A DNA stretch of 62,794 nucleotides, counting the filler, from Basidiobolus ranarum (lineage: Eukaryota), in the NCBI GenBank assembly GCA_040143965.1. It is 35 parts of 35 records of this genome, joined end to end, with 100 filler letters (N's around TTAATTAATTAA, not from the genome) between each part and the next. Parts side by side here need not be neighbours in the genome. Positions count along the whole stretch, not along the records: positions 19,830 to 21,528 come from JASJQH010011403.1; 34 more parts are not named here. One strand, written 5' to 3'. Under the pieces are notes generated by a model, which ran no database searches, was not told the origin of the DNA, and saw only the letters and a list, made by a program, of their open reading frames with translations. Position numbers and translations under genes: made by a program. This document shows, piece after piece, positions 1 through 62,794 of the stretch; the first letter of the stretch is position 1, and the number at the start of each line of letters is the position of its first letter.

Positions 1-467
1 TGGATGTTTACTCTCATAATGAAAGAACATTCACAATTAACTGCATACTACGAAATTCACTCTTGTAATGAAGCCAAATTGACTTCACACAGTGAGTTCT
101 GGAGATGGATGGAAGGATTCATGTGTATGATTACTAACCTGTTGCGATGGCGCTGCCGAAGAAAGAGGAGGAGATCAGTTTCAGGTGATAGAGGTATTTA
201 TTTAAAATTTCAGAAAATTTTATCATCAATTGACTTACCAAAGCCCCATTATTTAAGAGATTGGGCTATTTGGAAATAAATATCGAAATTATAAATCTTG
301 AATTTGAAAAGTCTTGTTAATACCTGTAATAATATAGCTTATGAAAGATAAGATTTTTTAATTCAATGTAAGTGTAAATTATGTGTTTGTTTCAATGAAA
401 TGAAATGGGCTTGACATGAAGATGGATGATGCAAATTGTCTTGCTAAAGTTCTATGAAAAATCCAAC

Positions 468-1303
468 CTAATTAGCTGGGATTTTACGATTTGCAACTGC
501 CTCAGCGGCTGCTTTAAGTGCAATATCTCTTTTACTACCAGTTTCAGTTTGACCTGCGATGAGTTTGGAGATGGATTTCATCTCCTCTGTATCCATTAAA
601 TTCGGATGTACATAGAATGTTGGTTTGGGAGGATTAGCGATATTGCTATATTGACTCAATTTATCTTTCTTAATTCCCCAGGAGGTAAAAGGTCGAGTGG
701 AGGGTTCAAGGTCACCAACCTTAACTTGACTGCTACGTATACCACCGAAGAACTTGTATGTGTATAGAGTAAGCTCAGTACTTGGAGTGATGACAGTCGC
801 GGAAGTTTTCAAGGGATTGGCATCACTAAGGACCTCTTGTATGATGTGTTCACCATTATGTTCTTCAGATACGGTAATTTTTGTGACATAAGGGCTCAAA
901 CACCAATGAACTAAACCGGTAGAAATAGTGCTAGTGGCAATAGCTGAATATCAATGTTAATATAATCTTTCTTAATGATACTCAGATGTTTTGAAAAATA
1001 CTAACCAGCACCGACAAGGATACTTCTCATTCCAAAAGATATCGGGGCATCAATTAAATAAACTGCTGGACATACAGCAAAAGTCAACGCCAATGAAGAT
1101 ACTGAGAAAACTTTGAGGTATTTGGCAGTGTTTGCGAGTGGTCCAACGTATAATTGTCGTTCGTTCTCTTCTTGACTATTTTTAGTAGAATAAAAATGAA
1201 TGCGGGATCCAAGGGACAAAGACTTCAAAGCAGATACTCTAATGGTACTATGGGGTGCAAGTACACGTAGTCCATTACGGCCAACAAGCTGATACACTGA
1301 CAT
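468..1303 (-). CDS. TMEM70/TMEM186-family mitochondrial membrane protein; 2 exons (1303-1006, 943-468), about 257 aa
   Basis: Basic presequence-like N-terminus and LYVGPLA..AKYLKVFSVSSL motif. A 62-nt intron (1005-944, GTTAGT..TTCAG) joins in frame to AIATSTISTGLVHWCLSPYVTKI..TYKFFG..TRPFTSW, which I recognise as typical of fungal TMEM70-like proteins. Confidence 0.8.
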
Positions 1304-1602
1304 ATTGAATAGAGGCGTATAGTAAGCTTACAGCATGTTTGATTTATAGTTCAGATTCTTCGAGTTACTTGGAAAAATTTTCCATCACGTGAACAGGATT
1401 CACACTAGCGAACTCACCAAGTGGTTTATACAAAGTATAAAATACTATATTCACAAACGTTCAAAATTAAGTTTGAAAAGATATTTATTACTAATGTCAT
1501 ATTGGTTAAACCGACATTCTATACATTCTCCAAGAACTAAGTCCTCCATGGAGCAATAATTGAAAAACTGGTACAAATTAACAAAGCCGCCTGAAGCAGA
1601 AT

Positions 1603-1706
1603 TTAATAGAAATAGCCCAAGATCTTGCCACCAGTGTGCTTTCTACGAGCTTCTTCGTGATCCATGATTCCAGCTGAGGTGGTGAACACAAGGTAACCGA
1701 ATTGAC
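1603..1706 (-). CDS. RPS22: 40S ribosomal protein uS8 (S22/S15A), 3' end only (contig-truncated; not in ORF track)
   Basis: Manual translation [33 protein letters not shown] is the conserved C-terminus of eukaryotic uS8. Confidence 0.97.
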
Positions 1707-1806
1707 NNNNNNNNNNNNNNNNNNNNNNNNNNNNNNNNNNNNNNNNNNNNTTAATTAATTAANNNNNNNNNNNNNNNNNNNNNNNNNNNNNNNNNNNNNN
1801 NNNNNN
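1707..1806. other. Artificial contig linker N44-TTAATTAATTAA-N44 (first of 34 identical linkers, about every 1.8 kb, last at 61006-61105)
   Basis: Identical 100-nt block with a six-frame stop cassette. Intervening contigs shrink steadily (1706, 1705, 1704, 1703 ... 1689 bp). Confidence 0.99.
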
Positions 1807-2839
1807 CTATTGATGAAACATCTCACAAATATACACAATTATTGACTTGGAAAAGAAAGAATAGCAGCTAAAGAAGTACTGAAGGAGCAGGAAGTTGGTG
1901 AACCCAAGGGAAAAGAAATGGAGCCAGTGAGTTTAGGCTCTACTATCCTACTTAGCAAATTCTTCACAACACTACAAAGGTGTACATCTCCAGAGTCAGA
2001 TATATTGGCAAAAAGGCTTAATTTCACCATGGAACCAGGTACACCAGTTGGAAGAGTGCTAAATTTGGAAGTTTATCCACCACCTGGTGCCTCTCAACAA
2101 GCCAAAACTCCAGCAAATAAAACTCATGGCTCTACAACCTCAACTGGTACTTTTCAAAGTGTTGAATATAGCCCCAAACTGAAAGGCAAGGAAGAAGTAC
2201 ACATACACCCCAAAGCACCCTCAGTAGTGTCACATTAGAAGGACATACAAAAATAGTCAAAGTGCTTGAGGAGTATTTTCAAAAGTCTGAGGGGAAAAAT
2301 GAAGTGCAAGTATGCAGAAAGTGGCTTCATGAGAAGAACATTCAACTTGGCATTCAGTCTGGTGTTGACTGTGCAGATATCTGGGAAGAACTTAATACAG
2401 AGTGGCACAATATTGCAGGGTATCTACCAGATAGCTGGAAGAATGTTGATTCAGCAAAGTTAATAAAGTGGTGGGCTTTGATGGAGATACTGATACAAAC
2501 TCATGTTGGGTATGAGCTAAACCTTGGGTATGAAGAACTCTATAAAAATATTCAGGGGAATATGTCAAAGAGACAAGGTGACAAATTAGGGTTCAAGTGT
2601 TAATTGTGTAAAATTTGAGTTACATTTTTTGCACATGTGTTGATCCATAGTTTGCTGAGATTGTAGCCAATCATATGTCACTATTTTGCAAGATCTTGAT
2701 GTTTCACTCCTGAAGCTGAAAAAATTGATTGAAATCAAACCTTACTTCACAATTTTATGACGGTAAGTAAATGGTCAATCCAAATGGATTAAAATTGCAA
2801 AGGTTTTCAACAATAACAATCCTCAAATTTCTGTTAGGA
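1807..2839 (+). mobile_element. CACTA-like element: distal part of accessory ORF2 region and terminus B (..TTTCTGTTAGG)
   Basis: 2560-2839 is homologous to the reverse complement of 14040-14328, which starts CCCTAACAGAAA. 2055-2185 recurs at 55508-55634, joined to upstream ORF2 sequence. Confidence 0.7.
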
Positions 2840-3511
2840 ATAACCAATTGCATTACATCCATCACTTATTTTACTGATTCATTGTTAATCAGATTAGCAT
2901 ACAATAAAACTGACAATTTCACATGGAGCATCATTTTGCCACAGGTGTTGTTCATTGGGAACTGCCAGAATGTATAGCAAGGGCCTATAATCTCCAAGCA
3001 TTATGAAAGAAGCAGCAGGGAATGTATTGAACACCAACATAGATTCAGTCTATCTTCTTTAAACCTGTAACAAAGCTTTTCATATCTAATTAAAAATCTT
3101 TGCATAGCTGCTGTATCTGCCTGAGATGTGCCAATGTGAGTTTATGCTGTAAGTATAAATTAACAATATCCACAAACAACTCCCAATGTTGCCAATACTT
3201 AGCAGGCAGAAATCTTTTCAAAATTCCACTTGAATGTATAAAAATTCAATACCTCAAACCTTTGCATTTGAATAAATGCCTAGATGAATGGATATTGATG
3301 AGAAACCTGGTAAAATATGATAGTATCTTGTATTTTTCAAGCATTTTCCCAATCAATTCAAACTTTGATCCTATCTCAAATTGCTCAATCATACTGAATT
3401 TCCCACTATACAGCTGAGTAAGTCATGTTGGAATGTTGTTGAATAGTAAGTGCATAGTGCCTAATGGGAAGCTCTGGCTCCAGCTGATCCACTTTAGCAA
3501 TATAATCTTAG
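2840..3511 (-). mobile_element. CACTA/EnSpm transposase fragment, degenerate
   Basis: Homologous to 48568-48974 and 53944-54720 (WQHWELFV..YEKLYY..IHSLLHL..GPCYTFWEFPMER region). Confidence 0.85.
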
Positions 3512-3611
3512 NNNNNNNNNNNNNNNNNNNNNNNNNNNNNNNNNNNNNNNNNNNNTTAATTAATTAANNNNNNNNNNNNNNNNNNNNNNNNNNNNNNNNN
3601 NNNNNNNNNNN

Positions 3612-5224
3612 AAATTTCTGGCTTTCATTTGAATCCATGAAGGTCTGATTTGAGCCATTTTTGGTCAAGTTAAGATTTGTCTCCATTGGGTAGATACTGG
3701 ATTGCATTCTTCCATTTTAAACCTCCTTAGTATATCTAGGTTATACTTAGACTGGCTTAAAGTTATTTTATTGGTAGTTCTATCTATCTTAATTTGAATT
3801 CCAAGACAGGACATCAGTTCACCAAGATCAGTCATTTTGAATTTGGCAGACAAGCTGGATTTGGTGTTCTCCAAAGTCTTCAACTCATTGGTAGCTATAA
3901 TAAGATCATCTACATATAAGGCTAATAAAACTGGGTTTGTCTTTTCTGGCCTGAAGTAGATACAATAGTCAGCATTACTCTTTTGGAATTTGAGTGTTTC
4001 CAAAAAAGCAGCTATCTTGCTATTCCAAGCTCTTGGAGATTGTTTGCAGCCATAGAGTGTTTTCCGGAGTTTGCAAACTTTTTTAGGGTATTCTGGGTCT
4101 ACAAATCCATCTGGCTGGTCCATATAGATCTCCTCAGCAAGTTCACCATTCAAAAAGGCAGTTTTAAGATTCATTTGAGGTAAAATAAACTGATACTTGT
4201 CTGAAATTGCTAAAATCAATCTAATTGAATTAGACTTGGCTTCAAGAGCAAAAGTTTCTGTATAATCTATTCCTGGTGTTTGGGAATAGTCTTTGGCTAC
4301 TAGTCTAGCCTTGTACATCCCTATATTGCCATCAGAGTTGTATTGAACTTTAAACACCCATTGACAGCCAATTGATTTTCTCTCATCAGGTAAGTCGGTT
4401 AAAATCCAAGTTTGATTATCAATGAAAGCTTGGTACTCATCAGCCATTGCAGATCTCCAAAATTTTGTGAAAGGGCCATTCAGGGCCTCTTTTACAGTCT
4501 GGGGTTCATATATTTGAGCTGTGCAGGCATAGGCCCAATTTTGGGACTCATTGATATAGTAATCAGGGCTATTTCTGATCTGATTTGATCTCCTGGTTTG
4601 GGATAAAGGTACTATAACTTCTGGCATTGTATTGGGCACTTCAATAGGCAAAATTTTGGTTGAAGGGTCCACAGGAATGCTATTTTCTTCATTGTTTTGG
4701 TTTGAATCAATTTGAATGATTGGATCAGGAGAAAATTGATTTTGTCATCATCTGAGGTCATTTTGGGTGAAAATATTTCATTTTCATTAAACAAAATATC
4801 CCTGGACTTGATTAACTTGGAAATTTCGGTATCATAGAGTCTGTAGGCCTTAGTTTGAGTACAATAACCCAGAAATATGCATTTCTTACTTTTTGGATCA
4901 AATTTAGACCAATTTTTGGTCATAATTTTGACATAAGCAATGCATCCAAAGATCCTCAAATGTTTTACATCAGGTTTAACTCCAAACCAAGCTTGATATG
5001 GTGTAGAGTTAGACAGACTTCTAGTAAAACTCCTATTCTTCAGATATACAGCTGTAGCAACAGATTCCGCCCAAAAGTTATGAGATAAATTTTGTGCATT
5101 TATCATAGATCTTGCCATTTCTATTATAGTCCTGTTAGCTCTTTCAGCAACTCCATTTTGTTGAGGTGAATAGGGAGCAGTAGTTTCTTGCTTAATTCCA
5201 TGAACTTTGCAAAAGTGCATAAAT
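3612..5224 (-). mobile_element. Ty1/Copia family A pol: integrase then reverse transcriptase, frameshifted
   Basis: PQQNGVAERANRT and SKFDPKSKKCIFLGY (integrase), then YKARLVAK, TAFLNG, YVDDLII (RT). INT-before-RT order is Copia. Confidence 0.96.
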
Positions 5225-5315
5225 TGTCACAATAAGGAACCGGACAAGGACTGGGAACAACTACAAGAGGCTAGAAGGCAGGAGAGTACTTGGGTGTAGA
5301 CCACAAGACAAGACA
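5225..5315. mobile_element. Probable LTR end (TGTCAC..) inserted into the Copia integrase
   Basis: Integrase homology stops abruptly at 5224 and the new sequence starts TGTCAC, a common Gypsy LTR start. Confidence 0.5.
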
Positions 5316-6309
5316 NNNNNNNNNNNNNNNNNNNNNNNNNNNNNNNNNNNNNNNNNNNNTTAATTAATTAANNNNNNNNNNNNNNNNNNNNNNNNNNNNN
5401 NNNNNNNNNNNNNNNCCTTCCAGCAAAAACATACTTAATAAAGCAACAAATGATTTCTTCATATTTTCCTAAACACTGGAGATTCATTAGTTGCAATATT
5501 TACAACACAAGCTTATATGATAGGAAACTACTCTAAAAAATTTTGTCGCTGAACCTGATCATACAGAGCAATAATTACAATGATCAAAATTTTAACCCGC
5601 AGTGCAAAATAATGGTAACCCTTTCAGGGATGGTGATTTGAATACTAAGATATTAGATGAAAACTGGGGAATCGGATTTATGCTATGGCGAATCTATCAT
5701 CATCGATCTACACTGTAGATTAACTGTGACTATATGATTTGCACACCCTTGGAATGTGTTTAGAAATATAATAACCGCTTATACCAGGTATATTAGTATG
5801 TTGGAGATTCCATTACAACAAGCAAGAGAACTAGAACCAGTAATCGGACACACTGTTCGTGCTCGGTATGAAGATTGGTGCTTAAAATGATGTGTACCTT
5901 GAGTGGTTGGGGTATCGACAGTCAATACATCATTCCCCATGCCTGGTTCAATTCCTATATCTGTTTGTTCAACCATAGTGTCACTTATTCTTTATCCCAT
6001 CACCACTCAAACAGTTATACACTACTAGGTTACATAAACCAAAGTGTCACCTAAACTGCGCCAACCTCTCCAAACATCGTGCACAGGAATCATGAGCAAA
6101 TACGATTAAGCCAGACGGTTGTTCAGATATCTACAGCACTGTGAGAATCACTGAAGCAATAGTCTGTACATTGGAGTATTGTATTCTAGTGAAGTACATA
6201 AACCAGAAGTTCCGGTTATTCATAAGCGGCCTATCGTAATGTATATCTCAACATTGAAGTGGATAAAAGAGAGACACTTGGAGCTTAAACTTTTGTAAAG
6301 TATTCGGAA

Positions 6310-7118
6310 ATGCATTCTCTTGTTATTATCGGTTGGGTTGCTCTTCAAGCTTTAGTGTCTTCAGTTACTGCACAGGATGCTGGTGAAGGATTCATCTTTA
6401 AATGCGATCAGCCAGGTGCTTTCGCTTTGACCTTCGATGACGGTAAGTAGTGGTCCATACATGCATGTTCATTCATTCTCAAACTTACACTATAACAAGG
6501 TCCTGGTCTCTATACTACCTCTCTGTTGAAGATTCTTCAGGAAAAGCAAATAAAATCCACCTTCTTCCTCATCGGTAAGCAAGCAGCAGAACCAGCTTTT
6601 AGCAAACATCTAAAGCAAATCCTCGATGAGGGTCATCAAATTGGTTCTCATACTTATTCCCATCCTTCATTGAATAAAATCTCTCCCGAGATGATCAAGG
6701 AGGAGATGCTGAAAACGGAGAATGCTATTGAGGCAGCTTCTGGAGTAGTTCCCGCCATGATGCGTCCTCCCTACGGAGACTGTAATGAACAATGCAGAGT
6801 AGTGATGAAAGAGCTAGGATATCTGGTTATCCAGTGGAACATTGACTCTCAAGATTGGACCTTCATGGAACAGCCAAGTAAATTTGATACCCTCAAAGCT
6901 AATCTACTGAACGCTGCTACCAATGGTAATCCTAAGGTGGACAACTTTGTTTCCCTTCAACACGAGATTCTCAACTTTAGCGTTGAAAGAACTCCAGAGA
7001 TTATTGATGGAATCAAGGCTAAGGGTTACCATTTTGTCACTGTGAATGATTGCCTTGGCAATCGTTTCCCCATGTACAAGAACCGAAGCAACCCACCCTC
7101 CGAAAATGTTACCATTCC
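6310..7118 (+). CDS. Secreted carbohydrate esterase family 4 (chitin/polysaccharide deacetylase); exons 6310-6442 and 6500->7118, 3'-truncated
   Basis: Signal peptide MHSLVIIGWVALQALVSSVTA. A 57-nt intron (6443-6499, GTAAGT..AAG) restores TFDDGP. Motifs HTYSHP, RPPYG, DSQDW, LQHE. Confidence 0.95.
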
Positions 7119-7218
7119 NNNNNNNNNNNNNNNNNNNNNNNNNNNNNNNNNNNNNNNNNNNNTTAATTAATTAANNNNNNNNNNNNNNNNNNNNNNNNNN
7201 NNNNNNNNNNNNNNNNNN

Positions 7219-8921
7219 GTTCATACTTTTAGCAAGCATAATTCAGAGAGTCATGACGCTAAACCAACCGAGAAGCCTCACAGTAGTGAGTCTCAAAGTG
7301 AGCACAAGTCAAAGAGCAGTGAACATAATGAAAGTTCTGTTCATACTTCTAGCAAGCATAGCTCTGAAAGCCACGCCGTCAAACCAACCGAGAAGCCTCA
7401 CAGTAGTGAGTCTCAAAGTGAGCACAAGTCAAAGAGCATTGAACATCATGAAAGTTCTGTTCATACTTCTAGCAAGCACAACTCTGACAGCCATGAGGAG
7501 AAACCAACCGAGAAGCCTCACCCTAGTGGGTCTCGAAGTGGACATGCATCAAAGAAATACAAACATGCTGAAAGCTCTGTTCCTTCTTGGTACCATTCCC
7601 ACATCGAAAGCCATGACGCGAAACCAACCGAGAAACCTCATCGTAGTGAATCTCAAAGTGAACACGAATCGAAGCGCAGTCAAGATGCTGAAAATTCGGC
7701 ACATTCTTCCATCAATCATTCATCAACAGAGAAGCAAATTTATTCCACCAACTCTGTCGCCACTCCTTCCGAATCTCCTAAAGTTATTACCCCTGGATCC
7801 CACTGCACGAAATCGTTTTGCTCAGAAAATTTGCAAAACATTTATGTATGTTACGAGAAAAAGATATTGAGAATTGAGGAATGTTACGCTGGCCAATATT
7901 GCGACGACACTTTCAATCCTCCCATTTGTATGCAAGGCACACCTCCTGTCTCTTCTACCAAATCATTAAATCGTCACGCAACAACAACTGAGAAACCTCA
8001 CTCTAGTGAATCTCAAAGTGTATACGAGTCAAAGAGGAGCGAACATGCCGAAAGTTCTTTTTATCCTTCTAGCAAGCATAACTCAGAGAGTCATGACGCG
8101 AAACCAACCAAGAAGCCTCACAGTAGTGAGTCTCAAAGTGCGCACAAGTCTAAGAGCAGTAAACACAATGAAAGTTATGTTCATACTTCTGTTAAGCATA
8201 GCTCTGAAAGCCATGAGAAGAAACCAACCGAGAAGGCTCACAGTAGTGAGTCTCAAAGTGCACACAAGTCAAAGAGCAGTGAACACAATGAAAGTTCTGT
8301 TCATACTTCTAGCAAGCATAACTCTGAAAGCCACGCCATCAAGCCAACTGAGAAGCCTCACTCTAGTGAAACTCAAAGTGAATACGAGTCAAAGAGGAGC
8401 GAACATGCCGCAAGTTCTGTTCGTCCTTCTAGCAAGCATAATTCAGAGAACCATGACGCGAAACCAACCGAGAAGCCTCACAGTAGTGAGTCTCAAAGTG
8501 CGCACAAGTCAAAGAGCAGTGAACATAATGAAAGTTCTGTTCATACTTCTAGCAAGCACAACTCTGAAAGCCAAGCCATCAAACCTACTGAGAAGCCTCA
8601 CAGTAGTGAGTCTCAAAGTGAGCACAAGTCAAAGAGCAGTGAACATAACGAAAGTTCTGTTCATACTTCTAGCAAGCATAACTCTGAAAGCCACGCTGTC
8701 AAACCAACCGATAAGCCTCACAGTAGTGAGTCTCAAAGTGAGCACAAGTCAAAGAGCAGTGAACATAATGAAAGTTCTGTTCATACTTCTAGCAAGCATA
8801 ACTCTGAAAGCCATGCCGTCAAACCAACCGAGAAGCCTCACAGTAGTGAATCTCAAAGTGCGCGCAAGTCAAAGAGCATTGAACATTATGGAAGTTCTGT
8901 TCATACTTCTAGCAAGCATAA
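7219..8921 (+). CDS. Internal fragment of a Ser/His/Glu/Lys-rich 40-aa tandem-repeat protein with a central 6-Cys module
   Basis: The frame starting at 7219 is open across the whole contig. Unit KPTEKPHSSESQSEHKSKSSEHNESSVHTSSKHNSESHAV. Cys module CTKSFC..VC..EC..YC..IC at 7804-7929. Confidence 0.85.
7219..8921 (+). repeat. 120-bp coding tandem repeat, about 12 units in two blocks
   Basis: AAACCAACCGAGAAGCCTCA-type unit starts at 7261, 7381, 7501, 7621, then 7981, 8101, 8221, 8341, 8461, 8581, 8701, 8821. Confidence 0.97.
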
Positions 8922-9021
8922 NNNNNNNNNNNNNNNNNNNNNNNNNNNNNNNNNNNNNNNNNNNNTTAATTAATTAANNNNNNNNNNNNNNNNNNNNNNN
9001 NNNNNNNNNNNNNNNNNNNNN

Positions 9022-9084
9022 CACAAAGCTATTCACAACTCCACTTTTCTAAAGTTCCTCCAAACAGCCCATATTTTCCCAATA
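9022..9084 (+). mobile_element. Copia LTR-C, 3' fragment
   Basis: CACAACTCCACTTTTCTAAAGTTCCTCCAAACAGCCCATATTTTCCCAAT is shared with 28821-28905 and the reverse complement of 20814-20880. Confidence 0.8.
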
Positions 9085-10116
9085 TATACCTGATGCAATG
9101 TATCAATAGCAACCTGATGCTCTGTATTTTTGATCATATTGCTACCACACTAGTTGTTCAGAAATAATCAGATGCTGCTACACCCAATTTAAATCAGCAC
9201 TCTTATGTATCACACCTTTTTAGATGACAATCTATACTCCAATAAGAATTTTTTTCTGTCACTAGTGTTCTCTTTTCCTTACACCTGTACTTGTCTAAGC
9301 TCCAGGTCTCTTAAAGGTGGATGATAATGTCCCTAATTAGGGCAAGTAGGTGGTATATGAACTTCTCTGCAAACATGTAAAGCAGAAAAGCCTACATATG
9401 TTGCAATCAATTCTCAGTTATACAATTGTAAGGTTTTTCTTGATTCTAAAAGTCATTTTTGATTTCCTGTCATTTCAGTTTTCTGCAAAATAATTGATTG
9501 ATATAAACTACTTGGTATCCTGCTAGTGATTATCTTTACCTATAAACACTATATTTATCTTATACAAGCTTAGTATGGAAGTGATTCTATCTGTCCAAAT
9601 ATATCAGGAGATTGTTATTTCAATTGTTACTATTTGGAGTTTAAGACTTAAGCTAAATAAAATTGACACCAGCTGGCCCTGTTCATTCCCCCAACACTAA
9701 GTTTTGATAAGAAGCGTAATGTTATAATAATATTTATCAATCAACCTTGCTGCCTAGCAAACCACTACTCTACTATAAAATAGCAAATTTCTACTACTCT
9801 GAGGACCCATGTTAACTCGGATTTGCTCTGCTAATGTCTCCTGCTAGAACAAATCTAAGATTGTTCGCATAATTGTTACTTTAGTAAAAATAACTGGGCT
9901 TCTTCAACTATTCAATATTATGTCTTACAATTAAACCCATCATTGATCACGATGGTTTCTGTTCAAGGATTTTCATGGCGAGCATCAATGTGCTAAGTTA
10001 AGGAATCCTCCCTTTCAGGAAATAAATGTGATGTTCTAAGATCATTTACAGAATAAACTTTAATACTTATTCAATTCAGAAACGAATATACTGAACAGCT
10101 TGGAATTCTAAATAAT

Positions 10117-10724
10117 TTAGTCGTGTTGACGACCAGAACGAGAATGGCTCTGTTGATCATTTCTGCGGGAGATACCTCTTTCATATTCGTTATCATATTC
10201 ATCTTGCTCGTATTGACGACCGTAACGAGAGCGAGACCAGTTTTGTTGACCATTTGTGTGGGATATACCGCGTTCGTATTCGTTATCATATTCATCTTGT
10301 TCGTATTGACGACCATAACGGGATCGAGGATAGTTCTGTTGACCATTTCTACGAGAGATACCACGCTCATATTCATTATCATACTCGTCTTGTTCGTTTT
10401 GACGACCATATTGAGAGCGAGGATAGTTCTGCTGACCATTTCTGCCAGAGACACCACGTTCGTACCCGTTATCGTATTCATCTTGCTCGTATTGGCGGCC
10501 TTAATGAGAACGAGAATAGTTCTGTTGACCATTTCTACGAGAGATGCCACGCTCATATTCATTATCATACTCGTCTTGTTCGTATTGACGACCATAACTG
10601 GAACGAGGATAGTTCTGCTGATCATTACTGCCAGAGACACCGCGTTCATATTCGTTATTGTATTGACGACCGTAACGAGAGCGAGGATAGTTCTGTTGAC
10701 CATTTCTACGAGAGATACCACGCT
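10117..10724 (-). CDS. C-terminal part of an Arg/Tyr/Gln/acidic 31-aa repeat protein; one in-frame TAA at 10503-10501 (frame absent from ORF track)
   Basis: The frame from 10722 reads RGISRRNGQQNYPRSRYGRQYEQDEYDNEYE repeats ending ..GRQHD* at 10119-10117. Differences between units are mostly synonymous third positions in this frame. Confidence 0.8.
10130..10724 (-). repeat. 93-bp tandem repeat, about 6.5 units, partly alternating (186-bp higher order)
   Basis: TTCTGTTGACCATTTCTACGAGAGAT at 10334 and 10520 (186 apart), with a variant unit between them. Confidence 0.95.
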
Positions 10725-10824
10725 NNNNNNNNNNNNNNNNNNNNNNNNNNNNNNNNNNNNNNNNNNNNTTAATTAATTAANNNNNNNNNNNNNNNNNNNN
10801 NNNNNNNNNNNNNNNNNNNNNNNN

Positions 10825-12526
10825 GATGTTTGCCAATAACAAAGAGTCCATAATAAAACCTTTGTCTTTTTCTTCAACTTCTGACATACTACCATTGGTA
10901 CTGGAATAACCAAGGTCAACATTAAGCAGCAAGTCCTCAAAGTTGTCTGGACTTACTGGTCTGAGCAAAGTTGCATTTTAACCTACATCATTCTGGTCAT
11001 ATAACTGTGGTAACTCCACGGTATCTTGACTTTTGGCGGTGTTACCAAAACTTTGAGGCAAACTACAGTCAGTGGACTCAATGGGCAAAACTAATGTTGA
11101 TTTCGCATACATATTACTGTTATTATATGCCAGGCTTTGTGCAGCTAGTGGCTTTGTACAGTGACAATATTTGTGATTATTTTTTCTATGAAGACACCAG
11201 CTTTCATAACACAAGAATTAGTGACATTAATAGCAGGCCTTCTTTAAATGGTTGTGTTGCTGCATGGAAAGGATATTGTGGAAAAAATAACACCTCCCAC
11301 GCAAGGGTGGTATTTTAGGTATAGGCCATCAATGTCTTCAGCTAATTCTGAGATAGTGTCACAGATGAGTCATCAGGGGATTTACAAGATATTTCCGGTA
11401 ATGGATGACAATTTTGGTTTAGTATAAGCTGTTTCTAAGCATTTTCATTACACCAAGTTTACCATCTGAAAATTTCAATGCCATTCAAAAAAGGTTCAAA
11501 ATCTAATTCAAAATCAGCTTCTATGCCAAAGCCTGCTGGCACAAGAGGAAGAAAGCCAGCAAGAACAGAGGACTTAATTGAAGAGCAGTCTAGTGATCCA
11601 CTCTCCAGTTTGGAAGGCATTAACATGGCAGAAACTAACTCAAGTAATGATGAAGTATTAATCAAATTACCAGATGTGTTTTTACTTTCCAGCAATAGTG
11701 CAAGTGAAGAGATTTTAGTCCCCCAATTACATAGTAAATCAATAGTGGAGCAAAGTTCAACCAAAACACCATCAAGACCATCATCTTCCAAAATGGTTAC
11801 TTTGCCCACTATTGAACAACCCTCCATAGAAAATTTGGATAGAATTATTACAACAAGGGAATCACAGGCAGAACACCATCATGATTTGTATGCAATGAAA
11901 GTAAAAATTATGAAGTTGCTATACAGGCCATGACCAGCAATAAAGCCGCAATATTGCAATTAATGCAGCATTCAGAAGCAACTAATCAACAGTGAGAGAG
12001 TCACTCCACAATGATACAAGACCTTCAGAATGCTGTAGTTGAGCTACAGCAACATGCTGCTCCCTCCCTCCATTCTCATATGGGATTTCAATCAATCCCA
12101 AACCACACATATGAATATCACCATGACAATCTAGCAGAGCAGTATATGTGTGAAGCAACTAGTCAACAGTCAGAGAGATACTCAACAATGATACAAGACC
12201 TTCAGAATGCTGTACTTGAGCTACAGCAATATGCTGCTCCCTCCATCCATTCTTATATGGGATTTCAATCAATCCCACACCATAAATATGAACATCACCA
12301 TGACAATCTAGCAGAGAAGAATATGTATTGGACCATTAAGCCTACACAACTATCCAAAATTGCTAGGGCACATGAAAGTAGAAATCTCATAGGAAAACCA
12401 GCACACATAAAGACTCTGAATGTCAGAGCTGCCATCACTTGCTCTAATGATGAGTGGTTTAACATTTTGAAAACTGTGTGGAATCTTGCCCAAAATCACC
12501 TGGATTTGAGCCAATTGTGGAAAAAC
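10825..12526. mobile_element. CACTA-like element central region: transposase 5' end (minus, ATG 11265) divergent from ORF2 (plus, ATG 11478)
   Basis: PVSPDNFEDLLL.. matches the transposase at 18702. ORF2 MPFKKGSKS..RKPARTEDLIEEQSS recurs at 18031-18193 and 47375-47928. Confidence 0.88.
11975..12328 (+). repeat. 177-bp in-frame tandem duplication within ORF2
   Basis: GAAGCAACTA at 11975 and 12152; MIQDLQNAV.ELQQ.AAPS.HS.MGFQSIP occurs twice. Confidence 0.92.
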
Positions 12527-12942
12527 NNNNNNNNNNNNNNNNNNNNNNNNNNNNNNNNNNNNNNNNNNNNTTAATTAATTAANNNNNNNNNNNNNNNNNN
12601 NNNNNNNNNNNNNNNNNNNNNNNNNNGAGACTACAAGGACCAATACAAAGAGGGATGATGTAAGGTTGATCAGGTGACCTTCCATGGAAGGTCTTGGCGG
12701 AAATACACTATGTGAGGTATGACATGACTGGTTAGGTTTTATGGAATGTTCCAAAGAGCATGACTTACATATAAGGTAATCTGGATGAACTGACACCAGA
12801 TTGCCAAGAAGGGATGGCATAACAGATATGATGTCATAATCTAATAACAGAGGAGTTCTATTTGTAGTGGATCCATATGCCGAGATCAGAATCATGATAG
12901 TTGCTTGATAAAAATGTTTAGGGGACTTGGTAGTGGTTTGCA

Positions 12943-13258
12943 CTAGATTTGGATGTGTAAATTACGCACTTAGGTTGTGCTGAATTGAATATGTCCTAAT
13001 TGTAGTTTACTGTGTAATAGGACTATTGGCCATGCTTAGATCATAACAAACATGCCTGTTAAGCAAGAGTGAGAATTTGAGATGATTTGGAAAAGTTTTT
13101 GAGAAAATAGTGAAACTTGGTAAAAGTGATCTAATTGATATTTCTATCAATTAGATCAATAAACACATGTTTTTCAATGACAGAATTGAGTGCTAAACAA
13201 TCAGAATATGAATAAAATAACTACTAAAGAATGAGATGCCATTTACCTACTTTCAACA
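12943..13258 (-). mobile_element. Copia 3' LTR (LTR-D) preceded by a PPT-like GAGCAGGAA
   Basis: Starts TGTTGAAAGTAGGTAAATGG just after the RNase H end; homologous to 34770-35078. Confidence 0.8.
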
Positions 13259-13289
13259 TTCCTGCTCAACTAATTATTTTATATTTCTC

Positions 13290-14030
13290 TTAAACATAAT
13301 TTACACCTTAATGATTCAAATTGTGCTCTAGCTTAAGGTTTGATTAAGATGTCAGCAATCATTTCTTCAGTAGGGCAATAGACAAGCTCAACTATATTAT
13401 CCTCTATGGCTTATCTAACAAAATGATGCCCGATATATATATATTTGTTCTAGCATGAAATGTAGGGTTTTTAACTAATGAAATACATCTTTGATTACCT
13501 TTAAATACAATAATAGCACATTTTTACAGGCATCCTAAGTCTGTAAATAGCTGCCTTAACCACATAGCTTCTTGTGTAGTAGCAGAGGCAGCCACATACT
13601 CTACTTCTGTAGTGGAAAGGGCTACGATTGGTTCTTTCTTGCTATTCCAAGTCATGGCCCCATTACCATAGAGAAAAGTGTACCCAGTTGTTGATCTTCC
13701 ATCAACAAGGTGTCCTTTCCAGTCTGCATCACTCTAGCCTTTAAATGTTTGTGCATCAAGAGTGGCAGAGAATTCCAGAACTAAATCTACAGTTCCTCTG
13801 AAATATCTCAATATTTGTTTTACTCCAGTTTGGTGCTCAGATCCAGGATTTTTGGGATATTGGCTGACAGATCCCACAGCCACAGCAATGTTGGGATGTG
13901 TTCCAACCATTGTATGTAATAAACTGCCCTCCATGGGTTGATAAAGGATCTCCTGGCTTTGATATGAGTCATTTAGGGCCAAATTGGATGATATTTTGAT
14001 TAATTTCACATAAGTATCCATTGATTACAA
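13290..14030 (-). mobile_element. Copia RT C-terminus / RNase H, degenerate
   Basis: VKQILRYFRGT, DADW, STTGY, ALSTTE.EY-type motifs with stops. Confidence 0.9.
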
Positions 14031-14039
14031 TACAAGCTT

Positions 14040-14328
14040 CCCTAACAGAAACTTGAGGATTGTTATTGTAGGAAAAACATCACAATTTTAAACCATTTGG
14101 GATTGACCGTTTACTTACCATCATAAAATTGTCAAGTTAGATTTGCTTTTAAACAATTTTTCAGTTTCAGGAGTGAAATTTCAAGATCTTGCAAAATAGT
14201 TCCAAATGATAGGCTACAATCTCAGAGAACTATGGATCAACACATGTGCAAAAAATGTAACTCAAATTTTACACAATTACCACTTGAATGCTAATTTGTC
14301 ACCTTCAAAATCCCTAGTCTCTTTGATA
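14040..14328 (-). mobile_element. CACTA-like terminus B (CCCTAACAGAAA..)
   Basis: Copia homology ends just before CCCTAACAG; reverse complement matches 2560-2839. Confidence 0.75.
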
Positions 14329-14428
14329 NNNNNNNNNNNNNNNNNNNNNNNNNNNNNNNNNNNNNNNNNNNNTTAATTAATTAANNNNNNNNNNNNNNNN
14401 NNNNNNNNNNNNNNNNNNNNNNNNNNNN

Positions 14429-15708
14429 CAGAAGTAATTGTTGCAAAGTTAGAAACAGCCTCAGTTATTGGTGGAATATCCAGGTGATATAGATTCCCAA
14501 CTCTTGTTCCAGTTGCTACTATCAAGTCCTTTGATTTGTGTGTGATTGCTTTTCCTTGGCTGAATTTGACATCATAATGTTTCTTTTCATTGCTCCAGTT
14601 GAAAGCAGATTTGTTGTAAATGATGGAATATATAAGACATCTTCCAAGGTTACTATTACACTTTTGGTTTTACTTATTTGTGAGTCAAGTGTGGCCTTTC
14701 CCTCTCCATATGCAACCAGTTTGTTTCTTCCAGCTACCATGATGTTCAGAGGTTCTATTTCCTTAGAGTCATGCATTATGTTTCTATTGTGACACATATG
14801 ATCACTTGCACCAGAATCTAGAATCCATACATCCACAGAGTAATTTCCTGAGTTAGAGGTTGCCATAAGTACATAGTGTTCATTTCCTCTTTTAGTGTTG
14901 TTATATGCTTCCTTTTTCTTTGAAACCCATTTCTTCATTGATCTGCAATAACATGCTGTATGTCCCAGTTTTCCACATTTGTAACATTTCACAGTGCTCC
15001 TTTCTGGTTGGCTATTTTGAGAATAAAATGCTTGTGTAGTTTTTGTTTCATCTGCAAGCTGACTTTTGTCTTTCCTCTTAAACTCTTCTTGACATAGACA
15101 AGTGATCAGATAATGCTGAATAAGCCTTTCCTCAATTGCTTCCAAAGTGAGTACAAGGGCTGAATATGATTCAGGGGGACCATTGATTATGGTAAGAATT
15201 ATATCCATTTCAGGTACTTCATAATTCACTGATTCCAGTTGTTGGGCAAGTTTCTAGACACCATTTACATATGTCATAATATCTGAATCCTCAGACATAT
15301 GAGAGTTTAAGAATTTTCTTTGTAGTATCATCAAGTGAGCAAGCCCTTTTTGCTCATGATGTTTGACTAGGATTTCCCATGCATACTTGGCAGAGGCAGC
15401 ATCTCTACTAGCCTAAGTTGTTGTGATCCCAGTCTTAGACATATTTCCCTAAATGCTAATCTGTCTTTTTCTTTAAAGGCTGCCCTGGCTTCTTTATGTG
15501 TTGGCTTCTTTGTTTCAGAGTCAGAATCTGTACTTTCTTCTTCAGAAATTTGTTCATCTTCATCTGGCTGAACTACTTTGCAGACATGTTTCCCTTCAAG
15601 CACATGTTGCATCTTGAATTTCCATTAATGGAAATCTTCCCCATTGAATGATGGAATATTAGTAATCTCCTTTTGGGAAGAAGCCTCTAATTCACTTGCT
15701 GATACCAT
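14429..15708 (-). mobile_element. Copia family B PBS-gag-protease, degenerate
   Basis: FNGEDFH.WKFKM, zinc knuckle CYKCGKLGHTACYC, protease WILDSGASDHM; PBS TGGTATCAG at 15707-15699. Confidence 0.94.
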
Positions 15709-16023
15709 GTTGGAGGATCTTGACATAATGGGGCTAGACTTTGCATATTAGAAACAACTTATAATAGTGTGATTGAATTACTTTATCCTTAAGAGCACAT
15801 GATGATTTACATAATAGAAAAGTAAATCAATTGTTTAAGATATTGAAAGTTTGGGTAATAAGATATAATAGATAAGTGGGGGTTATAAGACATATTTGCT
15901 ATATAGATATAGGTATATTCCTATCTACAATGCAGGGGCTATAGAAATGTTGCTTTCTGTTTCTCATATATGTATCATACCTAAATTTAACTAAGATGTT
16001 GTATAAAGATCAATTATCCAACA
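15708..16023 (-). mobile_element. Copia family B 5' LTR (316 bp)
   Basis: TGTTGGA...TCCAACA inverted termini; homologous copies at 40514-40830 and 50066-50259. Confidence 0.93.
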
Positions 16024-16130
16024 AGAAGCAACAGGGTCAAGAAAACTCTTAACAGATTTAGGTTATTCTCAAAATTCACCAACTACAATATTTCAAGATA
16101 ATCAAAGTTGTATCAAATTAGCTAAAAATT
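16024..16130 (+). mobile_element. Copia family A RNase H fragment (insertion target of family B)
   Basis: Matches 24832-24938. Confidence 0.85.
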
Positions 16131-16230
16131 NNNNNNNNNNNNNNNNNNNNNNNNNNNNNNNNNNNNNNNNNNNNTTAATTAATTAANNNNNNNNNNNNNN
16201 NNNNNNNNNNNNNNNNNNNNNNNNNNNNNN

Positions 16231-17930
16231 CAGTACTTGTAGTGAAGTTTGAGACAGGATTATTGCTTGTTGGTTTTCTGCTAGAAGTATTTACCCCCAG
16301 GATTGGTAATGATTTGAGCTTTATCATATATACATTGGTGGCTGATGTTTTAGACCTTGTCCCAGATGTGAAATCTTCTAAATTTGGATAGTGCAGATAG
16401 ATAGTTTCAGAATCCAAATTTGGCCTAATTCCAGTATCTATTTCAAATGTATCATTTTCCAAGCAGGTTTCAGTACTTGTTAGCTCAAGATTGGTTTCAG
16501 AACTCATCAACTCAGAATTTGAGTTATTGAGAAATTGATTTTCAGTCAAAATCAAATTCCCTTGATTGGACAATTTGAGATTTTCTTCAATGAATATAGT
16601 ATCTCTGGAGTTGATGATTTGATTTGTACCAGCAATTAGGAGACAGTAGCCTTTGTTCTGGTATCCTAATAGGATACATTTAATTGCCTTTTTGTTCAGT
16701 TTCCTATGCTGAGGTTTAGGAATATGAGCATATACTATTGATCCAAAAATTCTGAGGTGATGTAGATTAGGCTTGTTTCCAGTCCAGATTTCAACAGGAG
16801 TTTTAGAGTCATGGTCGCTATGCATTGGACTTCTGTTTTGGAGATATGTAGCTGTTAAAATAGCTTCACCCCAATAGGTCCTAGGCAGATCTGATTCAAT
16901 CAGCATTGTACATGCTGTCTCCACTAAAGTCCTATTCATCCTTTCTGCAACTCCATTTTGTTCTGCACTATATGGAATAGTAAATTGCTGCTGAATTCCC
17001 TTTTCTTGATAAAAGCTAGTCATGGCTTCATTGCTAAATTCAGTTCCATTATCACTGCACAGGTATTTGCTTTTTCTTCCTGTTATGGTTGTGACCATTG
17101 CTTAATATATCTTGAAATTTTGAAACACTTCTCCTTTGCTGGACATAAGATATGAAACTGCAAAGTGAGATTTATCATCAATAATGATGAGTAAATGTTG
17201 TCACTTACTTGGTGTCAGAGTTTGCATTGGGCTACATAAGTCTGTATAAATAGGATCCAATAAATCTTTGGCTTTGCTAGCTCCTTCTTTTGTATATGGT
17301 TTTCTGGCGATTTTCTCTTGAATACAGCTTTCACATTTAGTAATATCTGGGGGCTTAAGATCCATTCCAGTACATAGGCTATTTTTGTATAATAGTTTCC
17401 CACTATTCTAGCTTAGATGACCCAAGTGCTGATGCCAAGTCCTCAAGTTTCCAGAAGTAATTGTTGCAAAGTTAGAAACAGTCTCAGTTATTGGTGCAAT
17501 ATCCAGGTGATATAGATTCCCAACTCTTGTTCCAGTTACTACTATTAAGTCCTTTGATTTGAATATGATTGCTTTTCCTTGACTGCATTTGACATCATAA
17601 TGTTTCTTTTCAATTGCTCCAAATGAAAACAGATTTGTTGTAAATGATGGAATATATAAGGCATCTTCCAAGATTACCATTACACTTTTGGTTTTACTTA
17701 TTTGTAAGTTAATTGTAACCTTTCCCATTCCATAGGCAACCAGTTTGTTTCTTCCAGCTATAGTGATGTCCAGAGGTTTTATTTCCTTATAGTCATGCAT
17801 TATGTTTCTATTGTGACATATACGATCACTTGCACCAGAATCTAGAATCCATACATCAGCAGAGTCATTTCCTGATTTAGAGGTTGCCATAAGTACATAG
17901 TGTTCATTTCCTCTTTTAGTGGTGTTATAT
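16231..17930 (-). mobile_element. Copia family B protease-integrase
   Basis: WILDSGAS, WHQHLGH, SDNGTEF, EQNGVAERMNRTL; 17450-17930 is paralogous to 14429-14905. Confidence 0.95.
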
Positions 17931-18030
17931 NNNNNNNNNNNNNNNNNNNNNNNNNNNNNNNNNNNNNNNNNNNNTTAATTAATTAANNNNNNNNNNNNNN
18001 NNNNNNNNNNNNNNNNNNNNNNNNNNNNNN

Positions 18031-19729
18031 AAGTGAGATTCCAACATTTTAATGCCTTCCAAAGTGGATAGTGGGTTGCTAGACTGCTCATTAATTAAGT
18101 CCTCTGTTCTTGCTGGTTTTTTATTTTTCTGCCTGCAGGCTTTGGCGTGGAATCCAATTTTGATTAAGATTTTGAAGACTTTTTGAATAGCATTGTAATT
18201 TTCAGATAGTAAACTTGGTGTAATGAAAAGGCTTTGAAATAGCTTGCAATAAGGCAAAATTACCATTCATTGCCAGAAATATCTTGTAAAAACCCTGATG
18301 ACTCATCTATGACACCGTCTCAGAATCAACTGATGATATTTAAGAGCTATTCCTAAAATACCACCCTTACATAGGAGGTTTTCTCTTTTCCGCACTATCC
18401 TTTCCATGCCACAACACAAATGCTTAAAGAAGCCCCGCTATTATTGTCACAAATTCTTGTGCTATGAAAGCTGAAAGCTTCATAGAAAAAATATTCACAT
18501 GCATGGTCACTGTACAAAGCCACCAGCTACACAAAGCCTGGTGTATAACAACTGTAATGACTGCCCTAAATTGACTTTAGTTTTGCCTATAGAGTCCATT
18601 GACTGTACTTTGCCTCAAAGCTTTGGTAACACTGCCAAAAGTCAAGATACCATGGAGTTACCACATTTATATGACCAGATGATGCAGGTAGATTTGCTGC
18701 TTTGGTCAATCCAGTAAGTCCAGACAACTTTGAGGACTTGCTGCTAGAGGTTGACCATTGGTATTCCAGTACTGAGGGTAGTATATCAGAAGTTGAAGAA
18801 GAAGACAATGGTTTTGTTATGGACTCTTTGTTATTGGCAAACATCAGTCCACTCATAACACTGACTGTAATGGAAGCAGCTATGATTAGCAAGGAGTGGA
18901 GAGTTCAATCCAATCTTAGCAACCAGGTATGTATTGGTTTTCTTACATTTTTACCACAGTTGACTGGCAACTGTTGCTTGCCACAGACCTGGTACAAGTG
19001 GAAAACATTTGTCAAATGTATGACTTTTAATATTTCAGTAATTAAACTGCCTTCATGTCCAAATGGTTGTTTGGCTGTCACTGGTGATCTGAAAAACCTG
19101 AAGTCATGTACTGTTTGCACACAATTGGCAATCACTGAATCAGGTAAATATTGATCACATTTGACCTACATACCATTGATTCCCCATCCTAAAGTTTTTA
19201 TGAAATCACCCAAATATAGATCATTGATCTAATACCAGAGTACTCACCATAAAGCTGAGGTATTACCAATACACTTGATGAATATAACTACCAGAATCTG
19301 AAAAGTCTAGGTTTCTTTGGGAATATGTATGATCATGCATTTGCATTGGCTCTAGATGGTTTCTTGCTAAATAAATATACCTTTGGAAAGGCTTGATGGC
19401 CAATAATTGTCATTAACTTAAATCTTCCTCCTTCTGAATGGTATAATTGTCATAATATTTTGATACTCTCCATCATATCTGGACCTAAATCACCAGTGCT
19501 TATAGATAGCTTCTTGGAGCCTTTGATTGCAGAATTTGAACAGTTATCCAATGGGGTTCAGATGGGTGAATATTTTTTTAAAGCTAATATCATTGTATGT
19601 ATTGGTGACACTCCTGCCATCAGTAACCTTGGAGATTTTTGTGGGCACAATGCACTATCTTGCTGTAGATTTTGTCAAATCAATGAAGTCTACTCAAACA
19701 GGCATACACATTACTACTATCCAAATACA
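18031..19729 (+). mobile_element. CACTA/EnSpm element: ORF2 start (minus, ATG 18193) and Transposase_21-type gene (plus, ATG 18406), degenerate
   Basis: SCPNGCLA..CTVC, FALALDGF, NLNLPP, IISGPKSP..DSFLEPL..E, GDTPA..GH....CRFC are hallmark motifs of fungal Tnp21/CACTA transposases. Confidence 0.93.
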
Positions 19730-19829
19730 NNNNNNNNNNNNNNNNNNNNNNNNNNNNNNNNNNNNNNNNNNNNTTAATTAATTAANNNNNNNNNNNNNNN
19801 NNNNNNNNNNNNNNNNNNNNNNNNNNNNN

Positions 19830-20495
19830 GTTTCTTTCTTTTATAACCTTTGTACTTGCCAAAGCTATGTTTTCCAGCTCCAAAAAGAGCCACTTCCTCA
19901 GATTCCTTTTCCAAATTCTTACTTCTGAGATGTTGATACATTTGCCTAGCCACCACAAACTCCAAAGACAACTTGTCAGATCTTGCTTCCAAAGCTGTCA
20001 CTATGTTTGAGTACTTTTCTGGTGGACTACTTGAAAGAGTCATAATGACATCTTCTTCCTGTAAAGTTGCACCAATATCTTCCAGTTGTTTTGCCAGAGA
20101 TCCCACATTTTCCATATGAGTAACCATGCTTTCAAACTTTTCCATCTTTATATTGGAGAATTTTTGTCGGAGAAAGAGTCTATTAGCAAGACTCTTTGCT
20201 TGATAACACTCTTCAATATAGTCCAAGCATGATGGGCAGTCTTTGCATATTGAAAATTCACAAGTTGTGAATCCTTCAAGCTTTGACAAATGATATCAAA
20301 GGCCTTCTTGTCTCTTTTCTTGTAAGCTTCCAATAAAGAAAGGCCAGACAGTTCCTTTTCATCTCCAGAGACTACATCCCAAAGCTCCCTGTCTTCCATC
20401 ATGATTTGCATCTTGAACTTCCCAAAATTGTAATTTTCTCCATCCAGCATTACAACAATTGAGTTAATAAAAGTGGTAGTAATGGCTTCTGTCAT
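19830..20495 (-). mobile_element. Copia family C gag (frameshifted)
   Basis: LDGENYNFGKFKMQ..LWDVV, NRLFLRQKF, LPEKY-like UBN2-type gag motifs. Confidence 0.9.
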
Positions 20496-20695
20496 GCTGT
20501 AAAGGTTAGAACTGTTGAAAGTCTGTGGACTGGTGGTACAAGCAGTAATTCCCAAAGAGGAAAATATGGAGTATGGTGACTGCATCTGAACACAAAGTCT
20601 AAGGCCAATCAGTTTCTTGTATAGCTGAAATACCAAAGTACCATATATTGATAGACTAGGTTAAGGTTCTCTAGCAGTATAGGCATAGCATATAA

Positions 20696-20768
20696 GGACT
20701 GGTAGCTCAGTGGTTAGAGCACCTTGCTAGAGTGAAGGAGGTCCCAGGTTCAAATCCCGGCCAGACCA
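20696..20768 (+). tRNA. tRNA-like gene or pseudogene, anticodon AGA, short variable loop, inside the Copia leader
   Basis: GGACTGG TA GCTC AGTGGTTA GAGC A CCTTG CTAGAGT GAAGG AGGTC CCAGG TTCAAAT CCCGG CCAGACC A is a 73-nt cloverleaf with intact A and B boxes and three stem mismatches. Confidence 0.8.
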
Positions 20769-20801
20769 ATATTTCTCACTAAATAATCTCAATAAGAACA
20801 T

Positions 20802-20813
20802 GGGTCTCATAAC
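20802..20813 (-). promoter_or_regulatory. Copia primer-binding site, half-tRNA-iMet type (GTTATGAGACCC)
   Basis: Directly follows the LTR-terminal CA; resembles the GGTTATG(A/G)GCCC PBS of copia/Ty5-type elements. Confidence 0.7.
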
Positions 20814-21113
20814 TGATTGGGAAAATATGGGCTGTTTGGAGGAATTTTAGAAAAGTGGAGTTGTGACTAGCTTTGAGAGTTAATTATTTATTGGCCAGAA
20901 ATAAAGTATTTATACATTTTGGAGATAATACAGAAAACTAACACTGGGGTTGTGTTCAGAACATCTGGTGGAGTAAAATGAGCTATTTTTGGGGCAATTT
21001 GGATGAGTTTGAAATTTCCAATATGGAATTGCTAATTCTCACATTATTCACATACATATATAATATATGTTCCAATTTTTAGCAAAGTGATATTTGACCA
21101 AGTAATGTTAACT
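20814..21113 (-). mobile_element. Copia family C 5' LTR (about 300 bp)
   Basis: Boundaries set by other copies at 9022-9084, 28821-28905 and 55088-55294; ends ..CCCAATCA before the PBS. Confidence 0.8.
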
Positions 21114-21528
21114 AGACTTGTTCCATTGGACCAGGTCAGATTGTGCTGCTTGATCCAGCCTCCTAGTACACCATCTGGCATGATGTGTCAATTACCATGG
21201 CTGGGTCCTATAACACTCAATTGGACTCTATAAGGAACAATATGGCACTATCCCACCACAATTGGACACATTGATTTTATTGGAGATATTGTGCCAGCCA
21301 ATACCGTGTTACCCAATTTAGTATTGCCAAATTGCAATTTTGGGTAACTGACAAAGTAAGTTCATCACCTAGTTTGTAACTCACAAATCACTGAATGTGT
21401 AATAATAAACAATTTCAACTGTAACTTACCCAATCAAATGTATAACCAAGACATTCACATGTTTTTAGGCCAATCATTTGTCCCTCACTAACACAGTATC
21501 CTGATTTTCAATTGGGCAAAACAGCTCC
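21113..21528. mobile_element. End of an unclassified DNA transposon (TAGACTTGTTCCAT terminus)
   Basis: The same terminus occurs at 32021, and inverted at 32191-32204 and 52478-52490, with recurring GTGCCA/TGGCAC subterminal motifs. Confidence 0.5.
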
Positions 21529-21628
21529 NNNNNNNNNNNNNNNNNNNNNNNNNNNNNNNNNNNNNNNNNNNNTTAATTAATTAANNNNNNNNNNNNNNNN
21601 NNNNNNNNNNNNNNNNNNNNNNNNNNNN

Positions 21629-22105
21629 GTCAGTGCTATTCAAAATTGCAGATGTGTAGAAATTTTTCCACCATTTGTTTCCTGGTAAAGCATATTGATG
21701 TTGTTGAGTTATGTCAGATCAGTAAAACATGTGTATATGTAGAGACCAAACACAACAAGATTCTTGTATTTTTTTGATTCTCAATATGGATGGAATACAA
21801 AGCCTAAAATATCTAAATAAAGGCATGCGTATTAATTCAAATTCCTAGAGCAGTAATCCCAGTTATTTGCCATTCAAAAATTTTATTTTTGCAAAAATGC
21901 GGGATATTGAATAACACATGCCAAATTTTAGGATTTATATTTTAACATGTGTGAATACCATTAAGATACTGTCAACAAACCACCATCACACCATCAAAAT
22001 CCTTGGCAGAATGCAAGCCAACAATATTGTGATGGTTCTCTGATGGTTTTGCTATTTTTGAGGGTGGATCCAATCTGGATCAAATCAATTTTATTTTTGT
22101 TTGGG
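21629..22105 (+). mobile_element. CACTA transposase 3' end and terminus A
   Basis: YGWNTKPKISK* followed by the conserved 3' region ending TTTTATTTTTGTTTGGG. Confidence 0.85.
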
Positions 22106-23326
22106 TAAAGTTACCTGATGACCAAAAATCATTTGGAAGCAAATGGGTGATTAAGTTAAACAGCAAGCTGATGGATCTATAGAGAGATATAAAGCCAGAC
22201 TTGTGGCTGAAGGATACTCTCAAATGGAAGGAGTGGACTACAAGGAAACATCTACTCCTGTAGCAAATTTTAATTCCATCAGAACCATACTAGCAGTAAC
22301 AGTAAAACAAAGCTTAAAAATCCATCAAATGGATGTTAAAACTGCTTTTTTGAGTGGGCACTTAGAAATGGATATATTCATGGATCAACCAGATGGTTTT
22401 GTGGATCCTGAGCACTCTGAGGACATGTGTAAGCTTCTAAAATCACTTTATGAACTTAAACAATCATCCAGGGCCTGGTTCACCAAGATAGACACATACC
22501 TGGAATCACTTGATTTCCAAAAGAGTATGGTGGATGTTGGGATCTACTTTAAGACAGATAAGGACAGTAGGGTGATCCTTGCCTTATATGTAGATGATCT
22601 CATTATAGCTACCAATAAGAATGAAGCTCTCAGGAACACCAAAAGAGATTCATCAGTCCAATTCAAGAAGACCAATTTAGGTGAACATATATATTTTTTA
22701 GGTCTGCAGATCCATTCAGATATATTGAGCAAATCTATTAATCTATATCAATCTAAATACATCTCAGACATTCTTAGACATTACAGGATGGAGAATTGCA
22801 AGCCAGCAGCAACTCCCATTGATCCAGGTGTGAAGCTAGTCAAAAATCACACCAAAAATTATGAAAATTGGCCAAATATGGCTCAAATTATGTCATTTGA
22901 AAGCCCTGAGTCTCCACATTAGTTTATGGTAGGTAGTTTGATCTATGCTATGACTGAAACCTGGCCTGATATCTCTTTGGCAGTGGGAGTAGTCAGCTAA
23001 CATGTGCAAAACCCTGGATCAGAGCATTATGCAGCAGTTAAGCTGATTTTCAGATATTTTAAGGGGACAATATGATCTTGGATTAAGATACACATTTTCT
23101 TATGAGAATAAGGATCTAACTTGGTTTAGTGATGCAGATTGTGGATGTAATATTGAGGACAGGAGATCAATCACAGGATATACCTTTTGATACAGTGAAG
23201 CAGCCATATCTTGGAATAGCTAGAAACAACCCACCGTAGCACTTTCAACAACTGAAGCAGAATACATGGCAGCATCACATACAACAACGGAGGCTATGGG
23301 GTTAAGGAAACTGGTCCAAAACTTGG
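22106..23326 (+). mobile_element. Copia RT-RNase H, degenerate
   Basis: YKARLVA.GYSQ, QMDVKTAFL, YVDDLII, ALSTTEAEYMA. Confidence 0.95.
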
Positions 23327-23426
23327 NNNNNNNNNNNNNNNNNNNNNNNNNNNNNNNNNNNNNNNNNNNNTTAATTAATTAANNNNNNNNNNNNNNNNNN
23401 NNNNNNNNNNNNNNNNNNNNNNNNNN

Positions 23427-25124
23427 GAAGTGCCCAATACAATACTAGAAGTTGTAGTACATTTATCTTAAACCAGGAGATTGAATTGGATCAGAAATAG
23501 CCTTGATTACAATATCAATGAGTCCCAAAATTGGGCCTATGCCTGCTCAGCTCAAATACATGAACCCCAGACTGTAAAAGAGACCCTGAATGGCCCTCAC
23601 ATGAAATTTTGGAGATCTGCAATGACTGATGAGTACCAGGCTTTGATTGATAATCAAACTTGGATTTTGACTAACTTACCTGATGATGGAAAATCAATTG
23701 GCTGCCAATGGGTGTTTAAAGTTAAATAAAACTCTGATGGCAATACAGAGAGGTACAAGGCTAGACTAGTAGCCAAAGGCTATTCCCAAACACCAGTAAC
23801 ATATTGTACTGAAACTCTTGCTCCTGTAGCAAAGTTTAATTCAATTAGAATAATTTGAGCAATTTCAGCTAAATATAGTATATTATACATCAAATTGATG
23901 TTGAAACTGCCTTTTAGAATGGTGAGCTTGCTGAGGAGATCTATATGGACCAGCCAGATGGATTTGTGGACCAATAAAACCCTAAAAAAGCTTGCAGACT
24001 TGGGAAAACACTCTAGGGCTTAAAACAATCTCAAAGAGCTTAGAATATCAAGAAAGATGCTTTTTTGGAAACACTCAAATTCCAAAAGAGTAATGATGAC
24101 CCTAGTATCTACTTCAGGCCAGATAAGACAAACCCAGTTATATTAGCCTTATACGTAGATGACCTTATTATAGCAACCAAAGACTTGAAGACTTTGGAGA
24201 AAACCAAATCCTGCTTATGTGCCAAATTCAAAATGACTGACCTTGGTGAACTGACATACTGTCTTGGAATCCAAATCAAGATAGATAAAACTACCTAACA
24301 ATAACTCTGAACCAGTCAAAGTGTATCCTAGATATACTAAAGAAGTTTAAAATGGAAGAATGTAATCCAGTATCTATCCCAATGGAGACAAATCTTAACT
24401 TGACCAAAAATGGCTCAAATCAGACGTTTTTGGATTCAAATGAAAGCCAGAAATTTCCTTATCAATATATGGTTGGTAGTTTGATGTATATCATGGTTGG
24501 AACATGACCACATATTGCATATTCTGTGGGAGATATGTGCCAATATCTTTAAAATTATGGATCTGTTCAAATCATAGCAGTTAAGTAGGTTTTCAGATAT
24601 TTGAAAAGGTACCAGGGATCTATGCTTAAAATACACATATTCTTGATCAAATTTTGATTTGATGAGATATTCAGATGCAAATTGGGGAAGAGATATTGAA
24701 GAATGGAGATCTACAACAGGATACTTATTTCTTTGCTGTAATGGAGCTATTTCTTGGAATGCAAAGAAACAACATACCGTCGCACTTTCAACAACAGAAG
24801 CTGAATACATGGCTGCCTGTGATGCAACAAAAGAAGCAATTTGGTTACAAAAACTCTTGACAGATTTGGGGTTATTCACAAAATTCACCAACTACAATAT
24901 TGCAAGATAATCAAAGTTATATCAAATTAGCTAAAAATCCCATGTTTCAAAATAGAAACAAACACATAGATATTAAGCATCACTTCATTAGAGAAGCTAT
25001 AGAGAATAAGTTTATTGACTTAACTTGTTGTTCTACGGATGACATGATTGCTGATGTGCTAACCAAACCATTAGCTAGACAGAAATTTGAGAAATTTAGA
25101 CCCTTGTTAGGATTAGTTTATATG
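23427..25124 (+). mobile_element. Copia family A RT-RNase H, degenerate
   Basis: Paralog of 3612-4640; YVDDLII, YSDANW, ALSTTEAEYMA, KHIDIKHHFIRE, ADVLTKPL. Confidence 0.96.
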
Positions 25125-25224
25125 NNNNNNNNNNNNNNNNNNNNNNNNNNNNNNNNNNNNNNNNNNNNTTAATTAATTAANNNNNNNNNNNNNNNNNNNN
25201 NNNNNNNNNNNNNNNNNNNNNNNN

Positions 25225-26922
25225 CCCAATGAGTCCACTAGCTGTACTTTGCCTCAAAGTTTTGGTAACACTGCCAAAAGACAAGATACCATGTAGTTAC
25301 CACAGTTATATGACCAGAATGATGTAGGTAGAAATGCAACTTTGATTGAACTAGTAAGTCCAGACAACTTTGAGGTCTTGCTGCTAGATGTTGACCTTGG
25401 GTATTCCAGTACCAATGGTAGTATATCAGAAGTTGAAGAAGAAGACAATGGTTTTGTTATGGAGTCTTTGTTATTGGCAATTATTAGTCCACTCATGACA
25501 CTTACAATAAAGGAAGAAGCTTAGATTTTTGAGGAGTGGAGAGTTCAATCCAATCTTAGCAACTAGGTTTTTGTTGGTTTTCTTACACTTTTACCACAGT
25601 TGAATGGCTACTGTTGCTTGCCACAGACTTGGTACAAGTGGAAAACACTTTTCAATTCCCTAACAAAACTAAAATTGATTTGATCCGGATTGGATCCCCC
25701 CTCCAAACTAGTAAAACCATCAGAAAACAATCATAACATCAGTGGCTTGCATTCCACCAGCAATCTTGATGGTGTGATGGTGGTTTCTTGATGGTATTTT
25801 GATGGTATTCATACATGTTAAAATATTGATCTTCAAATTTGGCATGCATTATTCAATATCTGGCAATTTTTGCAAAAACCCAATTTTGGAATGGCAAATT
25901 ATTGGGTTTACTGGTGTAGGAATTCAAATTCATATGCATGCCTTTATTTAGATATTTTAGGCTTTGTATTCCAGCAATATTGAGAATCAAAAAATACAAG
26001 AATCTTGTTGTGTTTAGTCTCTACATATACACATACTTCACTGATTAGACATAACTCAACAGCATCTATATTCTTTACCATCAAACTATTGGTCAAAAAA
26101 TTGCTAAACATCTGAGATTTTGAATAGCACTGACACTTGGCAAATAGCTGACTCTTGTTACCATTCACAATGAGAATAAGAATTGGGATTTTGGCAAATT
26201 TCCATAAAGAGTTCAGCCAATATATCCCCAACTTGCAGTCAACGAATGTCCTGCCACAAACAGATGTGTCATTGCCTGGATAGATTACCCCAAGGCTAAA
26301 ACAATAATACTATGTAACTTGATCAAACTCACCAAGAAGTCTGTCTTGCAGCTTTCCTGAAAATACCATCAGATCATTACACAAACAAATTAGTCGAAAT
26401 TATAGAGATACTTATTTTGTGTCCATGAATTGGGCTTTGTTGCTGTTATTGTGCTCTAACAATGCAAAAACCCGTGGGCACATTAAAAAGAGCCCTTTGT
26501 TGGAAGGTTTATATACTCTGGAGTCTCCTTAACCCATTGATTTACATCCATCACTGATTTTGCTGATGCATTTTGATCAGATTAGCATATGGTAATATGG
26601 ATAACCGTAACAAAAATAAAATCGATTTGATCCGGATCGGATCCACCCTCTGAAATAGCAAAACCGTCAGAGAACCATCACAATATTGCTGGCTTGCATT
26701 CTGCCAGGGATTTTGATGGTGTGATGGCAGGTTCTTGATGGTATCTTAATGGTATTCATACATGTTAAAATATTGATCCTCAAATTTGGCATGTGTTATT
26801 CAATATGCAGCAATTTTTGCAAAAATATAATTTTCAAATGGCAAATTACTGGGTTTACTGCTGTAGGAATTCAAATTAATATGCATGCCTTTATTTAGAT
26901 ATTTTAGGCCTTGTATTCCAGC
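25225..26922. mobile_element. Three stacked copies of the CACTA family: transposase N-term (+, 25225-25657), terminus A and C-term (-, 25658-26604), second terminus A (-, 26605-26922)
   Basis: Homology switches exactly at CCCTAACAAAA (25658) and CCGTAACAAAA (26605). Confidence 0.88.
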
Positions 26923-27022
26923 NNNNNNNNNNNNNNNNNNNNNNNNNNNNNNNNNNNNNNNNNNNNTTAATTAATTAANNNNNNNNNNNNNNNNNNNNNN
27001 NNNNNNNNNNNNNNNNNNNNNN

Positions 27023-27358
27023 CATGTGTTGAGGTCCAGGCCCGGAGAGAATAAGAGGTGGTGTGACTACACCGGCAAGCATAGCTAAGCAATGTTGGAA
27101 TCCCATGATGATGGCTACAGCCAAAGGCAAGCGATCTTTGAGGCCAATGAACTTTGCGGGTGCTTGCTTGGCAAGTCCTGGCAAGTTGGGAAGACATAAG
27201 AAACTGAAGTCATATTCACCGATCCAACCCTGTCTGGTACACAAGTTACGCATATACCACTTTAGGTTGCTCTCTTCATCCATGGCATAAGAGGTAGGTT
27301 CTGTAGAAATGAAATCTTTTTCATCGATACCTGTAACTATTGTTTCTTCTTTCTTCAT
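27023..27358 (-). CDS. NCS2/NAT xanthine-uric acid permease (UapA/UapC-like), N-terminus, truncated
   Basis: TRQGWIGEYDFSFLCLP..FIGLKDRLP..IMGFQHCLAMLAGVVTPPLI, with the TMS1 QH motif of fungal NAT transporters. Confidence 0.93.
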
Positions 27359-28521
27359 TGTAGCTCTACTAATGAAAGGATTTGAAAGAGTGGAAATGGG
27401 ATGAAAGAGCAAGAAATACTGAATTTTAGAGAAGGCAATGGATTACTTTTATATCAGAGTTTGTGGTGCCCATTTCGATAGATTGGGGAGTCTGTAACTA
27501 AGACTTGTTTTTCTTGACAGATACGATATGAGCACTTGTACTCCCTAAATTTCCCATTTATATCAGTTGATTTTGTTGTGCGTAAAGTTCAGACTCCTGT
27601 TATCTTATCAATGACTGATAAAGAGTATTTTATGGTGTTTCGCCACCTGGGTTGTGTTAACCTAAACCCCGTGATATTGAGCATAGAACAAGGATGGCAC
27701 CTGATAAATTACATATCACTATCCCGTTAGTTAAGTTTAACCACCATCTATCTCAAAATCGGCAAAGAAGCTCGGATAATAGCAGGCTTGTATGACCCAA
27801 AACCGTTTAACTGAAATAGCGTGTGAAAGGGTTCAGTTGAAAATTAAGACTCGTATTTAATTGCTTATAAAATATATATTAGGAACCATTCACTTGTCCG
27901 GTATAGAGTCACATTCATAACGGACCGAGTGCAGCTCATTGATTAAACCGGAAACAACTTCTCACAATGGATTCTATAACATTCAATTCATTGGAGACTT
28001 CTATCGTCAACAAACTTGAAATAAGCTTGTTCCGAACTGACTGAAAGATAACTACAGTCTATGGAATTGATCGGATAGTGAAAAACGTATCTTCCCAGGG
28101 ATAATCCAAACGCTTGGTTTACTCTGGGTTTATTCCCAGTGGATAATCGGCCATAAATGAGAATACGGGTAATCGTGATTGAAATTTCGACGGGTTAGGA
28201 CTTGAATTTGATGTATTTTCAACCTTTTCGAGACTTTATCTGGCTGAATCGTTCAACCCGGAGCATGCGTTAGTAACAGGCAACGCAGGAATTGTTTGAA
28301 TTATTTGGGACCCTTATGTAACCAAATCTAATATGAATTGCTTCCAATTACGGAGATCACATGAACTACACACCCTAACCTAAGTGAATGGTGTATCAAC
28401 TAATGTTATATCAATATGAGTTCAAATTTTAATGAAGTTTTGCCTTAAGTCAACATGATTGATTAAAAGTAAAGTAATTTAGTTCCTAATAATTGGGCCA
28501 ACCATTGTGGATGAATACAAC

Positions 28522-28720
28522 TTAAACTGGATGTCCATTATTCTCTTCCTCTTCAAGATCCTCAGCTTCCTTGGGCATCACCAAGTTCAAAATAATTGCT
28601 ATGATCGACGCAATGGTGAAACCAGAGTTCACAATCATTTCTGCTGAAATGATGAGACCATTGACTGTGGTGTTAGAGCCCTTATAGGAAGAAAGTGCAT
28701 AGGAGAACCAGTCGTCCTTG
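28522..28720 (-). CDS. NCS2/NAT permease C-terminus (upstream tandem paralog; not in ORF track)
   Basis: Manual translation KDDWFSY..GLIISAEMIVNSGFTIASIIAIILNLVMPKEAEDLEEEENNGHPV* resembles the last TMS of UapA-type permeases. Confidence 0.88.
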
Positions 28721-28820
28721 NNNNNNNNNNNNNNNNNNNNNNNNNNNNNNNNNNNNNNNNNNNNTTAATTAATTAANNNNNNNNNNNNNNNNNNNNNNNN
28801 NNNNNNNNNNNNNNNNNNNN

Positions 28821-28905
28821 TTCTGGTCAATAAATAATTATCTCACAAAGCAATTCACAACTCCACTTTTCTAAAGTTCCTCCAAACAGCCCATATTTTC
28901 CCAAT
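28821..28905 (+). mobile_element. Copia LTR-C 3' fragment
   Basis: Reverse complement of 20814-20900. Confidence 0.8.
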
Positions 28906-28909
28906 AAGT

Positions 28910-30517
28910 ACATGATCAAGCCTTTGATTCACTGTGCACAATGCTTCCCCAAGCTCCTACTCTATCTTATCCTGACTTTTCCAAGCCTTTCTTTGTTGCT
29001 ACTGATGCATCTAATGTTGGGTTAGGGACAGTTCTTTACCAGGATGAAGACCAAAATCCACCTCATTGGATTTCTTTCCAAGCCAGATCTTTGCAGCCTG
29101 CTGAACGTAATTATTCTGCAACCAAGAAGGAATTACTAGCCATTGTATTTGCCCTCAAGAAATTTCACCAATATCTCTGGGGAAATCATTTTACTCTTTA
29201 CACTGACCACCGAGCACTTGTCTACATTCATACTCAGAAAACTCTAACACCAATGCTGACCAACTGGCTGGATACTCTACTGGATTATGATTACACTATA
29301 ATTCACCGCCCTGGAATTCTCAATATTCTACCTGATCACCTCTCCAGACTCTTTCCAACTTCCCCTTGGGAGGGACATGTGATTACTGATGTAATCAGCA
29401 AACTTACAACTACTACCAACTCAATCCCCCAGCAAGACCCAGATTCCAGAATTTGCCCACCGCAAAATGAAAGGAACAATCTCATTCAGCAATGCCACCT
29501 ACTAGGACACTTTGGAGCTGATACACTTATGAAGAAGTTGCACTCCAATGGATATCACTGGCCCAACATCAAGTCTGACTGCCTTGATTATGTAAAGTCA
29601 TGCAGAGAATGTCAACTTTACAATATCACATGCCATGGATTTCACCCTTTGACTGCAATACATGCTGAACTCCCTATGGATTGTATTGCTATTGATCTAG
29701 CTGAACCTTTCACAACCAGCAATGATGGAAATCACTACCTCTTTGTGATAGTAGATGTTTGTACATATTTTGTTTTTCTCAAAGCCCTACCAGACAAATT
29801 TGCTACTACCATTGCCCAAGCCTTATTCAAGCTATTCTGCCTCTTTGGATTTCCCAAAATCATTCAATCTGATAATGGAACCAAGTTTGTAAACCAAGTC
29901 ATCAAAGCACTCTGAAATAACTCTGCCATTGATCACAAACTGATCACTCCCTATCATCCTACAGCTAATGGACTTGCAGAAAGACATGTTCATACCTCTG
30001 TGAATATAATCCAAAAATCCATCAAAGGAGTCAAGAAGAATTGGGACAAGTCAATCCCAATGGTTCAATATGCTATCAACACTAAAATTGCTGCACTCCA
30101 TGGATCCACTCCATTCTCACTTATGTTTGGAAGAAAGTTTGACCCACTACAGAACTATTGAAATGTTCTACTCAAACCAATCAACACTGAAGATTTAGTC
30201 AAATGCCTTCAATTTCTAACAGATATAGTCTATGCTGGAATCAACTCAAGAAGCAAAAGTAGTCAACAGAAGATGATATCCAAGCACACTTCTAGACACA
30301 AGGCCACTAGTTTTCCTGAAGGTTCTTTTGTCATGACTTTAGATCCCATCTACCAATTCAAACTTGATCCAAGTATGAAGGTCCCTTCAAGATTATCAGA
30401 ATAACCACTGGAGGATCTTATGTACTTCAAGACAACACTGGAGCCTTACTACCCAAGAACTTTCCACCATCTTCTCTTAAACTTATTTCACAAGATCCTA
30501 TGACTACAGAATCATAT
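28910..30517 (+). mobile_element. Ty3/Gypsy pol: RNase H then integrase
   Basis: TDASNVGLG, ERNYSATKKELLAIV, YTDHRAL, H..GHFG, C.EC, IQSDNG; RH-before-INT order is Gypsy. Confidence 0.95.
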
Positions 30518-30617
30518 NNNNNNNNNNNNNNNNNNNNNNNNNNNNNNNNNNNNNNNNNNNNTTAATTAATTAANNNNNNNNNNNNNNNNNNNNNNNNNNN
30601 NNNNNNNNNNNNNNNNN

Positions 30618-31992
30618 TTTGAATCAAAGTCTGGTGCTCATCTGCCATTACAGATCTCAAATAATTTTGTGTGAGGGCTATTCAGTGCCTCTTTTATGGT
30701 CTGGGGTTCATATACTTCAACTGTGCAGGCATAGGCCTAATTTTGGGACTCATTGATATAATAAGCAAGGTATTTCTAAATCATTATAATTTCCTGGTTT
30801 GGCATACAACTTCCAGTCTCATATTGGGTAATTCAGCAGGCAGAGTTTTGTTGGAGAGTGCACAGGAATGCTATTTTTTTTATAATTTTGGTTTAAATAA
30901 ATTTGAATGATTTAATCAGGATAAGATTGATTTTCTTCATCATCTAAGGTAATTTTTAGTGAAAGTATTTTACTTTCATTGAACAAAACCTTCCAGGCAT
31001 TGATTAACTTTAAATTTTGGGCCTGCTTTGCTTTCCAGATATACAACCCTCACAAATTTTCATTTTGCTGGGGGGTTGACTTGAATCCCAGAAATTAGGC
31101 AACTTTTTATCATTTTGCTCAAATAATCAAATCCTGCATGGCCAAATCTCTTATTACATGTTTGAATAGTTTCTTGAATGGAATAATTTATATTTACACA
31201 TAAACCTCTTGGATCTTGTGTAAGTTTGTTTAAGTTCTGATGCTTTTCTCCCAAGGATAAATAACTCACATTTTGATCAGTAGTGGGGCACCCTGACTTA
31301 TAAAATTGAATCTTAGCCCATCTGAGGTGGCCTTGCATACAGATAATAAATTCTTGACAATATCAGGACCATGTAGTAAATCCTTAAAATTATATGCTTT
31401 CTCTTCAGAAGCTTCAGTTAAAATGATTTGCATTGTATCCTCTCCTAGAGCACCAATGTGCAGCCATCTCTCATGAAGACCTTTCTAATTGGGATCTCTT
31501 CATAATCCACATATTAATGTTTTTGATTTGTGAAATGTTGGTAGGCACCCAAAACATTATACCATGCCTGAGAATCCTTGTTGGTAGTCATAGATAGAAC
31601 AGATATAAACAAGTGATCTTCTGTTGTAACCACATTTCCAGATTCAATTGATTTTTCTACTTTTGGAATTCTATAAAAGCAATCTTTACTTAAGTGGCCA
31701 GTTCTTTGGCAGTAATCACAGAATACATAACTTTTCTTCTTAGAGTGCTTTTGATCCTATACAAAGGTTCTCTATAGCCTACAAAAGAACTTTCTTTTTT
31801 CTTTTAGTTGGATCCTAATTTGCATAAATCTTCACCCAGAAGTCTGTCAAATATATATTTAATGGTCAAATTTTCAGTTCTTAATTCTAGAGCCAATATT
31901 AGGCACTGAAACCTGTGTGGCAGGCTATTCAGGACTGTAAGTATGATATCTTAATTAGTAGTAGGTACTCCAATGCATTCCATTTTATTCAC
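30618..31992 (-). mobile_element. Copia family A gag-protease-integrase remnant with internal deletions
   Basis: Homologous to 36360-37345 and 4430-4830. Confidence 0.88.
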
Positions 31993-32178
31993 TATTGGAC
32001 CTTGGATCAATGTATTAGAGTGGACTTGTTCTATGTGATAGTGCCAGATTGTGCTGTATATATCATATTGGATAAAGTATTCTAAAATTTATGTGGCACA
32101 ATTTGGCACTATCCATCACCCTCTGGCATGATCAATTTCAATCACATTTACTCTAATATATTGATCCAAGGTCCAATA
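31993..32178. mobile_element. MITE-like element with 29-bp terminal inverted repeats
   Basis: TATTGGACCTTGGATCAATGTATTAGAGT (31993-32021) and ACTCTAATATATTGATCCAAGGTCCAATA (32150-32178) are 28/29 complementary. Confidence 0.75.
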
Positions 32179-32204
32179 AATCCTGGCACAATGGAACAAG
32201 TCCA

Positions 32205-32314
32205 TTGATGATAAGACAAAGTATACTTGGGTGTACTTTCTGGCCAGTAAGGATGAAGCCTTTGGTACCTTCAAGAAGTTCAAAGCAATGGTGGAGACTG
32301 AAACAGGTCTAAAG
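32205..32314 (+). mobile_element. Copia integrase fragment
   Basis: [34 protein letters not shown]. Confidence 0.85.
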
Positions 32315-32414
32315 NNNNNNNNNNNNNNNNNNNNNNNNNNNNNNNNNNNNNNNNNNNNTTAATTAATTAANNNNNNNNNNNNNNNNNNNNNNNNNNNNNN
32401 NNNNNNNNNNNNNN

Positions 32415-33035
32415 GTCTACCTAGTTCAAGCACATTCCATGAGGACATCTGCAACCTTCAATCTGAAGAGCCATTGGTAATATCAATCAAGAAAGCCCAG
32501 GATAAACCCAAAAACATCTCCAGCTTGAACTTGTACCGCCATTTCTCTATCATCAACAATCTCTTGTTTTATTAGTAGTGCCTTTATATTGCAGACCACA
32601 CTTCCAGACTCAAAATCATGCAGGAAAGACATGACTCACCATTGGCAGGACACTTTGATGTTGCCAAATCATCTATGTTGGCATCCAGGGATTACTGGTG
32701 GCCCAAAATATTTGCATTTGTCAAGACTTATGTTTCCACCTGTGATACATGTGCTCAAGTGAAGACTCCAAGACATTGGCCCTCTGGCCTCCTACAGACA
32801 CTTCCAATTCCTGATGAGCAGTGGATATCCATATCCCTGGGTTTCATAACTGATCTACCCTTGTCTGCAAATATGATTCAATTCTGGTAATTGTTGACTA
32901 TCTAACAAAGATGGCCCACTTTGTGCCCTGCAACAAGTCAATTTATGCCAAACAAACAGCAGAATTGGTAATTCAAAACATCTTCCACCTACATGGACTC
33001 CCTGAAACTATCATCTTTGACCAAGGACCTCAATT
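32415..33035 (+). mobile_element. Ty3/Gypsy (Tf2/chromovirus-like) integrase
   Basis: HDSPLAGHF..YWWP..YVSTCDTC..GLLQTLPIP..W..IS.GFITDLP; HGLP.TI..DQG. Confidence 0.92.
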
Positions 33036-33047
33036 ACAAAGGGAAAA

Positions 33048-34110
33048 CCATGACAAAGATAAAATATTGATTTGATCCGGATTGGATCCACCCTTCTGAG
33101 TCATAAAACCATTGGAGAAACATTACAATATTGGTGGCTTGCATTCTGCCAGAGATTTTGATGGTGAGATGGTGTCCTCTTGACAATATCCTCACAGCAT
33201 TTATACTTGTTAAAATAGTGATCCTCATTTTTGGCATGCATTGTTTAATTTCCAGCATTTTTTGCAATAATCCAATTTTCGAATGGCAAATTACCAGGTT
33301 TACTGCTGTGGGAAATCAATAATATATACATGCCTGTATTTAGATATTTTAGCTTTGTATTCCAGCCATCATGAGAATTAAAAAATACAAGAATCTTCTT
33401 GTGGTTAGTCTCTACATATACACATACTTGACTGATCAGACATAACTCAACAGCATCAATATGCTTTGCCAGCAAACTAATGGTGAAAAAATTGCTAAAT
33501 ATCTTAAATTTTGAATAGCACTGACACTTGTGAAATAGCAGACTCTTGTTACCATTCACAACAAGAATAAGCTCTTGGTTTTTGGCAAATTTCCATGTAG
33601 AGTTCAGCCAAAATGTCCCCAACTTGCAGTCACCAAATGTCCTGCCACAAGCAGATGGGTCATTGCTTGAATAGATTACACCATGGCTAAAACAATAATG
33701 CTGTGTATTTCAATCTATCTCACCAAGAAGTCAGTCGTGCAGCTTTCTTAGAAATATCATCAGATTATCACACACATATTAGTCCAAGTTATAGAGTAAC
33801 TTACTCTGTGTCCATGGTTTGGGTCATGTTGCTATTATTGTGCTCAAACAATGTAAAAACCCATGAGTACATTGAAAAGAGCCCTTTGTTGGCAGGTTAA
33901 TATACTCTGGAGTCTTCTGAACTCTTGACATTACATCCATCACTGATTTTGCTGATGCATTGTTAATCAGATTAGCTTATGGTATTATTGACAATTTCCC
34001 ATGGAGCATCATTTCACCACAGGTGTGCTCCATTGGGAACTCTCAGAATGTATAGCAAGGGCCTATAATCTCTAAGCATGGTGAAAGATGCAGCAGGGAA
34101 TGTATTGAAT
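33048..34110 (-). mobile_element. CACTA terminus A and transposase C-terminus
   Basis: Starts CCATGACAAAGATAAAAT..GATCCGGATTGGATCC; homologous to 48790-49849. Confidence 0.87.
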
Positions 34111-34210
34111 NNNNNNNNNNNNNNNNNNNNNNNNNNNNNNNNNNNNNNNNNNNNTTAATTAATTAANNNNNNNNNNNNNNNNNNNNNNNNNNNNNNNNNN
34201 NNNNNNNNNN

Positions 34211-34769
34211 CCAACAATTTTACATGAAGCATGATTTCACTGCAGGTGTGCTCCACTGGGAACTCTCAGAATGTATAGCAAGGGCCTATAATCTCTAAGC
34301 ATTGTGAAAGATTCAACTGGGAATATATTGAATACTGGCATAGATTCAGTCTATCTTCTTCAAAACTGTAAAAAGGTTATTGATACCCAATTACAATATT
34401 GTCACTCAGTTGCTGTATCTGACTGAGAACCATCAATGTAAGTTGATGCAACAAGAATATATTAACAATATCCACAAACAACTCTCAATGTTTCCAATAC
34501 TAACCAGGCTGAGATCCTTTCAAGATTCCACTTATATATATCCATATTCAATACTTCCAGTCTTTTCATTTGAATACACACCTAGATGAGTGGATATTGA
34601 TGGGAGTCTGGGTAAAATATGATGGTATCTTGACATTTTCAAGCATTTTCCTAATCAATTGAAACTTTGATCCTATCTTCAATGGCTCATTGATGTTGAA
34701 TTTTCCACTTTATAGCCAAGTAGATATTGTAGGCATGGTGTTGAATAGTAAGTGCTTAGTGCCTAATAG
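34211..34769 (-). mobile_element. CACTA transposase fragment
   Basis: Homologous to 54110-54670. Confidence 0.85.
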
Positions 34770-35906
34770 GTTTTGAAATTAGGTAAATAGCAACTTATGA
34801 TTTAGTTGCTAGTTTATTCACATTCTGATTATTTAGCACTAAATTCTGTCATTCAAGCATATGTTCAGTGCTTTAATTGGTAGAAATATCCATCAAATTG
34901 CTGTTATCTATTTTCACCATTTTCTCAAATCATCTCAAAATCATCTCAAATTTTCATCTATGCTTTACAGGCATGTTTGTTATGATCTAAGAATGTCCAA
35001 AAGACCTGTTTCATAGGAAACTATAAACAGGACATATTTAATTCAATTAAACTTAAATGTCTAAGTCTCAAATCCAACACTTGTCCAAAACACTTCCAAA
35101 TTCCTGAAAGACTATTATCAGGATATGAATCCCAAGCTAGCTGCTCCAGGAGTGTCTACCAGTACTATTACTGATGTTTTTGCATCCACAGAGAAGTTTG
35201 AAGGCAAAGACTCTCACCTTTGGAAGTTCCAGATGCAAATGGTATTAGAAGACAAAATTCATTGGGGATTTATTACAGGAGAAGAAATAGAGCCAAAGAG
35301 AGCTCCATACACTATCCTTGCCTTTCACAAGAAGCAGAGGAAAGCACTCTCTACACTTTGTCTACATATCAGATACTCTCAATTGAGGCACATACACTCA
35401 GCCAAAAATGTTTGAACTGTTTAGGAAACACTTGAGGCACTATATGAGACTAAAGGTCTGGCCAATTAGCTATATCTTAGGCAAATTATTCTTGATTGAT
35501 ATACATTCTGGTGATTCTATGGCTAATCATATAAATTTGATTAAAAATATGGCAGATCAGCTCTCATCCATTGGAGCACTTCTAAATGACAATGATTTAG
35601 TTATGGCATAACTTGGAAGCCTGCCAGACAAGTTTGGGAACCTCATAATTCCCCTAGAATCAAGATCAGAGCCATTCACAATAAAATATGTTGGTGCCAG
35701 GCTTTTGTCTGAGGTATTAGGGAGATCTAATTCTCAGCAAAATAATGCAGTTCAGGCTTTTTTTAGAGCAATAAACTGTCCAACAGGCCTCACTAAAGTG
35801 CCACTAATTTGAATTCAATCATCTGCAAGTATTGCAAGAAGCCAGGCCGTTAAATCAAAGATTGCAGACAAAGGCTTTTTGCCAAAAAGCTAAAATTGGA
35901 ACAAGC
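34770..35906 (+). mobile_element. Copia LTR-D (34770-35078) followed by gag (from 35125)
   Basis: The LTR matches 12943-13258 and ends TCCAACA. Gag FEGKDSHLWKFQMQMVLEDK and a decayed CKYCKKPG knuckle. Confidence 0.87.
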
Positions 35907-36006
35907 NNNNNNNNNNNNNNNNNNNNNNNNNNNNNNNNNNNNNNNNNNNNTTAATTAATTAANNNNNNNNNNNNNNNNNNNNNNNNNNNNNNNNNNNNNN
36001 NNNNNN

Positions 36007-37702
36007 GCTCTTTCACCAACTCCATTTTGTTGAGGTGGATAGAGGGCAGTAGTTTCTTGCTTAATTCCATGAACTTTGCAAAAGTGCTTAAATAGTGTTG
36101 AAGTATATTTTCCACCATTATCAGTACGTATTTTCTTGATTTTAGTTCTGGTTTCAGTCTCCACAAGTGTTTTTAAGACTAAAGATAGACAGAGCTTCCT
36201 CTTTTCTTTCCATAAAGTAGACCCAAGTATATCCTGTATAATCTTCAATAAATGTAATAAAATATCTTTTTCTGCCTCAAGATAAATTTTGCATAGGTCC
36301 ACACAGATCTGAATGAATTAGATCCAATTTTTTGACAGATTTGATTAAACCACAGCTCTTGAACGGTTGCCTGGCTTGTTTTCCATATATACAACCCTCA
36401 CAAATAGCCATTTTGGTTCAGGGGTTAAATTGAATTCCAGAAATTAGGTGATATTTGAACATTTTGCTCAATTAATCAAATCCAATATGGCCAAATCTCT
36501 TATGCCGTAATTGAATAGTTTCTTGATTGGAATAACTTATATTTACACATAGACCTATTGGATTGTATGTAAGTTTGTATAAGTTCTGATCCATTTCTCC
36601 CAGAGCTAAATAATTACCATTTTGGTCAGTGATGGTGCATCCTGACTTATCAAACTTGAATTCTAGCCCTTCTGAGATGGCCTTGAATATAGATATTAAA
36701 TTCTTGGTAATATCTGGAACATGTAGTATATCCTTAAAAGTATATACTTTCTCTTCAGAAGCACAGTTAAATTGACTTGAATTGATCCCATTCCAACAGC
36801 ATCCAACGTGCAGTCATCTCCCATGCAAACCTTTCTAATTGTGATTTCTTCATAATCCACAGACCAATATTTTTCATTTGTGAAATGTTGGGAAGCCCCA
36901 GAATCAATGTACCACCTCTGAGAATCCTTGTTGATAGTCATAGATAGAGCAGAAAAGAACAAGTGATCTTCTGCTGTAATCACATTTCCAGATTTAGTAA
37001 ATTTTTCTTCTTCTGCAATTCTTTTAAAGCAATCTTTGCTTAATTGGCCCGTTCTTTTACAATAATCACAGAATGTGTTGCCTTTCTTCTTAAAGTGCTT
37101 TTGACCTTTATAGGAAGGTTTCCCATTGCCTATTAAAGCATTTTCTTCATTCTTTTGGTTGAATTCTGATTTGAGCAAATCTTCATCCATAAGTCTACCA
37201 AGTACATAATTTAGGGTAAAATTTTCAGTTCTTGATTCTAGAGCCATTCTAGGCTCTGAAACTTGTGTCGCAGGCTATTCAGCACTGTAACCATGATAAC
37301 TTGATCAGTAGTAGGTACCCCAATGCATTCCATTTCATCCACTAAAACAGTGACTCTATTAGTTAGTGATCTAATATCTTCTCCTGACTTCATCTTTAAG
37401 TTAAAGAATTATCTTCTTAGAAACATCTTGTTGGCAGCAGAACTTGGTTGGTTGGTGTCTTCCAAGGCTTTCTATACCTTCTTGGCAGTTTTGGCTCTTG
37501 AACATTGAATTAGCAATTTGTCTTTAACATTAAGACAAATTGTGTTAAAGGCACTTTGTTCTATTTTAACCTGAAGTAAAAGTTTGGTTTCAGATAGTTT
37601 TGCATTGCTTTCTTCTCCTACAACAGTGTCCCAAAGTCCTTTTTCTTGCAGTAGCATTTTCATTTATATTTCAAAACTTGATAATTGGTTCCATTTGATT
37701 TT
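36007..37702 (-). mobile_element. Copia family A gag-protease-integrase
   Basis: CDYCKRTG..DC, WYIDSGASQH, RTDNGGKY, PQQNGVGER. Confidence 0.95.
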
Positions 37703-39244
37703 NNNNNNNNNNNNNNNNNNNNNNNNNNNNNNNNNNNNNNNNNNNNTTAATTAATTAANNNNNNNNNNNNNNNNNNNNNNNNNNNNNNNNNNNNNNNNNN
37801 NNTCGCTGATTCAAGCAGGCCGATTGGCAGAGCTTATGAGACTTACTCGGCGTATTTCATGGTTTTACAACCAGGCTTGATGTCACTTTATGCGTATTAA
37901 GATGAGTCTACCTCATATCCGTATACTGCGATTTACTCATAGAGTAATACTTCCGATGGTGAGTTTGACAAGGGGCGCTTTGGAACTTACCTCTAGAGTT
38001 GATTGAGCGTTCTAGTTGCACTTGACATCATCTATGATATGATCAAAATATAGTGGTTTAGTCAGCACCTGTATTCTATTTATTAATCTGTGGTTGAATT
38101 CTGTCACAAGTGACCAACAGAAGCTTACAAATCTATTTAAAGAACTGGTATAACATTGTTTCACTCTATGAGACACCGCTATAGAGATATAGATTTGATC
38201 TCAATCAATGGAGACCCTAACCCTACGCACCATTAAGCTAAGATTGGTCATTCGTCAATCTTCCTTACTATTATCTAATTGGATTGGTTTAGTGATACTT
38301 TTTAGAATGAACAGTTATATATTTCAATATCTAGATGCATCATTTGGAAATAATTTATCAATATGCTCTAAACACACAAAGTATGCTAATACTCAACCGT
38401 ACTGTCTAAGACATAGCTACTTAGTGCAAACAACTGAAATTAAAGATTTATTGCGAGGGTTGGATAGGGCAGATAGCTCACAACCATCCATCTTTGAGGA
38501 ATGCAATTATGGAGTAGTAACAAAGAATGGAAAATGGCTAAATCAAAGAGCAATTTTGGAATTGAGTTAACTGGTCTCTAAATATATCAATGCACAGTCT
38601 AAGTTAAATCAGGTTTCAACTATTCCCAATAATTTCAATAGCTATTTACAGAATTAAATGAAAATTTGATACTTTACCAATCGCCAAACCATCGAATTGA
38701 CATGAATAGTTAGTCCTTGAATGTGTCAATCACGTATTCTTAGCTATGGCAGAGATTCCGTTGTGGCAGGGTTGAACTATTAAATTCAAACACTCAAGTA
38801 CTAATACAGCATGTTTATCATACTTGATGCTTAGCTACTAAATAAGGAAACAATTAAAAATTGTAACAGTAATTTTTAAGACATCTTAGAAACATTGAGA
38901 AAAGATAGTATTATCGCACTCGCTCAAAACTCCTTAGGTATTTAATAACATATCCCTATATCTTAAGCGCTTCAAATTCAACCCATCTACGTAGAACAAT
39001 ACAAAGAAGAGCCACTCTCTGATGCGATGTGATGCACTGTAAGGTGTGCGCAACAAGCTACACTTTACATGCATTTGCTTACTATGCTTTTGTTTTGTGC
39101 GTACCTTTTTGGTGTTGTGAAAATGTGGCTCTATCGAGGTTTAAATAATTGAAGTGTGATTATGGTGAGAGATATTGGTTAATTGACCAGATATAAAATA
39201 TTTATACTTGTTAACAAAAATATAGAAATCACACGCTTAGTACT

Positions 39245-39390
39245 GTGTTCGGGCCATTTGTGAGAGTAAAATGAGGTATATAAAGTATTTGGGAGCCTGT
39301 TGGAAGTAATTTGGAGAAATAGAGAAGTTGGTGGTTTTCACTTATTGATTTATTGAGTATTCAGTTGACATTTATAGTTTTGTCAAACCC
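39245..39390 (-). repeat. Dispersed LTR-like repeat fragment
   Basis: Reverse complement shares CTTCCAACAGGCTCCCAAATACTTT and upstream sequence with 52745-52850. Confidence 0.6.
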
Positions 39391-39597
39391 AATACAGGTT
39401 ACAACATGATTAAACGAACGAATCAACCAAATCCTTTTCTAACATTGACAACAACATCCCAGAGGCTGATGGTTATACAGATTCAGTTCAAGATTAGNNN
39501 NNNNNNNNNNNNNNNNNNNNNNNNNNNNNNNNNNNNNNNNNTTAATTAATTAANNNNNNNNNNNNNNNNNNNNNNNNNNNNNNNNNNNNNNNNNNNN

Positions 39598-39980
39598 TAA
39601 AGTATGTGAATATGTAGAGACTAAACACAACAAGATTCTTGTATTTTTTGATTCCCATTATGGCTGGAATACAAAGCCTAAAATATCTAAATAAAGGCAT
39701 GCATATCAATTTGAATTCCTACAGCAGTAAACCCAGTAATTTGCCATTCAAAAATTAGATTTTTGCAAAAATTGCCGGATATTGAATAACACATGCCAAA
39801 TTTGAGGATCAATATTTTAACATGTATGAAAACCATCAAAATACCATCAAGAAACTCCCATCACACCATCAAAATCCTTGACAGAATGCAAGCTACCAAT
39901 GTTGTGATGGTTCTCTGACAGCTTTGCTATTTTGGAGGGTGGATCCAATTGAAATCAAGTCAATTTTATTTTTGTTAGAG
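39598..39980 (+). mobile_element. CACTA 3' end and terminus A
   Basis: YGWNTKPKISK*, ending TTTTATTTTTGTTAGAG. Confidence 0.85.
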
Positions 39981-40513
39981 AAGCCAAAACTTCCACAAAA
40001 GTATGGAAATCTTTAGAAGACACCTGCCAAAAATGTTCTGCTGCCAACCAAGCTTCTTGAAGAACACAATTCTTTAACTTAAAGATGCAGCCAGGAGAAG
40101 ACAAAAAAAGCTGAAAATATTACTTGACATTATACATTTGGCAGACTCATGGATGCAGACTTATGCATATTAAAATTCATCCAAAAGAATAAAGAAAAAG
40201 TTTCAACAGGCTATAAGAAACCTTCCTATAAAGGTCAAAAGCATGCTAAGAAGAAAAGCAACACATCCTGTGATTACTGTCAAAAAACTGGCCATACAAG
40301 CAAAGATTGCTTTAAGAGAACTGAAAAGAAGAAAAATGTAATAAATCTGGAAATGTGGTTACAACAGAGGATTACTTGTTCAGATCTGGTATAGCTCTGA
40401 CTACATAGAAGGATTCCCAGATATGGTATATTGATTTTGGAGCCTCCCAACATTTCATAATTGGCAGGAATTGGTTAGTGGATTAGAAAGGTTTTCATGG
40501 GAGATGATCTTAC
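39981..40513 (+). mobile_element. Copia family A gag/protease remnant
   Basis: CDYCQKTGHTSKDC knuckle; homologous to 36820-37490. Confidence 0.87.
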
Positions 40514-41292
40514 TGTTGGAGGATCTTGATATAATGGGGGTAGACTTTGTGTATTAGAAGCAACTTATGATAGTGTGTTTTAGCTACTTCATTCTGAAGA
40601 GTATATGGTGCCTTATATAGTAGGAAAGTATAGCAATTGTTTGAGATATTGAGGAGTTTGTGTAATAAGATAAAATAGATATGTGGGGGTAATAAGACTT
40701 ACTTGATAGCTGGATATAGAGATATTCCTATTTAAAATGTAGGGGCTATAGATATGTTGCTTTCTGTTTCTGATATATGTATCATAACTAAAGTTAATTA
40801 AGATGTTGAATGAAGATTAATTATCCAACATCTTCCCTTAATTTTTATTCAGCATTGTGCTTGTATTCACTAATACCTATTCCTGCTCTTAACTTCTCAA
40901 AGCTTGAAGTTTTGAGTGGTATTGTTAGTATATCTGCCAGCATGTTTTCAGTATTAAAATAAATAAAGTTCACTTCTTTGTCTTCAACTTTCTCTTGTAC
41001 AAAATGATGACTTATGTCAATATGTTTCATCCTTGAGTGATGCTCAGGATTTTTGGTGTTCTGATTACAACTAATATTATCTTGATATATTGGGGTAGGA
41101 TTAACTTGATCATACCTTAGTTCCTCAAGAAGACTCCTTAGCCATAGAACTTCTTGAACAGCCATAGAGCTTGCCATATATTCTGTTTCTGTAGTTGATA
41201 ATGCATCAGTTTGTTGTTTCTTGCTCATCCAGCTCATTGGCTCTCCTGCTAGCTTAAACACATATCCAGTTCCGGACTTACAGTGTTCTGTG
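40514..41292 (-). mobile_element. Copia family B RNase H, PPT (AAGGGAAGA) and 3' LTR (40514-40830)
   Basis: SWMSKKQ..ALSTTETEY, KHIDI..HFV, LADILT; TGTTGGA..TCCAACA LTR. Confidence 0.94.
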
Positions 41293-41392
41293 NNNNNNNN
41301 NNNNNNNNNNNNNNNNNNNNNNNNNNNNNNNNNNNNTTAATTAATTAANNNNNNNNNNNNNNNNNNNNNNNNNNNNNNNNNNNNNNNNNNNN

Positions 41393-42581
41393 AGAGAAAG
41401 TTTATACTTTTAAGGATGTACTACATGTTCCAGATATTGCCAAGAATTTAATATCTGTATGCAAGGCCACCTCAGAAGGGCTAAAATTCAATTTTGATAA
41501 GTCTGGATGCACCATCACTGATCAAAATGGGATTATTTAGCTTTGGGAGAAAAGGATCAAAACTTATACAAACTTACATATAAACCAAGAGGTTTATGTG
41601 TAAATACAAGTAAGAGGTTTGTGTGTAAATATAAGTTATTCCAATCAAGAAACTATTCAATTTTGACATAAGAGATTTGGCCATTTTGGATTTGATTTTT
41701 TGAGCAAAATGATCAAAAATCACCAAATTTCTGGAACTCAAATTAACCTCCCCAACCAAAATGGAAATTTGTGAGGGTTGTATACATGGAAAACAATCCA
41801 GGCAACCATTCAAAAGCCCTGGTTTAATCAAATCAGTTAAAAAATTGGATCTAATGCATTCAGATCAATGTGGACTTATGCAAAATTTATCTTTTGGTGG
41901 AAAAAGATATTTAATCACACATATTGATGATTATACATATACACTTGGTTCTACTTTATGGAAAGAAAAGAAACCCTCTCTATCTGTAGACATTTTAAAA
42001 CACTTGTGGAGACTGAAACTGGAACTAAAATCAAAAAAATACATATTGATAATGGTGGAGAATATACTTCAACACTATTTAAGCACTTTTGCAAAGTTTA
42101 TGGAATTAAGCAAAAAACTACTGCCCCTTATTCTCCTCAACAAAATGGAGTTGCTGCAACAGCTAACAGGACCATAATAGAAATGGCAAGATCTATGATA
42201 AATGCCCAAAACTTATCTCATAACTTTTGGGCATAATCTGTTGCTATAGCTATATATCTGAAGAATAGGAGCTTTACCAGAAGTCTGTCTAACTCTATAC
42301 CATATCAAGCTTGGTTTGGAGTTAAACCTGATGAAAAACATTGGATGATCTTTGGATGCATTGCTTACATCAAAATTATGAACAAAAATCAGCTTAAATT
42401 TGATCCAAAAAGTAAGAAATGCATATATCTGGGCTATTACACTCAAACTAAGGTCTACAGACTCTATGATACCAAATTTCCAAGTTAATCAAGTCCAGAG
42501 ATGCTTTGTTTAATGAAAATAAGTTAAATATAACTCTGATGACAATATAGAAAGGTACAAGGCTAGACTTTGTAGCCAAAG
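41393..42581 (+). mobile_element. Copia family A protease-integrase, deleted into RT
   Basis: CEGCIHGKQ, HSDQCG, DNGGEY, PQQNGVA; jumps to RT sequence near 42520. Confidence 0.93.
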
Positions 42582-43087
42582 CCCTAACAAAAATAAAATC
42601 AATTTGATCCAGATTGGATCCACCCTCCAAAATTGCAAAACCATCAGAGAACCATCACAATATTGGTGGATTGAATTCTCCAGGGATTTTGATGGTTTGA
42701 TGGTGGTTTCTTGATGGTATTTTGATGGTATTCAATCATTTCAAAATATTGATCCTCAAATTTGGCATGCATCATTCAATATCTGGCAATTTTTGCAAAA
42801 ATCTAATTTTCAAATGGCTAATTACTGGGTTTACTGCTGTAGGAATTCAAATTAACATGCATGCCTTTATTTAGATATTTTAGGCTTTGTATTCCAGCCA
42901 TAATGAGAATCAAAAAATATAAGAATCTTGTTGTGTTTAGTCTCTACATATGCACATATTTGACTGATTAGATATTACTCAACAACATCAATATGCTTTA
43001 CCAGCAAACTAAAGGTGGAAAAATTGCTAAACATCTGAAATTTTGAATAGCACTGACACTTGGCAAATAGCTGACTCTTGTTACCAT
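42582..43087 (-). mobile_element. CACTA terminus A and transposase 3' end
   Basis: Begins CCCTAACAAAAATAAAATC exactly where RT homology stops. Confidence 0.88.
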
Positions 43088-44434
43088 NNNNNNNNNNNNN
43101 NNNNNNNNNNNNNNNNNNNNNNNNNNNNNNNTTAATTAATTAANNNNNNNNNNNNNNNNNNNNNNNNNNNNNNNNNNNNNNNNNNNNTCCATGAACTTAA
43201 CGCTGACTGTTAATTCATAACATTTCCGGCATTAGGGTTGTTTGACTTTTGAGCACAACCACTGATACGGTTCATTCTTATTTCTAATTGGAATTCAGGT
43301 TGCTTGATATTGAGCGCAACCATGGATTGCAACTAGCTTCATTTCGAGTATGGAGTGCATGCTTGTGTAGGCAAATCTAATCTTCACGAATATTCTTTAG
43401 CTTGAACTAGTGAGTTAGACCCCAGGCTAAGTGACGTTTATGAAATATTTTGAGAGAACAGAGATGAATGAAAATAACCCCATTGAAATACGATATATCT
43501 AGTTCCTTCAACTCTATCTCTTCGTTTATATTCTACTTGGTACGTCATACAGCTAGAAGTGTTAACCATGTATTAAGTCGCGTGGGTACCAAACTTTTAC
43601 AATTCCTGAACTGAAGAAATCTCTCTTTAAGTCCAACATTAATGTCATTCTATCTACTGTGAGAATTTTTATGGAATACGTTTATGGGGTTATGTTTGAA
43701 ATATCATTCATGAAGTTCTTGTTCCATTATTGCGACAATTCGATGAGTATTAATAACACCATTTTTGCAAGCAAGGAGTCCCAAGTAACCATTTGCATTC
43801 AGAAGTGCATTACCATACTAATCGGATGATGTGACAATATATAAGCTTTACTACACAACCATGTTATCAATGGAGAGCTCTGATCATCGAAATTAGTATA
43901 TTGAAATTGCCATTGCTATAGACACTAAAATCAATATAGGCATGAATGAATCAACCAAATGTGGGATAGTTTGCTATGAGAAGATTTATTCTTTTGAGAT
44001 TTCCAAAGCAATGAATAGGTATATGTGGGTTTGAAGTATACCACCATACAATTTGTCAACTTAAAAGTTAATATCATGTACACTAAGGAAGTCGAAGAAT
44101 GACAAATTCATTGATTAAAGTTGAGAACATCATGAATAGAAAAATAAATGAATGTGTACAAAAGTTTAGTAAATTCTGGATTCCATTTGAAACTTTAAGT
44201 TAAAAATGTCGTGACATTTATTACTACATAGCATTTCCTGTACCTGAAAGCATATTCGAACCGTTACTCAAATCGCTTTGTACGTTTTAAGGGATGAATC
44301 AGATTGACAATCACTTGGTGTACATACTTTTCAAATTTTCTCCCTTAAAAATATCACTTTATATCAAGTGAGTATTTCTTGTGTCGGTCAAAATGAAACA
44401 GGTGTCGTCCAGTGATTTACTGGGTTAGCAATAG

Positions 44435-44440
44435 TATAAA
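44435..44440 (+). promoter_or_regulatory. Candidate TATA box of the knottin gene
   Basis: TATAAA 47 nt upstream of ATG 44482, which has an AACAATG context. Confidence 0.55.
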
Positions 44441-44481
44441 TTGGTGAGATAGATAAGAGCAAATTCAATCTAAAATCAACA

Positions 44482-44667
44482 ATGACATTCCATAACTACC
44501 TTCTCTTTAGCATAATCCTCCTGCTCATCTCGATAGCCTACACTGAAGCAAACCCCATAAAAAAAGAGGAGTGTATAAGTCTGGGAGGTGCATGCCAAAA
44601 TCATGAGGCTTGCTGTCTAGGGACTCTATGTGTCATCGATCAACTTGGAGTGAAATCTTGCCTTTAG
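44482..44667 (+). CDS. Small secreted inhibitor-cystine-knot (knottin) peptide, 61 aa
   Basis: Signal peptide ending ..AYTEA, then NPIKK, then C-x6-C-x5-CC-x4-C-x9-C. TATA box upstream and AATAAA near 44743. Confidence 0.85.
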   Translation: MTFHNYLLFSIILLLISIAYTEANPIKKEECISLGGACQNHEACCLGTLCVIDQLGVKSCL

Positions 44668-45056
44668 TTTCGTTGGAAGTTTAGCTCAAATATCAAGTAC
44701 ATGATAAGGAAATGGATATTAATGAGGACTGCTTCGATGTAAAATAAATAAAATTCACTAATGAAATATATTCATTTGCCTAACGCTATAACATATTTAT
44801 AATTTAATGAAGACAAAAAAGAAATTTCCCTTAGATACGCATATTGGTTGTGAAATTTGAAGGGAAATGAAGGGAGAGGGTNNNNNNNNNNNNNNNNNNN
44901 NNNNNNNNNNNNNNNNNNNNNNNNNTTAATTAATTAANNNNNNNNNNNNNNNNNNNNNNNNNNNNNNNNNNNNNNNNNNNNCAGTATAAAAAGAAAGCAG
45001 GGGGTTTGGGGGATGCAATCCCCCATGTACACCCTTCTCACAATATACTTAAGTCA

Positions 45057-46674
45057 CTAGTATATGGGAAGAATTGGGCTTGCCCAAATTTTCAAAAGGC
45101 CAGATCTCTGACCTTTGACACCTTGGAGGAAGAGACACTGTTTCCAACATTATAACACAGCCTATTCTAGCTTTCATAAATTTGATAAATTAAAAGAAAT
45201 TTCTCAGATATTGAATATTTTTTCAATTTTTATAAATTTGCAAGTCTCTGGGAAACCAAGGAGCAGATGTTTTCCTTCAGACTCTGAAAGCCTTTAAGTA
45301 TTTTAATTTTACTATAAGTAGACTGGCTACTTTTTAGCTTAATAATTCATAAATTACTTATTGAGAATATGCTTTATATACTATTGGGAGTAATGAGGAA
45401 ACTTGATTACCATTATGAATTAGTAATATTTGTAAGAACTTTGCAAGGATTACAAAATTAAATAAAGAAGAAAGTGAATATTGGATATATCATAATTATA
45501 TTACCAATCTAGAAATATTGTAAGTGTTGATAAAAGCTTTCTACTCCTGTTTTACAAATATTGACATATCACTAGCACTAAGCTCCATATATGTTTATTT
45601 ATATACAAACAAACAAAATAGTCATTAAAATAAACTTTTGGGCTATGTAACCTGCCCAGCACAAAGGTGCTACAAATTTAACAAGTTGCATAAAATGCAA
45701 TGTATTTGTAACTAAGGTATCCTAATAATATAAATAGAAGCAACATGCACTACAGAACCCTCTATAATTTCAAAAACATACTAACTTTCAAGCTGCATAG
45801 TACTGGAAACATGCCTTTATGCATTACCCCTGATTTTATAGGGGCTACATTGGTGGTAGACTGTCAACACACACTACAAACATGAGGCTCTATTTAAAAA
45901 CATATTTGCTTTTGGTGTGTGTATAACTGATACCATGTCATTATTTTTTATTGTTGACTTTTTTAGGAGTTACAAAGACCACTAATCCTTTGATATGCAC
46001 TACAAACATGAGCCTCTTTTTAAAAACATATTTACTTTTGGCATGCGTATTACTGATACCATGTCATTATTTTTTATTGTTGACTTTATAGGAGTTACAA
46101 AGACCACTAATCCTTTGACATGCACTACAAATGTGGGTTTCTTTTTAAAAACATATTTACTTTTGGCATGCATATAACTGATACCACATCATTATTTTTT
46201 ACCTTTGACTTTATAGGAGCTATGAAGACTGCTCATCCCTTGATGCACACTACAAACTTGAGCCTCTTTTTAAAAATTTCTTTACTTCTTGTGTGCATAT
46301 AACTTAGACCACATTGTGATATTTTTTACTTTTGAATTTAAAGGAATTATAAAGATTTCTCATCCCTTGATGTGCACTACAAATGTGAGTCTCTTTTTAA
46401 AAACATACTAACTTTTGGCATGCATATAACACATACCCTGTAATGATATTTCACTTTTGACTTTATTGGGGTTACAAGATTATACATCTCTCAACGCGCA
46501 CTACAAATGTGAGCAACTTTTTTATAAAAACCTGTTTACTTTTAGCATTTTTATAACAGATACTATGTCTTTATATTCTATTTCTGATTATGTAGGAGTT
46601 AAGAAGATCATAAATCATTAAACGCGCACTACAAATGTGATCAACTTTTTAAAAACTCTATTTTTTTGGCATGT
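45057..46674 (-). mobile_element. Helitron-like 3' end (hairpin plus CTAG|T) followed by a tandem array
   Basis: Minus strand reads TTGGGCAAGCCCAA-13 nt-CTAG|T (45087 to 45056). Confidence 0.55.
45748..46674. repeat. About 125-bp non-coding tandem repeat, 8 units
   Basis: CACTACA anchors at 45748, 45872, 45998, 46123, 46248, 46375, 46499, 46627, with similarity along the whole unit. Confidence 0.93.
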
Positions 46675-46774
46675 NNNNNNNNNNNNNNNNNNNNNNNNNN
46701 NNNNNNNNNNNNNNNNNNTTAATTAATTAANNNNNNNNNNNNNNNNNNNNNNNNNNNNNNNNNNNNNNNNNNNN

Positions 46775-47300
46775 TATGGGCAAACCATCTTCAAAAACAT
46801 ATCTTCACCATACAATGCAATCTCTGCAGTCATATAAATCATTAAAGCTGCCCATTACACTCCTGCTACTAAGTTCCAACTCAATAAAAACAACTGCACT
46901 TCTTGATTGAGGTGCTTCCTCCTGCTTTATTGACTCTGCCTTTTTAAAATCCCACTCTATCCCAACAATCAAGAAATCTAGTCCAGTCCTTGTAGAAGTA
47001 ATTGATGGAAGGTTGCTATCATCAGGTGCTGTAGCACATAAGACTACCTTTATGACATTCATGTCCACTGCTCATCAAGAAGAAATAACCTTTAATATCA
47101 TTTCTTCACCTCACCACCCAGTCATCCTTGGTATCTCATGGCTCATGCAGCACAACCCAGTAATCAATTGGAAGAGGAAGATTATCATGTTCAAGCAAAC
47201 TCCACCTCTTAGTCTGGATATGCCAACCTGCAAAGTATCCAGCTCATCATCAGCCCAAAACACAAACTCTGCTCTGCTAGATTGTAATGGCAATGTTCAT
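46775..47300 (+). mobile_element. Gypsy (Tf2/chromovirus-like) aspartic protease, degenerate
   Basis: ALLD*GASSCFID..VIDGR..PVILGISWL..HNPVINW. Confidence 0.88.
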
Positions 47301-47374
47301 ATGTATAGTGTGGGATTGATTGAAATCCCATATGAGAATGGATGGGGGGAGCAGCATGTTCTGTAGCTTAAGTA

Positions 47375-48467
47375 CATCATTCTCAGGTCTTGTATCATTG
47401 TTGAGTGACTTTTTGAATGTTGACTAGTTGCTTACAAATGCTGCATTATTGTGATATTGTGGCATTAATTCTGATCAGGGCCTGTGTAGCAACTTTGTAG
47501 ATTTTATATATGATTGCTTACAAATCATTATGCTGTTCTGCCTGCAATTCCCTTGTTGTAATAATTCTATTCAAAAATTTTATGGACGGTTGTTCAAAAG
47601 TAGGTGAAGTAGCCATTTTGGAAGTGAATGGTCCTGATGTTTTTTTGGTTCAACCTTGCTCAACTATTGAAATCCTATGTATTTGGGGGATTTCAATCTC
47701 TTCACTTGCACTATTGCTGGAAAGGAACACATCTGGTAAATTGATTAAAGCTACATGATTACTTGTGTCAGTTTCTGGCATGCTAATGCCTTCCAAAGTA
47801 GATAGTAGACTGCTAGACTGCTCATCAATCAAGTCATCTGTTCATGCTGGTTTTTCTCCTTTTGTGCCAGCAGACTTAAGCTTTGAAGCCAATTTTAATT
47901 TAGATTTTGAATTCTTTTTCAATGGCATTAAAATTTTCAGATGTTAAACTTGGTGTAATGAAATTGCTTAGAAACAGCTTATATTAAACCAAAATTGCCA
48001 TCCATTACTGGAAGTATCCTATAAATCCCCTAATGACTCATCTGTGACACCATCTCAGAATCAGCTGATGATTTTGATGGGCTATACCTAAAATGAGACC
48101 TATATGCCAGAGGTGTTCTTTTTTCCACAATATTATTCCTAGGCCACAACACAAGCATTTAAAGAAGCCCTGCTATTACTGTTACAAATTCTTGTGCTAT
48201 TAAGGCCAGAGGCTTCATAGAAAGAATAGCCACAAGCATGGTCACTGTACAAAGCCACCAGCTGCACAAAGCATGGTGGATATCAACAGTAACAAGTGCA
48301 CAAAATCAGCTTTAGTTTTACCCACTGAGTCCACTGACTGTACTTTGCCTCAAAGTCTTGGTAACACTGCCAAAAGTCAACATACAATGGGGCTACCACA
48401 GTCATATGACCCAAATGATGAGATAGAAAAGCAACATTTGTCAATCCAATAAGTCCAGCCAACTTTG
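47375..48467. mobile_element. CACTA central region (ORF2 minus, ATG 47928; transposase plus, start mutated to AGG at 48141)
   Basis: Reverse-complement homolog of 10940-12030. Confidence 0.87.
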
Positions 48468-48567
48468 NNNNNNNNNNNNNNNNNNNNNNNNNNNNNNNNN
48501 NNNNNNNNNNNTTAATTAATTAANNNNNNNNNNNNNNNNNNNNNNNNNNNNNNNNNNNNNNNNNNNN

Positions 48568-50065
48568 AGTTTTGGATTTGTAAATATTCAAGTGCAATCT
48601 TGAAAAGAGTTCTGCCTGATAAGTATTGGCAACATTGGGAGTTGTTTGTGGATATTGCTAACATATTCTTACAGCATCAACTCACATTGGCAGATCTCAG
48701 GCAGATACAACAACTGTGCAAAGATCTTGTAAAGGGATATGAAAAACTTTATTACAGGTTTAAAGAAGATATACTGAATCTATGCCAGTATTCAATACAT
48801 TCCCAGCTGCATCTTTCACAATGCTTAGAGATTATAGGCCCTTGCCATACATTCTGGGAGTTCCCAATGGAGCACACCTGTGGTGAAATGATGCTTCATG
48901 TGAAATTGTTAGTATTATCATATGCTGATTGGATTAACAATGTATCAGCAGAATCAGTGATGGATGTAATGTGATGGGTTAAGGAGACTCAAGAGTATAT
49001 TAACCTTCCAACAATGGGCTCTTTTCAATGTGCGCATGGGTTTTTGCATTGTTTGAGCACATTAACAGCAACAAAGCCCAATCCATGGACACAAAGTACC
49101 TCTATAATTTGGACTAATTTGTTTGTGTGATGATCTGATGGTATTTTTAGGAAAGCTGCAAGACAGACTTGTTGGTAAGATAGATCAAGATATGCAGTAT
49201 TATTGTTTAGCCATGGGGTAATATATTTAAGCAATGACATCTCTACTTGTGGCAGGACATTTGTTGACTGCAAGTCAGGAATTTATTTGCTGAATTCTTT
49301 CTGGAAATTTGCCAAAATCCAAGAGCTTATTCTCTTTGTGAATGGAATCAAGAATCAGCTATTTGCCAAGTGTCAGTGCTATTTGAAATCTCAGATATTT
49401 AGCAATTCTTCCAACACTTGTTTGCTGGTAAAGCATATTGCTGTTGTTGAGACATGTCTAATCAGTCAAGTATGTGCATATGTAGAGACTGAACACAACA
49501 AGATTCTTGTTTTTTTTTATACTCTTTATGGCTGGAATACAAAGTCTAAAATATCTAAATAAAGGCATGCATATTAATTTAAATTCCTACAGCAGTAAAC
49601 CCAGTAATTTGCCATTTGAAAATTAGATTTTTGCATAAAATGCTGGATATTGAATAACACTTGCCAAATTTGAGGATCAATATTTTAACATGTATTAATG
49701 CCATGAAAATACCATCTAGAAACTGTCATCACACCATCAAAATCTATGGCAGAATGCAAGCCACCAATATTGTGACGGTTCTCTCAAGGTTTTGCTCTTT
49801 TGGAGGGTGGATCCAATCCAGATCAAAATCCATTTTATTTTTGTTAGGGAGCCCAATCCATGGACATAGAGTAAGTACATCTAGAATTTGGTCTAATTTG
49901 TTTGTGCAATAATCTGATGGTATTTCTGGAAAGCAACAAGACAGACTTCTTGGTGAGATAGCTGGATGTATGCTGTATTATTGTTTTAGCCATGGGGTAA
50001 TCTATTCAAGCAAAGGCACATCTACTTTTGCAGGACATATATTGACTGTAAGTTAGGGATATATT
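48568..50065 (+). mobile_element. CACTA transposase C-terminal half to terminus A (49849), then another transposase fragment
   Basis: WQHWELFVD..GYEKLYY..IHSQLHL..GPCHTFWEFPMEHTCG; ends TTTTTGTTAGGG. Confidence 0.9.
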
Positions 50066-50259
50066 TGTTGGAGGATCTTGACATAATGGGGTAGACTTTG
50101 AGTATTAGAAGCAACTTATGATAGTGTGTTTTAGTTACTTTATTCTTTAGAGTATATGGTGACTTATATAGTAGAAAAGTAAATCAATTGTTTGAGATAT
50201 TCAGGAGTTTGTGTAATAAGATATAATAGATAAGTGGGGGTAATAAGACATACTTGTTA
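50066..50259. mobile_element. Copia LTR-B, truncated by contig end
   Basis: TGTTGGAGGATCTTGACATAATGGGG, as at 15708 and 40514. Confidence 0.9.
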
Positions 50260-50359
50260 NNNNNNNNNNNNNNNNNNNNNNNNNNNNNNNNNNNNNNNNN
50301 NNNTTAATTAATTAANNNNNNNNNNNNNNNNNNNNNNNNNNNNNNNNNNNNNNNNNNNN

Positions 50360-52051
50360 ATAGTAAATTCTTCCTTGACTGAGTTTGGTCATTCTTAGCA
50401 GTCCAAAGGGAGGCTGTAGTCCAAACATGTCTCTTGAGGTTTTATCAAAAGGTCTTTGGTTAAATCCTGAGTATAAATCATAGGTTGAACATATGGAAGC
50501 TCCTGCAATGATCATGCCAAACTCATCAATTACAGGAGGTAATGCAGCATCTGTGATTGTAACTGCATCGGCTGGTTACATGTATGAGTCTCAACTTGTC
50601 ATTCTTCTTCTTTGTGACAAACCAGTGGCTGGCATCAGGTCCATAGTATGGTTCTAGAGTTCCAGCTTTAACTATACTCTTTAGAAGTGCATGCACATCA
50701 GGTTACAGGCCTTTTGGTAGTGGGTAAGGTTTATAAGACTATGGTGTGTTCTATGGTGTGATATTTATTGGTTTATCAACTGATGTCAATGGTAGTCCAA
50801 CTACTTGGTAATTGTATGGCTGTGCTCTGTCATCTCTAACAAGCATACCGCTACATAGTTTAGCTTCTTGAGGGCTGATATGGCCATTGCCAATCTTGAC
50901 AGTAGCAAGTTGCTCAGAGTTAATCTGATGCTTATGTTGTTTTCTGGTGGCTCTCTTTTCTGATTGGCTGGTCTGGTTCCATCAATAATGCTTCAAAGGA
51001 AGGTTTAACTTTAGTAGTAACTGTGTAGTACTTAGTCCCAACAATGGCTTGTTGTGCTATAGGTCTTAAAGCAGCTCCCCAAGCTAAGTTTGAGTTGGAT
51101 ATATAATGTGTTTGGTAGTTAGTATCTTTTTTGATGGTTCTTCTGCACTCAGTTTGAGCCCTAAGGTCATGAGCCAGTGCTCCACAAAAGTTGGCAAGTA
51201 ATCCTGGGTTGCATCCATAAATGGTGTACCAAACAGACCCATCAGGAAAATTCATGACCATTGCTCTTGCTTTTATCTCTCAAGGTTTTGAAGTAGTATG
51301 TTGAAGATGGCCTTCTGACAGATGCAAACAGGAATTGTGTGCTCTACTCCTTGTATGTTGATGGGAAGTTCATGAATGACTACTGACAGTAAATAGACTC
51401 CAGTGTTGGCATTATGCATATTCCAGGGTATATAGTATTCATTGGGAGCAAGCATTTGCATGGTAATGACTAATAGAAGTCCATTGGCATCATGCAAATA
51501 TCTGATCTACTCTGAATATGGTATTGTGTAAGGTCTTCATGAGTAGTTCCATCAATTATGATTGTAGCCACTGAGTTGTATGTAAATGTAAGTGTTGCCT
51601 GGTTTATCTTAGGAAGTGGCTCATCATGAGTTGTCTGTATAATTCTTGCAGAAGGTTAATATATAGGTTGTCTCCTAATATGTATGTTGTCATCTAGGTT
51701 CTTTCTGTCTATGGGTGAAATGGTAACAGGTACCCAAATTTTAATGGAGAGGCAAGAGTCTAAGATCCTGGTGGTAAGTGTCTCACAATCTGCCTTTGTG
51801 CCAATCTTGGATTGCATCTGATAGTTAGACTGTTGAGGTCTGACATTTCTGCCATTATAGTCAAGTAGGAACCCTATTGAGTGCAATTAGATCTCTCTGT
51901 TATCAAGTACTACATTTAATGCAGGGCCATCCTTTTTGTGATACTTGGTTGAGTCACACCATATACAATTAGATGGGTAGGAAAATTGACAGCTTCCTAC
52001 TTGGTAAGACATACTTTCTATCATTAAGATAAGATGTTCAGTTTCTTGCTA
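50360..52051 (-). mobile_element. Ty3/Gypsy gag-protease-RT remnant (fungal Ylt1-like type, tentative)
   Basis: DAALPPVIDEFG..DLYSGFNQ..SRD..PFGLLRMTKLSQG RT motifs; heavily decayed upstream. Confidence 0.75.
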
Positions 52052-52508
52052 NNNNNNNNNNNNNNNNNNNNNNNNNNNNNNNNNNNNNNNNNNNNTTAAT
52101 TAATTAANNNNNNNNNNNNNNNNNNNNNNNNNNNNNNNNNNNNNNNNNNNNAGATATAGCATTGTAGCAGGAAAGTATAGAGGAAAATCATTTTGTGGGC
52201 CTCAATCAAAGTTAGGCAAAGTAGTCAAAATCTTGATTAATTCTCAATACATCCATACTCAATGATATCCATTGAGAGCTCTAGACTTAAGACACTATGA
52301 ATAAAGCTTTGATTATCTTTTGAATGTGCAATAATGTCTAAAAGTACTTTTCTCAAATATACCACATAAGTAAAATAAACTGTTTCCAAAACGGTAAATA
52401 ACATTGTGCCGGATAGCGCCCAAACATGCCAATTTGTGCTGGCACACTTTTTAGCTGGCCTGATCTGGCTCAATAAAATGGAACAAGTCTTATTTAGTTG
52501 AGGGAGAT

Positions 52509-52850
52509 TGTTGAAATTTGCATTGCCTTAACACCTATATAGTCATATATAGCTTAGTACTCAGTTATCTTATAATTCACTAAGATATTATCAATTATTC
52601 TCAATTGCAATTTACTTAGAATATTTTTACCAACTTAGAAGTTCTCATATATGTGATTTTTCAAACTTGTGCTAGAAGCCCCAAACTTTGCACACATATT
52701 CCTGGGAACTTCCTTAACACATTCTACATGTTAGTTTGTTTACATCTTGATAAAACTCTAAATGTCAACTTTCTACTCATGATTCAATAAATGAATACCA
52801 CCTATAACTCTAATTCTCCAAACCACTTCCAACAGGCTCCCAAATACTTT
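52509..52850 (+). mobile_element. Probable LTR (LTR-E) preceded by PPT GAGGGAGA
   Basis: TGTTGAAAT start after a purine tract; 3' part repeated at 39245-39390. Confidence 0.55.
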
Positions 52851-53213
52851 AGCATAATCAAGGTCAACATTTAATAGCAAGTCCTCAAAGTTGTCTGGAC
52901 TAACTGGTTAAACCAAAGTAGTATCTCTGCCTACATCATTCTGGTCATATAACTGTGGCAACTGCATGATATCTTGACTTTTAACAGTGTTCCCAAAACT
53001 CTGAGGCAAAGTACAGTCAGTGGTCACAGTGAGCAAAATGAAAGTAGTTTTTGTGCACTGATTACTGGTGATATTTACCAGGCTTTGTGCAGCTGGTAGC
53101 TTTGTACATTGACCATGCTTTTAATTTTTTTTCTATGAAGCCTCCAGCTTTCATAGCACAAGATATTGTGACAATAACAGCAGGGCTTCAGTTAGTATTT
53201 GTGTTGTGGTATG
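52851..53213 (-). mobile_element. CACTA transposase N-terminal fragment
   Basis: Homologous to 10905-11265. Confidence 0.83.
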
Positions 53214-53222
53214 AGTAGCTAT

Positions 53223-53843
53223 TTACATAATTTCATCATTCTCACTCAACACATTATTTTGTGTTTCTCCTAAACCTAACTTATATCGTAATGATTCAAA
53301 TTGTGCTTTAGCTAAAGGTTTAGGTAAGATGTCAGCAATCATTTCTTCAGTAGGGCAATAGACAAGGTCAATTATATCATTTTCTATTGCTTCTCTAACA
53401 AAATGCCTAATATCTATATGTAGTTCAAAAATTTGCTTTTCATCAAAAATCACATCTCTGCACTTGATTAACTTCTGCTTTTTGGTATCCAACAGTCAGT
53501 AGGACTTGGATCCATTACAGTAATCAAGAAATATCAAACTTTGTGCTTTTGAGTTCCAGTTTAGAGCAATTTTAAGCTGGAATTAGGCAATATGCTGTGC
53601 AACCAAAGATCCTGTGATGATCCATACTTGACTTTGATTCATTCAGGTCTTCAAATGGAGTAAAACTTTGCAGCAATCTTGTAGGACATCTGTTTTTGAC
53701 ATAGACTGCAGTAGAGACAGATTCAGCCTAATATTGGTAATCTAACTTTTGATCATGTGACATTGTTCTTACCATCTACACTATGGTCCTATTAGCATGT
53801 TCTGCAACACCATTTTGCTGTGGAGTATATGGTACAGTAGTTT
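53223..53843 (-). mobile_element. Copia integrase fused by deletion to the RNase H end
   Basis: PQQNGVAE.. and CRDVIFDE join directly to HIDIRHFVRE..IADILPKPL. Confidence 0.87.
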
Positions 53844-53943
53844 NNNNNNNNNNNNNNNNNNNNNNNNNNNNNNNNNNNNNNNNNNNNTTAATTAATTAAN
53901 NNNNNNNNNNNNNNNNNNNNNNNNNNNNNNNNNNNNNNNNNNN

Positions 53944-55087
53944 TTGGGCTTTGTTGCTGTTATTGTGCTCAAACAATGCGAAAACCCATGAGCACATTGA
54001 AAAGAGCCCTTTGTTGGCAGGTTAATATACTCTGGAGTCTCCTTAACCCATTGCATTACATCCATCACTGATTTTGCTGATACATTGTTAATCAGATTAG
54101 CATACAGTAATACTGACAATTTCACACAGAGCATCATTTCACTGCAGGTGCGCTCCATTGGGAACTCCCAGAATGTATAGCAAGGGCCTATAATCTCTAA
54201 GCATTGTGAAAGATGCAGCAGGAAATGTATTGAATACCAGCATAGACTCAGTCTCTCTTCTTTAAACCTGTAATAAAGTTTTTCATATCCAATTACAAAA
54301 TCTTTGACAGTCACTGTATCTGCCTGAGATCTGCTAACATGAGTTGATGCTGTAAGAATATATAGATAATATTGACAAACAACTCTCAATGTTGCCAATA
54401 CTTATCAGGCATAAGTCTTTTCAAAATTCCACCTGAATATATATGCATACAATTATTCCAGTCTTTGCATTTGAATAAGTGCCTAGATGAGTGGATACTG
54501 ATAAGAGTCCTGGTAAAAGATGATGGTATCTTGACATTTTCAAGCATTTTCCCAATCAATTCAAACTTTGATCCTATCTCAAATGGCTCTTTCATATTGA
54601 ATTTTCCACTATATAGCTGAGTAAGTAGTATTGGAATGTTGTTGAATAGTCAGTGCATGGTGCCTAATGGGAAGCTTTGGCTCCAGCTGATCCCCTTTAG
54701 CAATATAATTTTAGGCTTACAGCTAATACCAAGTTTGATGTTAGACTGACTATTTGGTTAAATGATATCAGTGATCATGTTGAAATCTGACTGGGCTCTT
54801 GATGGTAAAATCATGAAGTTTAGTGTTGTATTTGGATAGTAGTAATGTGTATGCCTGTTAGAGTAAACTCCATTGATTTGACAAAATCTACAGCAAGATA
54901 GTGCGTTGTGCCTGCAAAAACCTCCAAGTTTACTGATGGCAGGAGTGTCACCAGTACATACAATGATATTAGCTTTAATAAAATATTCACCCATCTGAAC
55001 TCCATTAGATAACCGTTCAAATTCCACAAGGATTTAAAGTCATATGATTAACAAGTGTTTTCCACTTGTACCAAGTCTGTGGCAAGC
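53944..55087 (-). mobile_element. CACTA transposase fragment
   Basis: GDTPAISKLGGFCRHNALSCCRFC and GPCYTFWEFPMERTC. Confidence 0.92.
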
Positions 55088-55294
55088 ATTTATACATTTT
55101 GGAGGAAATACAGAAAACTAACTCTGGGGTTGTGTTCAGAACATCTGTGGGAGTAAAATGATCTATCTCTGGGGCAATTTGGACAAGTTTGAAATTTCCA
55201 ATATGGAATTGCTAATCCTCACATCATTCACATAGATATATATAATATATGTTGCAATTTTTGGCCAAGTGATATTTGACTAAATAATGTTAAC
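55088..55294 (-). mobile_element. Copia LTR-C fragment
   Basis: Matches 20908-21113. Confidence 0.83.
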
Positions 55295-55369
55295 TTATAT
55301 GTGATAAATGAAGTAGTTAGGTGTATAAAGATAGATATAACAAATATGATAAAGTCAATAAACTTCAAC

Positions 55370-55634
55370 AAACTACTCAACAGTTAGAGAGTCACTCATC
55401 AATAATACTAGATCTTCAGAATGCTGTACTTGAGCTTCAGAAACATGATGCTCCATCCATCCATTCTCATATGGGATTTTAAATAATCCCACACCATACA
55501 TATTAAGAGTGCTAAATCCAGAGGTTTATCCAACACCTGGCACCTCTCAACAAGCTAAAACACCAGCAAATAAAACTCACAGCTCTCCAACCTCAACTGG
55601 TACTTTTCAAAGTGTTGAAATTAGTCCCAAAGGT
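55370..55634 (+). mobile_element. CACTA ORF2 deletion derivative
   Basis: The DLQNAVLELQ segment (cf. 12190-12290) is fused to VLNPEVYPTPGTSQQAKTPANK (cf. 2055-2185). Confidence 0.75.
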
Positions 55635-55734
55635 NNNNNNNNNNNNNNNNNNNNNNNNNNNNNNNNNNNNNNNNNNNNTTAATTAATTAANNNNNNNNNN
55701 NNNNNNNNNNNNNNNNNNNNNNNNNNNNNNNNNN

Positions 55735-57425
55735 TTCACCGCAGGTGCGCTCCATTGGGAACTCCCAGAATGTATAGCAAGGGCCTATAATCTCTAAGCA
55801 TTGTGAAAGATACAGCAGGGAATGTATTGAATACTGGCATTGATTTAGTCTATCTTCTTTAAACCTGTAATAAAGTTTTTCCTATCCAATTACAAAATCT
55901 TTGCACTGTTGCTGTATCTGCCTGGGATCTGCCAATGTGAGTTGATGCTGTAAGAACATGTTAACAATATCTACAAGCAACTCCCAATGTTGCCAATACT
56001 TATCAGGCAGAAATCTTTTCAAAATTCCACTTTAGTATATACAAATCCAATACTGCCAGTCTTTGCATTTGAATAAATACCTAGATGAGTGGATATTGAT
56101 GGGAGTCCTGGTAAAACATGATGGTATCTTGATGTTTTCAAGCATTTACCCAATCCATTCAAACTTTGATCCTATCTCAAATGGCTCATTCATATTGAAT
56201 TTTCTACTATATAACTGAGTAAGTAGTGTCAGAATGTGGTTAAATAGTAAGTGCATAGTGCCTAATGGGAAGCTCTGGCTGCAGCTGATCCCCTATAGCA
56301 ATATAATCTTAGGCTTATGGCAAATACCAAGTTTGCTGTTAGACTGAGTATTTGGTGAAGATAGCAGTGATCATGTTGAACTCTGGCCAAGCTCTTTATG
56401 GTAAAATCATGAAGTTTAATGTTGTATTTAGATAGTAGTAATGCATTTGTCTGTCAGAGTAAACTCCATTGATTTGATAAAATCTACAGCAAGCTAGAGC
56501 ATCATTCCTGCAAAACCTCCAAGTTTACTGATGGCAGGAGTGTTACCAATACATACAATGATATTAGCTTTAATAAATTATTCACCCATCTGAACCCCAT
56601 TTGATAATCATTCAAATTCCGCAATCAAAGGCTCCTGGAAGCTATCAATAAGCGCTGTTGATTTAGGTCCAAATATGATACATAGTATGAAAATATTTTG
56701 ACTCTTAAACTGTTAAGAAGGAGGAAGATTCAAGTTGATTAAAATTATTGGCCAGCAAGCCTATCCAACAGTATATTAATTGGTGAGAAACCATCCAGAG
56801 TCAATGCAAATGCATGATCATATGTGTCCTCAAAGAAACCTTGACTTTTCAGATTCTGGTATTTATATCCATCAAGTATATGAGTAATACCATCAGCATT
56901 ATGGTAGGTACCTTGGTATTGGATCAATAATCTATATTTGGGTTGTTTCATCAAAACTTTAAAACAAGGAATCAATGATTTGTAAGCCAAATATGAACAA
57001 TATTTACCTGATTCACTGATTGCCAATTGTGTGCAAACAGTACATGACTTCAGGTTTTTCAGATCACTGGTGCAAGCCAAACAACCACTTGGACATGAAG
57101 GTAGTTTAATTACTGAAGGATTATAAGTCATACAATTGACCAGTGGTTTCCACTGGTACCAGGTCTGTAGCAAGCAACAGTTGCCAATCAGCTGTGGCAA
57201 AAGTGAAAGAAAACCAATAAACACCTGGTTGCTAAGATTGGATTGAACTATCTACTCCTCAGTTATAAAAGCTGCTTCCTTTACAGTATGTATTATGAGT
57301 GCACTAATAATTGCTAATAACAAACAGTCCATAACAAAACCATCATCTTCTTCTTCAACTTCTGATATACTACCATCAGTACTGGAATAACCAAGGTCAA
57401 TATCTAGCAGCAAGTCCTCAAAGTT
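55735..57425 (-). mobile_element. CACTA transposase, long central fragment with stops
   Basis: SCPSGCLAC..CTVC, FALTLDGFSP, NLNLPP through WEFPMER; bridges the N- and C-terminal pieces. Confidence 0.93.
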
Positions 57426-57525
57426 NNNNNNNNNNNNNNNNNNNNNNNNNNNNNNNNNNNNNNNNNNNNTTAATTAATTAANNNNNNNNNNNNNNNNNNN
57501 NNNNNNNNNNNNNNNNNNNNNNNNN

Positions 57526-58066
57526 CTGATTTATCTATTCCCTGTGCATCGTTACTCTCATTATTGGATCCTGAACCTATTGTTTGAGGCGACAAAGCCT
57601 CGTCAGAGCTAGAATCTTCCATTGGTGATGTTGGAGAAATTTCCAACCCACTCTCAGAGTCCTGCGGTACATCATACATTCCTTGTGGAATATTGCTACT
57701 TCCAGTTGACCCCATATCTTCAACCTCTCCTTGCTCAGATTTTACACCACTACCCTCTACATCAAAGCTAGGGCCGGGCTGAAACTGTACGTCAGAATAT
57801 CCTTGGCCATTAATATTCGCATTGTTCAAGTTATCGTGCTTTCTGGTAACGGTGGTGAACACTTGCTTGAGTAGAGGAACCGACTCGGATTCGGCTTGAA
57901 CACTTGCTGGCTGCTGAGCAGAGGAAGTTTGATCTTGACTATAGTCGGTTGATTCTTCTGGATACATTGCACTTCCATGACCATTAGAGTATCTACCCGA
58001 AGGAATGGCGCCTGATACTTTAACCAGTACAACCGAAGTGAGGAGTAAGCTAAGTTTAAGATGCAT
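57526..58066 (-). CDS. Secreted Ser/Gln/Glu/Gly-rich low-complexity protein, 3'-truncated
   Basis: Signal peptide MHLKLSLLLTSVVLVKVSGA; TATATATA about 35-40 nt upstream; 180 open codons to the contig end. Confidence 0.8.
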
Positions 58067-59315
58067 AGTTGTGATGTTCTTCTATGAATATACTCATTTG
58101 TATATATATTAGCAAAGACGGTTATATCAAACTTATAACATTGAGTTATTGATTAATATGATATTATCTATTAATTTATTAGCATATAGTTTGATCTTAC
58201 ACTAACCTACCAAGTACTTGGTTTTCATAAATATCAGTGCGAGATTGACGGTAGTACGGATGGTAGCATTGACAGAATGACTCGTGTTACGCTTATTCAA
58301 GTGTATTACTCAAAGATTGCACACAAGAATGTCACACCTTCACGTTGATACTATCTTCATTGTTGGTAGTAAATGCATATCCGAATATGAAAAGATCTTG
58401 ATGACTATGTGAGAGATCTGGCTGCAGACTAGGTTAAGTCGTTTTATATATTCCGGATGATAAGTAAAAGAAATACTGAAGTATTTATTGAATGCCCTCT
58501 TACTTTGCCGGATTGGAGGGTTATATTGTCGCACTTGAAGAAGCTCGCTATCCTTTGAATATATAGATAACATGGTTGGGACAAGACGAGTATGAATCTC
58601 ATTACTATGTAGAAGAAATCGATAGAATTGTTTATGATTTGGAGCTTTAGATGGTTTATTGCTTCATGCCTGGAATTAATGAATACAAGGTGATTATTTG
58701 ATGAGGGAAAATCTATTAGTAAGTCACAAATCATATTTGAAATTACACCCAAGACCTTTGATCAGACATAGTGGATATGCTCACATAGGTTAGAAGCACA
58801 CAATTGTGAAAACTGGCCAGTTTTGTGTGCCAAAGATTGATTAAACATGATTTTTGACAGCCCTGATACACTGGTCTCATAACAAGGCTCAATAAATGGG
58901 GCAAATAGGTAAAGTTCTTAAATACAAATAAATTTTATAAGTTTCCAGGAATTTGAACTCAAAAAGTAAGAAATACAGCTCGCTCACTATTTCAGATATC
59001 TTGGACAAGACAATCAGCTTCTGCCCCAGAAAATTTTTAGCACAAGCCTACTCTGATCCTTACCACCATTTGTTTAATATATCAATTTCTATCACTTGGA
59101 CTTCAATATCAGTTAAGCTTAGAAATTATCAAATCATCAACCATAATCCACAATTAACAGGCATATAAAATTTAAATACATCACAATATGGCTGTATCTG
59201 TCTATTTACTTATTANNNNNNNNNNNNNNNNNNNNNNNNNNNNNNNNNNNNNNNNNNNNTTAATTAATTAANNNNNNNNNNNNNNNNNNNNNNNNNNNNN
59301 NNNNNNNNNNNNNNN

Positions 59316-59432
59316 AATCTTGACGAGAACATCATCAGGTCCAGGAGTAGGGACGGAGATAGTCTTGATCTCAACGGGTTTCTCGTGAGATTCAATGACG
59401 GCAGCCTTTTGAGTCTTAGGAATTTGACACAT
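59316..59432 (-). CDS. ADH: Zn-dependent alcohol dehydrogenase N-terminus (not in ORF track)
   Basis: MCQIPKTQKAAVIESHEKPVEIKTISVPTPGPDDVLVKI is a yeast Adh1-like start; TATA-like run near 59476-59483. Confidence 0.93.
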
Positions 59433-60716
59433 GTTTACAATGATTGTACTGATTTTACGTGTTCGACTTCCTCTGTATATATATTATTTTTTAAATTGAT
59501 GCACCAACCTTGTAAATGGACCTAATGACTTGCAATCGAGTTAGAGAGCAAATCATATATTTTATCACAGGCCAGATGAACCTAGATGCTACTTATCTTA
59601 TTGTCACTTCCGATGTTGCCCATTTGTATCTAAAATCCAGAAAACGAGAAAACAATTGGAAGTCAATATAAAAATGATAACAACGTTTAGTTGATGGCCT
59701 ATTTTGGCTATCCCTAAAATGAATTTTCCAACGTTGGTGATCACTATTCCAATCTGTGCGATCTCGATTGAGAAGCTATAACCACAATTGGTCAGTCTTG
59801 AGAGCTCATGCTTTGATGGCATCCTGGGTAGATGATAATTTTCCAGTTCAGTGTGGAGGAACATGTTTAGATCATCTTTATTATAACAACTCGGCGAACG
59901 TTGAAAAATTGAAATATATAAGATGTTTACGAACGATACATTTGGCCTCAAATACAGCTCGGTTGACAAATATAGTTACAACTTTGTAAATTACTTTTAT
60001 TCTAGTCACTCAAATTGGTAATTTAGTGTATACCTTGTCATTACTATTTTGGGGTGCTACGCTATTTTCCTAGATCCAATATTTAGTGCTAACTTTTCTA
60101 TTTGTAAACTAGATTATACGCGTAAAGAGTTCACCGATCGAGCCGATAAACTCCACGTAAGCATTCAACAATCGAATTGTGATTCTAGACCGGTCTGTAA
60201 ATGCTGTAGCAACTAATGGAGTACCAGAGTTTGGGAATCTCTTCTGCGCATCATAGCCCACACCCCAGGCATAAACATGAGGCGCAGATAGGAAAATTAT
60301 TATGCATTTCAGTCGAAAGTGGCAGATGAGGATGACTCAGTCAGGTTTTCCTAAGCATAATGAGCTTATCTTCACGAAGAAAATATTTTCGAATTACGTG
60401 GTACAATATTTCCAATATTAAAATATAACAACCTCACCAAATGGTGAATTAACATCTATGACTTGAAAATTAATCCACAAATTGTCAATCGACTACAGGA
60501 AGATCCGAATAATTTTATGTACATCATTAGATTCCGATCAACGCACGAGCCATCTTAAGAATTGACGGTACTCGAATTATGTAGTCATGATGATCTACAC
60601 AATATGGATATGCATTTATTCTGCAATCATCATAATTGAGATTACACAAATAATTTAAAAATGTTGAAACTTTATTAAGTTGTCTACAGAAATTTACATA
60701 GTATTTGCAAGACCAT

Positions 60717-61005
60717 CTAATGGTTGTGCATATCAAGAACAATACGTCCAGCGATCTTTCCAGCGTGCATATCTTCATATACTTGAGGAATGGTTTCCAT
60801 ATCTTGAACCTTGTAGTGACACTTGACCTTACCACGAGCAGCAAAGTCGAGAGCCTCAGCAAGATCTTGACGGTTACCAACAATAGAACCACGAATGGTC
60901 AAACGTTGGAGAACAAGATCGAAGACAGGGAAAGTTCCCTTAGCACCAGCGGGAAGGGCAATGCAAGCAACAGTACCCCAACGACGAGTGTAGTCAACAG
61001 CTTGT
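60717..61005 (-). CDS. ADH: Zn-dependent alcohol dehydrogenase C-terminus (upstream tandem paralog)
   Basis: QAVDYTRRWGTVACIALP..IRGSIVGNRQDLAEALDFAARGKV..GKIAGRIVLD*. Confidence 0.96.
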
Positions 61006-61107
61006 NNNNNNNNNNNNNNNNNNNNNNNNNNNNNNNNNNNNNNNNNNNNTTAATTAATTAANNNNNNNNNNNNNNNNNNNNNNNNNNNNNNNNNNNNNNN
61101 NNNNNGA

Positions 61108-61470
61108 GCCAACCGAGATATAAAGGCAATGTTTCCACGACCATCTAGGATTGACCTATTTCCTAGTATTGCCTTCCATAAAATTTCACCAAGTCATCAA
61201 CCAAAGACACCCCAATCTCCTGTTGAATGCCACTTTCACTATCCTCGGTCACTTTCGCCAGAAGCCACGAAGAATCGAGAAGAGAGTGTAGAAGGAAATT
61301 CATTAAAATTACCACCGCTTCATACTCTACCATTTCTGACTCAGAGTACTTCGCCATATGGGAATTATGAAAAAGAACTTGGAATGGTCTATTTACCCTC
61401 ATTTGTTACCGACTCTCAAATCGATCCATTACATAAAAGATTAATACGTCCTAGTGATTATTTCTCATAA
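61108..61470 (+). CDS. Probable C-terminal tail of a host protein (Pro/Ser-rich, transcription-factor-like)
   Basis: Frame open from the contig start to TAA 61470; LKLPPL and YLPSF motifs are common in fungal regulator tails; CpG retained. Confidence 0.45.
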   Translation, partial: ANRDIKAMFPRPSRIDLFPSIAFHKISPSHQPKTPQSPVECHFHYPRSLSPEATKNREESVEGNSLKLPPLHTLPFLTQSTSPYGNYEKELGMVYLPSFVTDSQIDPLHKRLIRPSDYFS

Positions 61471-62794
61471 GCATTCTTATAGCAAATGGCATCGATGTAC
61501 AGTGCTTCTTAATCCATTCCTTCCAATATGTAAATATACTTATTTTTATAAGATCCAGTATTAAAACCGTTCTACATAGCTGTTACAATGATATTGATTA
61601 CTATTGTTGACTTTCAACTGAGTTTCTGTGGACACTGCTGATTTTGTAAAACAATCTCATCATCGATGATTTTAGTCAAGCCGTTAAGCAAGATCAATCA
61701 TTGGATGGAGTAAAGTGAGGAAATTTCACGTATGAGGTGTACTCTCTTGCAATTTCGTGTGATTTGCTAATAGAGCGCGAACACCGTTATGGTAATCACA
61801 CACAAGCTATAAACAATCCTTTTACTTTATAGCCACGCATTTTTGTTATACAATTCAAAATGTATTTCTGCCAAGTGTTGATTGATATGATCATGACCAT
61901 CTTATGAAAGTGATATATTTACCTAATTCAAAGAACTTGCCGTTGGTTCTAATCATTCTTCTGATATACTCGATTTCAGCTAGAATTGGTCGTTGAGGTG
62001 GTGCTTATTAAGTCTGTGATTGGGAAGGAGGGAGTCGGAAGCATGGTAACTGTAAGTATCAGTCCCTTGGAAACTTTATTCTAGATAATAAAGACCCTTC
62101 TCCTTTTTTATTCAATACAATTCCATTTAAATCAATCTAAAGATTGTACATACTTGCAGGTACGCATTCAGTTAGCAATTACTCAATCCGTAGTATAACA
62201 AAATCGGATAAAGTTTAGTGGAGGCAATATTATGTCTCTATATAGCGACTCAGCCCATCTAGATACCCTCATAACTGCTCGCAAACCAATCTTGCGTAAC
62301 GAGGAATGGAAGAGTTATTGGTGATTTTTGGCGATCTACAATCTTAGTTGGTAGCTTCGTTTTTCATCCTCTTTTTGATAAATATTTGTTACACTCCTCT
62401 GTACCACACCGATTAAAGTCATGTGAATCCACTGGATCTTTCGCGCGAATACCATATTGGGGATATAGATTCTTCGAATAATAAGTCACTCAACATTGCT
62501 CGCAAAATGAAAGTGAAAATATCAGTATTGATCCAACTAGTAACTGTAACGAGTTCACTACTGATCTATCTAGTATCTATAACCAGTTGTTGAACATCAA
62601 TCAATATCCGATATATCTATCTACGTCATATATCTAAATCATTTAGTACTTGAACACACTGCCATAGTACTACTACCTACTCCCAAGCTAGATCTAATGA
62701 GCTTCATCGCATAGATTCGGTTCGTGTCAATTTTGCGAACTTGCATTACCTGATGATTAATATTAGTGTTTGCCAAATGCTTTCTACCTCAAAG

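Follow-up and report, generated by a model that had tools for sequence, protein, structure and literature searches.

The window analysed in this work is a stretch of 62,794 nucleotides from the zygomycete fungus Basidiobolus ranarum, comprising 35 unplaced contigs of 1689-1706 bp each, which are ordered by size and joined by 100-nt linkers of the form N44 + TTAATTAATTAA + N44 (for example, at 16131-16230 and 19730-19829). Because the contigs are chained with linkers, any apparent synteny or ~1.8-kb periodicity across the window is an artefact. The true context of the tRNA-like sequence described here is a single contig of 1699 bp (19830-21528), and the rest of the window is not physically linked to it. 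On this contig, a 73-nt tRNA-like module (20696-20768, plus strand) has parts of a Ty1/copia-type element on both sides: the LTR end and the primer-binding site (PBS) on one side and the gag start codon on the other. The module is antisense relative to the LTR, PBS, and gag of this Copia fragment.

The GC content of the whole window is ~34%. In all contigs, CpG is found at 0.25 of expectation and TG and CA at ~1.3, while the counts of CAG and CTG look normal; three CpG are left in contig 19830-21528. Such a composition agrees with methylation and deamination of CpG in repeats over a long time. Transposable elements are abundant in the window, where Pfam searches detected gag, reverse transcriptase (RT), and integrase parts of Ty1/copia elements, parts of Ty3/gypsy elements, and the tnp2 transposase, the latter as a fragment of the CACTA/EnSpm-like type at 19397-19729 on the plus strand (PF02992 at 3.8e-14). 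In a homologue search with the RT sequences of the window, identities reached about 53% at most, and the sources of the homologues included plants and oomycetes; neither this search nor an Atlas search with RT was informative as to the taxon.

Other contigs carry sequences of different kinds. An intron-free ORF fragment at 6496-7116 (plus strand) encodes a polysaccharide (chitin-type) deacetylase (PF01522 at 8.6e-30), which shares 80% identity with a B. ranarum protein across 88% of its length and has fungal Atlas neighbours, most frequently from Mucoromycota. This ORF provides the sole taxonomic indication in the window. The contig at 7219-8921 (plus strand) is taken up entirely by a 120-nt unit present in 14 tandem copies (71% matches), which encode an uninterrupted protein of 567 aa built of a 40-residue Ser/His/Lys/Glu-rich repeat with no Pfam match; the remaining two plus-strand frames are largely open as well. 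Another tandem array, with a period of 93/186 nt (79-81% matches), occupies 10135-10724 and has long open frames on both strands, also with no Pfam match.

The Copia fragment and the tRNA-like module

The host element, Copia family C, is represented on the contig by the 3' part of its 5' LTR, the PBS, and the 5' part of gag, all on the minus strand. The LTR part (20814-21528) is cut by the contig end, and its inner terminus was placed at 20814/20815, a position that is certain within about 2 nt. The same terminus (LTR-C) was found on the contigs with 28821-28909 and 9022-9083 (reverse complement) at 92-97% identity and with unrelated flanks; the similarity among the termini begins at 20816, and the contig at 53944-55634 carries an internal part of LTR-C (90% identity). 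At 28821-28909, the LTR-C terminus adjoins a Ty3/gypsy pol fragment (28908-29915; RT_RNaseH, Integrase_H2C2, and rve domains), and this further nested insertion is consistent with heavy nesting of transposable elements in the assembly.

The PBS GTTATGAGACCCAT (20800-20813) directly follows the LTR end, its PBS-like motif GTTATGAGACCC occupying 20802-20813. The degenerate gag ORF (19830-20495, with the ATG at 20493-20495) was recognised by the Pfam domains Retrotran_gag_2 (4.4e-12) and DUF4219 (7.1e-06; 26.1 bits, just below the 27-bit cut-off). Its translation is broken, with stops, after ~115 codons, and this Copia copy is therefore dead; the contig ends at 19830. The gag ATG is adjoined by a remnant of the original Copia leader (20496-20507, minus strand). 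Two further candidates were discarded: an ORF upstream of the gag ATG (open to 20660), whose peptide looks non-coding, the Pfam domains beginning right after the ATG; and PBS-like matches at 58873 and 32840, which have no recognisable LTR-PBS-gag setting (the motif count in the window is 3 versus 2.7 expected).

The repeated LTR, the adjoining PBS, and the copia-type gag place the host element in the Ty1/copia group; pol is absent from the contig. The element is similar to Drosophila copia and yeast Ty5 in its gag domains and in its PBS, which complements the anticodon-loop region of the initiator tRNA-Met and not the tRNA 3' end; Kojima 2024 (PMC10886601) cites priming on this region for copia and Ty5. 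Unlike intact copia or Ty5, it is present on the contig only as an LTR end, a PBS, and a broken gag. Sequence searches with parts of the element gave no further relatives: gag residues 1-100 had 116 pattern matches in metagenome contigs and 3 in viral contigs, none of them confirmed; a 23-mer from the LTR end had no matches in metagenome or viral contigs; and no gag homologues were obtained at E <= 0.001 among longer proteins.

A preliminary description of the locus had given the minus-strand order as the LTR-C end, the PBS, 33 nt, a 73-nt cloverleaf on the opposite strand, about 200 nt, and the gag ATG (20495). All of these coordinates were reproduced: 33 nt separate the PBS-like motif from the module end, and 200 nt (20496-20695) separate the module start from the gag ATG. 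The gag and LTR-C assignments of that description are likewise upheld, by the Retrotran_gag_2 match and by the LTR terminus on two further contigs, respectively.

The tRNA-like nature of the module is supported by two programs. ARAGORN predicted a tRNA-Ser(aga) at 20696-20768 on the plus strand, the sole tRNA call in the whole window, and Rfam model RF00005 matched the same interval with 53.3 bits (gathering score 29; E = 1.2e-08) over model positions 1-71 of 71. Since Rfam gave no further tRNA hit anywhere in the 62.8 kb with E <= 10 as the limit, the module cannot be regarded as a chance match. The box A-like motif TAGCTCAGTGG (20703-20713, plus strand) and the box B-like motif GGTTCAAATCC (20747-20757, plus strand) are intact, as the preliminary description had stated, and match the consensus; with this consensus kept, the module could still bind TFIIIC or Pol III.

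In other respects the module departs from a genuine tRNA gene. The anticodon is AGA, in the loop CTAGAGT, and the variable loop has 5 nt. The tRNA-Ser species are defined by a long variable arm (class II), so that the previously noted misfit between a Ser anticodon and a class-I shape is real. The Rfam alignment contains three non-standard stem pairs (3-70 A.A, 31-39 G.G, and 51-63 A.C), of which the 51-63 mismatch (CCAGG opposite CCCGG) may be the expected product of CpG decay; the acceptor stem reads GGACTGG/CCAGACC. The predicted fold has an energy of -18.3 kcal/mol (z = +0.88), and 164 of 200 shuffled sequences fold equally well or better. A working tRNA-Ser gene is excluded by the short variable loop, by the mismatches in three stem pairs, and by a fold that does not surpass shuffled sequences. 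The absence of an encoded CCA at the 3' end of the module rules out a retro-copy of a mature tRNA. No terminator of four or more T follows immediately, in agreement with the preliminary description, the first run of at least four T being found at 20845-20848, 77 nt past the module end and inside the LTR. A 22-mer from the anticodon arm had no matches in viral contigs or prokaryotic genome contigs, and an 18-mer from the D arm had none in a literature text search.

A 282-bp unit enclosing the module

The module is contained in a 282-bp unit at 20513-20794 (plus strand), a candidate solo LTR of Helenus-like type by its termini, duplication, and architecture. The unit starts with TGTTGAAAG, opening with TGTTGAAA, and ends with CAATA, and the perfect 5-bp duplication AGAAC lies on either side of it, at 20508-20512 (left) and 20795-20799 (right); these termini and repeats are read directly from the DNA. 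Inside the unit, 183 nt precede the tRNA-like module and a 26-nt tail follows it. Both ends of the unit lie within the interval bounded by the gag ATG and the PBS, and the 200 nt from the gag ATG to the cloverleaf contain a single TGTTG pentamer, at 20513. The CAATA end is one transition away from CAACA, the inverse of TGTTG; its final TA, in place of CA, needs one C-to-T change. When the unit and one AGAAC are excised, the LTR end, GTTATGAGACCCAT, GTTCTAACCTTTACAGC (17 nt), and the ATG form one continuous Copia 5' region, and the corresponding empty site would read from the PBS directly into GTTCTAACCTTTACAGCATG.

Among all 5-bp direct repeats enclosing the cloverleaf, AGAAC is the one pair that delimits a unit with the termini TGTTG and CAATA, and this bracket was evaluated against 20,000 shuffles of both flanks that preserved dinucleotides. 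The combination of a start in TGTTG, an end in CA or TA, and a 5-bp duplication was obtained in 0.26% of shuffles, or in 0.25% when only the right flank was shuffled, under a TGTTG criterion that was picked post hoc from published Helenus LTRs. A looser test (TG start, YA end, and 5-bp duplication) was satisfied by 15.6% of shuffles. Across the whole window, a TGTTG start was encountered 3 times together with a CAACA-like end and a 5-bp duplication, versus 2.3 expected in shuffles. It is only the placement of the TGTTG bracket around the cloverleaf, inside the Copia leader, that is significant, and not a window-wide pattern.

No second copy of the unit was detected in the other 34 contigs (~58-60 kb) with either blastn (word size 7) or nhmmer (--max), and this absence is weak evidence, as ~58 kb is a very small sample of the genome. 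No full-length TRIM with the structure LTR-PBS-PPT-LTR was seen in the window. Two short repeats that could have connected the unit with the end of LTR-C, one direct (GGAAAATATGG, 11 nt; 20559-20569 and 20820-20830) and one inverted (10 nt, reaching the junction of this end with the PBS; 20605-20614 and 20811-20820), are at chance level and were rejected because 24-26% of shuffles reach the best local alignments.

Comparison with Helenus and other known elements

Helenus-like elements are short non-autonomous LTR retrotransposons with a tRNA-derived sequence in their LTRs. As TRIMs, they comprise two LTRs around a short internal part with a PBS and a PPT, measure less than about 1-1.3 kb in total, and lack coding capacity, and they form interspersed families of many copies whose duplications differ. 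According to Kojima 2024 (PMC10886601), the tRNA-like sequence of Helenus LTRs has a conserved box A, TRGCY...YGG, and a conserved box B, GGTTC, and the overall criterion for Helenus is LTR ends TG...CA with a 4-6-bp target-site duplication. The fungal members have 5-bp target-site duplications, often survive as solo LTRs, and are apparently mobilised by Copia elements, most of which have a PBS complementary to the tRNA-iMet anticodon loop; many of the fungal Helenus internal parts open with ggttatgagcccag, which is assigned to the same loop (PMC10886601). In that work, the origin of Helenus is proposed to lie in SINE2 insertions into LTRs, and most predicted tRNA-Thr-AGT and tRNA-Ser-AGA genes of rust fungi are recognised as Helenus; in Cronartium ribicola this holds for 154 of the 160 Ser-AGA calls, and in Uromyces viciae-fabae for 90 of the 95 (Kojima 2024, PMC10886601, Table 2). 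As far as Table 1 and the accompanying text of that paper indicate, the published fungal Helenus elements belong to Pucciniales and to Agaricus, Coprinopsis, and Amylostereum, and no wider fungal range was found among the matches listed for the later Helenus/TRIMp3 literature, part of which deals with butterflies or unrelated subjects.

The likeness of the B. ranarum unit to these published LTRs can be observed at several levels. Within the supplement of PMC10886601, TGTTGAAA turns up 10 times, always as the opening 8 bases of a fungal Helenus LTR consensus (Puccinia, Uromyces, or Amylostereum), and TGTTG starts all 7 of the fungal Helenus LTR consensus sequences among the matches listed. By a hand count, 13 of the first 14 bases of the unit are identical to those of Helenus-3_PGr-LTR. 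A hand alignment of the 73-nt module with that of Helenus-1_AmAr has 61 identical columns out of 74, including the acceptor stem, which in Helenus-1_AmAr reads GGACAGG/CCAGTCC; the two stems each carry one mismatch, different in the two, relative to a common fully paired form. The Rfam tRNA match of 53.3 bits and both promoter motifs lie inside the bounds of the unit, TAGCTCAGTGG and GGTTCAAATCC being the counterparts of the Helenus TRGCY...YGG and GGTTC.

The layout is similar as well. Helenus-6_CroRib-LTR, which is of the Ser-AGA type, and Helenus-1_AmAr-LTR share with the unit the succession of a long 5' part, the module, and a T-rich tail, which runs to a CA end in the two published LTRs; in Helenus-6_CroRib-LTR, ~140 nt of 5' sequence are followed by the module and by a 22-nt T-rich tail to the CA. 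Both modules have CTAGA in the anticodon loop, as does the module studied here, and the stretch from the D arm to the anticodon loop is common to the latter and Helenus-6_CroRib except for two small differences, as compared by eye. The anticodon loop CTAGAGT is one base apart from the CTAGTGT (Thr-AGT) of Helenus-2_CroRib and Helenus-2_PeMa. The unit is like fungal Helenus in the position of the module in the 3' part of an LTR of 100-320 bp, the short T-rich tail, the putative 5-bp target-site duplication, the TGTTGAAA start, the apparent solo LTR state, and the Ser-AGA/Thr-AGT-like tRNA call with its isotype misfit. The PBS of the host Copia, GTTATGAGACCCAT, has GTTATGAG and CCCA in common with the ggttatgagcccag of fungal Helenus, which indicates that Copia elements of that priming type are present in this genome; compared with the rust-fungus form, the host PBS has one inserted base.

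The unit differs from fungal Helenus in several respects. It is one solo copy that lacks a second LTR and an internal part with PBS and PPT; its 3' end is TA, not CA; and, apart from its first 8-14 bases and the tRNA-like part, it has no close match to the published Helenus families. The host is Basidiobolus, a zygomycete, whereas the published fungal families come from Pucciniales and a few Agaricomycetes. No k-mer of at least 21 nt is common to the unit and the published fungal Helenus in text whose FASTA line breaks could hide matches. The only two 21-mers that match the PMC10886601 supplement are from the generic D arm and correspond to one wasp family and one bivalve family, and shorter k-mers from the anticodon arm, the T arm, and the tail had no matches in the same supplement, where line breaks may hide some.

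Two other classes of elements were compared. Cassandra TRIMs are like the unit in carrying a Pol III small-RNA gene module within the LTR of a short non-autonomous element, but they represent a plant lineage with a 5S rRNA module, in contrast to the tRNA-derived module found here, and the window has no 5S rRNA match at gathering scores or at E <= 10. SINE2 elements resemble the module in the tRNA-like head, the A and B boxes, and the decayed cloverleaf. Their head stands at the 5' end and is followed by a body and an A-rich or simple-repeat tail, and their duplications vary in length. In the B. ranarum unit, unlike SINE2, 183 nt precede the head, no LINE-type tail is present, and the termini are of the LTR/integrase type with a 5-bp duplication.

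Origin of the tRNA-like module

The separate bounds, the LTR-type termini, the 5-bp duplication, and the likeness to Helenus argue that the module is a nested passenger, neither a component of the Copia leader nor a SINE. In the explanation that we consider probable, the tRNA-like sequence represents the module with the Pol III promoter in a nested Helenus-like solo LTR (20513-20794, plus strand), which is oriented antisense within the leader of a Copia element that is now dead. A Copia-type integrase would have inserted a Helenus-like element backwards into the very short leader separating the PBS from the gag ATG of the Copia element, duplicating AGAAC; recombination between the two LTRs would then have reduced the insert to a solo LTR. 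The host Copia copy is dead as well, and CpG loss has eroded the entire contig. We infer that the unit was the LTR of a TRIM and that a Copia integrase mobilised it. The Pol III activity of the module is putative.

The preliminary description had interpreted the cloverleaf as a Pol III/TFIIIC cassette owned by Copia family C, serving as a chromatin barrier or as a driver of antisense RNA. Such a native, family-wide component of the leader, or an insertion that was later kept by the family, is unlikely, and the bounded 282-bp unit with its duplication leaves the original proposal unsupported. The proposal agrees with the consensus-like A and B boxes and with the location of the module on the stretch that joins the PBS to gag, in a Copia 5' region that is collinear in all other respects, where the resulting leader of 318 nt is of ordinary length for Copia elements. 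A Pol III transcript would reach the first run of four T (20845-20848) and would thereby cross the PBS and the LTR end, and the duplication would also pass to the descendants of a Copia lineage that replicated with the insert. These points are countered by the location of the module within a unit that has LTR-type termini and a duplication of its own and that resembles independent mobile LTRs known in fungi, by the mismatched stems and the unexceptional fold of the module, and by the death of the Copia copy at 19830-21528. Moreover, no tRNA match lies upstream of the one other 5' region of a Copia gag found in the window, which belongs to a distant family (35065-35412).

In a variant of this proposal that seems slightly less likely still, Copia family C replicates with an antisense Helenus-type module fixed in its leader, that is, with a domesticated TRIMp3 LTR as a TFIIIC/Pol III element, which would either form a barrier or supply antisense RNA covering the PBS and U5. 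We know of no described case of an autonomous LTR retrotransposon that has domesticated a TRIMp3 LTR.

A comparably doubtful alternative is a single non-LTR insertion of a tRNA-derived SINE or of a tRNA gene or pseudogene fragment, with TGTTG...CAATA and AGAAC being coincidental. The heads of tRNA-derived SINEs have an equal A- and B-box structure, Helenus itself is derived by Kojima 2024 from SINE2 insertions into LTRs (PMC10886601), and the loose test of termini and duplication was not significant (15.6%). Furthermore, a second 5-bp repeat, ATAAG (20692-20696 and 20792-20796), abuts the tRNA start and would delimit, as judged by eye, a 95-nt unit ending in CA. However, a bracket of the strict TGTTG type seldom arises by chance (0.26%), and the features of a SINE are missing: the 33 nt before the PBS contain no A-rich or simple-repeat tail, there is no body beyond them, and 183 nt precede the head in the bounded unit. 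A SINE reduced to its head by 3' truncation would also be the reverse of the usual case, in which SINEs are truncated at the 5' end. A retro-copy of a mature tRNA is at odds with the missing CCA, and the head has no other copy in ~58-60 kb of repeat-rich contigs. The fallback of the preliminary description, a one-off insertion of a SINE or tRNA, comes close to the explanation preferred here.

It is highly improbable that a decayed host tRNA gene was trapped between the LTR-C end and a truncated Copia element starting at gag, or that the arrangement is an assembly chimera. The contig is an unplaced 1.7-kb piece of a repeat-rich, fragmented assembly, and the two other LTR-C ends abut unrelated DNA; but here the PBS comes directly after the LTR end, the gag ATG has the same orientation and a normal distance, and the excised junction is one continuous 5' region, so that a truncation precisely upstream of the gag ATG would be a needed coincidence, and the module is implausible as a functional tRNA. 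Read-through into the primer tRNA during plus-strand synthesis, considered as a source of an antisense tRNA copy, was rejected because the module has no CCA, lies 47 nt from the LTR end, and is placed behind a different PBS.

An autonomous Copia element with a Pol III cassette of its own, which is not favoured here, would bear on how retrotransposons resist or exploit silencing. The nested Helenus-like LTR, if correctly identified, is a matter of ordinary biology, one mobile element being nested in another, and would provide a clean example of the odd tRNA predictions (Ser-AGA with a class-I shape) that arise in fungal genomes rich in transposable elements and that represent LTR modules, not genes. 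A Helenus-type LTR in Basidiobolus would extend the LTR elements bearing Pol III promoters to early-diverging fungi and would support repeated or ancient origins of such elements, tied to the priming of Copia on the tRNA-iMet anticodon loop.
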